In this document: positions 1-64,000 of the stretch, piece after piece
Numbering within the stretch: the first letter of the stretch is position 1
Layout of the letters: every line of letters starts with the position of its first letter
Notes under the pieces: model-generated
What the model was told of the DNA's origin: nothing
The model's database searches: none
What the model saw: the letters and a program-made list of their open reading frames with translations, nothing else
Made by a program: the position numbers and the translations under genes
Source of the DNA: Hormiphora californensis
Lineage: Eukaryota; Animalia; Ctenophora
DNA length: 64,000 bases
Assembly: GCA_020137815.1 (NCBI GenBank)
Contig: CM035359.1
Span: forward strand, 2,418,001 to 2,482,000
Direction of reading: 5' to 3'

Positions 1-464
1 AGTTAAAGTCGTATTATCAACCGATAACACCAATATTTTAGCATTTGTTAATTTTGTTAATTAACGTTAATTAACAAAATCGGAAAAAAGAGGTGATTTA
101 TTAACAATTAACATGTCCCCCCCCCCCCCGACAGGATTGTTAAAACAGTATCGAGCAAAGCAACTGTGTTAGAGGTTCCGGGTTTTTTTTGATTTACAAA
201 AACAGACAATTAATTGGGGAAGGGTTTGAAGGAGTTATCTATACGTTTAAATTGTTTCTATACAAAACTATACCACTTGTTTTCGTTTGGCAACACCCGG
301 TCAAAGGCAATACTGGCTTTATTTGAGATTCATTCGGTAATTCCTGTCAGCGCCTGTATATATGGCGGCGTCACACCCCGATTTGATTCTCGATAGTGCG
401 CTCAGATCTGTCACAGTATTGGCTAGACCTGTCAGGCCAATGCTCTGACCACAGTTCTTGCGCT

Positions 465-613
465 GAGAGAAATGAGAATAGGGTCAGGCCAATGCTCTCC
501 TTGAGAGAAATGAGAATAGGGTCAGGCCAATGCTCTCCTTGAGAGAAATGAGAATAGGGTCAGGCCAATGCTCTCCTTGAGAGAAATGAGAATAGGGTCA
601 GGCCAATGCTCTG
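465..613. repeat. 38-bp tandem repeat (~4 copies) within a dispersed repeat family
   Basis: Unit GAGAGAAATGAGAATAGGGTCAGGCCAATGCTCTCCTT starts at 465, 503, 541 and 579. Related sequence recurs at ~60628-60690 and ~63425-63460. Confidence 0.9.
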
Positions 614-1498
614 ACGGAATTCTCATTGCTCTGTTCAATTCCGAAGCGAGAATGGGTCAACGCGATGCGTGTCAGACCGATGCTCTGACCACAGTTCTCG
701 TATGAGAACAGGGTAATGGCGTCAGACCGATGCTCTGACGCTGCCGGGGTCTCACTGAGCAGTCACCCCTTAATCTGTCTGGCGCCGCGACCCATCTGAG
801 CACACTGTTTGAGAATCAAATTGGGTTATGGGCGCCGCCATACAGTACCCAACAAACTGGTCCATTCAAGTTGATAGTATCAATGATATTGATACTGACT
901 AGCTGCGCCAGACCCCGATTTGTTTAGTAACAGTGCGCTGAGAGTCAGAATCAGATTTGTCTCTGATTTGTCTCCTATAAGTATATATATATATAAGACT
1001 CGACCGTTCTCTTCGCACCGGGGTACGCGATGTACAAAATCAGATGGGGTCCGCGGTGCCAAACAGGTTTATAGTATGAATCATACTATGATCCTGTCTG
1101 GCGGTGCTGACCGTGCAGGGCTATACACTGTGGCGCCAGACTGTACAGTGTACAGTCTGGCGCCGCGACCCCATCTGAATCAAATGGGGTATGGCGCCGC
1201 CATACAGCTGTACTCTATCTGACGGCGTCAACCCGATCTGAACGGCGAACGCGCCAGACCCCTACTTGATTCTCAACACGGCGATTTGGTAGTGCTCACT
1301 AAACTCAGGCATTGTCAGCATTCAATATCATACGCCGCGTCCAATGAAAGTTTCATCCGTTTTCATTTTGATAATATCAATGATATCTTCAGTGTGCTTA
1401 GATTTGGCCGTCGCCAAACCCCACCACCAGTTACAAAATTGAATCCTGGTATGGAACCTGTGATGGAAATGACAGCCGCGACGATCTGAGGGTCAGCA

Positions 1499-1562
1499 GT
1501 CAGCACACACCAAAGTTAAAATTAAAATTAAAATTTTAATTTTAACTTTGGTGTGTGCTGAC
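1499..1562. repeat. Perfect palindrome (31-bp arms, 2-nt spacer)
   Basis: GTCAGCACACACCAAAGTTAAAATTAAAATT-AA-AATTTTAATTTTAACTTTGGTGTGTGCTGAC. Confidence 0.9.
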
Positions 1563-3485
1563 CCTGATTCTGGATTATAATTTAAGTGTGCAGGATCAGA
1601 GCATCTGTCTGGCGGACACGGTTTTGATTCTCAAGGTGAACGTCAACGACGTCGACAGTACGTTCAAATCGGATCGGGTCAGTGTAGACAGGTTTGGTTG
1701 AAGTTCAATACATCAATATTATAATACTTGACTGTGTGTGGTTTACAAATTGAAAGGCGATGTTTTTTGTTATAGTAAACAGGTGATTATACCATCTGAA
1801 TTATATATAATTATATTCAATATATACCAACGCGCTTTCTCACTCACTTTCTCTCTGTATGGTATATATCCCAGGTCTCCGTTGTCCGGCCATCATATCA
1901 TGGCACACACATCCCTCACTGGTTCTCTAAACCCGAATATAGGCATTCAAAAAGAGAAATATCCCGTTGTGAAAGAGCGATGGAAAATGGATAGTATATT
2001 GCTAATGTAATATCTCTCTTTCTCTATCTCACCATAACCTAACAATTCTCGTGAGTGAGATAGGTTGCTAAGATGTCAGCCAGTGACTCTTGCTCGTAAA
2101 AATTTAACACACACACACACACGTGAATATATGGTTAAATGTGTGAAAGAGACTTCTCGTTCTCGGTATAAAATTCTCTTCATCTCTCACTCATATCAAC
2201 TGTATCACGTTGCCGCTAATTATATTTGTATCTCTCACTTTTTGTAATGTAAAAATAATATCAATATGTGTCGTATAAGTTACTATATGTGAGAAAACCC
2301 GGCAATATGATCGAATGGTTGTGGGTTTCTCGGGAAAAAACAATAATAATTATAGGGAACTAGGGAGATTGTGTAGAGATCGAACATAGTGTTTGTGTCT
2401 TTTTCACGATATTGTTCTGGTCCTTTTGAGAGTCTTAAACTCTCTCGCTAACCCACACTGTAGCAAACATAAATTGTCTTTGGTGTGACAGCTGGTGCCT
2501 CTAAATCTGCCAAACACGCACACGCACAAACACACGGGTACACATTATATTTATATAATAATATATGGGTATCAAAAAATCTCTCGACCGTTAAAAACTG
2601 CTTGTATATTGTCCGTATTGTATATATTCCCCTAATCTATCTGCCGACTCCAGTCCTCCCCGAACCACAATAAAGCAGCAAAACAACCAACATGGCAACA
2701 AGGTGCAGGCGCGTAATAACTCAGCTACAAAAAGAACACGTGACCAAGTACTAGGTGCGTGAGCCCCCACGCGTGAGCCCTCACGCACACAAACACAAGT
2801 TCTGCAACCCAATTAACACAACAGAAAAGAATCCAAAATTTCTTTCACTCCCTCTCTCTAACTAATTATAGGGTGTATATAATCGAGATACTAAAAATAA
2901 TCAAAACACTTCCCCCACTTACTCCCTCGGGCTATTATTATTATTGTTGGGTATATAATGTTTAAAATGGGTCATGTAAGCGATTAAAAATATTTGTATA
3001 GCACAAAAAAAGGAGGAAAAGGAAAAGTTGGTTACTTTCCTTCCCTCCATTTTGAGCTAGTCGCTGCTGCAGTCGGGGATATAACGCAGGTGTAACTTGA
3101 AATCCAAGAGATAAGAACACACGCGTGAGCCATCACGCGTTAGCCATGTGATCTACCTCATGGATTATTCCAAGTTAACTGCGAAACAGACCACAACTGT
3201 TGTGTCACGTTTTATAATATTCCCCAGATTTTTGAAAAATAAGAAAAAAAAATCACGCACACACTACAAAGACACGCTAATAACCACACATGTAACACAC
3301 ATACTAACAATGTACTTGTATAGTATATGTGTGTGTACAATGTACTTGTTAGAAAGGATTTATAATCCAATCATTTGATCTCTGTGAATGTCTATTCAAA
3401 AACTACCCCACGTTCCCACACACACACACACCCTCATTATATATATGTATCGTCTCCCTTATATATATATCATGTCTCTCCTTCT

Positions 3486-5845
3486 TTACACGTTACCCTT
3501 TCCGTTACCCTTCATTCGATCAGCGATGAGTTTGGAGGAAAGGTTGGACATGATCGATTCGAATATCCGGGGGGAGACGTTGGAGGCGACGATCTGAAGC
3601 ATGTGCCGACCGCTCGTCCCGATGTTGAAGAACATGTGCTTGAAATCTGAGGGAGATGGCGGGGGTTAGGAAGGGGAGATTGGGAGAGCTGTAAGAGTCA
3701 GTCATGTACTTCTTCTTCTACGAGGACGCTGGCTAGTGCGAAGCACTAGCCAGTAAGGGGTGGGTACCATGAGGCTCCCGTTCCCCGTCCTGGGTGATGT
3801 GGCTGGTCAGTCATGTCAGTACATTCGGGGGATGGGAAGCTATAGGGTCGAGTTCGGCGAAGGGAGAGTGGAGACTCAGTCACAGTGCGTCACAGTTATA
3901 GGCTTCACAATCAACATAACGATTATCTAATAGTCCTTGTCCTTCCCAACCCCCCTCCTCCCAGATGCTTCATATATCACTAAATACAGCAGCATATAAT
4001 AACCCTCACTATAGTCCCGTCCCCTGAGGTCCCTCTGGAAGGTCCCTCAACAGACGGTTTCTATTAGTCTGCCGTGAGTCCAGCATTTCAACAGTCTGGT
4101 CGATTATTTTTTGGAACGATCGTCTATTAGAGTGTTCCGCAATTAAATGTAGTGTAAATCGACCCGTTGTCCCGCAGTTCTTGTATAGTTTCCAAAGGGC
4201 TGTGTTTTGTCGTTTAGTAATCGTGTCATTGTTACAGTTAGTTAGTTAATTAACGGCCAATTAACGGCCAATTAACGGCTAATTAAGGACTTACGGAGCT
4301 GATCCTTCAGGAAAGCAGATGCGAGAAGCCTCTTGTACGATCCCAGAACGAAGATGAGTTTGGTGAGTGCAAAGAGCACGCTCAGACAGTTACAGGCAAT
4401 AGTGAAGATAATGGCGAACCTGCACGTGTGAAAGTGGAAGTTAGAAATTCAGAATAGAAACAATCCTTTGAAGTTTAAAGAACAGGATAGAAACAATCCT
4501 TTGAAGTTTCAGTTAAGAATAAGATAGAAACAACACCTACCATAGGATAAGGAAGAGGTACTGGTTGATGACATTGGGGGCAAGGACGCACATTCCTTGT
4601 TCCTCTTCGATACCAGAAGGTCCCCACCTCTTGATCTCGCAAGCAACCATCTGGAGGGGATGTTGGTTAGAGTTCAGACTCTCTCTTATCGGTTAGATTT
4701 CAGACATAACTTTCGGTTTGTTAACACAACGAAATAATACAGCTGTATTTAGGACGCAACACACGTTTCATGGAATCCCTGACGGGAAACCACAAGATTC
4801 TTTCAATTTTGGAAATTTGCATACCTTGGGGAAGAGTTTATCCTTGACCAGTGTGGTTTCGTTGTCTCCTACGGGTAGTTTCGTGGCCCACTCAGAACCA
4901 TACGATACGAAGGATCCGATAGCGAACATCTCGTCGGTTAGGTAGAGAGTCATGATACTGAAATATAGAGAGGTTAGGTATCTCAAAATGATATCATTTC
5001 CATTTCCTAACAACTTGTGCAGACACTTCTTTTATTAAAAAAGGTGAAGAAAATTCAATTATATGAGCTAATTATTTAACTAATTAATTAATTTACCTGA
5101 TGATAAGATAAAGGACCTTGACAAGCATAACGATGAAAAACAGCCTGTGTTTCTCGGTCAGGAAAGCAAACATAGTGTTCTCATTCATGTATACGTTGAG
5201 TTTGTAGTACAACCAAACAGAGGCTTTCTCCGCCATACCGATCTGATCACCTGAACACGGGAAGAGGGATGGTTATGAAAAGGAGAAAAGGAGGATTATA
5301 CGTATGAAAAGGAGGTAAAAGTTGGGATTTATGAGGATTCGTTGTCTAGGATTATACGTTACGGGCATAGGCAAATTTATCGAATTCTTCGAATTACGGT
5401 TGGTGTTATTTTAAGTTTGCGTTATATAATATTAATATGTTGAATATGTTTTATGGGGATTATCATGAATTGCGCAAGATCCCTTTTCCTCTTCTTTTAT
5501 TTCTCTCTCTCTCACTCTTTCTTTTTCTCTTTCTCTCTCTCGTTCTCCCTCAGAAAGGCGATGATCGTAAACTCAATAACATCATCGAAAAGAATAGTGT
5601 CCATGACAACATAACGTGGTTCCCATGCTGCATCAATTCACTATCTCTCCCCCCCCCCTCTCTCTCTCTCTCTCCTCTCCCGGGGGACCCTATCTAACCT
5701 CATCTAACATTAGTTATGATCTGCCAATGACGCTTTATGTGATAATAATATGTGATGACACTATAATACGTGGAAAGTTTTAGGGAAGCATAGCCCACGG
5801 GTGTTGTGCAAGGTTGCAGAATGTCATCACTCGATCTCCTAACAC

Positions 5846-5877
<32 letters not shown>

Positions 5878-7481
5878 CTCTCTCTCTTTCTCTCTGCCTA
5901 TCTTTACAACCTTATTAAAATGCCCTTATCTCTCCCCCCATCTTGTGCAAAATATGTAAGGTCACCTTAGCAACATGTGACGCTCAACCAGCGAAGCATA
6001 TTATAAATGGGTTGTCTAGGTCTATCACAATAAGGAGAGGGTAGAGGTCTAGGTCGGGACACAACCGCGAATATATTTCAATCTAGCAATGTTTTAGGTG
6101 TATGTGTATGTCGTCTGGTAGACAGTGTTATGAGCTACGAAGACCTACGAAGTCGCTGGAAGTGTAACTTTGCAGCGAATTAAACAAAGTCAACAAATTT
6201 GCAGAAAGCTGCAAGATTTTGCAAATTATTATTAGTTACTGAGACACTTCATAGGTGATAAATCAGCTGCTGGAGACTTCTTTCTTACCTTCGTCCCCCT
6301 TTGGGGTTTTAAGGGAAACCTGTGGATGAGGGGCTTGAGGTCCCCAAACCCCCGAAATTTTTTTGTAAAGATGGGGAAAACGAAGGGGGGGGCGACTACC
6401 CAAAAATAAAGGGGAAACCCCCCACTGGTACCTGGGGTGGTACACTTTTAGGGGGGAGGTGGGTTTGGTTTAGGAAGGGGATTAGGGGCCCCCCGGGGAC
6501 CATGGGGGTAACTCTAAAGGGGGGGAGGTGGATGGTTAGGAAGGGATGGGGGAAAACCCACTGGAAAACCATAGGTGGTCCTGAAGGGGGAGGTGGGAGG
6601 GTTTAAAAGAGCTGTTGATTTTAAAGATTAAATAGAAAAAGGGGGGGGGAAACATCATGTTTAAACCTTGTTAGACCTTTGCCCTTTTACCACAAAAAAT
6701 TTAAAGGCCCCCCCCAAACAATTTTTGGGGGGCACAAAAAACCCCCCCCTTTCTGATGGCGGGGGGTTTTGGTGGAGCGGGGGGGTTTTGGTTTTGGGGG
6801 GGTTTGGGAACGTGAACCAGGGGGTTGAAAAGGGGTTTAAAGCATAGGGGAAGGGTTGGGGGGGGTTTTTTTTCCCCTTTTGGCATTGGGGGTGTTGCCC
6901 TTTAAAAGGGGCTTTTGGGGTATTGCCCCTATAGGGGTTTTTGTGGTAAAATGTCCCGGGGAAGTTAGATAAAATAGACGTAAAAATAATCATTGATTTG
7001 TTTCGCCCCCGTGTTGCCCCGTGGGGGGGTTTAAAAATCTGTGGGCCCTGCACTGTCTGACTGTCTGTGTGTTTGTCTGTCAGCGGTCCGTCTTCACCCC
7101 TCCCCCCACAACCACTGAGAAGGAGGGGATTTTAATGGAGAAAACCTGAAAACCAAACCCCCCAAAAACTAAAAAAGATGTTTTGGGGGAATGGTCTAAA
7201 ATTTGGCCCTGTCTTGGGTATTTTTTACTGGTCTAAAACTTTGAAAAAGGGCCCCCCTTCTCTAAAACTTTTTTTTTTACATTTTTTCTCAAACCCTCCC
7301 CCCCCTTTAGTGAGTCGGGTGATCCAATTCTTAATTCCTATTGGTCAAAGCAGTCACGTGACCATTTTTCTGCATTGTGATTGGATAACGGATAATATTA
7401 CATATAATGCTGCTCCAGGTGTGGGGGTTCCCGCCCCTTCTTTAAATGTAGGGAGAGATGCTACCCCCTGTTATGCAATTT

Positions 7482-7512
<31 letters not shown>

Positions 7513-7751
7513 AAAGAGAGAGAGGGTAAAAGCAGAGAGCAAGATGAGATAGAGCCCCGTTAAGAGATAGAGATAAGATTTCTGTTTCTTCATGAGAAGA
7601 TAAAGATAGATGAAAGAGACGCAGGAAAATGAATTAGCGGTCATCTGGGGCCACACTCAGCTCTCAGTAACATAAGATGTGTGTCCCTTATTCGGGGAGG
7701 TAGCCGTTTCGAAAAATAGATACAACTAACAAAGTGAGAACAAAAACGAGT

Positions 7752-7818
<67 letters not shown>

Positions 7819-10067
7819 TGTGGTTTCAGTACCTGGTAGGTGGTTTAACTAATTCAGGATCAGGACAGGCGATCCTTCCTCCGTTGATGAGTTCCCGTTC
7901 CATACATGGTGGTACCTCCTCAGGGATAATACCTGTTGGGATGGTTACCATGGTTACCGTGGTTACACAATGTAACCATGGTTACATACTGTGTGTGACC
8001 ATGGTTACTGAATCTTCTCAGCTCTCGGGCGACGCAATAAATCAGCAGAAGTTGACACGAGAGTACATGCTACAGCGAAGATAACAGCGGATCAGTTACC
8101 CTATCTCTCTAGTGTGGGAGAGTTACCATGCGGTTACCATGGTAACTGAATCATGACAATTGGTTTGGACCATGCTCTGTAGGTTAAAAAGGAGGCTTTT
8201 TTAATTACTCATTCATTTATCGACATTATATTTCCATGCGGTTCACATTTCCCGTGCTTTTTAATCATTCCAGTGATCATACCGATATAAATATATTTTG
8301 GTTACCTCAATATATCATGTAACCGATATACGTTTTGGTAACCCCAATATATAACATCACTACTTGGTTGCCATGGTTACCTGGATACGGGACGTGTTTC
8401 TCGAGCAGGTCATATGCCTCCAGAATGGTGTACAGACCCTGCGTCCAGCAGTAATCCTCCGAGAAGGACCCCGAGTATTTGTTAAACCCATCGCACGAAA
8501 TAATTCCTGTGTTAGAAAGGAAAAAGAGTAGCGCCACAGTAGCAAGAAAACAATAAAGCGGATGGGAGGGGGGTTTGGGGGATTGAGGGTATGTGCAATG
8601 TGAATTGTATATAGCGAGAGAGAGAGAGAGAGATGGAGAGTGTAGCAGACTAGTTAGCCGGTATAGCGTTGTAGTATCCATAGCAACGAGCCCTCCGCAA
8701 CCAACCCGGGTATGGTAAATCCTCAACTCGGAAGTCATACGCTTCGTAAACAGTGTACAAGCCAAGGGTCCAACAGTAGTCATTGGCAAAAATGTCATCA
8801 AAAACTCTAAACCCAATGCAGGATATGATGCCTGATCGGTGCATCGAAAGGGGAGTTGATCATGGTGTTTAGGGTGTTGTGGCCTAAACACTATAATATA
8901 GGGTGTTGTGGCCTAAACACCTTAATATAGGGTGTTGTGGATTTGAAATAAAGAGGAGTTGGTGGTGTTGGGGTATGTTTATGATGATGTGTTGCCAAGG
9001 TGGTTAAATGCAGCAGAAACAACGACAAGATAACACCTTTACAGCAAGATGAAGAGAACACATGTAAACTGCAGCACGATCTCCCTCTCTCTATCTCTGA
9101 ACAAGGAACCGACCGAAACAAGTAAACAACCAATCAGAACTCGTTATTTAGGTCACGTGACTGGTTATCAGCCAATAAGGGACCAGTATTTCCTGATTCG
9201 GTCGGTTCCTGCTCTGAACTTTCTTCCTCTCACACAAACCCGGATAAGGGATGTTATAGGAGACAAGATCGTATGCTTCAGAAACGGTGTAAAGACCCAG
9301 TGTCCAGCAGTAGTCCTCAGAGAACGTCGGGTTGAACTTGTCAAAGCCGTTACACACAATGATGGCTGTGTGTGGTGGTTGCTATGGTTACACTGCTAAC
9401 TCCATGGTTACCATGGTTACACCACGAACGGTTACCATGGTTACACCACGAACGGTTACCATGGTTACACCAAGGTTATATAATATGACAGTTTTTGGTA
9501 ATAGTAAGCTCAATACGTGTGAATTAGTGGAAGAAGGGAGGGGGAGGTTCTTGGGGGAAGTTAGTTTGAAACAAACAAGTCTTTCGAAAACATCGTGGTT
9601 TTTGTTTGATAAAAGATGCACATACCTCCGGCGTATTGTCGTACCGTTACGACCGTTCCCATGACGACACAGAGAACGAACATAAAACTCCTGTTTATTT
9701 GGTCCCATCCATCATCAAGTGTAATACCCTGGAGGGAGGAGATGGGTTAACGAGGGATGGGTTAACGAAAGGTGGGTTAACGAGGGGTGGATTAACGAGG
9801 GATGGGTCTAGGGCCAGGAGCTAGGTTCGCAAAATGGTAGCGAGAGAGAAGGGGCTAGTCTAACTCAGATTACGCAGGCTCTGGAAGAGGCGGGGGTTGA
9901 GTGACATCATGACAAAATAGTTAGTATCCTGTTATAATGATGATGACCTCATGTTATATGCTGACGTCATCACCTAGATAGTGACGTCATCACCTAGATA
10001 GTGACGTCATACGATGTACCTTGAACGGGGTTATTCCCTTGAATCCTGAGAGAATGTCCAAAACCAT
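3486..10067 (-). CDS. INXB: Innexin (gap junction protein), ctenophore INXB-like, with three alternative copies of exon 3
   Basis: Exons (GT-AG, phases consistent): 10067-10020 MVLDILSGFKGITPFK; 9728-9626 GITLDDGWDQINRSFMFVLCVVMGTVVTVRQYAG; one of 9365-9240 / 8831-8706 / 8506-8381; 7932-7833 GIIPEEVPPCMERELINGGRIACPDPELVKPPTR; ~6449-6289 (corrupted YQW/TM2 exon); 5250-5097; 4957-4825 ...KDKLFPK; 4650-4541 MVACEIKRWGPSGIEEEQGMCVLAPNVINQYLFLILW; 4419-4295; 3646-3486 ending ...KGNGKGNV-TAA. Innexin hallmarks are YCW, YQW, FPK and CVL..N..N...FLILWF. The symbol comes from recalled similarity to ctenophore innexins, not from a search. Confidence 0.93.
3697..3816 (-). mobile_element. 5'-truncated LINE 3' end with 11-bp target-site duplication, in the last innexin intron
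   Basis: GTCAGTCATGT at 3697-3707 and 3806-3816 flanks ~98 bp that match the LINE end at ~53069-53170, including the (GAA)n tail on the minus strand. Confidence 0.8.
8381..8506 (-). CDS. Innexin alternative exon 3c (extracellular loop 1, probable default variant)
   Basis: tttttcctttctaacacag|GAATT...TATCCAG|gtaacc; 126 nt, phase 1-1; GIISCDGFNKYSGSFSEDYCWTQGLYTILEAYDLLEKHVPYP(G). Confidence 0.92.
8706..8831 (-). CDS. Innexin alternative exon 3b (extracellular loop 1 variant)
   Basis: cgatcag|GCATC...TACCCGG|gttggt; 126 nt, phase 1-1; GIISCIGFRVFDDIFANDYCWTLGLYTVYEAYDFRVEDLPYP(G). Confidence 0.85.
9104..9210. mobile_element. Short MITE-like element with 14-bp terminal inverted repeats
   Basis: AGGAACCGACCGAA (9104-9117) and TTCGGTCGGTTCCT (9197-9210). 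It lies in the intron between exons 3a and 3b. Confidence 0.8.
9240..9365 (-). CDS. Innexin alternative exon 3a (extracellular loop 1 variant)
   Basis: cacacag|CCATC...TATCCGG|gtttgt; 126 nt, phase 1-1; AIIVCNGFDKFNPTFSEDYCWTLGLYTVSEAYDLVSYNIPYP(G). Confidence 0.85.
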
Positions 10068-10136
10068 TGCACTTCTTGGGCGACCTGGCCTGGACCTTTG
10101 CTATCTGACTATAACAGAAAGAAATAGTTGAGTTTG

Positions 10137-10150
10137 GTTACCATAGAAAC
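10137..10150. promoter_or_regulatory. Candidate RFX X-box upstream of the first innexin
   Basis: GTTACCATAGAAAC fits the X-box consensus GTYNCYATRGNAAC and lies 70 bp upstream of the ATG at 10067. Confidence 0.4.
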
Positions 10151-10523
10151 CAACCCGGAGAGTTTTGAAATTAACAATACGATATTTTTGGCAAGGTGCC
10201 CATAAGAGCTGTAATACAAGACCGTAAGACCAGCGCTATACAAGCAAATGGCATGATTGAAGCAATATGTATAATAAGTATACTGCAATATATATATGCA
10301 CAAAGTAGGGGTAGTATGGATAGTGAGATAGAGAGAGGGAGATAGAGATAGAGAGAGGGAGAGGGAGAGAGGGAGAGAGAGAGAGAGAGAGAGAGAACAG
10401 TATATTCATCCAAGATGATTTTTGGATGGTATCTACGGCTTGTAACAAGCAGAACTGCGATGGTTAGAACACTAAGATTTCGAGAGAACTAGGGTCTTAG
10501 ACCCTAGTTCCTAAGGGTCTATC

Positions 10524-10583
10524 TTGGTTACGAAATAACCCCTCCTTCGCGTGCTGGCAAGGGAGGGGTTACTTCGTTACCAA
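10524..10583. mobile_element. Small inverted-repeat element (second copy, reverse orientation, ~43136-43192)
   Basis: TTGGTTACGAAATAACCCC...GGGGTTACTTCGTTACCAAG imperfect hairpin. A homologous sequence occurs at 43136-43192. Confidence 0.6.
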
Positions 10584-11253
10584 GTTCTATCCTATAGATG
10601 TTAAAGTATAAAGATACATTAATTAATATCACGAAGTAGACAAATTACACGTAACAGCTAGTCTACACAGACAGTTAAATATATACAACATGTAGACACA
10701 CTATAACAGCCCGTAACAACCCCTACTAAACACACACACAGCGAGGACTAAAAATATAATGCAAAAACAATGCAACACCGGACAGGCGTGGACAGGTAGA
10801 AGAAAACAATGGTAGACAGACAAAGAGACAGACAGACATAGAACAAGGTAATTTATTAAACAGTTACTAGACCAGATCGTAACTCAAATGAATTGACCCA
10901 TTCCACCATCGATTCTGTATTCAACCTTCATAACTGTAAACTATTATACACGTCAACATTCTTTCTGCTTTGTAAGTTTGTTTGACACCACGAGGGATGT
11001 TCCTTGAATTTATATTACTACTTTTCTTTGGCGTCAAATATTACATTCTCTATCCCTCCCCCTCTCTCCCTTTCTCTCTCTCCCTTTCTCTCTCCCAAGT
11101 TGTAGTGAGAATTGCTTCCACTTAAACCTCTGTCCGCACCTACTAGAGCTCATACTCACTACTCAGCTACCTACAAAGCCCAACATACTACACCGTGCGC
11201 ATGACCTTTTATAACACAAACAGTGTCTATCTTTTAGGTCTCTCTCTTCTATA

Positions 11254-11316
<63 letters not shown>

Positions 11317-12182
11317 CCGCTGTTCTTAGCACGGCAGTGTAAGTTAAAGTCCAGTACAGTACAGATGGAGTGTGTACGACTAATCAACTTGAACGAGCGA
11401 CAGTGGACAGAGAGATAGATATGGAGAGAGATGGATAGAGGGAGAGAGAAAGAGAGAGAGAGAGAGAATAGAGAAACAGAGGCAGAAAGAAGGTCACACA
11501 GCGCACGTATACAAAATAAGACCCCCTGGCAAAAACATGCCTGGTATTTTTAGGTGGTTTACACTTTTTTTGTAGCCTTGGGCGTACACACACACACACA
11601 CACAAACACACGGGTGTAACTCTCTATTAATCCTTTTACCTACCGCAAGATTATTTAGCGACTAAGCTATGGGGGGCATTGCATATAATATATGTAGTGT
11701 GTCTGGGGGTTCACTTGGGAAGAGACAGCTTTTCCTTGTCTTGTGACCAACACTAACCAACGGCAGACCAGAAGTGCTGTCACGTGACCGAAACAGGCCA
11801 ATGGTGGACGAGTATTTCCTGGCTACTGTGGTTAGTGTGTAGTATGTAGTGGTGAGAGAGAAGGTGCGAATTTGAGGAGTAGCTACTTCCTTTTGGGGCG
11901 AATAGGAGCGAGTGAAAAATTGTTTATTTAGAGGAGTCTCCAAGTTTGAACAGAGCTTCAGCTAACAAACATAATTATACGAACAATCATGGTGAAACAG
12001 AGTTATGCATGTGTTCTAAATCCATCATGATAGTGTTTATATTCTCCAAAAAGTAATTGTTCGTAAAAACATTTCTGTAGACGTGATCTGAATTGTTGAG
12101 ATTATGGATTAATTAAGGGGTTTCACAATCTTCATCGGGAGTGATATGATGAATCAGAAGATTAATCACGGACAGAGAGAGA

Positions 12183-12243
<61 letters not shown>

Positions 12244-12606
12244 GCGAGAATATTACCATGGATACAACAGCATTCGATCTATCTTCATTCATTAAAGTGG
12301 ATATTTTATGAACAACAACATCCCCCTATAATATCATACAATGGTATCGGCGACATTGGTTCTCCATTGGAGAATATAATCGCAAGCGCACAGAATTCTT
12401 GGGGAAAAAGTAAACAACCAGCTTTATTTTCGGGAAATAAATGGGGCGAACACAAAACATAATAGGTAGTTAAACCGAAACCTGTTAGAAGAAGATCAAC
12501 ACTAAACCAGTATGTAAAAACCCAATTAAACATTTAATATATTATCTGCATCAAAACAGAATCAGTTCACCCTAAATTACCATATATTTGGGCATCACGT
12601 GGCCCC

Positions 12607-15290
12607 CTAAACAGCTGACCAACCTCCAGTTAATTTCTGTTTCGTGTTGATGGCCTTTTTCCCAAACTTTTTGTTGTGATTGTCCAGCAGCAACGAGCAC
12701 ACAATCTCCATCAAATCTTCAAACACCTTGGGATTGCACTGCTCTGCCGACAGTTGCAAGATACATCTTCCCGTCGTTCCTACACTCTTAAACACCATTT
12801 TATACCTCTTCAAATCCTTCAACAAACTGGTAGCTAGAAAATGTTTATACGCTGCCGAGATGAACACAAACATGCACGTTTGAGTGACAAGGGAGACTCC
12901 ATTGCAGAGAACTGTGAAGATCATAAGGAACCATAGGATGAGGAAGAAGTATTGGTTTCCGATGTTCTGGGGTAGGACACAAAGGAGAGATTTCTGGGTC
13001 AACCCAGATTGGGCCCACGTGTGGATCTCACAACCAACCATCTTGGGGAAGAGGAGGTCCATGGACTCCATTTTACCTCCCTGAAAATATGTCCAGCTTA
13101 TCGGGTTGTATATAATGAAGTATTGCATACAGAAAGATATAAGTGAGGTGGTATACTATGAACGTCCTCTACTCTCATCATTATGCGATGGTGCAATTGG
13201 AATATACACACATGGAGGGGCCTGCACACAATTTGCATGTGGTTACGAAGATCTTTGAGTATCTACACATCACTCTCTAAAAGGGCGTGGATCTTGTGTG
13301 TGTATCATGATCCTGGCACGTGGATGGTAATCATTTGTCTGCTGAAATGAGTCACTGTAACTGCTGCACGCGTACACGACGTTTTGTACATTTGGAATGA
13401 TCAATTGAGTGTAGAGAGAGAGGATTCAGTTGTGTCGAGGAGAGAGAGAGCTAAGAGAAAATGGGTTTGCATCGAATGATGATGAGATCTAGCTGGTGAA
13501 ATAGTAACTGTGCAGTGAACGGCTAATCAACCTGTGAGTGTGCACGTGTTAATGTAATAATGGGAGAGAGAGAGAGAGAGAGAGAAGAGAGAGAGTGAGA
13601 GAGAGAGATCTAGTAGCCGATATATATGGATTGGAGATACTAAATGGGAAGGGAGAGAGGGAGATGGAACAAAGGGCCACATGTGTGTAACATAGAGGGA
13701 GCTAAGATGATGATAATGACCACACCACCACACTATATCTATTGTCTACCCACAAGACCCAATATAAATTGCGGTGACGGGAGTCAAACCTCAATATATC
13801 AAGGTCTTTTCTTACATGTATAAGGGAAGACCGGGAGCAGAGGTTTACGGTATATTGAGGGCCGTTTAAATGTATTGATTGAGATAAAGGTACATTGAAG
13901 ACCGTTACTGTATATTTACCTTGAGAAGGGATGAGATGAAGTCGTACCCATACCATATGAAGCTTCCTTGGGCAAGAATTACATGTGTCACATACATAAG
14001 AATGATACTGTTTGCAAGGTAGAGGATTTTTACCAGGATTACTGAAATGTGTGGTTTTGTTGTATTAGAACAGTCGCAAAGTTACTCTGAGTTGAACAAT
14101 GTTCGTCGGCCGCAAAGTTATTCCTGCTTTCCCGTGGATGACAACGGTCGCAAAGTTATTACCTGTATAGAACATTGAGTGTCGATGATAATAGAGGGTC
14201 AGTGGGTTGTCGTGGTTCATCAGAGGATCGAGTTTTATGTACAGCCATCTCGATACATTGTCCACTTTTCGTCTGATTTCAGGCTCCGTGAGCGTCTGGG
14301 GGAATCGATTAAAATTATGCAAGATATGATTATATATTCTTGGCCTAAATTCTGGAGAATGTAGATGGATGATTGAGATCGTCACGTCTTACTGGAAACA
14401 TGTACACTACACGCAGCAAAGAACGACTGACAACTTCTATTCGCTAACTATTATTCAACTAATAATTACATAATTTTACCTCATCATTACACATCAGGGA
14501 TACCAAAAGTGGTTTAATATCATAAATCCCTGAGCAATGTCGGAAGACGGTGTAAGGGAAGTAGAATGCGGCGCCCAGAGCACAAAAATAAAAGGGAACA
14601 AACATGTACCACACATGGTACACAGTGGTGAGGGGTTTCAAGTCAGCCGGGTCAGGGCAGGAGATTGGGGTGCCGTTTTTGAAGCGAAATCCAGGAAAAC
14701 AGGAGTATCCTTTTACCGGAACAATACCTAGAGGAGCGGAATGGATATATTATGATTTTAGTTATAAAACTATGGTTCAAAAGATAGGTATATCAGTCAA
14801 CGCCCTTTGTATGGGGTCCTATTTTCCTTCGGGCCTAGATTTATAGTAGCTTACAATTACTGTGACTACGAACAGAGAGAAACTAAAACTACCAGAATTA
14901 ATGTCTGTAATTACCTGGATATGGTATTTGATCAGGCCATGAGAGTGAGTAGGCCTCTGTAACGGTGTAGAGACCATGGGCCGAACAATATTCGTTAATA
15001 AAGGCTTCATGCTCCGTTGCTATTGATTTGTCATCTTTCCCATCCGCTATACACTGTATTATCGTTCCTAAATTCTGAAAAAAAATCCTTTTATACCAGC
15101 TGAACCTAGTCGAGAATAAAATTATTTAGATTTCTAAAACACTTACTTGTTTTAACGTCATAATGCAGGCTGCAATGAAACAGAACATGACCATGTAAAT
15201 TCTGTTCAGTTGATCCCATCGGTCATCGATTGTCACTGTTTTTATTGTAAACAGAGACTTGAGGTTCCCAGTCACCAGATCAAAAACCAT
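12607..15290 (-). CDS. INXC: Innexin, ctenophore INXC-like (6 exons)
   Basis: Exons: 15290-15147 MVFDLVTGNLKSLFTIKTVTIDDRWDQLNRIYMVMFCFIAACIMTLKQ; 15074-14915 ...QCIADG...NEYCSAHGLYTVTEAYSLSWPDQIPYP; 14727-14480 ...VYHVWYMFVPFYF...; 14295-14163; 14041-13920; 13080-12607 ...DLLFPKMVGCEIHTW...LCVLPQNIGNQYFFLILWF...GGWSAV-stop. All introns are GT-AG with compatible phases. Symbol from recalled similarity. Confidence 0.92.
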
Positions 15291-15825
15291 GGTGATTTAA
15301 GGATATATTTTCTTCCTGTGGGTGTTTTCCCAATCCTCTTCTCTAATTCTACTTTCTTTCCTCGGGAGTTAGTTGGTGGGTGTAATCAATAGTTCTTTGA
15401 ATTGAGGTATCCATATTTAGCGGTCCTTGGATGAGGTCACTCAACTTTGGGGGATCATTAGCATTTCATGATCTGAGCACACAAATTGGAAAACGCATTA
15501 ATTGATTGACCTGGACAAAAATGGGTACTATGATTAAAGTATGGGAAGTAGCATTACGAAACTGGAGTAGCATTACGTAAGCAGCTCAAGGAATGGAAAC
15601 GATCTGCCAGAAAGATCAAGAATGCAAAATTCTACAACAACTGAATGCAAATTTGCAGGGCTTTGTATAAAGAGAGCTAGAGGCGGGTCTGGGTATGTGA
15701 AACAATAGGCCGACAATCAGAGATACGAAATTGCATATGGAAGATGGCACACATTGGAACCTAGATGGGGAGAGAAAGATGGGGAGAGATAGGGAGATAG
15801 AGAGAAAGAGAGAGATAGGGAGATA

Positions 15826-15885
<60 letters not shown>

Positions 15886-18800
15886 CGTAGAAAGCTGGAC
15901 GCAGCTCACGCATGTAGACGCGGGTGTGCAGCGTGTGTTAAGTGAGAGTGGTAGTTAGGCGTGTTGCCCAATTTCAAAATTGAGTTCTACCGCATAAGAA
16001 ATGTTTCATTATTAAGAGATTATTTAGATAATTTTACTAGAGGCCAGCTATTGTGTTTATGAAGGAGCATCCTTGCTAGAGAGATTTTATGAAGGAGCGA
16101 AAGCTGTAGACACTGTATTCACCATCGTGATTACTGAGTAAGCAATCTATCTATACACACGCGAAGACAAGTGTGAAAGGAGTGCAGAGCCACTATATCG
16201 GAGAGAGAGAGAGAGAGAGAGTGAGAGAAAAAGAGAGTGAGATAGTGAATGATATATACGACCAGAAAAATCAGAAGTGAGATAGAAAGACATTGCTTGG
16301 TATACACGTGTCCACTCCCAGTACAATCTGATCTTAATAAGTCGTCAATAGAAAGACAATGAAGAAAACCACGTCTTGGCATCACGAACGGTGCCAAAAG
16401 CATCTGATACTCCACGGAAATTAGAAGTATTATAGATTCAAAAACATAATAAGATGGGAAGTAAGCTGAAAGTTAAAATTGACCCCATCTATGTCTGAGA
16501 AAATGAACCAAGGTCAAAACGTTGAATTACTCGGTCGATTATAAAACCATGGTAGTTCAATCTTAATGCCGGCCTACTTTCATTTCTCTATCTCTATCTC
16601 TATCTCTATCTCTATCTCTATCTCTATCTCTATCTCTATCTCTATCTCTATCTCTTACTCTTCCTATTTCTATCTCTTCGCTTCCCCTAAACTCAATGTC
16701 TAGTATAAAAATGCGCTCGGTTTTTATTTTATTGCCACATTTTGCTTTGTACCCCGGCCCGGAAAAAGAAGAAAAAGAAGGGGAAAAAATATTTGTGTGG
16801 TACGATGACATTGCAGGAGATAATAGAGAGAGGGGAAGGGAGAGAGAGGAAAAGTAGGAAAGGGGAGAGAGAGAGGGAGAAAAAAAGAAAAGAATAAAAG
16901 GGGGTTCGGGGAGGGTTAAAGGTTTTTGGGCGTTTAGGGGGAAGGGGAGCCGAGGTTTTTTCCGGGTTTCCCCCAAACCCCCCCCCGAAAAAAGGGGCCC
17001 CAAGGATCTAACGATTGGGGGGATTCCGGGATTCCCCGTTAGGGGGAAAAGGAGGGTTTTTTGGGGTTTCGTTTTTTGACCAGGGATGCGGGAAAGGGCC
17101 TTTTCCCTGGGGGGTAAATTTTTCCATTCCCCCCTACAATTTCCCTCGGGCCATAACTGTTGCCGGGGGGGGTTGGGGCCGGGGCCTCTTCCTCCCCCTC
17201 CCCCGGGGGCCCAAAAATTGGGGTCTTCTCTTCTTTCTCTCTCCCCTCCCCCTTTTTACTTCTCTTTTCCCCAATTTCCCACCAAACTTGCCGGGCTTTC
17301 CTCGGGGGGGCCTTTTGGTTTTCTCCCCATTTTTGGGGGCCCGGTTTTGTTTTTGGGGGTTCAACGGGGGAAATTCAAAGGCTGGTTTGGTTTCCCCCCC
17401 TTGGGTCCGGGGCTGGACGGGGGGGGCGGGGGCCTTTTAAATTGGGTGGTTTTTACCGAAGGGTTAATTTTTGGGCGCTCCAGTTTCTGGCCTTCCTTTT
17501 TGCTTCTCTTTTTTGGCCCCCCTCTTCTCCTTTCCCCAATTCTCTGTTTTTCTTTTTTCAAAGCCTTTTACCCAAAATTAGGTTTTGAAACATTCTTAAT
17601 CCCCCCCATTTTCCAAGGAAATTAAAATTCCGGGTTTTTAATTTGGTAAAAGGGGTTTTATTTATAATTGTAAATTTGGGTTTGGGGTTTTGTTTTATTC
17701 GCCATATCGTCACTCTCAGTTTCTAAATTTTCCATTTCTTCCAACTTCTTTTCGAATAACCACCAAACACTTTCCAGCACATACCAATCAGAAGCATAGA
17801 ATGCTGCACTCTCTCTCTCTCTCCCTCTCTTTCTCTCTCTTTCCCCCTCTCTTCTCTCTCCGGGAGCGTGTCCCCATGGTCTCTGTTGTTTAGACCAGAC
17901 TTGAGATGAAATGAACTTTTCGGAAATATGATGATCTTGAGAGGCAAGAATGGGAGATAGAGGGATAAAGATAGAGATCTCGAAAGCTAAGGAGAGAGAT
18001 CATGAGAGACAGAATGACAGAGGAATAGAATAGAGATTGAGATAGAGAGGGAATCAAAGAGGAAAGGGGAATTGGGAAAAGAAAGAGAGTCCTTTTTTTT
18101 TTTTTTTCTTTTTAGATGAGAGAGAGAGGGGAAAATCCAACAAAAGAAGGTCGCAGGCGAATAAAATGGCCGGGTCTTTTTTAATACTAAATCGTTTTTC
18201 ATGTTACTACCCCTTACTCAAATGGGAGCTTGCTTTTTGGGTAAAATAGGGGCGATAAAATTTTAGAATGGATACAACCCTTTGATCAAAAAGTACTTAC
18301 TGTATTTTCAAACTGTAACCAACTAAGTGATCAAATTTGGGCAAATACAAAATATAAAAAAGGATCCAATTTTAAAAAAAAAAAACCCCCTTAACCCCCT
18401 TTTGGTTTTTTAATACCCAAATTCGGATACCAAAAGCGAGGAAAAACCAGGGGGTGTTTTTGTTGATCTAATTTTTGGCCCCCCCCTCGAAAAAAGAAAT
18501 TTTAACAAAATGAAAAAATAAACAACGCACCAAAGACACCCGGGGTTGACAAAACCCCAAACCCTACAAAACAAAACGACTACCCCTACATAAACATATA
18601 ATATATTGATAGAAACAAACAAACAAAAACAAAAATCCTATTATATAACTTTACACCCTTTCCCGGGTTTTTTTTCCCCCGGAAAAAAGAAGAACTTATC
18701 GTCCGGGGGATTGGGTCAAGGATGGCTAAAATTTTTATTGGGGAATGATAGAAAAAGGGAAGAGTGTTAGTTTCAAACGAAGGGTGGGAAAGTTAAAATT

Positions 18801-20494
18801 GTGGGGTTTTTTAAAAGCCCTGGGGGTTATTGGGAAAAGGGAAAAATTTAAAGGGAAATTTTAAAAAAAAGAATCAGGGAAATCTAATTAGGGGGAAAAT
18901 ATAATGGAGGTTTTGTAAAAGGGGAAAGGTGTTGGGGTTTTGGTGGGTGGGGTCCCGGGGTCCCTTCGGCCCTTTTGTTTTCTATGTTTTCCCCCCCGGG
19001 GTTTTTTATTTTTTTTTCCCCCCCCGCCGGTCTTCATGCTCTTCCCCTTTCTTTTTCCCCCCCCCTTACCCCCTCCCCCCACCCCCCCCCCCCTTTTCCT
19101 TTTTTCCCACCTTGGGCCCAAAAAAAACCAAACACAGGCAGACCGTTTTTTCCCGAAGGGTTTAAAAGTATATTATAAACCCTTTTTTTTTGGGGGCAAA
19201 AAAAAAGGGTGAAGCAGAAGAACCGGGGGATGTTTTTAACCGAGTAGAAATTGGGTTTTTCGGGGCCCATTTACAAAAACCCCTCTAATATATATTGGAA
19301 TAATAAATAAGATTTTCACACTGTTTTGGGGCTGTTATACATCCAAAGATAGATCTCTATCTTGCAGTTTTTACTGATCAAGTGTTTCCGCGAATAACTT
19401 TGCAACGGGTAATGGTGACACAAAGCAAGTAAAAACGATAAAAACTAGCCAAAACACACACACACACTTGACATGTAAATAACTATATATTTGTATGTTG
19501 TTTGGTTGAAAAAAATTGTCCATTATATATTTTTGTAGCTAGAATTACGTAACACTGCAGCAAAAAAACAAGATATCGATCTACCCCAGCTGAAAACCCA
19601 CTCTCCAAAAAATGAGTGGTTCTGCAGTCTCTCTCTCCCTATCTTCCTTGATCTCTCTCTCTATCAAAAGCTGTTGATACCAGATCAAACAGACGAATAA
19701 AAAAAAGTTTCTCCCTGAGCCCCCTGCGAAAAATTAATTGTCCATCCTCACTTAATATAATATATATTTCTCTCTTTCTACTTCTCTCTTTCTTTCTATC
19801 TAACTCACGCGGTAAAAAAAGATGATCAAGTAAAATGCGATAGGTGACAGAAGATGTAGACACTCCGGACACCAGTCAAAATATAATCTCTAAATTCACC
19901 CCCAAAAAAACGTCCAGAGATCAAAAAAACACGCACACACACGGACAGCCAGGCATTATTCGTGACATATTAATCTGCCAGGAGGGTATATTTCTTCCTC
20001 TCAATTTAAAGAGAGGGAAGAGAAACATCCTAGCAGTTCCATGAGCTGCGTTGACGAGAAATATAAAAGCAAACGAAAAACGAGAAGGCTCACCCCGCTT
20101 GGGTATGGCACACATGTCCATATATGGTAATGTATACATACCGTATATGGAATTCTCCTATCTGAAACACAGATCCGATCTGCTGAGTTCCTCCCATACA
20201 ATCGTTCGAAATTGGACACAGTTTTGGTGACCAAAACTTGCCCCAAATATTACTATCTCTTTCTCTCTCCTCTCTCTCTATCCCTATCCCTCTCTCTCTC
20301 ACTCCCTCTTTCTATATCTCTCTCTCTCAACTCTTACTAATCTGATAAGCTCTCTGTAGTGTAAAAATTACCCACGGCAAAATTGTTTTTGTCAACCAAA
20401 CAATAATCACCTGTAACCCTGAAATATATATCGAGACAGAAAGACAGATACATAATACCTATCTCTCCATCTTTTTTCCCCGGAACTCTTTCCC

Positions 20495-21824
20495 TTAGTT
20501 CAGATCTGGATCATCGCCCATGTTTCGGCCCTTCTTTGATACGTGCGTTCGGATGAGTCGCGGACATACGTTGTTCATGATTTCTTGGAAAGCAACTGGA
20601 GAGATTGAGGAAGCAATGACGTTCAGGTAAACCCGGCCTGAGGTTCCAACCTTGTAGTATACTTTCTTGTACTGAAGGAAGGGTTAGGGTCAGAGAGATA
20701 TAGGAAGCTGGAAGGGTTGAGTTAGGGTCAGAGAGATATAGGAAGGTGGAGGGTGAAGGTCCGGGGGAATAAAACATCCCCCAAAAGTCTCTATTTATAC
20801 AGTGCAGATGTCAAGACTTACATGAGGATCATCTTTAAGGAAAGCACTGGCAAGCATCCTCTGGTAACTTCCATAGATGAACACAACTCGGATAATACCA
20901 GCCAAGACGTTGAAAACATTAGAAACAATTGTGAACACTGGAAAAGAGAGATAGAATTCATTAGCAACACAATCCCGCAATTGCAATTTAATATAATACG
21001 ACTTTGTCTAGCTTCTTTTCAGTGTCCCATCATGGTATATATATTATATATACACCATGATGACCATATATGTTTCCTTACCTAGAGACCACCATAGGAT
21101 AAGGAAGATGTACTGGTTGATGACATTAGGAGCAAGGACACACATTCCATTCTCATCTTCCAGACCGGTGGGTCCCCACCTCTTGATCTCACAGGCAACC
21201 ATCTGGAGGAGGGAGATAATGTATTTTATGAAGGAGCACGATGCTAATCTAACTTATTTCAAAAGTCGAAAATCATGCTTTCATGATCACATGATTTTGA
21301 TCGTGTAGTTACCTTGGGGAAAAGAAGGTCCTTAATTCCGGTGACATTGACGGGGGGATCAGGCCACTGCTGGGCCCATACAATTCCATACTGTTTGAAG
21401 TCAGCCAACTCGAACATTTCAGCGGTAAGGGTCATCAGGAGCACTGAGACGATGAGATAGCAAATTTTAATTCCAATAACAAGGAGGCCAATTCCGTGTC
21501 GCTGCATGAAGTTAGCGTACATGGAGTGCTCGTTCATGTAGATGGCAAACCTGGACGGGAAAGGGTAATTTTGTTACCAAAGAGCCAAAAAATATTTTCT
21601 TTAAATTGTTCAAGCTTTAAAAAACTGTATTCAAAACTGTATTCAAAACTGTATTCGGTTTTACCTGTGGTACAGCCAAACAGAGGCCTTCTCTGCGTCC
21701 GCCTTGATTCCCTCTTCACCCTCCATGGGGTTGTACAACATAGCAATGAGGGGCTTCAGGTCACCGAACCCGTATCTCTGAGAGAGATTTGTGTGGATAG
21801 TGGTTTTGACGTGGTTATGGGAGT

Positions 21825-21899
<75 letters not shown>

Positions 21900-24800
21900 C
21901 CTAATTTGCTTTTTATCCTCACCTTGTAGATAAGATAGGGGAGGAAGAAGGCGGCAGCAGCCAACCAGAAATAGAATGGAATCCACTGGTACCATAGATG
22001 GTACACTCGGGACGTTGTTGTTGGGACACCATCAGCACAATTTTCACCTATATTACAAGGGGTGTTATCATGGATATTAACACTATGGTTACCATAGTAT
22101 GTTACCATGGTTACCATTACCATGGTTACCATGGTATGTTACCATGGTTACCATTACATGTAGCTTCATATACACAGGTGCACTGAAGCTTCAAACAATA
22201 AGCTCTAAAGGGGTAGAAAGCTAGGGGTCAGTGACAGCATATAATTCCCAATACCATGCGAGGGAAAAAATAAGTGTTAGCTTCTGATATGGCGATGTGA
22301 TCACACACACACACACTTTCACACGAAAAAGAAAGAAAGATTCGAACTTTTATATTATATTGAGGACAAGAAGTTGAGGGTTTAAGCTAAGTTTATTGGT
22401 TCAATGAGTTGTGCATATAAGAGAGAATAATGGTCAAATACACATATCAGAGAATTGAGAAGATTTGAGAGGTATTGGATGGAATTGGTCTCACACTCAC
22501 GCTAGGTGCTAAGAAATGATCGGAATGGGATTGTAATGTTACCATGGTAACTAATTGCAATTTATTACCATGGTAACAAAAAGCACGGATATATATATAT
22601 CCACTAAATATATTTAGTGATTTATATGAAACACCACCAAGTTTAAACACCACCCCCGGCTTCAACCCCCCGCAGGAGAGAGAGAGGCATATCACCCGAA
22701 AAGTTCCCAAAAAGTATAGCAAGATGATACAGTCGGACCCCGGAATTCCTAGGTTTCGCTCGGTAAATCGGGGTCTGACTGTATAAGTTTATTCCAAAGA
22801 GACAAGTAAAGCGGAGAAATGAAGTATGAGAGCTGTGCGGCCTGAGAGGTAAGGCGCGTGCTCCAGAACTCACCAAAATATGACATTGAGCTACCCTCTT
22901 GGGTTTGATCTAGGGTGGAATCGAGATATATAATTGGGGTCTGAATGTTATTGGGATTGGAACTTGTTATGGTTTTGTGAGCTGTTTTTTGTAAAATGAA
23001 GTAGGTTTGTGAGGTGATGAAATACACAGAGTGGTATAACAGTAACACGCAGCGTTTTTGTACGCAGATATAAAAATGTCTAGTGACGGCTCTTTTTTCA
23101 AAGTCCGGTTTCTAATTGAGTCTAATTGGGGTTAAATTGCCTGCGTCAATCGGAGTACGAAGCTGGCCTGTTATACTGGTCTGAGTCTGTGTTCACTCTA
23201 ACACTTGTCGCGGAACAATTGAAAATGTGAAAAACGACCGAGACAGAAGGAGAGTGAGAGAGCTAGATGGAGATATAATAGGGATAGAGGGAGAGAGAGA
23301 GTGAGAGAACGAAGGATAGAGGTTTAAGGGGAATGGAGAGGGAGTCAGAGCTAGAGGGAGAGTGTGAGATAGGAAGACCTTGTTACGGACAGCAATATAT
23401 ATAAAAACACTCACCCAGGCAGAGAGGGACCTCCTCAGGGATGAGACCGGGGTAGGGGACGTGCATTGAGTTCTCGTTGTAAGCCTCCCTGATTGTATAC
23501 AGACCTGCAGGGGGCATGTGGTTAGTGTTGGAATGTGGTTAGTGTTGGAATGTGGTTAGTGTTGGAATGTGGTTAGTGTTGGAATGTGGTTAGTGTTGGA
23601 ATGTGGTTAGTGTTGGAATGTGGTTAGTGTTGGAATGTGGTTAGTGTTGGAATGTGGTTAGTGTTGGAATGTGGTTAGTGTTGGAATGTGGTTAGTGTTG
23701 GAATGTGGTTAGTGTTGGAATGTGGTTAGTGTTGGAATGTGGTTAGTGTTGGAATGTGGTTAGTGTTGGAATGTGGTTAGTGTTGGAATGTGGTTAGTGT
23801 TGGAATGTGGTTAGTGTTGGAATGTGGTTAGTGTTGGAATGTGGTTAGTGTTGGAATGTGGTTAGTGTTGGAATGTGGTTAGTGTTGGAATGTGGTTAGT
23901 GTTGGAATGTGGTTAGTGTTGGAATGTGGTTAGTGTTGGAATGTGGTTAGTGTTGGAATGTGGTTAGTGTTGGAATGTGGTTAGTGTTGGAATGTGGTTA
24001 GTGTTGGAATGTGGTTAGTGTTGGAATGTGGTTAGTGTTGGAATGTGGTTAGTGTTGGAATGTGGTTAGGGAGGGGGAGGGGGTGATATATGTAATGTGG
24101 TTAGGGGGTGCAGTGATAGGGTACGTGGTTACTGGTTAGGGAGGGGAAGGGGTGACATGGGGCATCCAGCATGTGGTTAGGTTTTGGATGGGGTGGTGAT
24201 TGGGGGGATCTCAAGCTGTAATAACTTTCGATATCTTAAGCCATTTCAATTCAGACTTTAGCAGGGGCGAAGAGACTAAAAGGGATATGATATATATGGT
24301 TTCATCTAAGCGTAGATTAATTATGAACGACCGGCGGCACTAATCACACCCCCTTATATAATAACTCCTCTTACCCACAACAAATGTGTGAATTTGTATA
24401 TCATCACCACCCAAATATAGAACTACTTCACCATTACTCAGCTAGGGAACACACCCGCGGCGCTCACTGTCATCTTAATATTATTAGCCCTGACCTTACC
24501 AAAGCGAAACTTGAAGTTTATTAGTCCTGGCCTTACACTTCAACCCATGACATAATGTATAGTAACCACTAACCTTACTACTGCCATTACATAATGTGAA
24601 ACACTTGACTTGAAACCCGACAAGCGGCCCACATGGTATTAGTCCTTACCAAACTTTCACACTATGTTTAAACAAAGTATGACAAAATGGTCAATATTTG
24701 TTTACACATCTACGAAATACATCACTACCCTATTATATAGATTATGATGTACAAACAAGGCTACTCCCCTTGTCAATTCCCGGCTCGAAATGTTCGCCAA

Positions 24801-25798
24801 TATGACAATGTTATTGATCTCACTTTTAGACCTAAGAGTTGTCATGTTGTCATGCAGTGATGTCTACCCAATGATTTCCACCCCCTTCACTCACCCTGCG
24901 TCCAGCAGTAATCCTCACTGAAGGAAGCATCATACTTGCTGAATCCATTACAACTGATAATACTACCAGTATGCTGTCGGACGGTCACCACAGTACCACA
25001 GATCACCATTAGGACGAACATAAAGGATCGGTTGAGTTGGTCCCAGCCATCATCGATGGTAATCTCCTTGAAGGGAGATAACCTGGTGGGAGGGTGTTGT
25101 TAGGGAGGGGGGGGGTGTTGTTAGGGTGTTGTTAGGGAGATAACCTGGTGGGAGGGGGAGAGTGTTTGTTTGTTTGTTTGTTAAAGACGTCTTAGGAACC
25201 TGGGATACTGAGTTCTCCCCCTCATCTTGGTCTACTCTGATAGTATTTTCATGCTAGCCTTGATGGAAAATATAGGGGAGACCCCAGTAACTCAGTCTTA
25301 CTTCAACCGACATAACACGATAAACCCAGTGGTAGCACTTGTTGGTACCAGAACACAGAGTCTGATGCCGGGGGGACATCGCTGGTCCTGGGTATCGTGG
25401 CGCGGATCTTGAAGTGTCTCCGACGTGGAGGGATTTTGGAAAAAGTGGGAAATCGGGAAGAATAGAAAGAGAGGGTGAGGAGGCAATTTCTGATCTGCAG
25501 AGGTCCCATGGGGGGAGGGTGTTGTTAGGGTGTTGGTTAGGGGAGGGGTTGTTGTTAGGGAGAATACCTGGTGTGGTGAGGGGGAGGGTGTTTGGTTAGG
25601 GAGATAACCTAAGTGTGGGAGGGTGTTGTTCAGGAGGGGGGTGTTTGCAGAGAGAGAGAGAAGAGATAGAGCGAGCGAGAGAGATAGAGAGAGAGAGAGA
25701 TAGAGACGAGCCCGAGAGAGCAGAGAGAGAGAGACAGTGAAAGACAGAAAGAAAGGTGTTACTTACCGACTGAACTGCGATAAGCTGCTGATCAGCAT
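20495..25798 (-). CDS. INXD: Innexin, ctenophore INXD-like (9 exons)
   Basis: Exons: 25798-25767 MLISSLSQFSR; 25082-24895 LSPFKEITIDDGWDQLNRSFMF...SCNGFSKYDASFSEDYCWTQ; 23504-23415; 22047-21923 ...RVYHLWYQWIPFYFWL...; 21777-21665; 21550-21313 ...KDLLFPK; 21202-21082 MVACEIKRWGPTG...; 20937-20822; 20671-20495 ...GRNMGDDPDLN-TAA. All introns are GT-AG. Symbol from recalled similarity. Confidence 0.93.
22728..22783. mobile_element. Internally deleted MITE (same family as 29867-30051)
   Basis: TA-CAGTCGGACCCC...GGGGTCTGACTG-TA. Confidence 0.7.
23516..24069. repeat. 17-bp minisatellite, 32 full copies plus a partial copy, in intron 2 of the third innexin
   Basis: (ATGTGGTTAGTGTTGGA)n. On the transcribed strand it reads TCCAACACTAACCACAT. 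Confidence 0.97.
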
Positions 25799-25874
25799 CT
25801 CGCGGCGCTATTTCCAATAGCTAACGAACCTTAGCTACGCTACAAGGAAAGGTCGGTGGGTTAGAGTCATCATG

Positions 25875-25888
25875 GTTGCCATGGTAAC
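25875..25888. promoter_or_regulatory. Candidate RFX X-box upstream of the third innexin
   Basis: GTTGCCATGGTAAC is a consensus X-box, 77 bp upstream of the ATG at 25798. Confidence 0.5.
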
Positions 25889-28527
25889 AAAATATAACAT
25901 TTGAATATAATGCAACATATCAAAAGGAATCGACTAGAAAATGGAAGGAGCAGGGTTTCAAATCCATCCCTCAAATCTCTCAGAGAGAACAGTCTCTCTC
26001 ATGTTATTTCACGACTTCAATGACATACAAGGGGCTCTGAATTTGATTACCCTCTTTCTCTCGCCCAGTGGGGGATTGAATTGGGTGGGATATAAAAACG
26101 TAGAGAGGAGAGGAGGAGAACAACTGGAATGTTCGAGGAACACATGATGATGATGTCAAGTCATGATGATAATACCTTGGACTAAGGAACACAATATGAT
26201 GATCATAAACTCCAATAATAACCAAAATCAAAAAGATACAATTAAAATTAGAGGCATTTCTAAAATAAAACAGTTCATCTCTTATGTCAAAAAGAAGTAT
26301 CACATAGCTATTATAGATAGCTAAACGACCAAGCAACGCATATTTCACACGATCACGTATCTGCTATGACATCACAGAACATGACAATATCAAGAACTGA
26401 AAAAATGTACTATTAGTCAAACATGTACTGTACTCACTGGCAGTTTTGATACTGCACAAAAAATAAGCGCCCATGTAAGTAAAAATTCAATGATGAAGTT
26501 AAGTAAAACTATTGCTCTACATACTAAGTGTAGGATAAAAGTGCATTGAATCTTTCTACAAAAACAATGGGGATATAGTTGTAAAAAACGTTAGAAGTGT
26601 GTTTAGCACACACTAGGTGTGAGTGTACTCAGTGTGCCCTGGGTTAGACATAGGGAGGGAGAGAACTAGATGGTTAAAGTCTAAGTAACTGGGCTAGGAC
26701 AGAACGCTCAAAAGAAGACAAATTAGGTAGAAAAAAATGAAGCTTTTGAAGAAAAGAGAGGAGTCTCTTAAAAAGAGAGGAGACTCTTAAAAAGAGAGGA
26801 GACTCTTACATTGATGGAACAGAAAGAGGAGTAATATAAAAAGTAGAAAGGTTCTTTACACACGCTGGGTAGTAACTGACCTTGTTATGTTCTAACCCTT
26901 CCTTTACATTTGTAAGGAGGGTCGAGCTTCGGCAAAAGTCAAAACTGACTATGACAATTCAGGCTTCAGCATAAAAACCAGTCTCTGTCTAACGTCAAAA
27001 GCATAGTATAGCTATGTAACATACACATCTTGTGACCCCGTTACCCCCTTCCTCCCAGTGACGAAACACACCATCACCCATAGTCTTCTTCCTCATGGAA
27101 TATCGGGACAAGGTCCATACCCTCTCCCCTCCCCGAGGCGAGTCAATATTTTATGAAACTATTCAAACTCCCATTTTCTCGCATATTTAATATTCAAACT
27201 ACACACCCTCCCTCCCTCAACATTCTCTAACTTTTATTGTGTGCACACTCGCACTTACAAAATAAAGGGAGATAGTATATCGAGGGAGAGAGAGAGGGTG
27301 CGGAAGGGGCTTGGCAAAAAAGACAATGAGCCAATCTTTGCCCATCTTTCTCTCGGTTTATTGTACATTCGACACAAACTCTCTCTGATCTCTCCCTCGG
27401 CCTCGCCATCTCTCTGATCTCTCTCTCCCTCGGCCTCGCCATCTCTCTCTGTGTTCTCTCCCCTCACCTAGGGCGGGGGCTCTGGGGTATGTATGTCTGC
27501 CCCCTCTCTTGTGTAAGGGCGAGCAAACATAAAAATTGAGAAAACCCAAAAGCGGATCCGACGAAGTGAGAGAAAAAGAGATATAGAGAGAAGAGAGAAG
27601 AGAGAGAGAGAGGGGAGCGAGAGAGAGAAAGAGGAAAAGAGATTAGAAAAATTCGGAAGTGTATATTTCTTTTTCTCCTATTAGCCCTCTTTTGTTCTCT
27701 GTCTCCTCTCCAATTTTTTTAAAAATTTTTTTAAAGAAGGGGAAAAGAAGGCACGGGATTTCCCCATTCTTGACAGTCTATTTACTTCTGTGTGTTTGTG
27801 TGTAAACTATAAATAGTTTTTTCTGAACGGAACTGACCTTGTTATGTTCTAAACCCCTCCTTTACCTTTGTAAGGAGGGTCGAGCTTGGAAAAAATCAAA
27901 ACTGACATGACAAATTCAGGCTTCAGCATAAAAACCATCTCTGTCTAACTAAACTTAAAAAGCATGTAAAACCCCCCTTGGACCCCATCTTTACCCCCGT
28001 TACCCCCCCTTCCCCTCCCAGTGACGAAACCACCATCACCCTATTTTTTTTTTCCTCGGAATATCGGGACAAGTCCTACCCCCCCCCTCCCCAGGCGATC
28101 AAATTTTATGAACTATTTCAAACTCCCCCCCTTTTCCCGCATATTTTTTTTTTTTTATTCAAATAAAACACCCCCCTCCCTCCCCATTTTCTAAATTTTT
28201 TGTGTGCACACCGCACTTACAAAATAAAGGGAGTAAAATTTTTAAACGAGGGAGAGAGAGAGGGGGCGGAAGGGGCTTTTCAAAAAGACAATACCCCAAA
28301 CTTTTTCCCATCTTTCTTCTTTCTTTGGGTTTTTTTTCATTGACACAAAATCTCTCGATCTTCCCCCCCGGGTCGCCCCTCCTTTCCTCTCTCCCCTCGC
28401 CTCCCTCTCTCTCTTTTTTCCTCCCCCCTCTAAGGGCAGGGGCTGCTGGGCGTATGTATAGTACTGCCCCACTCTCTTTTTTTTTTTTGGTTTTTTTTTT
28501 TGGCTGTAGGAAGAAGGGAGGGGCTGG

Positions 28528-29325
28528 TTCATCTCCATAGTAACCTGACAACCTGTAGCCTCTACAGTACAGTCTACTCATCTCCATAGTAACCTGACAA
28601 CCTGTAGCCTCTACAGTAAGTCTCACTCATCTCCATAGTAACCTGGGACAACCTGTACCTCTACAATAGTCCTACTCTCTCCATAGTAACCTGACAACCT
28701 GTAGCCTCTACAGTAGAGTCTACCTCCTCTCCATAAGTAACCTACAACCTGTAGCCCTCTACAGTAGAGTCTACTCATCTCCATCTAGTGAACTGACAAC
28801 CTGTAGCCTCTACAGTAGAGTCTACTCATCTCCATAGTAACCTGACAACCTGTAGCCTCTACAGTAGAGTCTACTCATCTCCATAGTAACCTGACAACCT
28901 GTAGCCTCTACAGTAGAGTCTACTCATCTCCATAGTAACCTGACAACCTGTAGCCTCTACAGTAGAGTCTACTCATCTCCATAGTAACCTGACAACCTGT
29001 AGCCTCTACAGTAGAGTCACTCATGTCTACCTACTATAGCCTTCCATAGTAACTGACAACTTAGCCTCTACAGTAGAGTCCTTCATCTCCCTAGTAAACC
29101 TGACAACCTTAGCCTCACAGTGATTCTCATCTCCATAGTACCTACCCTGAGCCTGCTACAGTAGAGTCTACTCCATCTCCATAGAAACCTGACAACCTGT
29201 AGCCTCTACAGTAGGTCTACTCATCTCCATAGTAACCTGCACCTGTAGCTTCAGTAAGTCACTCATCCCTGTAACCTGAACCTGTAGCCTCTACATGTCC
29301 TCTCGTCCAAGTACACCTACAACCT
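28528..29325. repeat. 49-bp tandem repeat (~16 copies, degenerating at the edges)
   Basis: Unit TACTCATCTCCATAGTAACCTGACAACCTGTAGCCTCTACAGTAGAGTC, for example at 28921 and 28970. Confidence 0.93.
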
Positions 29326-29636
29326 GTTTTTAATGGAATAACCTATAACAGGTGTGTATTCTGGTGCACCGTCTGTTAATTTGGTCTCTGCAACCAGTCC
29401 AACACAGCTTATAGAACCAGTTGAAATATAATAAGTTATTGAAAATTTAACAATGAATCAGATCATATATTGATTGTAACAAAGAGTTGGGAATGCCAAG
29501 AAACAATAACTGAAAGAGAAATTGAGAGGGAGTTCGTGATTTTGTCGAAGAGAAAACGGCACACAAACAGTTGTAAAATAAATTGTGTAAAAATAACAGT
29601 AAACACGCATCCAGAAGCAGTTGCAAAGAGAGATAT

Positions 29637-29732
<96 letters not shown>

Positions 29733-29866
29733 GAAGAGAAAGACAATGTCCTATACCTATTGAATTAAAACCTGCCACTCGTAGAACCAAGAGAGCTCTA
29801 AATCTGCTACAATGACGTGTTTAGCGACGTATTTCCTCGGCCAACTTCAAAACATTCCGGAGGTAC

Positions 29867-30051
29867 TACAGTCGGACCCCGATTTAACGGCCCCCGATTT
29901 AGCGGCACCCCGATTTAACGGCAGCATAATCTTCCCCCGATATAGAAAATTAACAGTATTTGACCCCGATTTAAGCGGACACCCCCGCATTTTACGGACA
30001 AAAAACCCGTATTCCCCCCAAGGGTGCCGTTAAATCGGGGTCCCGACTGTA
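29867..30051. mobile_element. MITE with TA target duplication (Tc1/mariner-pogo type ends)
   Basis: TA-CAGTCGGACCCCGATTTAACGG ... CCGTTAAATCGGGGTCCCGACTG-TA, with internal CCCCGATTTA subrepeats. Confidence 0.85.
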
Positions 30052-31245
30052 CACGGATCTTATGCTATCCTATTTGAAGTGAGACAAACCCCACTTGAAT
30101 TGTGTTCGCATCACAGAAGATATCCGATACTGGTTTTGTCCAATTTGAACATCATGATCAATAATCACCCCATATGTGTTCTAGAGACCAGTCAATCAAT
30201 ACCATTTGGTTGAACAGCTGGTGAAGTTGCCAAATGTAGATCTAACTATCCAGTAATAGATTGACGGATCTGTAAACAAACAAATCCAATATTAGATACA
30301 CCCACACTCGCCATGCCTCGTCATGACACTCAATTTCTATTGACTTCACCAAACTTAGAAACATGTTCCCACATAGATCCGATAGTATCTATAGAGAAGA
30401 TATTGAGATAGAAGGAGAGTAGATAGAGCAGAGCTTCGATACAGCTAATATAGACCTATATACATTATAAGTTATCTCAACATCTTTACTTTAATTGGAA
30501 CAAATGATCATTTGGAAATGCGCTGGACTTCAACTGCTAGACTTTGAGACGGGTTGCGTATGTTCGGTTTCACTTTTCCGGGGGGGTAACATATTCTCCG
30601 CCCCTCTCCTTTATAAAAATTAATTATGTTTGAATGTGTGAGCCGTGAGGTAGGGAGTTGGCCTAACTATTCATCGGCCGGTATGATTGTAGTCTAAATT
30701 AACTGTAAGGAATCAGGACAAAAGCCATGGCACGTGGAAATCATGATCCATGATAAAGGAGATGGAGTTAATAAACCTGAAGACAATTATTTCACTGTTT
30801 GGGTAGCACTGAGCCAAATTATAAATATCAAGTGAATTGTGCTAACAGTGATTATATTTGCAGGGGGTCCATCCAAAGCTAATCTACCTCAAATACGATT
30901 ATATGCAGCTATATTATTCGCATTTGCTCTACTATAACATCTCCTTCATAAAACATGTCCTGCTGCGTAGCTCTACCTGCTCCTTCATAAAACAAACTCT
31001 CTCTGCTCCTTCATAAACAAAGTCGTCTAGTGGACAGCTCTAAACGGGCACTGTTTACCAGCCAGTCAACAGGTTTGTTTGTATGAGAGGTGACCTAACC
31101 TATCCTGTAGCACATTTAAGTTATGCAACCCACAATATATATTATACGCCAAGAAAGAAAAGCGTATAAAAACGTCACGCGAGGGAGGCGACAGAGAGAG
31201 GAAGCATATTCAATATTAAACGATAGTCATCGTCGTCGCCGGCGG

Positions 31246-31323
<78 letters not shown>

Positions 31324-31900
31324 GAGAGAGAGAAAGAGAAAAGAAGGAGCGACGTCTAGTAAAGATCTGATAAGGGTGCTGTAACCTGTGACCAAGCTGT
31401 ATCACGTGACTATTCAAAACGGACCAATGAGAAATATCAGGTAAAGAAGAGTTTGTCATTTTGACAGTTTCTCGACGAGCAGCTATCGACCCACGAAGTA
31501 GTACCAGTACAGTCTCTCCCTATCTCTCACTCTCTCTCTCTCTTTCAATTTCTCGGCCTATATTTTTCAATTTCAGAGAAATTGACCTACGTGATCCTCT
31601 TTATGCGTTTTATTCAGACAACTGCATTTTACTTCTAGGTTTCTCGTCTATCAGACCTTTGATAGTTCTGAGTTGTAATGATCAGTACTACTCGGAGTAA
31701 GAAACTCGTTCACAATCGAAATAGTCGACAGTCGTAATAATTAGGCATAAAAATCTGAGCAGCAATATCACTCGACAACAAAACCTAATGCAGTACTGGG
31801 TAAAAATAGGAGCAGCATCCGAGTCGTGTGTGAGGAGAGAAAGAATGTACAAACTAACCAGTCACGGTTGTAAAAGTTGCATCCAGAAAGCAGGAGAGTT

Positions 31901-31942
<42 letters not shown>

Positions 31943-31967
31943 GAGAGAGAGAGAAAGAGAGAGAGAG

Positions 31968-32034
<67 letters not shown>

Positions 32035-33612
32035 CAGGTAGTGAGAGTGAAAGGGAAAGAGAGAAATTATAAAACAAACACTAAAAAGATAGAAAAGAAG
32101 CGAGAAATACTTAGAAATAAAAGAAAGAAGTAGAGAAAGAGAGATAGAGAGAGAAAGAAAGAGAGATGGAGAGAGAGAGAGATGGAGAGTATGTGTGGCC
32201 CTACTTCCTGTACATCGCGTGGGCACGATTCTCGGATAGCAAACAAGACAAGTTGTTACAGAAACTCCTGTCCCACATAACAAAGGGACCTCCCCTCCTC
32301 CTCCTCCTCCTCCTCTCAATCTCCCCCAACAGACATAGTTATAACCCCCTCCCTCGAGGGAGATCGGAGGAGAATGTATGTGTCTGGCTGTATGTCACGT
32401 GACTTGTCCTTCCTGCACCCATTGGATACCATCACAAGTCACGTGATGGCCGTGCAGAGCTCTCATTGGCTCGTTGGTAGTGGCGGTGTGCTGTGATTGG
32501 CTGGCGTGATGGTGCAGGAAGTTTGCTACTGCGCTGCACAGTGTATACAAGTGAGGGGGGTGGTGTGTAGAATATATGTCTCTTAACTGGTTAGTACCAC
32601 AGCTGGGGCAGTGGGACTAGTACAATGTTACAATATATCGTACAGAATGACACATATAATGACTAAGGTTAATAACGAGGAAAGATGAGGGAGGACTACA
32701 AAAACTAAAAAAAAAACAATGCGTTAGGTAAGTGACAAAAAGTGTTAAAACCGGTCCATTAAGGTTTCTAATCAAGCTACGTCAATTGCTCATCATGTGT
32801 GCAAGTATGTGTGATAATTGATACTATGGTAGTCAGCCTAAACTCCTTGTTTTCAGCCACATCTCAGCCATGGGAGATAGAGAGAAGATACATATACAGT
32901 GGAAAAACCTGTGAATGAAGATGGAGTGAAGAGGGAGAAAAATATAACTCTTCAACACCTATAACGTTTAGTTGGTGTGTGAAAATATATTATCAGTGAG
33001 AGCTGCTGCAGGACAAATAGAGCAACACGTGCATTTAACAGCCACGATTATAAAATTGAAACAAAAAAGACAACATAATAGGACTCATTGTGTTGGTCAC
33101 AGAGCTCTATTGATCCCCACTGCAGCTTTTATCTAGCACCCTGCAGCAGTAGCCTAAAAGTTGTCGTGGGAAGATTTAGGATGTCGGAGCATGCACAGTT
33201 AGTGGACAATATAAGGAAACGAACTCTCAATCTCTTTTCTACCCTTCCTACTGGATCTAATTCTTCTAGTCTTCTTCTCAATCTTAAAGTATAAAGATCG
33301 GCACTCCTTGAATTTTCTCTCTCTCTCTCTCTCCATCTCTCTTTCTGTCCATCACTCTCTCTCCCCCTCTCTCTTTCTCGATTGACCTCTCAATCAGGCG
33401 CTCCCTGGTCTGACACGGAAAACCCGCCGCAGCTTCGTGGTGTTATTCTAATTGGTGCGATGCATATATTACAAAGAGAAAATATGATAGAAAGAGAGAG
33501 AGAGATGGAGGGAGAGGAAGAGAGTCCTTCTTCTTCTAGGTGGTTCTTCTTCCTCTGCAGTAAATTCCCCTTTGTAATGCTACAACATGTGATCTCTTCC
33601 TTCATCCCACCT

Positions 33613-33648
<36 letters not shown>

Positions 33649-36600
33649 CTCCTCCTCTCTCTCTCTCTCTCTCATCTCCTCTCTCTCCATCTCTCCCGTC
33701 ACTCCCTCCCCCCCTCTCTCTCTCCCTTCCTACCCACGCGCCCCGGTCCCTGCCTCTATCATTATTTTCCTTTGTCATACGCCATAAAAAACCAGGCAAA
33801 GGAAAGAAATGTAAATTTTTCCAGTATTTTTTACATCTTTACTTCATATTTACCGCCAATCTGCCCTAATTAATCCCGGAGATCATTTGACAATGATGTC
33901 ACCGGGGATTTTTGGTGAGGCTAGGTGGCTGGTGGAGGCTGGGCATGGCCGGACATGCCCATCCCCCTAAACTTTAGGCTGTCCCTAATTTTAAGGGAAG
34001 TTTCAACCATAATACTGGGTACCCTTTCTACTTTCTCTGCAAAAGTTCTCAAGTAAAAATTCCCACCGCCCTGTAAAACCGAGAAGGGTTGGGGTAAAAG
34101 ATAAACGAATTGCTTGAAGATAATACGCTGCACGTGTCCCTTTAAAATAGGGCTGGGTTCATAAGTTGGAGTAGGAGAGAGACAGACCGAGTGAATCAGA
34201 AGTTTCGAGTCTCAGGGGGCTAAATAGAGACATGATAAACAGAAACGGCATACAAGATACAATTGATAAATGATAAGAACTGAGAAATTTGATCTTGTGG
34301 GCATCACACATTTTCGCAAAATGACAAGTTTTTTTTGTGGAATAACTGTCATATTCCAAAAAATAATCGCACGCGGGTTTCGCTTAAAAATGACACGTTA
34401 GATAATAGTCATTCCTGTTGGCCGCCCAAAAGGCTACTGGCGCGATGATTTGGTTGGTTAGAATGGATGATGGGTATTCGATAAACAGGGAACAATAATT
34501 ATGGAAGTGAAATGGTACTCCTAGTAGGTAAAGACAGCTGTAGTGTCAGATCTAACTTTAGCTATGCAAGTGATCCAGTGATCCAATCTAAGTTCTGCCG
34601 TTTGAGTAGTCGAAAAAATGTATTGCCCTAGCACACAGTAGCGTTTTTCGTCATGACGAAATTGGGCTAGTCATGCTAGCATTTTCTAGATGAGTTTTAG
34701 ATAAAAAAGCGAAGACTTGAGAACATTCCTATCTTTTTGGGCATGATTTCATATATTCGGTTCATTTTCAACCTCCTCTCTCTATCTCTCTTTATCTCTC
34801 TTTCTCTCTCCCTATCTCTATTTCACTTTCATCATGAGAGACACATTATACTCTCATAACAGGGTCTCATGATGGACTACTTAATTTGATGAAGATAGCC
34901 CAAACAACAAAGCTTTGTTTGACAATTTGACTCAAAAACATGAAAACATATGAGTTATAACAATGGTCACGTGCCCCTCATACATGACACATGTATAATA
35001 GCTGTTGGAAAGGATGTGTACAGCTGATCGCCTAAATAAACACATATTGCCCTGAGTGAGAGGGTAAATATCATTTGATTGAAATAAATCACGTGACCAT
35101 GACACGTGACGTCATATGTGAGGTCACGTGATGTTTAGGTTAAGCTTGTTTATCACGTGTAAGAAGAAATAGTGAGTGGCTTTTGTCACGTGATTTATCA
35201 CGCGATTTACGAGGCGTGTGAGGGGAAGGAGATTGTAATTTATGTTGTAATATCTATTGAATATATGCGATGAATTTACTGTGTGGGAAATAAGGGTCCT
35301 CCCTTCTCTATCTATCTCTCTGTCTATCTTTCTCCTTCTCACTCTCCCTCTCCCCCTCTCTCTCTCTCTCTCTCTCCCTCACTGCTTCCTCCTTGTGTCT
35401 AGACAAAATTTTACATCGGCCACTGCAACGCGACAAATATAATAACATCCAAACGCATACTAAAAGAGTTTTAAGGACATACTAAAAAACTTCTTGAAAC
35501 TCTATTTTACTCATTTACTGTTTTCGCTCGACCTGCAGCAGTCGAGAGAGACAAAGACAGTGCAAGAGCTCATACACAGAGATCTACAACAAAGTGAAAG
35601 AATGGAGATAAAAGAAAATTAAAAAAAGAGAGAGAAAGGTGACAGAGCCTGTATGCAAGAGCTGAGAAATGACTTCCTATTTTTGGAAAAGAGAGAAAGG
35701 GGGCATGCGGGATTGAAAGGAGAGAGAGAGAGCTTTTATTCCTCACGCAGCTCGATCATCAAAGAGCGTTGTTTCAGCCCTTCTACCCTTCTCTCTATCT
35801 CACTGTTTCTCCCCCCTCAGTCTCTCTCTTTCTCTCACGTCGCGTGAGGGCAACGCATATATAAAATTCGATTCTTCTAAAATTCAATAAAACCACTTTA
35901 GATTCTCCAGCCTACAACAAAATATAGAAGTGAAGCGAATTTAAAATGTCAACACAGTCAAATGCATGAATTAATTAATTTATTAGAGGGAGCACTGACT
36001 AAAAAGCGAAAGGCAATGAAATGGATCAAGGAATACGCCCATCATAAAAGGGACAACCGGTTTGAGAGAGAAAAGGACAGATAGAGAGAGAAAACAGAGA
36101 GAGAGAGATAGGATAAAGAAGGAGAGTTAGCATGGTTTTCAATATAGTATATACCGCACGGACCCCCAGCACATTGTCTATGTTAATTGGTACAGATGAG
36201 GTCATGGGTCTGAACTACCGGACTACCGCCATGTACTGGGAGAGAGAGAGATGGATAGAGACAAACAAAATGGAAAAAGAGAGAGAAAGAGAGGGATGGC
36301 GGTGTGAGAGAGAGAGGGACGTTGTTCATTCGGAGACAAGAAATAGTTGAAAAAGATGTTGTTGGCACCACGATGTGTGTCTGAACCGCATATAATGATA
36401 GACATGGTCATGTATTAATACGTCCAACCACCGAACTAACAGGTCTGACAGATCTGAAACGGACAAACGGTCTGATGAGCGTGGGAGCTATATTGGTGTC
36501 ACAAAATGAATTATGTTAATGGCATAATTGCAGAAATAAACTTTTAAAGGAGCACAAACATACCTAAAATTCAAATTCACCATTATTTAATGGTAGGCTG

Positions 36601-37968
36601 TCACAAAAGTTACACCAAACAAAAACTTGATGAACGCCATTTTAAAACATCGAACAGAATAAAGTTGTTTCACTTGAGACCCCATGAAAATGCGTAGCAA
36701 CAAGCGGTAATGGTTACATGACAGTTGTGGCTGAGTAGGACAGCTGGATGCTGCAGGAACATGCCAATGAATATGGGGGCCGGGGATCCGAGGGGGATCC
36801 GAGGGGTCTCCCTTATGCCCGCCCCTTGTTAATGTTCTAACCATCCCTTTACATTTGTAAAGGAAGGTGTTTCGGGGGCGGGGTGCCCGAAACACAGTCT
36901 AGCTTAGCAAGCCCGCCCTTCGCCAGACTCTGATCGGCCAGAGACTGAGACACAAATTAGGGATGGCAGAATGTCATCGATGGACATGATATTGATAGAG
37001 TTGTAGAGTGGGGTGTGATAATACGTGTATATTAATAGAGGGCACGATATATGAATCATTATTTCTGGAGCCGTGAGAGAGTCAAGTGGGTGTCAAAAAG
37101 CAATTATAATACAACATGGCAGTAATAGATTTTCAGTTAAAATATATTGTATTGTGAGATGGAGTTAGATGCTCTTACATTTTTCACTGACGTAGGTGGT
37201 AGACAGTAGATAGGACACGCAGGGGCATACGAATCATCTGGCGGATGATTGTGATAAACTATTTTTCAATCTCTCATTCTCTTTCTTCCTCATTTTAACG
37301 GTTCAATCAACTAGTTGATAATTAGGAGTTTTAACGGACGTAACTCTGTCTCTCTCTCTCAAAAGTATATTAACAGGTTCGGTACATACCGAATACAGCT
37401 GCACACGTTAATTGGAAAACAGAAAAAAGATAGAGGCGAAAAAAGAGATAATCAAAATTGAGAGTGAAGAAAGAATAGAGGAATTTGGGGCTAATCGACA
37501 CGATATTGATTTCCTGGTAGCTGTTTTTATGAAGGAGTAGCAATAGATTCTGCACCAAACTTCCAGATTTACATTTCCTCTCTTCATCTAGTGTGTCAAT
37601 TATTCTATCGATCAGATCTCTCTATCTCGTCTTTCTTCCTCTCGATCTATCGATAATCAGTTTTAGTAAAGCCATGTCATAGATCGGCTCTACGGCCACG
37701 GAAGTGAGCCGAATAAATACAGATGCACAGCTCTGCACAGTTGCAACGTGCTTTTCTGTCGCGGTTCAGGACAACTTCTAATGTGGGTCAATATTACCAC
37801 TGTGGTAGCTGTTTCTTGTTTTGTTCACGCGGGGAAGGAGGGTTGAACAAGACAAGCTGTTTCACTATAATTGCACACCGTGGGAAATTATTATTTGGTG
37901 TAGGAGATAGCGTTGCCTTGCTCGACCCTGTTTCACTGCGGCACACAAATGTAAAGTGGGGCTAGAAC

Positions 37969-38019
37969 ATAACAAAGGTAGCGATAGTGATACGGTATCA
38001 CTATCGCTACCTTTGTTAT
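37969..38019. repeat. Perfect palindrome (25-bp arms, 1-nt spacer)
   Basis: ATAACAAAGGTAGCGATAGTGATAC-G-GTATCACTATCGCTACCTTTGTTAT. Confidence 0.9.
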
Positions 38020-38240
38020 CACTGCATGATACCTAACAACTGGCAACGGCGGAATTGAACAGCTCAAGCAATACAGTTTGAGGGAAAAAAGATACCGGTA
38101 TCAGAGAAAGTAAAACAAAACAGGTTTTCATAAACAGGTTCAATCGGGTTTAATATAAAGTCATAAAGGGGGTGAGGAATTTTCCAATAGATCATCAGGG
38201 TATGAAAAATAAGATGATCTGTGGTGATCCAGAAGTATCA

Positions 38241-38996
38241 TCAGCTGACGTTCATGCTCCTCAGTGCGGCATCAGTACTCATCCCGAACGTGTTTCCATA
38301 TCGGAATTTCTCCCCGGGAATGTGTCCGGTGTAGTGAGGTACCATCCCGGAGGCCTTGGGGTACACCTCTCTTCGGACCATGATGGGCCGGGCCACCACA
38401 TGCTCATTCGGTTGTTTTGGGGCAAGTTTCATGGCTGCTTGTCTCCTCTCCTGTTCCCTGTAATCGGAGATAGCCTGCTCCGTCATCTTAGGGTATCCCA
38501 TACTGATCTTGTTCCGGGACATAGGCAGGAACCCGGTATACCCGGAAATGTGGTAATCCACCCTGCTAGCGGCCCTCCGGCGGCCGACATAAGGCTCAGC
38601 GGGACCTCGGGCTGGTGGCAGGGGAAAACATCCCACCTGGACTTGTCTCATTCTCCTTCGTTCCTTGGCCTCCCTCGCCTGGGCGTCCTTGTAGTCACCC
38701 TTGGCGTGGCTGCATGCCACCACGTAGGGAAGTCCAAACCAGTTCTCTCCGTGGGGGATGTAACCGGTGTAACCAGGAACCAGGTTACTCCTAATCCTCG
38801 GGTGACTCTCCCTCACGGGCTCAATCTTCCGCAGAACGAGGTTACCGGAACTGATGTCATCCTCGGTTAGAATCTCGTGGGTTGTCTTGGAGAAAGTTCC
38901 CCCGATCTTGTACTTGCGTTGGGGGATGTAGCCACCGTACCCGGGGATGTGATAGGGAGACGGGGTAACGAGCGAATCCGGGGTAAAAGCTGACAT
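38241..38996 (-). CDS. FAM166: FAM166/CIMIP2-family ciliary microtubule inner protein (single coding exon)
   Basis: 251-aa ORF from ATG 38996 with four PGY-type repeats (HIPGYGGYIP, LVPGYTGYIP, HISGYTGFLP, MVPHYTGHIPG) and an N-terminal 'YKIGGTFSKTTHEIL' segment, both typical of FAM166. Confidence 0.85.
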   Translation of the reverse strand: MSAFTPDSLVTPSPYHIPGYGGYIPQRKYKIGGTFSKTTHEILTEDDISSGNLVLRKIEPVRESHPRIRSNLVPGYTGYIPHGENWFGLPYVVACSHAKGDYKDAQAREAKERRRMRQVQVGCFPLPPARGPAEPYVGRRRAASRVDYHISGYTGFLPMSRNKISMGYPKMTEQAISDYREQERRQAAMKLAPKQPNEHVVARPIMVRREVYPKASGMVPHYTGHIPGEKFRYGNTFGMSTDAALRSMNVS

Positions 38997-40308
38997 GGTG
39001 TGTGTGAATAGTTGCACGTGCAGGACACGGTCTTGTTGTTAGGGGTGAGGGGGTGGGGGAGTTTCGGGGAAATGGTGCTATCTGCACGTGCGGATGGGTT
39101 CAGGGGTTACTAGGGGTAGGGGAAGGGATCAGTCGCTGCTTGTAAGCTGTGATCCACATTGTGAACGTGGGCCGGGGGTTGAGTTGAGAGATCCAGGTTG
39201 CGACCGCCTTACATTTTCTTTTTTCAGAGTTCGGGGGGCGGGGGGGGGGGTGAGTTAGAAAAGTTGTTTCAATGAAAGACCATGGATTGAAACACCCTTT
39301 TAGGGATAATTAGAGAACTCGGGAAGCGGATTGAGAAGCAATGTATGCATATTTTGTGCTTTAATAAAAATGGTATATTTAAGTAAGAGTAGTAAGAGGA
39401 AGGGAATACCAACATTGAAAACTAGGGAATTGTTCGACCTTCTCTCTCTCTCTCCCTCCGGATTGAAGAACAAGGGTAACCAAGAGACGGAGAGAACTAG
39501 CTTGGAACTCGATGAGCCCAATTGACCAATTATTATATGACAAACCAAAATATCAAGTCTGATGATAAACTTAAAAATTGTAATAAGCAACACTACACTA
39601 AAACACCCCCATAATGTACTTACTGAGTCCCAGAATATTCACTGACCTCACGGTAAATATATTCTCCTATCCGGCCTCACCGAAAAGATCTGAGTGTGAA
39701 AGGAACCAGGTGAGCCCTGTTACACCACGTGATAGTCACGTGACCTAAATGACGCGTTGCTATTGGTTACCGTTGGATCATGTGCCAGTTGGTGGTCCCT
39801 ATTTTACACAAACACGCCACCTGGAGGCTGGATTTATATTCGCTGTTTCGAGATCCTCCATCCATCTCTCAGATATAACTTTCTTTCTCTCAGTATCCAG
39901 CCCATTCGCCGATGTCTACCCGCAGGAAAAGCAACAGACAGTGATAATAAAAGAAAACGAAAACCTCAAAAATATTCCTCTCAACCTCCCTCTCCCCAAA
40001 AAAATCATCGATCGGAAATTAAACGGAAAACACGATACCTGGAGAAATCAAAACGAGAGGGCCGAGGTAGTGTGTTGTTGCTTTCATTTGATGGACGGAA
40101 CCTGATACCTGTGTCACCGAGAGAGAGGGAGGACGATAATGACCTTTAACATTTCTTGGTGGAAATGGAGCCTCCTGATTGGTTGACATGGGTCACGTGA
40201 TACGAAATGGAGGAATGTGATTGGTTAGAGGACATCATGTAACGGTAAACCAAGAATACCCTGACGGTCACAGCTCAATGAAGAAGAACCTTGGGTTACA
40301 GCAGAGAT

Positions 40309-40378
<70 letters not shown>

Positions 40379-41522
40379 AGAGAGAAGGCGCGAAGCTCTC
40401 TCGTAGAGCTCCTCTCTCGATATCATGCTCGCGCGCCTGACATCTCGCTCCTCTCGAGCTCTGTCTCGAGATGGAGACCGGAGAAACACGCGTATCAGGC
40501 GGTGATAAAAATTATAATTCAAAACATAATTTCGAGTGACAACGTCAATTCACCACCACGACATACCACGGCTCGGCTAGATCAAATATCATAAACTTGA
40601 TCAAACTGATTAAAAAACCAACGTTTTTCATACCTAACTGGAGAGGAGATGGAATTCGAGATTATGATTAAATGTGGATTGTGGAGTAAGATTATGTAGG
40701 TATTACCTAAACGTCAGTAAACTACAGTACTACTAACTACTCGATACCACCACCAGCTGTTCCAATAGTATTGGTTACAATCCAGGGGGCAATACAAGGT
40801 TACTAACTAGGTACTGATATAATACAACTAGGCGAGATGGTGACTTATTCATGTTTGGGACGTCAAATAGTCTCAAAGCTAGGTCATCCTAATATCATAC
40901 CTAGATCAGAAACTTTCCGATGATCACGTCACTTTCTGATGATCACGTCACTCCTACCCCCTTTACTAACACTTTTAATATATACAGTTATAGAACCCAT
41001 AAACAATACGTGATCTTAGACAAGTTGTGTGTCACGACTCACGGAAGACTGAACTATAATTCTGATCTAGTGAGCTGGCCCATTTCTTTTCACTAAGATG
41101 CACCGAATTTTTGTATAAATCAGTAGTTGATAATAACGCAATGGTTGGGAAAGGTGTACAAGAGCAAAGACTTTGATGCTCTATTTCTAACCCTCCTTTA
41201 CGGGGCGTGGATAAAGAGCAAGGCAAGATTTTGAAAGGAACTCCACACATAATGGGATACATCTTTGAGTGTGGCATCAAAGATATAATATTTTATTCAA
41301 ATAAAACTTAGTAGATCGAGTTCTTTGTATATTTCGCGCTCAAGGTTAGGTACCCACCTTATTTAATATCTAGAGAAATGAGAACTTCTAGACAAAACGG
41401 ATGATGTATAGGCTTCACCAGAAACTAAAAAATTTCACTGAGACTTGAGAGAATGAAAAGAAAGCGAATAATAAAACAATCGAAAGAGAAGCGAGTAACA
41501 AAACTGGAGAAGAAAATGGGAA

Positions 41523-41595
<73 letters not shown>

Positions 41596-42607
41596 GAGAG
41601 AAAGATAGAATGGCAGTTTGGTATGTGCAGAGAGGAGGGGAACACAAAATAGCGGTCACTAATCTCAAAATAATGAACTCAAATTAAAATACAAAACAGA
41701 GATAGAAAACTGTCTAGTTCCTCATGGTTCAGGGAACTTTCAGTGCATGGTCGCAGGAGTATAACAGCTGAAACCAATCACAATGCACAGAGAAACAATC
41801 ATCGAGAAACCTTGAATTGGGGTAGCGATCTAGCTAACGAAACCTAAGCGTGTGTAACACATGTCACTCGTGACCTGTGACGATGGGGATACCTTAAAAC
41901 CCTGAGTAATATATTGTGTACCCTATAACTTGAATCAGTATTAAAGATCTTCAAGAAAGGGGAGGGCCAGGACTTGTTATAATTCCCCGCCCTTAGATTC
42001 TCAATCAATGTCAAAGGGATAGAATAATAGACTCACAGATCCCTAATTCTGTGAAATTTCCCCCAGATTTCAGATACATTATGTGACGTGAAAACGGAAT
42101 ATCGATGACGCCTCATTTGACATGCTCACATATTTCAGAAGAGAGAGGGATAAAGAAAGTGCATATCATGGGAATACGTACAAAACGTGGGCGTTACGTC
42201 GCAATCCAGCTGGGAATTTGGTGGATATGCGAGCTGTTCTTGGCAGTATTTACAACTTGGGCACCAAATACATTACAATGGCAATTGGCAGTAAAACAAG
42301 ACAATTTAGCAAAAAGACATGAATAACTACATAGAGAAACGGTAAAGATCATGTACAAGCAACTACTCAGTTTGGCAGTGAAAATATTGGGACACACGAT
42401 GTATTCAAACTTTTGTAGAAATACAAAATACAACTCATTCCTCAGATGTATTTACAAGTTAATAAATAGTTCTTGCGGTGAGAGAGAGGGACACAAGTGC
42501 TTTCTGTGCGTGCAACATGGTGTTACCAAGGCTGTACTAGAGTCAAAAACATAAATGAGTGTTTGCAAAAAGTTTGCAGCATTCTGCAGGCTAGAGAGAG
42601 GGAGAGA

Positions 42608-42664
<57 letters not shown>

Positions 42665-42670
42665 AGAGGG

Positions 42671-42747
<77 letters not shown>

Positions 42748-43700
42748 GTTTTCTATAAACGTGCGTCAAGATGTGTGAGTAATGAAAAAACCGTGACATC
42801 AGCATGTCAACATTTTATAAACAATTAACTACAGAGTGACGTGCGTATATAAATTTCTGCAAAGCACCGAAGGATTACTTGTTAGAACTGATCTACTGAT
42901 ATGATAGTGACTTTAGTATAAAGTTTGAATGCCTAAACGAAACTCTAAACAAAAACAGAAGGACTCTATACTGTGTTAAAACCCATATTATTTCGTGTCA
43001 CACAAGAAGTGTCACAAGTCAAGCTAGCTATAATATATGATTTATGAACTTTGTAACTTGTAAGTGCATAAAATGCTGCCAGACAAGAAGAGAGAGGGAT
43101 AGAACGGGAGAGAGAGATTATGTGAGAGGGGAGAGTTGGTTACGAAGTTACCCCTCCCTTGCCAGTGCGCGAGGGATTATTTCGTAACCAAGGAGAGAGA
43201 TATATATATAATAATATATACCCTGCTAACTTAAATAATGCGCCAGTGGCGAGAAGTCCCACTGGCGCGCTCTCAATAAACAGCTAGTCCAGCGGCAGAT
43301 TATTTCCCACTGGCAGGTTATTTATTTTTAACTCCTATGCAAAATTCAAAGTGTGTGTAAATGATCAGTTCTTACTAAAATACAGAGGGAACACTATGTG
43401 CAACACTTACACACTACATTGGAGAGAAAGAAAGGACACATTCCGTCAATTACTCTCTCTTTATCTCCCCTTTTGTCTCACTATCTCTTCCTCTGTGTTA
43501 TGTGTGACATGCCCCTTATCAGGCTATTTCTTTCACTCTCTTTCCTTAGCAACTGCTTAGTTACTGTTACCAAACAGTGTACACTCAATTATGAGGTGTT
43601 TTTGACTGTTTCTCAGTTCTCTTTGTGTGTTTTGAGTAGTGTTCTCTCTCTTGTTAGCGTGTAATACTTGAAACAAACAACTAAAGCAGGGTATATAACC

Positions 43701-43888
43701 TATAAACTCTTGTCACTGGCACGTTATAGGTTTGAACCCCTCCGCCTCTCCCTCGGCTACGCCTCGGGATCGTCGTCGTGATTTAAACCAGTTTATCCGC
43801 CAGTGGCGGATAAACTACAGCTAGCTTCTCCCAGCGGCGCGCTGGGAGAAAGCTATCTGAAATAACGTGCCACTGGCAAGAGTTTATA
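43701..43888. mobile_element. MITE-like element with 27-bp terminal inverted repeats and internal hairpins
   Basis: TATAAACTCTTGTCACTGGCACGTTAT versus ATAACGTGCCACTGGCAAGAGTTTATA (2 mismatches). Internal hairpins include GTTTATCCGCC/GGCGGATAAAC. Confidence 0.7.
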
Positions 43889-46800
43889 CCTCATATGGTC
43901 ATTTTTTTTTTTAACTTGTGCAAAATTTTTTCCGAAAATGACATAAGTTCAGTTTTTTCGACTTTTATCATAGTTTTTGTCAAAAAATATTATTTTCCAA
44001 CGAATATTATGTGTAAAAGTGTATAGGGAATAGATTTACAGGCAAAATAAATTAAAAACTCACCTCGTGAGGTGCCGGTGACCATGTTTGCAAAAGCGTG
44101 TGCCATTCCGTCAAATTTTAATATTTTTTCCTAAAATTTTCGAAAATATGCTGAAAAATGTCCATAATAAACACCATTAAAATATGTAAGCAAACTTACT
44201 CAATCTATGAGGTGCAACCGGTGTTTAAAGTTACACTGTATACTTACAGCTACTTTTAAGCCCGTAGCACCTCACGTTTCACGACTTTTCCTAGCTAGAT
44301 ACTTGCAGTAGACTCAAAACCATCATTTGTACCAAAAAAGTTCCAAAAATTTTGCTCAATGAGTGAGGTGCACCCAAAAAACTGTATTTTCTTCAAACGC
44401 TAATTGCACCTCACTCAGTGAGTATATAGTTCTGAAAGTGGCCTTAATTTGCTCATATGACATCCCCAAACACTACCTAATCGATTCCAAGGTCATTGCT
44501 CAACCTGTGAGGTGCACTGGAGAAGTAGGTAAAATATGTCATTTTTTGAGGGTCTGCACCTCACTCGCTGAGTAATTTTTAGAGCAAATTTTCGGTAAAT
44601 CAGGAGGGAAATTGTCTAATCTTGCTTTATGCCAAGTTTCAATTCTTTATTTACTCATTTGACCCCTAGTGAGTAAACTTTTAGCTCTAAAATCGGCTTG
44701 CACCTCACCAAATGAGTAAATTTTTCCATGGTTTTCACCTCATCTGATGAGTGAGAAATATCCCCACCATTTCTGAAAGTTTGGAGATTTTTGTGGATTT
44801 CTACAAACGGGGGGCCCCCAATACAATAGGGGCGTAAAATTTAAAGAAAAAACCCTACTGGGAGTAAGTAGGGGACTTCGTTTTTATAAATTGAACCCTT
44901 TTAAATTCTCGATTTTTTAGTTATAAATTTCCCAAGGGCCCAGCTTTTTGCTAGACATTTGAAAAGGTTTTGGGGAAATTTAAAAAAAAAATGACCCAAA
45001 AAATTTGGTTTGAGGGAGAGAGGAAGGGAAAGGAAAAAGAATGGAAAAAAAAACCTTTTAATTTTCAGGAGTGATTTTGAAAAAAGTTGAGAAATTTGTG
45101 GGGGGGAAGAAGGGTGAGTGGGAAAAAAATTTTGCAAAAAACGTAAATAAAATTAATACGGGACCTCTAAAACTTTCTTATTTTTGAACAACGAAGACTT
45201 GGAAGATTCCCTTTCTTTTTCCCTTTTGATCCCCCCCAGAGAAAAAACAAAACTAAAATTTTAAAAAAACCCTTAAAAAGATTTTTTGGGCCCGGGGGGG
45301 ACAAAGTCAAGTTAACATAATAAATGATGGTTTTTTCCCAAAGGGGGGGGCTGTTGAAAAAGGGAAGATTTGAAAAGAAGGGGAAGAGAGAGGGGGGGAA
45401 GAGAGAGAGAGAGAAGAGAGAGAGAAGAGAAGAAAAATAAGAAGAAGAGAGAGAAAGAGAGGAGAGAAAAAAGAGGAGAAAAAGAGGAAGAGGGAAGAAG
45501 GAAGGAAAAAGAAAGAAAGGGAAAAAAGGCGTTTTTTGGGGGGGAAAAAAAAAAAAAAAAAAATTTTCCCCCCGGGGGCCCCCCCCGGGGGGGCCTTTTT
45601 TGGGGGGCCCCCCCCCCCCCCCGGGGGGGGGGGGGGGGAAAAAAAAAAGGGGGGCCCGGGGGTTTTCGGGGGGGGAAAAAAGTTTTTGTGCCCCCCATGT
45701 TCTCTCTGTGAGCCCTGTGCATGTTGTTTGGGCCCAACCCACACTCCCCCAACAAAAACCATAACACAGATACCAACAACGATGAAATTGGAAATGGTAA
45801 AATATTGAACTTTTATTATAGGGAGGGGCCCCGTCCTGGGGGGTGCCGGCCTTATCAGAATGCACTGTCCTTTTGAAAACCGAAGCCAGATTTTGATACT
45901 CAAAACGAGGGTCAAGGTCAGGCGCCGCCAGACAGCTGCAGATAGGAGAATAAAATGGGAAGAGATGAAAAAAGATGGGACAGGTACAAACAAGTAAGAA
46001 CAGAAACTCCTACAGAGGGGGAAATTTACCAATTTCAATGTAACTTTAAAACCCCCCTTTTAAAAAAAAATTTTTGGAAATATTTTTTGGCTTGGGGTGG
46101 GGGGTCCCTTTTCCTTTTTTTTTTTTTTTTTTTCCCTCCCTTTTCCCATCCCTTCCCCTTTTTTTTATTTTTTTAAATTTCCCCTTTTTTTTTTTTTTTT
46201 GTTTTTTGGGGGTTTTTTATAAAAACTTTGGGTAAAAAAATTTTTTTTTTGGGGAAAAGGGGGGCCCCTTTCCTTTTTTTTCCCCCCCCCTTTTTTTTTT
46301 CCCCAAAAAAATAAAACCCGAAAAAAGGAAAAAAAAAAATTTAAAAAAAAAAAATTTTTTAAAAAAAAAAAAGGGGAAAATTTTTGGGGGGGCCCCCCGG
46401 GGGAAAGGGGGAAAAAAAAAAAAAAAAAAAAAATTTTTGGGGGGGGGGGGGAAAATAAAAAAAAAAAATTTTTAAAAAAAAAAGGGAATGGGGAAAAAAA
46501 AAAGGGGGGGGGGGAAAAAAAAAAAATGGGGGGGTTTTTTTTGGGGGGGTTTTTAAAAATTTTTTTTTCCCCCGGGGGGGGGGAAAAATTTTTTTTTTTA
46601 AAAAATGTTCAATTAAGCTACCCCCCCCCCCAAAAAAAAAAAAAATAAAAAACCCCCAAAAAATTTGGGAACCCCCTTTTTAGGGGTTTTAAAAAAAGGG
46701 AAAGGGGATATCCCATAACCCCCCGCGTAAAATCATTGGTCAGATAGTACCTTAATGGCATAATTGGTGGGAGCGGGGTATTTCGAGATATTGAAAATTG

Positions 46801-48315
46801 GCCCTAAATCCGGAACCAAACAGTTAGCGACAAAACTAATACCAGTTTTTCTCTTTCAAATTAAGTAATTGACCCGGTAGTACCGTCAGTTTGATTCAGG
46901 GGGTTGCATAGCGTGGTGTATAGCCCCAGTCCCAATCATTGTGGAACAACCTAATACAACTAAGTAGTAAAAGCTGTGACAAATCTTGTTCTAACCCTCC
47001 TTTACATTTCTGAAACAGGGTCGAGCAAAGCAAGACAAATTACGGTATAGAGAATAGTTTGGAAAGCGTAGAAAAATCCCAAAAAACATTTCGAACCGCC
47101 TCATAACCGCGACACACACACAATACTGCCAGACCTGGAACAAGCCATATTCTACACGGCGAGTTTGCCAAAAACACATGTCACACACACACGGTAGAGG
47201 GAGAAGATGACCTATTCCAGGAATATCGATAAAAACCGGTTTGGTGGCTTTTCAACGCTGACCGTTGCTAGGAATATATTGATATGATCCATACAGGACT
47301 CGTCGCCCGGTTGGGGTCGTTTGAAATTAGAACATCATTTTTCTCTCCTCTAATCCTCTAAAAATTGTCTCAGGATTTTGAATGTTTATGCGTCACATCA
47401 GAATGAGATTTTGTTGTTGCGTCAGTGGAATTTTAACAGTCACCAAATTGTCCAAACAATTCATTCCAACGAGGAATAACAGAGAGAAAGTAACAGAGAG
47501 ACGGGTGGGAATTGGGATAATGGATGGCAAAGAGAGAAATAGAAGAGGGCCAGAGGGTAGGGAGGGGCTGGTTATAGCACGAAGGGCTGGAGAGAAGGAT
47601 GTATATTGGAAAGAGAGAGAGAGGGGTATAAGAAGGTTGAGAACAAACAAAACAGGACAGGGAGCTATCAAAAAGGGACGAGTGCTGCGTAATATGCAGT
47701 GCGCTAAACAATAACCTCATTGTCTATCGATATAAGGAGCTACAGCTGTACTGGCCATCTCTCCTTTTCTCTCTGAGTCTCCCTCTCTCTTTATATCTTC
47801 CTCCCACTTCTTTCTCTCTCCCTCTTCTTTCTCCATCGCTCTCTCTCTCCATCGCTCCTTCTATCTCATTTTACTATTCATACTATAAAGTACGGGCCCT
47901 ACTGTAATAGCAGTCCATGATGCTGCACAAGGCTCCACTGTTTATTCGTTGCGGAATACGAAATTATTGCAGGAACTGTATTATTCATTGTCTCTGAAAA
48001 GTTATTGTAAAACGAAAAACTACTACAAGAAGCTGAAACAGTTTGGGGTTGACACTGCTGTCTTCACTCTCTCAAGATGTAGCCTAAATGTGTAAGTCTA
48101 CCAATAGCGAAGTAAATGCGAAATGGCAATGCGAGAAAGCCCAGTAAGAATACAGTAACGTTTGATAAAAAAAGATATGACACAAAAAAGATGTTGATAA
48201 CTGCCTAATCTTAAAACAGCTCCTCTCGTACAGCACAAGGAGTATAATATGGAAGGGGCCCAAGTCATTGGTCAGTGTATGGGAGATCAACATAATGTAC
48301 ACACTCTCTGAGAGG

Positions 48316-48357
<42 letters not shown>

Positions 48358-49666
48358 CTTTCGTAATTACAACACAGAAAGGTCTACTGAGAACTGAATT
48401 TTGTGAAGGCTTGAAGGAGGGGCGCTTTTTGATAAGAATTGCTAGGTACTGAAGAGAAATTGAGGCCTGGCAATATAATATTAAAAGCAGTTCTGTAGTA
48501 ATAACAGCTGTCGGAAAGAGAGGAATATTTGAAAAGTGTTTCAACTTTCATCGACCATTTCTTATTGCAGAAAGGGCTAAAATGTGATCTCAATAATCCA
48601 AAACTTGACCTGAAGCAACTTGGAAACAAAAGAGAAAAAGCGCATGTATGCGACAGAAAGAACATTCGCGAAACCGAACAAAGCCAGACACACGAATGTA
48701 CACCGCGGGAAACCAAACTTCTTCAATTGTACACGCGGCAAGTTTGCGCGCGCGGCGTCAAATGCACGTGCACTTTGTCCCAGGACATCGCGCTGGCAAA
48801 GAACAGGCTAGGCCAGGCACAGCTGCACTGTCGCCTATCCAAATCAGTTTTCTGTCACAACCTTGAACTTTCTACACGGAGAGTGGTAAGAATTAGGGAT
48901 TCAAATAAATTAGGGATTCAACTAAAACCCAATTACAAGATTATACACGCAAATCCCAGAATGACTTTATTTCCTCAGAATCGTCGTCGGTCGTATGTTT
49001 TTTCAAAATTCTCTCTAGCTCTCTCGGTGACACAATGGCCCGAGTTTTAATTAGAAAAACTCAGTCTTGGCAGCTCAGCTAAAAAAGAGAGCCATCATCT
49101 CAGCCAGTGATTTGTTCAAATTTTCTAAATCCTGTTGAGCCCATTGAGCCCGATGAATCAGTTCACATCCTTCCGCTATGAAATCTGATGATTATGAACT
49201 CTTCTGTCTGGCAGCGCTGGGCCACATTTTGACAGTGCACTCAGATGGGGTATGCGGCGCCAGAGAGATGAAGACAAGCTCATATCGTGTATCCTTCCGC
49301 TGTGAAATCTGCACTATGAACTGTTCATGATACTCAGAGTGCAGATTTCACAGCTAAAAGATGTTACAGCTAACATCGACAGGAAGTGGAAGTAACTGTT
49401 AGGAAAGGAAGTTTGGTATTCGATTTCGCGACGTAGATTGTGTTACGGTACATAGACATAACACAGACACCGAGTATATTGCTGCAGCTGCCGGGGACTA
49501 TGGCTCAAAATATGTATTTGTGACCTTCTCTCTGTCTCCGGAGCAGCGGAGAAAAATAGGTTGCACAGGGGGATCTAACATAGGTCTTATAGGACACAGA
49601 ACACAACATATATTATCCTGAGGCGCAGGAAAATGCAATTATTACTCTCCAGGCCATGCAATGTGG

Positions 49667-49848
<182 letters not shown>

Positions 49849-50511
49849 CAGGAAGAAGCTGAAGAGGAGGCTCCTGCAGTAGCAGTCGGCGTTCCAAGAA
49901 CATTCTAATTCAAATGTAAATAGGTCCGTTGCACGTGTTGTCCTTAATGCAACAACGCTGGGGGAGGGGGCTAGCTTCCCGGGTTTTTATTTATACATTT
50001 CAGGCTTTCCCTATTTTTCATCGGAAAAGTCTATCCTACGGTATAGAAATTAGACATGGGTTGTTGTAGTTGGGAACACTGGGACACTAGGAGATTATTA
50101 CAGTTTATCCTGCACGGTGTCCCTTAAGGAGGTGAAACCTCGACTAGCTATACTTTTTTGGAGACCGGACCTAGGTTACGTATTTATGACCGCGTATATG
50201 TCAAATCTTGTGACTTCAGGATATATGTATTCAGGGCAATTTTGAGGGGGGGGGGGGGACAATAATAAAGTCGATATCTCACAAGGGGTACAAAAATAAT
50301 AATTAATCTCTGACACACTGATTTATAATATTTACACTGTACACTTTCTTTGCTAAATCCTGTGTTCTCTTGGTTAAAATCAGTCTCAAACAATTGTTTT
50401 TTCCTGTTTCTCTGTTGCTAAGCAACTTCACAGCAACTTCCACCATGATAACGCGTGAGTTTTGAATAACAACGCGTGAGGTTCCCCAGTGACGTCATGT
50501 CGAGTGACTCT

Positions 50512-50894
50512 CTACGCCATGTTTTGTCCGGCGTAGTGGGGTAGGTGGTACTTGTTGTAGGATAAGTAGGAGAACAGCCTGAAAAGATGGCACCAGGATT
50601 AGAAATTGGTATTATACTGGGATATTACATCTTGTTGTATCTGGTCTATCTGCTGCTGTTTGTATTTTGAAGGCCCTTCCCTCTGAAGGGTACCTTAACA
50701 CAGTAATAGCCCAGTAAAAGTTCATGAAAACGGGGCTAAAGTAGAACGATACGATACTCAAAACATGGTTAGAGACACCAACGTGCATACCTATTTTCGA
50801 CAGCTGTTTTGGCGAGACTGCCAGCGTATTCCTCTGCCAGTGCTTTTTTAGTCTTCTCCTCTACTGTCAGGTCCTCGTCAATCATCTGGCATAC
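50512..50894 (-). CDS. CFAP61: Last two exons of a CFAP61-like gene (cilia- and flagella-associated protein 61)
   Basis: Exons 50894-50791 VCQMIDEDLTVEEKTKKALAEEYAGSLAKTAVENR and 50578-50512 LFSYLSYNKYHLPHYAGQNMA-TAG, GT-AG with a phase-2 join. They resemble the recalled CFAP61 C-terminus motif YLxYNxYHLPxYA. Confidence 0.72.
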
Positions 50895-51059
50895 CTGAAA
50901 CACAATTTTCAGGCACTGATCATCGCACACACTGATCATCGCACACACAATTTTCAGGCACTGACTGTATCATCGCACACACACTACAAGAGGTCTCTAC
51001 GCCCGGTGCGGAGATAACAACATTGCAATTGGTCAGGTCTTTTGAAAAGTATGGAGCAT

Positions 51060-51540
51060 TCATAGTAAAGTCATATTCACCCACCGAAAAAACGTAAAAA
51101 TTGGAAACCCGATCAAAATACAGGGTAACCCAATCGAAGTGGTCGAATCCACAAAGTTTCTAGGGATTACCCTGGACAGCAAACTAAACTGGAACGAACA
51201 CGTAAACAAACAAATAAAAAAAGCAAAAAACATCCTAATGCAGTGCCGAAAAGTGGTGGGACCCACATGGGGACTAAACCCCAAAACGGCCAGATGGATA
51301 TACACAGCAATAGTAAGACCCACCCTATGCTATGGGGCAATGGTCTGGGCAAATGCGATGAAAACCAAAACAAATAAAGACAACATGACAAGAGTACAGA
51401 GGCTAGCACTCAAAATGGTAACAGGGGCCATGCCCTCAACACCATCAACAGCCCTCGACACAATCACAAACACCACTCCAATCACCGACCACCTGAGGTA
51501 CTGTGCAGCCAAAACTGCATACACCCTAATGGCAAGCTCA
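51060..51540 (+). mobile_element. Non-LTR retrotransposon (LINE) ORF2 fragment, end of RT and thumb region
   Basis: KFLGITLDSKLNWNEHV...WG...WIYTAIVRPTLCYG...RVQRLALKMVTGAMPSTPSTAL, characteristic of RNase H-bearing LINEs. Confidence 0.88.
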
Positions 51541-51870
51541 AGAGCTACCTTTTCAGCTATATTGACATCGACAATATTCTATAATTATTCCATCACCTTC
51601 ACCTTTTCACTTCATGAATGTTCCAATTGCTCACCGCTGCCGCTGCTGCGGGACACCCCTCTCCCCGTGGCTCCCCACCTCTCTAACTGTTAATCTAGTC
51701 TAGCAGCAACAACGATATATTTTTAACTTATTTACCTGTATAACTTAGCTACATTAAGAGGGGCTTCTTAAGTGCGGGATTCCTGCGTGAAGCCCTCAGA
51801 CGCACGGTGTGTGATATTATTTGATATTTAAAAATGCGAATTGTTTCCGTGATCGTTTGAAACTTCTTCC

Positions 51871-52365
51871 TGTGGGCTTTAGCCGGGCCTGCTCGTACAC
51901 AGCGGTAGACCTTGCGTTGTTGGAGCCAGATGAGAACGAGTATTTCAGGTGTCGTGGTTGGAACTGGCTCACGAAAAGATAAAAGTTGAGATATTTATAA
52001 CAGAGCACACGTCAATATAATACCAGGCTTGTAAATATCACTCTCACTCCCATTGGTCATTCTCAAAGTCACGTGACACTCGAGATGCAGATCGGACAGT
52101 AACTCCGCTCGTCAGCTACTTTTGACAAGTGCCGCGACTAGATCAGACTGAGTTAGAGCCAGAGTCTGTAGCTGTCAGTGTCACTCCCTTAGCTACTATC
52201 AATGAATCATGAAATAAGGAGGCCCAATCATGGTAGTTACTAGTGCACAGATGGTTCTCTAATCAACTTCAGGGGGCTGAGCTAACACATTTCTACTCTA
52301 AGTACTCTAAATATAATAAGTAAATATAGTACGCTACTGATAAACCGAGGGGAAAGAGCGGCGCC
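51871..52365. repeat. ~500-bp inverted repeat, left arm (partner 54388-54867)
   Basis: Near-identical reverse complement of 54388-54867 with small indels; for example ...GTCACGTGACACTCGAGATGCAGATCGGACAG... versus ...CTGTCCGATCTGCATCTCGAGTGTCACGTGAC... Confidence 0.92.
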
Positions 52366-52445
52366 ACGGTTCCCACTCACGACAAAACTCATATCTCCCT
52401 ATCTATTTCTCTCTCTCTATCTCTCTATCCCCCTCTCTATCTCAG

Positions 52446-52893
52446 AGTATAAACCGCAAGGAACAGTACATTGTGGTTGATGATGGAAGGAAGGTGCAGT
52501 ATGATTACCTGGTTTTGGGAACTGGAGCCCAGTTCAATGTTCCCATACCACCCGGCATGGTAAGTGAGAGCAGGGGTGAGATCGTTATGTTAACTAGGTG
52601 AGAGCAGGGGTGAGATCGTTATGTTAACTCGGCGAGAGCAGGGGTGAGATCGTTAGTTAACTAGACCGCGGCCTATCTCTCCTTACTGCCAAATAAAGAC
52701 TGGATAAAATAATCGAATAACACCATTCATCTAACCTAGGAAGAGACCCGAAAGTTAACCCTGAGCACTCCCATCCAACGTGATGTCTCTGAGGTGAGCA
52801 AGGCTCAACCATACCGGCCCCCAGAACAGGTTGTCACTTTTGATGTCTTGTCAAATGCTGAAAATATCGTCAACATTGTCAACGATAATGGAG
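52446..52893 (+). CDS. CFAP61: Two internal exons of a CFAP61-like gene (FAD/NAD-binding-like domain), opposite strand to its terminal exons
   Basis: Exons 52446-52559 SINRKEQYIVVDDGRKVQYDYLVLGTGAQFNVPIPPGM|gtaagt and 52740-52893 EETRKLTLSTP...VNIVNDNG|gtaggt. The YDYLVLGTG motif is present. Confidence 0.65.
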
Positions 52894-52941
52894 GTAGGTT
52901 GGGGGGGATCTCTCTCTCTCATCCTCTCTCTTCTTCTCCTC

Positions 52942-53041
52942 NNNNNNNNNNNNNNNNNNNNNNNNNNNNNNNNNNNNNNNNNNNNNNNNNNNNNNNNNNN
53001 NNNNNNNNNNNNNNNNNNNNNNNNNNNNNNNNNNNNNNNNN
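52942..53041. other. Assembly gap (100 N)
   Basis: Run of N. Confidence 1.
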
Positions 53042-53068
53042 GGGTGTGAAACTTCAAAAATCGACTTT

Positions 53069-54330
53069 CTTTCTTCTTCTTCTGGGAGGGACGCTGGCTA
53101 TTGCGAAGCACTAGCCAGTAAGGGTGGGGCCCTGTGCTCCCGTTCCCCGTCCTGGGTGGTGTGGCGGGTAGGTTGCAGCGGCTTAGGCCCAATGGGAATT
53201 TGGGGAGCTTGTGCCATACCAGGTCACAGGGAAACCTCCCTTTTAAGGGGTGGTTCAGGGGGTGAAGTATATCCATCGCTTCTTATAGACGAAATCGTTT
53301 TTTAAGGGGTTGATGGTGTCTAATTTGTACTGCTGAGGCCCAGCCTGTCAAAGGATTCCTGTCGGAGTTTCCAGAGGGCGGGGCCTTCAGTGAGTTACAT
53401 GCTTATATTGTCTCGTCTTCCATCCCACATGCTGCCACAGGTTGTTGGTCTCGATTCTTTAGTTTTTTCAAGTGGTGTTAGTGGCAGTGCCCTCGTGAGT
53501 AGGTGTCGCCATCATTAGGTCTGATCTATAAGTTTTGAAGAGCGTCTTCATTATCTTTCGGTTCCACATCCATGTTAATATGTTTGGATATGTTGATGGG
53601 GCCGGTTTTAACCTTTTCCCTGAGGGCTGCATAGGCTGCCGCTTTAGGGGAGATTGAGTATGAGAGAACTTCTTCGATTCTGAGCTCCTTTTTTGCAAGA
53701 TGTCTCGCTATCTCGTTTCCATCGTACCCTTGATGGGCCGGGAGCCATCTAATCATTGACATCGTGAAATGGCTAAGGGGTTTCAAGGTTTTTGATAGTT
53801 TTTATTGCGGTTCTTGATCTGCATGTCGTGGACGTCTAGGGTCTTAATTGTCCCTGGCTGTCCACAGTTATGAGTATTCGCTGTATTGCCCGTCCCTTTG
53901 TATAGGAGCTTTGAGCTGTTTTCGGATAGCAAACATTCTGCCGCCGGGTTACTGACATCGGGGCCTAGGTTATGATTTTCTATCTAATCTGTTTCACCGG
54001 AGGGGATGATTATCATGCTTCCTTGCGTTGTCGATTTTTGACCCATCAGTGTGTGCAACTATCGTGTAGTATCTCCTTCCCTCCTCAAACGTCCCCTAGG
54101 TTCCGGTGATATCTAGTATGAGAATTCCCTGTTTAGGGTCAGAGTTCCAGGGTTGTGAGGTCGTGACATACTGCCACTCTGTTTCCAGAGTTCTGAGGTG
54201 AGGACCCGTGATACTCCGACAATTAAGTTGGGCAGTGTACTGGTAAACACTTTTTGGGTGATTTTTAGGTATTGATTTTATTGGCCCTTCCCATTCATTA
54301 CCACGTTGGTTATTGGAATCGTTTGGGCGT
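53069..54330 (-). mobile_element. Degenerate LINE 3' half (RNase H region, 3' UTR, (GAA)n tail)
   Basis: Frameshifted pieces include HTDGS (~54040-54055) and IRWLPAHQGYDGNEIA (RNase H motifs). The 3' end carries a hairpin and (GAA)n at ~53069-53120. Confidence 0.8.
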
Positions 54331-54387
54331 TGCCCGGCCACTATTCATATATTTCTTGATATATGACATATGTATGAGAGGGAACTC

Positions 54388-54867
54388 GGCGCCGCCTTCC
54401 CCTCGGTTATCAGTAGCGTACTATATTTACTTATTATATTTAGAGTACTTAGAGTAGAAATGTGTTAGCTCAGCCCCTGAAGTTGATTAGAGAACCATCT
54501 GTGCACTAGTAACTACATGATTGGGCCTCCTTATTTCATGATTCATTGATAGTAGCTAAGGGAGTGACATGACAGCTACAGACTTGGCTCTAACTCAGTC
54601 TTCTAGTCGCGGCAACTTGTCACAAAGTAGCTGACGAGCGGAGTTACTGTCCGATCTGCATCTCGAGTGTCACGTGACTTTGAGAATGACCAATGGGAGT
54701 GAGGAGTGATATTTACAAGCCTTGATATTAATGACGTGTGCTTGTTATAAATATCTCAACTTTTATCTTTGTGAGCCAGTTCCAACCACGACACCTGAAA
54801 TACTCGTTCTCATCTGGCTCCAACAACGCAAGGTCTACCGCTGTGTACGAGCAGGCTAAAGCCCACA
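54388..54867. repeat. ~500-bp inverted repeat, right arm (partner 51871-52365)
   Basis: Reverse complement of 51871-52365. Confidence 0.92.
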
Positions 54868-54877
54868 AAATGGTGCT

Positions 54878-55933
54878 GTGACCAGGATGATGTTTGGAGC
54901 CGATCAGGAAACGTCACCGTTGAGCATTATTTCCCTTCCGGTTGCCACGCCAAGTACGGCAGAAAAAAATCAACCTACATCATCAATAGCGAACGTCGTC
55001 ACCAGTTCTTCAGGAAGTGGCAATGCTAAGAACAGCAAATCTACGCCTGACAAGAGAACGAGGAAGGAGAGCAGTTCCAGCAAATCCTCATCGTTATCTG
55101 AAGACCACCAGACAGATGAATCCTCATATGTCGACAAGCAAGAACGTTCGAGAGAGGAGAGGATCCACAGGGAGCCCAAGGAAAAGAGGGGCTACGACCG
55201 AGTTGAGGACAGATCAACGAAGAGAATTGCCTCCGCTGAAACTGACCTACGTGACACCGAGGCAGATATCTACAGGACAGAAGGAGAGATACGCCATCTA
55301 ATTGATAAACAGAAACGGTTGTTGAGAAGAAGAACCAGCATCCGGATGGATATCGACCGCCTGATATCAAGACGTCGAGACGAACGAAGAAGAATCCATG
55401 AAGAGCAGAGAAAGAGTGACCGAAGGGCCAGATTTCAACAAACTGCCGCAACTGATGAGATGAGACAGCAGGGAACGAAATCCGTCAGAGAACTCAAGAA
55501 CGAGCTGGCTTCGCTGATCCCCTACGAGGAACCAAAACACGGGCAAAACATCTTACAACTAACGGGAATAGACGTGAGAAGCTTGTCCGCCCACCGTGCT
55601 CCAACACCTGAGTTCATTGGAAAACGCTACAGAGCAGAAGGTTTCTCGCCAACACTACTGCAATGGGATCCGGACATTAGAGAATCGATGAAAACGGGAC
55701 TCCACTACGCAATCAACATGGAACTTACGAGAAAGGTGCTGAACTTCAGTCACATCGACATGTGCTTGAGGAGATTCTTGTTACGTGTTCGGATAACAGT
55801 CACCAGATTCATCAATGCCCAGATCTACAAACAACAACGGTTCGAGAACCTAACTGAGGAGGCGCTCAAAAACCAAGATCCTCTACAACCAAAAGGCAAG
55901 AGGCTTATGAAGAAGATTGCTTTTTGGTCTTGA
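54878..55933 (+). CDS. Uncharacterised 351-aa ORF (Ser-rich region, then Arg/Glu-rich coiled coil); possibly a transposon ORF1/gag-like protein
   Basis: Long stop-free intronless ORF (first ATG at 54887), followed by a 115-aa ORF at 55981-56328. No family was recognised. Confidence 0.55.
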   Translation: MTRMMFGADQETSPLSIISLPVATPSTAEKNQPTSSIANVVTSSSGSGNAKNSKSTPDKRTRKESSSSKSSSLSEDHQTDESSYVDKQERSREERIHREPKEKRGYDRVEDRSTKRIASAETDLRDTEADIYRTEGEIRHLIDKQKRLLRRRTSIRMDIDRLISRRRDERRRIHEEQRKSDRRARFQQTAATDEMRQQGTKSVRELKNELASLIPYEEPKHGQNILQLTGIDVRSLSAHRAPTPEFIGKRYRAEGFSPTLLQWDPDIRESMKTGLHYAINMELTRKVLNFSHIDMCLRRFLLRVRITVTRFINAQIYKQQRFENLTEEALKNQDPLQPKGKRLMKKIAFWS

Positions 55934-58149
55934 CCAAACTCCGGTAACTGAGAGATCCTGTCGAGGTAGGCGTACCTATCATGATGGAAGATGAAGAGCT
56001 AAGGAACCAACACATCCTCTATGGCCGAACACTACAAAAAGTTACTGATACCGCTTTGACGATCATAGAATCATCGGCACCTACCAGTATATATTCGGCA
56101 GAGATAAGTTCGTCCGTCCGTGCGTCCTCTGAACACTCAGCCGTGTCTCTCTCGGACATTGAACCGGTGCCTACTGTGTCTCCTTCGGACACTGAAATAC
56201 TGAAATACCGTATCTCCCTTGTAGTCGAAAGATCTAATGCAATATCTGCTCAGGAAGGCAGACAGAGTCAGAAGAAACCGGCGTGTACCCGACCGCGAAA
56301 AATGAGCCTGCCTTCAACGCTGTCATAGAAGAACCCTTCTGTCACTCCCCGCGTCCTCACTATGAGCTGTGTTGTGGAAACGATTCCTCACTAGCGAAGG
56401 AGATATGCCAGCGTGACTCATCTGCATCTGTAGTTTTGTATGCCTCCATGCGTGTTTGAAGACTCTATGATTTGTGTGTAGATAACTTTATTCCTCGTCG
56501 CTAGACAGTTGCCCTGCTCCGGTTCCAATGCCTTTTGCACTTGCCAGCAGCGACGCTTTAATTAACTAGTGTTATTCATGCCGTGGTATGTGGCGAGAGA
56601 CTGTGTGTACTGAGAATGTATCGGTCTGTTGCCCATGTGAGCTGCGACTGTGAGATTGCCAAATGCCAGTGTGAGTCACCTGTGACTGTACGTGTATCCC
56701 CGCAAATCTAGTGAACTATTATCAAACGTGCAGTGAGTTATCAAGTGAGTTATGCCTCTTGCGGTGGAGCAAGTTCTGTGAGTAAAGTCGCCATGTGCCA
56801 TTTATCAGTGTGATGCATAAGAAGATTGGGAAATTGTGAAGTCCGTTTCCTGAGTTGGTTGGAATAAGTTAGAGAGATATCTGGACCACTTTAGGAAAGG
56901 GCTAATAACGAATATATGAAAGTACAATGTGAGCTGGATTGTAAATAAGGGATGAAGAATAGTATGTGCATCTCGAAAGTGGATGAATTATGGAATGCTC
57001 GTAGGGACTTTTAAGTTTGAACGTCTCGTGTGACGTTGCAGATGCCTGTTCTCGTAGTGCAGAGGCATGTTTTTTCCCTAGACGTCAGGATTATGACGCA
57101 TGCGGGTGCCGGTTGTGTTGATGGACAAAACGTGAAAAAGGTAGTCAACCCCTGCCTTGGACATGTTCGTCTGTTTCTGCTGTTTGTTCGAGAAATTGAC
57201 TGGTCATCGATTGCCATTGAACCATTAATCAGTCCTGACAGCTGTGTGTGGTGAAACATAAAACAGCTACCTCAAGCCAAGGGTTTTTTTCTTGACACTC
57301 CAGCATATATGTGATTTGTTATGGTGATTGTATGTTGCACAGTGTCACAAACGGTGAGTGAGATTGGAGCGATTGTGACTGTATTTGATGCAACTGTGAG
57401 TTGTGCTACATTTGCAAGGCCTTTTGGATCTTCCCTGAGAGAAGCGATCTCATTTGGGAAGAGTGGAGAGTTATGTGCGGAATGAACCTTACTCAAGTGG
57501 TGGAATCGGCAGTGTGCCATGTTGTACCTGTGTTGAATTGCAAGTGCGAGGAAAAAGGTGTGATGTGAGTTCGTGTGATGCAAATGTCTGCACACATCAT
57601 CGGAACCCCCCGGTGAAACCGGTGCATACTTCTTGCAGATTTTAAAATAAAATGAGTAAGTCATACTGTAGTAGTTACGTTTTGAGTTACGTATCTGGTG
57701 ATGGCATTCTGGACTATTTTGATGATGTAGCTCCGCCTATCCTGTCCTGGGCTCAACGCTGAACGGGTAGAAGGCAAGTACTGCCATATCCGACGAGTAG
57801 CAGGTTGTCGAAACAGTTACGCGATAAGGACGACACAACCGAAGCAATCTGAACAGGATTACCACCTAAAAACTCCAGTTTGTGAAGAGGAGGTGACTCT
57901 TGACTGGCTTATGTTTCAGCAACTGGACGAACCCCTCCTCCACCAGAAGAAGTTCTCCCTACTACCGTGCACAAAGGGCTGTTGACTTCCTTGATGACAC
58001 TACATAGTACTTAGCAAGTGCGGCCCACCTAGTCAAGAACGTACTACCAACATGTGCCCCTCCGATATTGGATCCAGCTGCGATACGATACCCCTGTAAC
58101 GAATGCCCTACATGTTTCGCCTCGCCGTGCCCCGTTACAGTGTGTGAAA

Positions 58150-58468
58150 GAAGATTGTGTCTCCTTCGACAACCCTGAAGAAGAAAGGTGTCTTCTTTGG
58201 ACACCCTGAAGAAGATAGTGTCTCCTTTGGACACCCTGAAGAAGATAGTGTCTCCTCTGGACACCCTGAGAAGATAGTGTCTTCTTTGGACACCCTGAAG
58301 AAGATAGTGTCTTCTTCGGACACCCTGAAGAAGAAGGTGTCTCCTTTGGACACCCTGAAGAAGATAGTGTCTTCTTTGGACACCCTGAAGAAGATTGTGT
58401 CTCCTTTGGACACCTGAAGAGATAGTGTCTTCTTTGGACACCTTAAGAAGATGTGTCTCCTTGGACAC
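58150..58468. repeat. 30-bp tandem repeat (~10 copies)
   Basis: Unit GGACACCCTGAAGAAGATAGTGTCTCCTTT. Confidence 0.92.
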
Positions 58469-59159
58469 CATCGATCTAGTGTTTGGATTTTATCTAATAG
58501 ATAATGATTTTTTGATTTCAGGACAATGATTGAGTGTGTGAGAAAGACTCCTTTTTTTCCTATCTCTTTTTTCTTGGAGAGAGGGGAGATGTGCGTGCGG
58601 CCACTATTCATTATTATTTCTTGATATATGACATCATGTATGAGAGGTTTTACTAATTTGAGATAGGGAAAGAGACGGTGAAATAGGGATAATGGTATGT
58701 TTGTGTATTCTGGGGTAGAGTGACGGTGAGGTTTATTCTCATACTATGAAATGGACGTTATAAAACACACAGAAAAGACAAGTTGGTTGGAAAGTTGTTA
58801 TCTTGAATTTGATTAAAAATGTGGAACATTTTGTTGAGTAACAAGGAACACTAAAAACATTCACACGTGGCATCATTATTCCTGATCGTCATATTATATT
58901 ATCATTCAGCAAAATACACGTCCCACTCAAAAAACACAATGATCTCGTTGCGAGTCAGTTTCCAAAGCCACTATGTATTATAATATATAATATATATATA
59001 TAATATAATATTATAATAATATTATAATATATATATTATAGGGTCAGGAGTAAGTAGACCTGTAAAACAGACCTGTAAAACACAGATCATGGGGTGACTG
59101 GCAGCAGACCGGTATCATGATATGGGAGTAGATCCAACTTCAGTCCAGCGTCATGAGAT

Positions 59160-60453
59160 CTACTTGATGTAGCTGGAGATGGTTGTAGTTAGGATATGGA
59201 TGGCCTCATCCAACTGCTCATCATTAATACAAATGGGCGGTGTCAGCCTCACAATATCACCATGGGTAGGTTTAGCTAGCAAGCCCGCATCCCTCAACTT
59301 TAAACACACATCCCAAGCGTTGAAGTGCTCTGTTTCCCTGATCACAACACCAGTAAACAATCCCCGTCCCCGGACCGTCCTCACCACCTCCTCGGGCAGT
59401 TTCTTCAACTCAGCCATCAACTTGTCTCCCTGTCTCAGGGAGTTCTCGTATAACCCCTCGTTCTCTAGCACATCCATGGCCGTCATTGCCACTTTACATG
59501 CCAGGGGGTTGCCACCGTAGGTACTACCGTGTTCTCCGGGTCGGATACACAGCATAACTTCGTCACTTGTCATGACAGCCGAGACAGGGAGAACACCCCC
59601 CGAGAGAGCTTTCCCGAGGGTGACCATGTCAGGTTTCACTCCCTCCCAATCAGTAGCACACCGTTTCCCCGTCCTGCCCAACCCACTTTGAACCTCATCA
59701 GCTACCCAAAGTACATTGTACTTGTCGCACAACTCCCGGACACCCTTTAGGTAACCCATATCGGGGACTATCACCCCGGCTTCACCCTGAATGGGTTCCG
59801 CCATGTACGCACACACGTTGGGATCTTGTAGAGCTGCCTCCAAAGCGGCCAGATCGTTGTATTTGATCAGCTCAAAACCGGGTGTGAAGGGCCCAAAGTT
59901 GGTATAACAGTCAGGATCGGAGGATGATGAACACGCGGCAATGGTCCGGCCCCAGAAGTTGTTCTCCGCGAATAACACCTTGGCCTGGTTTTCAGGGACA
60001 CCCTTTACCATGTACCCCCACTTCCGGCATAGCTTCACCGCCGTTTCACACGCCTCTACCCCCGTGTTCATGGGGAGAAGCTTATCAAAACCGAAGAGTG
60101 ACGTCATGAATTCCTCATACTCTCCCAGGACATTGTTGTAAAACGCTCGTGACGTCAGAGTTAAGATGGGAGCCTGTTCGATCAGAGTTTCCACGATTCT
60201 GGGGATGGCAGTGACCCTGGTTGACGGCCGAGTAAGCTGCCAAGAAGTCGTAGTATTTCTTACCGTCTGTGTCCCATACATTCACTCCTTTGGCCTTTGC
60301 TAAGGCCACGGGAAGGGGTGAGTAGTTGTGGGCGCCGTATTTGGATTCCCGATCAAACAGGGCCTGTTGGGCGGGGGATGGAGCCGGACCTGAGCCCATG
60401 GACCGGGCCGGGAGGAGGAGGGAGGAGGTGGGCTTGAGAAGGTTCCGGTACAT
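59160..60453 (-). CDS. OAT: Ornithine aminotransferase, mitochondrial (intronless; one apparent frameshift at ~60201-60204)
   Basis: The ATG at 60453 begins [18 protein letters not shown] (presequence-like). It continues [11 protein letters not shown] and [16 protein letters not shown], then shifts frame to [53 protein letters not shown] (PLP lysine) and [11 protein letters not shown]. Confidence 0.95.
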
Positions 60454-62296
60454 GGCTATAATGGGAGAGCGATGGGTGTCAGTAAAAATCAAATCACATG
60501 AACAGCGGAATAAATGTGCCGAAATCGATACAAACGAACTTGAAACTGCCGTACACTGATGTCATAATATATCCGAAATATTCGGTGGTCGAAACAAAAT
60601 CAATAAAAGGAATGAACCCGGATGACACCTGTCAGGCCAATGCTCTGACCACAGTTCTCGCGCGCTCCGCGTGCAGAACAGGGTCAGGAGCCATTTGCAA
60701 ATGACGTCACGTTAGTGATCTCTGGGGATCAAAAGGGACGCGCAAATAGACGAACGCGCTTTTAAAACAGTAGCGCCGCGCCTGTATTGAACCCACTATC
60801 GAGAAATGTTGTCAGAAAAGTTGTCGGAACGTTTCAAAAAACTTTCCGAAAACAATCGACAAGAGAAAAAGTGGAGAGACGTCCGAACAACGATACCCAA
60901 AAAGCGTTGCAGTTTACATGATCATTGTTTGCGGTCTTCGTTTTGTTTCATGCTATGAATCATACTGTCCCATTGCATTTGCATTTAAAAACTCAGATGA
61001 TGCTAGGATGAAGCAGGTGGACCACTATACTATATGGTGGGAATGTGATCAATTGATCAGCTAGCGACACTGAGTGGGCAGGGCAGTCTGAAAAGCTCTA
61101 TTATCACTAGCTGAAGCTCTATTGATGAACAAAGAATGGTGCTGAGATCAGTGGGTTCAATACAGCAGTATTGTCAAAAAACTAATAGCAATTGTAAGCT
61201 AGAAATCTCGGAAAAGCTAAAGCAGTGCACACGAACTAAACCTAAACCAAAGAAAGATGCAATCGCTTGGATATGTATTATATTATGTGCGTTGTGCAAT
61301 GTGCAGTGATTGAATTACTGATTAATCAATTAGAGATTTCAATTGGAATCATGATTCCAGATGCAATTTCTAATTGGGAGTCAATCAGTCCTACTCGGGT
61401 GACAGTGTGCTGCTTACTGCTCCATACCACACATACCTCTTTTTAATTGGGTACTCAGATCATCTTGAGAGTTGAGACGGGGTATTGAGTGAAATTAGAA
61501 TGAGGCTGATGGAAACACGAGGACCTGGATATGATGTGTTATAGTGCAGCATATAATAATACTGAATTCAACTTTGTTGCGAGGAATTCACTCACTGCCT
61601 TACCAAGCTGAATCGGTTCAAATAGTGAGTATGAGGGGAGAAGTAAAGGGAAAAGGAGGGAGAGTGAAAGAAGAAATGAAGGAATAGTAGGGAGGGTTAG
61701 CCAAGAAGGAAAATGGAGGGAGGGTGAAGACAGGCATGTATAAGGGGGCGTGGGGGCCTTGTACAGTCATTGAATAGGTACCACTCCCTCACACTGGCTG
61801 TCGCTAGGCTTCTTGGCTCTCGTTAATCTTGCAAGCATGAGAACGGCTTCGGTTATCGGGGTACACCTTTTCTATCCCCCTTGTGAGAGAATATATATAC
61901 ATCGATCATCTTATCTCTAGCTCTCTCTATATGATCTCTCTATCTCCTCTCTCTCTCTTCTCTTCTCTCTCTCTCTCTCTCTCTCTCTCCATCTCTCTCC
62001 ATCTCACTCCATCTCTCTCTGCTCCGTGATAGGAGGGCCATTTGTGCCATATACATTATACAGTGTAGTACTTCAGGGCAAGGGGAGGTAGTTTTGCTGC
62101 CTTCTCCTTCACTCTTCTCAGGACTATTTCGATATTTTCACAACTATTTTCGCTACATAGTAGTAATTCATGGTTTTTTTCCACTTCTGACTTCACACCG
62201 TAGAAGCTCCATGGTCCTATGTTGGATTATAGATAGGATAGGGGATAAAATATAGGATACAGGTTGGATTTTAGAATAGAAGGAAGGATAGGGGAC

Positions 62297-62363
<67 letters not shown>

Positions 62364-63698
62364 AGATGAGAGAAAAGGGGGTGAGAGCCAGGAGACGCAT
62401 AGATCGTGAACTGCCCATCGCGTTACGATCCGACTGACGATTTCTCCACCAGAGTACGAGACCTGATCTCGGAAGAGCGATATCAGCAGAAGAGCTATCA
62501 ACTAAGAGAAGAGAAAGATGTAGATAATCTGTAGAGTCATACTGATGAATCGAAGATGAGGAGGAAGAACGATTAAGAAAGCATAGGCACATAAACGAGG
62601 AGGAAAAAGGAGAGAGCAGGAGGAGAAGAGAGAGAGGAGGACGCAGAGAGAGAGAGAGGAGGAGAGAGAGAGAGAGCGAGAGAGCGGAGAGGAGAGAGAA
62701 GCAGGCAGAGATGAGACAGGAGAGAGAGAGAAAGAGCGAGAGGCGAAGGAGGAGAGAGCGAGAGAGGTAGGGAGAGAGAGAGAGCGAGAGGATAGAAGAG
62801 AGAGCGGAGAGATGAGGGAGAGGAATATGAGAGAGAGAGAGCTAGATGAGAGCTAGCCATAGCATTCCGCATCTAACCTCGAGCTCTACTCTGCCTCTAC
62901 AGTCTCTCTCTGCTATTCTCTCTCTCTCTAGTAATCTCTCTCGCTCTATCTCATCTCTCTCTCGGCTACTCATATCTTTCTATCTCTCTCCATGTTTCTT
63001 ATATCTTTCCATCTTTCATTTTCAAGAAATCTCTCCCGGTTGTTTCATTCAGTGTATCCACGGATATATATATAATATATCATGAACAGAACCCATATTA
63101 CGGACATGTGTATAACTTGAGCATTCACATTAATCAGTAATTAAGTAAGTAAATAGACATGAAGAGAGATGAAACACTAAAAAACCAGGGGGTTAGGTAG
63201 AGATATATCATGTCATCACTCTCGCCCCTCCTCCCCCTACACACACATGGTTGTTCCGACCTGCAGTAAGGCGCGAAGATTGACCAGTGAACACATGAGC
63301 GCTGGAAGAATTCTCTTCTAAACTCTCTAATTGGCGTTTACGCGTTAGGCTACACGCATACACGTGATATGTCACGAGGTCAAATTATCTCCCCTTCACA
63401 CCAAATAGCCCCTGACCCTTATTTGAAAGAAATGAGAATAGGGTCAGGCCAATGCTCTGACAGGATGACACCAAATAAAACCAAGAACTTGTGATCCTTT
63501 CCCACTAACTGATAGAATTGAAAAGAGAGGGTACAGCATTCTAAGCAAAATACACACATTTGATGACGTAGAAGGAGGAAATCCCTTCAAGGAATTATAG
63601 AGGGCGACGTATTTTAATCAGATTATGACGTGTAGGTAATGATACTGCGATGAATATGCAGTGCAGTATAATGGGAGGGGTGGAGAGAGAGAGAGAGA

Positions 63699-63776
<78 letters not shown>

Positions 63777-64000
63777 GTGAGAGAACAAAATCACGTTATC
63801 AGGCTCTAGCAGGATGACGACACAACTTCATCTACAGCTAGCTGCAGGACAGGAAAAAGATAAGGCCAAACTGAAGAGGAAGCCATTTCTAACAACGGAG
63901 ATTAGAAAATCTCTGAAGCCGTCGACATAAAAACCCGGAGAATATACACCATCCCCTCGCAAAGAACCAAACTAAACACAGACATGTACAAACAAATGGA

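Follow-up and report, generated by a model that had tools for sequence, protein, structure and literature searches.

The locus studied here raises the question of whether three tandem copies of one internal innexin exon are alternatives to one another, so that a single gene would encode more than one version of a gap-junction channel. The window analysed is a 64,000-nt stretch of contig CM035359.1 of Hormiphora californensis. An INXB-type gene in the window carries three tandem paralogous exons of 126 nt (3a, 3b and 3c), which are probably spliced one at a time between exon 2 and exon 4. Of these, 3a and 3c probably form a mutually exclusive pair of long standing, with 3b as a predicted third option, and the one gene likely yields two or three channel versions.

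The gene is located on the minus strand (10067–3486) and is the ortholog of Mnemiopsis leidyi INXB, as judged by best match and gene order. The product encoded by JGI transcript L007 was used as a stand-in for the window protein, as its residues match the translations of the window exons over all readable exons. It belongs to the innexin family (PF00876, E 3e-48, scoring 165 bits where the curated cut-off is 25) and recovers INX-6 in a PDB search (E 4e-11). The protein is 88% identical to M. leidyi INXB, whose probe sequence (INXB/ML25997a, supplement of Ortiz 2023) reads as KAL5271279.1 (P0011); P0011 and the window protein share a 90% cluster, with 15 of its 47 members listed and further isoforms perhaps among the rest. 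Three tandem innexin genes followed by a CMI2B-like gene (PF10629) give the order INXB-INXC-INXD-FAM166B-like, and an INXB-INXC-INXD-FAM166B block is described for ctenophores in the available text of PMC9949713. The exons are listed in the table. The assembly sequence of exon 5 is corrupted, its homopolymer runs being inflated (by homopolymer density); it aligns with L007 at 73% with 8 gaps (blastn), and 147 nt of RNA contigs remain unplaced on the window. The 3′ UTR extends to about 2005.

Table. Exons of the INXB gene and neighbouring features in the window
Feature	Position	Strand	Description and evidence
Exon 1, coding part	10020..10067	-	ATG at 10067, 16 codons; tblastn of P0011, blastn of L007
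Exon 2	9626..9728	-	End of the N-terminal part and TM1, phase 1 end; sequence, RNA contigs
Array of near-palindromic GTAACCATGG-type repeats	9370..9480	-	Directly upstream of 3a
Exon 3a	9240..9365	-	Alternative EL1 exon; starts with Ala, signature CNGFDKF; no RNA cover
MITE-like insertion in the 3a-3b intron	9104..9213	.	22-nt inverted ends, CTCTGAAC on both flanks
Exon 3b	8706..8831	-	Predicted third alternative EL1 exon, most divergent copy; no RNA cover
Exon 3c	8381..8506	-	EL1 exon in every transcript seen; RNA joints X1, X2, X3; L007
Second array of GTAACCATGG-type repeats	7936..8014	-	Directly upstream of exon 4
Exon 4	7833..7932	-	Remainder of EL1, two further cysteines; sequence, RNA contigs, tblastn
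Exon 5	6289..6446, limits approximate	-	TM2; 147 nt in mRNA
Exon 6	5097..5252	-	RNA contigs, tblastn of P0011, blastn of L007
Exon 7	4825..4957	-	RNA contigs, tblastn of P0011, blastn of L007
Exon 8	4541..4650	-	RNA contigs, tblastn of P0011, blastn of L007
Exon 9	4295..4419	-	RNA contigs, tblastn of P0011, blastn of L007
Exon 10, coding part including stop	3486..3646	-	tblastn of P0011, blastn of L007

The three copies had been placed by a first-pass annotation of the window, and their coordinates, length, phase and borders are reproduced in the minus-strand sequence. Each is 126 nt long, in phase 1-1, with CAG directly before it and GT directly after, and all three are stop-free in the frame fixed by the end of exon 2 (9626, phase 1) and the start of exon 4 (7932). 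At the protein level the unit covers the opening 42 residues of extracellular loop 1; the two E1 cysteines fall within it and are present in every copy. The earlier count of 22 invariant residues holds (22 of the 41 whole codons); at the nucleotide level 58 of 126 positions are invariant. When the window was searched with the 3a peptide (tblastn), 3c (E 4e-18) and 3b (E 8e-15) were recovered, with no fourth copy between exon 2 and exon 4. The statement that no other INXB exon is duplicated is likewise upheld: a tblastn search with the ortholog turned up no further copies of them within the gene. The 3a-3b intron measures 408 nt and the 3b-3c intron 199 nt. The arrangement is that of an exon cluster: tandem homologous exons of like length and the same phase, each with its own splice sites.

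Transcript evidence was taken from JGI transcripts (14 loci) and from the assembled RNA contigs of four runs, compared at 90% and 80% likeness; such contigs drop minor isoforms. Joints running from exon 2 through 3c to exon 4 are present in the contigs of three of the four runs (X1, X2 and X3), from two studies. The contig joints 8505 to 9625 (cut +1) and 7929 to 8378 (cut +3) match the exon 2 end at 9626, 3c at 8506–8381 and the exon 4 start at 7932, and the exon 2 pieces (9625–9730) are joined to 3c. L007, the one of the 14 loci that encodes the window protein, has the same exon order with 3c included. One unit per transcript is found in all 14 loci and in the RNA contigs, from which, as assemblies, rare forms would be lost. 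As every transcript seen has 3c alone, the three exons are not all included together. For 3b the contig depth is zero in all four runs at both likeness levels, and for 3a it is zero in the contigs of X1–X3; since contigs drop minor forms, this absence is weak evidence. A scan with the three peptides found a 3a- or 3b-type exon in 0 of the 14 JGI loci, all being 3c-type or paralogs, and its patterns would have missed the 3a-type exon of M. leidyi. A 38-nt piece from X4 lies on the conserved core of 3a (84%); it was rejected as 3a RNA, its continuation matching a different innexin (P0048/P0051 type). The proposal of the first-pass annotation that the exons are used singly is borne out in part: 3c stands alone in every transcript and the M. 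leidyi annotation swaps the 3a and 3c types, but RNA from 3a and 3b was not found in the H. californensis contigs. Joint constitutive inclusion of all three exons, one of the outcomes that would have told against it, is contradicted by the contigs and L007.

Two isoforms are annotated in M. leidyi. KAL5271279.1 (P0011) and KAL5271280.1 (P0012) both derive from locus ACHWQZ_G001800, are both 402 aa long and differ only in 43 residues of the EL1 exon, one being 3c-type and the other 3a-type with identical borders; the pair is known here from annotated products. A paper on a chromosome-level M. leidyi genome, in its available text, reports that alternative isoforms were derived from RNA-seq with PASA (PMC11797021); the KAL records may belong to that assembly. 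The M. leidyi gene resembles the window gene in its orthology, its gene block and its 3a- and 3c-type products, which differ in one exon; unlike the window gene, it has two exon types on record and no 3b type. In Bolinopsis microptera, the 3a-type exon of XP_063689470.1 (isoform X2) continues directly into exon 4; the model begins inside an intron, and exon 2 is not linked to the 3a-type exon. The genomic ORFs P0044 and P0045/P0064 from ENA contain 3a-type exons with non-coding flanks. Window 3a is closest to these ORF exons, Bolinopsis X2 and M. leidyi isoform 2 (75–76% identity; 75% for M. leidyi). A tree of the 41-residue units has 1 starred branch of 15 and is uninformative on duplication order, with no supported clade of 3a-type units; the putative orthology of the 3a type rests on best identity and the shared signature. 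By these measures both the 3a and the 3c types appear to be kept in distant ctenophores. Variation had been assigned to two blocks of the exon. The stretch between the two cysteines does carry the type-specific difference across orthologs, but the second block varies among orthologs and is nearly equal in the two M. leidyi exons.

Synonymous sites are saturated between the window gene and M. leidyi INXB (pS 0.73), against a pN of 0.08. Among 3a, 3b and 3c, pN (0.22–0.29) is well below pS (0.69–1.0), a comparison that the first-pass annotation had proposed. In neutral simulations, in which the observed number of nucleotide changes was placed at random, the observed amino-acid identity was reached in none of the 20000 runs made per pair (3a to 3b, 3c to 3b and 3c to 3a). 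The similarity among the copies is due neither to chance nor to neutral decay. As the 3a type is kept across species with saturated synonymous sites, it appears to be under selection.

The splice sites of 3c are the strongest of the three (pyrimidine fraction 0.82, donor GTAACC), while those of 3a are weak (0.50, GTTTGT) and the donor of 3b is GTTGGT. The 3a acceptor is preceded by an A/C-rich stretch. Position +3 of the donor is A in all 7 RNA-confirmed INXB donors examined and T in 3a and 3b. Consensus-like sites in 3c, against GTT donors and poorer pyrimidine tracts in 3a and 3b, fit a default exon with putatively regulated alternatives. The two GTAACCATGG arrays that flank the cluster are complementary, with a predicted duplex of −66 kcal/mol compared with −30 ± 4.7 for shuffles, and single GTAACCATGG-type copies lie at 8359–8380, where the intron following 3c begins, and at 8125–8155. 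Three other species lack the copy at the 3c donor in the flanks of their 3c-type ORFs (P0004–P0006), and three copies also occur within INXD, in an intron free of alternative exons. Pairing between the flanking arrays is a lead only, the position checked not being conserved. The intron after 3c also contains four Rbfox-like GCATG motifs (background 0.49 per kb), of which none is the full TGCATG. The RNA contig depth over the MITE-like insertion is in the thousands.

The two cysteines of the exon align with Cys58 and Cys76 of INX-6, in an alignment stretch that is weak by itself. In INX-6, as far as the available text of PMC5146279 goes, each of the two E1 cysteines is bonded to a cysteine of E2 and not to the other, and the earlier description of the E1 cysteines as a pair bonded within the loop does not agree with this. 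The same text reports that an E1 helix, which lies within E1, constricts the pore and that E1 and E2 form the junctional interface. An AlphaFold2 model from 27 ctenophore sequences (mean pLDDT 45.8, 26–33 in the loop region) was too poor for placing the variable blocks. Most of the difference between the isoforms would lie between the two cysteines; given the roles of E1 and E2 in INX-6, the isoforms would differ in their pore-mouth properties and perhaps in which hemichannels pair.

Exon 3b is the least certain member of the cluster. It is possible, though in our view unlikely, that the switch is two-way only, 3a and 3c being the working pair and 3b a lineage-specific duplicate that is silent or decaying as a pseudo-exon. 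Exon 3b has no cover in the contigs of the four runs, and protein searches, including 1.84 billion representatives, returned no relative above 61% identity; neither they nor the JGI transcript scan gave a 3b-type ortholog, but the searches were insensitive, having also failed to return a genomic ORF for the known 3a-type exon of M. leidyi. In the unit tree 3b sits on a long branch (4.27), and it alone shows changes (K to V, E to N) where the remaining 17 units of the comparison are invariant. The residues unlike both other copies, counted on the three-exon alignment, nevertheless number 4 in 3b, 1 in 3a and 3 in 3c, so that 3b has not evolved much faster as a protein. Its GTT donor and lower GC3 (0.49 vs 0.61 and 0.68) would suit a decaying copy; against this, it remains stop-free and AG/GT-bordered, with the two cysteines and the full set of 22 invariant codons intact. 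With pN of 0.29 far below pS of about 1.0, and its identity never reached in the neutral simulations, 3b bears the mark of purifying selection. Under the preferred reading of three exons used singly, 3a would be a minor or cell-type-restricted alternative in H. californensis as well and 3b a third alternative, possibly lineage-specific; double inclusion would be selected against, since the two cysteines that it adds would lack partners in E2.

Use of 3c alone in H. californensis, with 3a and 3b as conserved-looking relics, would explain why RNA shows only 3c and why the splice signals of the other two are weaker. We consider it improbable: the 3a type is kept across species despite saturated synonymous sites, the M. 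leidyi and Bolinopsis annotations list it as an expressed alternative, and an unused exon would not remain open and 75% identical over such a distance. Still more improbable is that the copies are cassette exons, with transcripts containing two copies or none (exon 2 joined to exon 4, in frame) also occurring and mattering. A unit of 126 nt preserves the frame in any combination, the introns between the copies are long enough for splicing, and M. leidyi INXA (Ortiz supplement) lacks the corresponding stretch, which the INXA-like P0052 has. However, the equal length of the two M. leidyi isoforms and the single unit in each of the 14 transcript loci argue against such transcripts, and a doubled unit, judging from INX-6, would add two cysteines without partners in E2.

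The label Dscam-like, given in the first-pass annotation, is overstated. Drosophila Dscam1 has large variant arrays, chosen by pairing of docking-site and selector RNA, which vary an adhesion domain. The INXB cluster offers three variants and not tens, does not reach diversification of that type, and varies a channel loop; with two or three variants it is probably an ordinary mutually exclusive exon cluster. Like Dscam1 and Mhc2-type clusters, where one exon is used per mRNA, it consists of tandem homologous exons sharing length and phase. Such a cluster had been predicted in a ctenophore, in the muscle myosin Mhc2 of M. leidyi, according to the available text of PMC3912159. A parallel among innexins is Drosophila shaking-B, one gene whose protein products diverge over their first third, a part that includes E1; its isoforms (Neural+16 and Lethal) are expressed by separate cells and make up junctions that are heterotypic and rectifying, as described in the accessible parts of PMC2663713 and PMC5412853. 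Nested, partially identical transcripts give rise to these isoforms, whose differences extend to the N-terminus and TM1, whereas in INXB the swap would concern an internal exon and only the first 42 E1 residues. The switch was thought to be undescribed in ctenophore innexins; we found no description in the literature searched, but the isoform pair was already in GenBank and RefSeq records.

INXB is among the two most highly expressed Mnemiopsis innexins, found in epithelial, digestive, muscle and putative neural clusters (PMC9949713, available text). As far as its text could be consulted, that paper has no mention of 'splic' or 'exon' and treats INXB as one protein; its probe is the 3c form and cannot separate the isoforms. 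Should a cell-type-specific exon swap prove real, INXB expression maps, co-expression counts and future channel recordings would mix two or three channels that differ in their outer loops. The gene would also be a compact case of an innexin tuning its pore or docking with the N-terminus unchanged, unlike shaking-B. A broader reading, which we hold to be doubtful, is that the most abundant comb-jelly gap-junction protein exists in three docking and pore-mouth loop versions, made by mutually exclusive splicing older than the split of the living ctenophore lineages, and that these versions set cell-type coupling or rectifying junctions. If true, splicing would supply a wiring code for electrical coupling in a lineage with an independently evolved innexin family.

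The three paralogous EL1 exons lie between the constitutive exon 2 (TM1; end 9626, phase 1) and exon 4 (start 7932), and all three are open in the frame set by these exons. The unit starts at the end of TM1 and extends as far as the PYPG motif, with 22 of the 41 whole codons and 58 of the 126 bases invariant among the copies. The minus-strand sequence and its translations bear out the coordinates, lengths, phases and motifs of the first-pass annotation. A tblastn search of the window with the 3a peptide matched 3c (E 4e-18) and 3b (E 8e-15) and found no fourth EL1-exon copy in the INXB gene. The introns between copies are 408 and 199 nt, so a steric block to joint inclusion is absent, and the frame is kept in every combination of the three. 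Exon 3c has a pyrimidine fraction of 0.82 and the donor GTAACC, the best splice signals of the three; the tracts are poorer in 3a (0.50) and 3b (0.68), and both of these have a GTT donor. Position +3 is A in each of the seven RNA-confirmed INXB donors examined.

Features of the INXB exon cluster and its surroundings
Feature	Position	Strand	Details
Exon 3a	9365-9240	minus	126 nt, CAG before, GT after
Exon 3b	8831-8706	minus	126 nt, CAG before, GT after
Exon 3c	8506-8381	minus	126 nt, CAG before, GT after
GTAACCATGG copies	9370-9480		four, just before 3a
GTAACCATGG copy	8359-8380		one, first ten bases of intron after 3c
GTAACCATGG copies	7936-8014		four, just before exon 4
GTAACCATGG copies	22105-22151		three, in INXD intron
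GTAACCATGG repeat stretch	8125-8155		
Intron after 3c	7933-8380		448 nt
MITE-like element	9104-9213		110 nt, in 3a-3b intron
INXB exon 5 (TM2)	about 6446-6289		
Homopolymer patch	6250-7300		around exon 5
Homopolymer patch	about 45100-46700		
Further innexin gene (middle)	15296-12610	same as INXB	upstream
Exon-3 unit of middle gene	15002-14916		single copy
Further innexin gene	about 25081-20525	same as INXB	upstream
CMI2B/FAM166B-like gene	38241-39038		PF10629
Reverse-transcriptase-fragment-like frame	51046-51693		215 aa, without Pfam match
Class-III aminotransferase gene	59160-60561	minus	PF00202, E 3e-98; intron-poor

The coding sequence of INXB is split into ten exons, from 10067 to 3486. 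The product of L007, the JGI transcript contig encoding its protein, is an innexin of 402 aa (PF00876, E 3e-48) that matches the window's translations in every readable exon. L007 differs from the window in 3-10% of exon bases (more in the 3' UTR) with the same residues in all readable exons, and so stems from a separate, though closely related, lineage or haplotype whose INXB changes are all silent. The Mnemiopsis leidyi INXB (ML25997a) probe in the supplement of Ortiz et al. 2023 reads as the M. leidyi protein P0011, which shares a 90% cluster with the window's protein; on these sequence grounds the target gene is the INXB ortholog. The window's protein is 88% identical to M. leidyi INXB, with synonymous sites saturated (pS 0.73). 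The gene order matches the INXB-INXC-INXD-FAM166B-like block, reported as conserved (Ortiz et al. 2023, PMC9949713). In the INXD-type gene (25081-24893, 23505-23416), introns are missing from both borders of the exon-3 unit, and one lies inside it, after WTQG; among the three genes, therefore, the unit is a separate exon only in INXB and the middle gene. Both homopolymer patches, the second judged from ORF translations only, hold 17-26 runs of at least four bases per 250 nt, where the window averages 6.0 (the patch around exon 5 exceeds this three to four times), and look like uncorrected low-quality assembly sequence. The first garbles exon 5, and 147 nt between exons 4 and 6, which are this TM2 exon, are unplaced in each RNA contig. 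Exon 5 is intact in the RNA contigs and L007; the damage is an assembly fault and the gene itself is unbroken.

The RNA data consist of contigs assembled from four runs, a process that drops minor variants. The joints 4417>4539, 4650>4825, 4957>5097 and 7929>8378 occur in one contig per run in three of the four runs (two studies), and 8505>9625 in two of those three. Combined, they run from exon 2 to 3c, exon 4 and on to exon 9 across GT..AG introns, with 3c spliced exactly as the first-pass annotation had predicted. The assembled form skips 3a and 3b, and does not carry all three exons in one mRNA. Exons 3a and 3b lack contig coverage in all four runs, whether at 90% or at 80% likeness; as contigs lose minor variants, this says only that 3c is the major form.

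Both 3a and 3c types are present in other ctenophores. KAL5271279.1 (P0011) and KAL5271280.1 (P0012) come from one M. leidyi locus, are both 402 aa and fall in the cluster of the window's protein. Read side by side, they differ solely in the 43 residues of the EL1 exon, P0011 carrying a 3c-type unit and P0012 one with an Ala start and CNGFDKF, like 3a. The window's 3a shares 75% identity with the P0012 unit, against 64% with the M. leidyi 3c type. For the window's 3c the closer match is the 3c type, at 88%, with the 3a type at 70%. In B. microptera, XP_063689470.1 (RefSeq isoform X2, P0013) begins in sequence that is intronic in other forms and reads a 3a-type exon straight into exon 4. In the ENA genomic ORFs P0044 and P0045/P0064, a 3a-type exon has non-coding sequence on both sides; P0049 and its three cluster members are similar to these but not assignable to INXB. 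Given the synonymous saturation against M. leidyi, an unused 3a would have lost its open frame and borders and would not still share three quarters of its residues. The 3a/3c duplication thus predates the split of these species, and both copies are under selection, a point on which the 41-residue tree (1 starred branch of 15) has too little resolution for a formal answer. Alternative isoforms in a chromosome-level M. leidyi genome are reported to have been made by PASA from RNA-seq (PMC11797021); the assembly behind the KAL records may differ. One-at-a-time use, as first proposed, is favoured by the single-unit M. leidyi products and by RNA contigs with 3c alone; the absence of 3a and 3b from the Hormiphora contigs counts only weakly against it. 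We regard a real and old mutually exclusive 3a/3c pair as likely.

The case for 3b is less clear. It has an open frame, both cysteines, all 22 invariant codons and AG/GT borders. Against either sister exon pN is 0.29 and pS about 1.0, and its amino-acid identity was reached in none of 20000 neutral simulations, which argues for past or present function. Counted against function are its position as the longest branch of the 41-residue tree, changes at two positions where the other 17 units compared are invariant, the GTT donor, and GC3 lower than in 3a and 3c. A word-indexed protein search in two length classes and a scan of JGI contigs gave no relative above 61% identity, and an exhaustive phmmer search of 1.84 billion representatives gave 24 matches (best 61%); these are weak tests, as they likewise failed to pick up, as a genomic ORF, the 3a-type exon known from M. 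leidyi. That 3b is in use is possible but somewhat doubtful, and its place as a predicted third member of the cluster is equally tentative.

The better splice signals of 3c, set against the poorer tracts and GTT donors of 3a and 3b, suggest that 3c would be the default exon and the other two regulated alternatives. A different basis for the choice would be RNA pairing between intronic repeats. There are 12 near-palindromes of the GTAACCATGG type in the window (0.17 expected), all of them within innexin introns and near splice sites, and a duplex between the array ahead of 3a and the one ahead of exon 4 would be possible (-66 kcal/mol; shuffled sequences, -30 +/- 4.7). However, three other species lack the copy at the 3c donor in the sequence flanking their 3c-type genomic ORFs (P0004-P0006), and the motif also occurs in the INXD intron, where alternative exons are absent, which makes pairing improbable. 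The intron after 3c contains four GCATG motifs (background 0.49 per kb), none of them the full TGCATG; the other three introns of the cluster have none. The MITE-like element has 22-nt inverted ends (86% complementary), CTCTGAAC on either side and, inside, a CACGTG palindrome. It is covered thousands of times over by RNA contigs whose flanks are unrelated, which marks it as a member of an abundant transcribed repeat family.

The structure of INX-6 suggests what a switch between the exons would alter. There the cysteines of E1 are bonded to those of E2, the pore has a 19-Å constriction at the E1 helix, and E1 and E2 form the junctional interface (PMC5146279). The two cysteines of the unit align with INX-6 Cys58 and Cys76, in a stretch whose alignment is weak by itself. 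By this comparison a doubled unit would carry two unpaired cysteines and skipping all three units would remove both, the frame being kept in either case. The stable difference between types across orthologs (CNGF-D/E-KF in 3a, CDGF-T/N-K-Y/F-S in 3c) lies between the two cysteines; the second variable block shifts from species to species and is nearly identical in the two M. leidyi exons. The first difference expected between the predicted isoforms would therefore lie in the part of E1 that the cysteines enclose, close to the pore mouth; a difference in docking partners is no more than a possibility.

Two further observations concern EL1 units of other innexins. The protein P0047, from an ENA contig outside the window, belongs to another ctenophore innexin paralog (P0010 type) and has in one open frame two tandem copies of its EL1 exon, each the part from DYCW to beyond PYPG. 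Only some 15 codons separate them, among which are donor-like and acceptor-like ones; this may be a second innexin gene in which the EL1 exon is duplicated, though so short a spacer may not be removable by splicing. M. leidyi INXA, as printed in the Ortiz 2023 supplement, runs from TM1 straight to the LLPEDAPPC stretch and lacks about 50 residues (among them the EL1 unit with both cysteines) present in the otherwise matching 406-aa P0052, either an exon skipped by the gene model or a real skipped form.

The first-pass annotation is thus confirmed in its observation and supported in part in its interpretation. In mechanism the cluster is probably of the ordinary mutually exclusive kind; the likeness to Dscam1 fails on scale. 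The nearest case is the isoform pair that M. leidyi has at the same locus, and the closest functional analogue is Drosophila shaking-B, where the transcript variants are unlike one another from the N-terminus through E1 and make heterotypic junctions that rectify (PMC2663713, PMC5412853). A mutually exclusive exon cluster was predicted earlier in a ctenophore myosin gene (PMC3912159). As to novelty, the literature searched holds no account, but the M. leidyi pair is already in GenBank. The text of Ortiz et al. 2023 (PMC9949713) has zero occurrences of 'splic' or 'exon', and the searched literature on innexin splicing or exons and on ctenophore innexins or alternative splicing yielded no description of a swapped innexin EL1 exon. 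What gives the cluster interest is its place in the main gap-junction gene of ctenophores and the low cost of a test.
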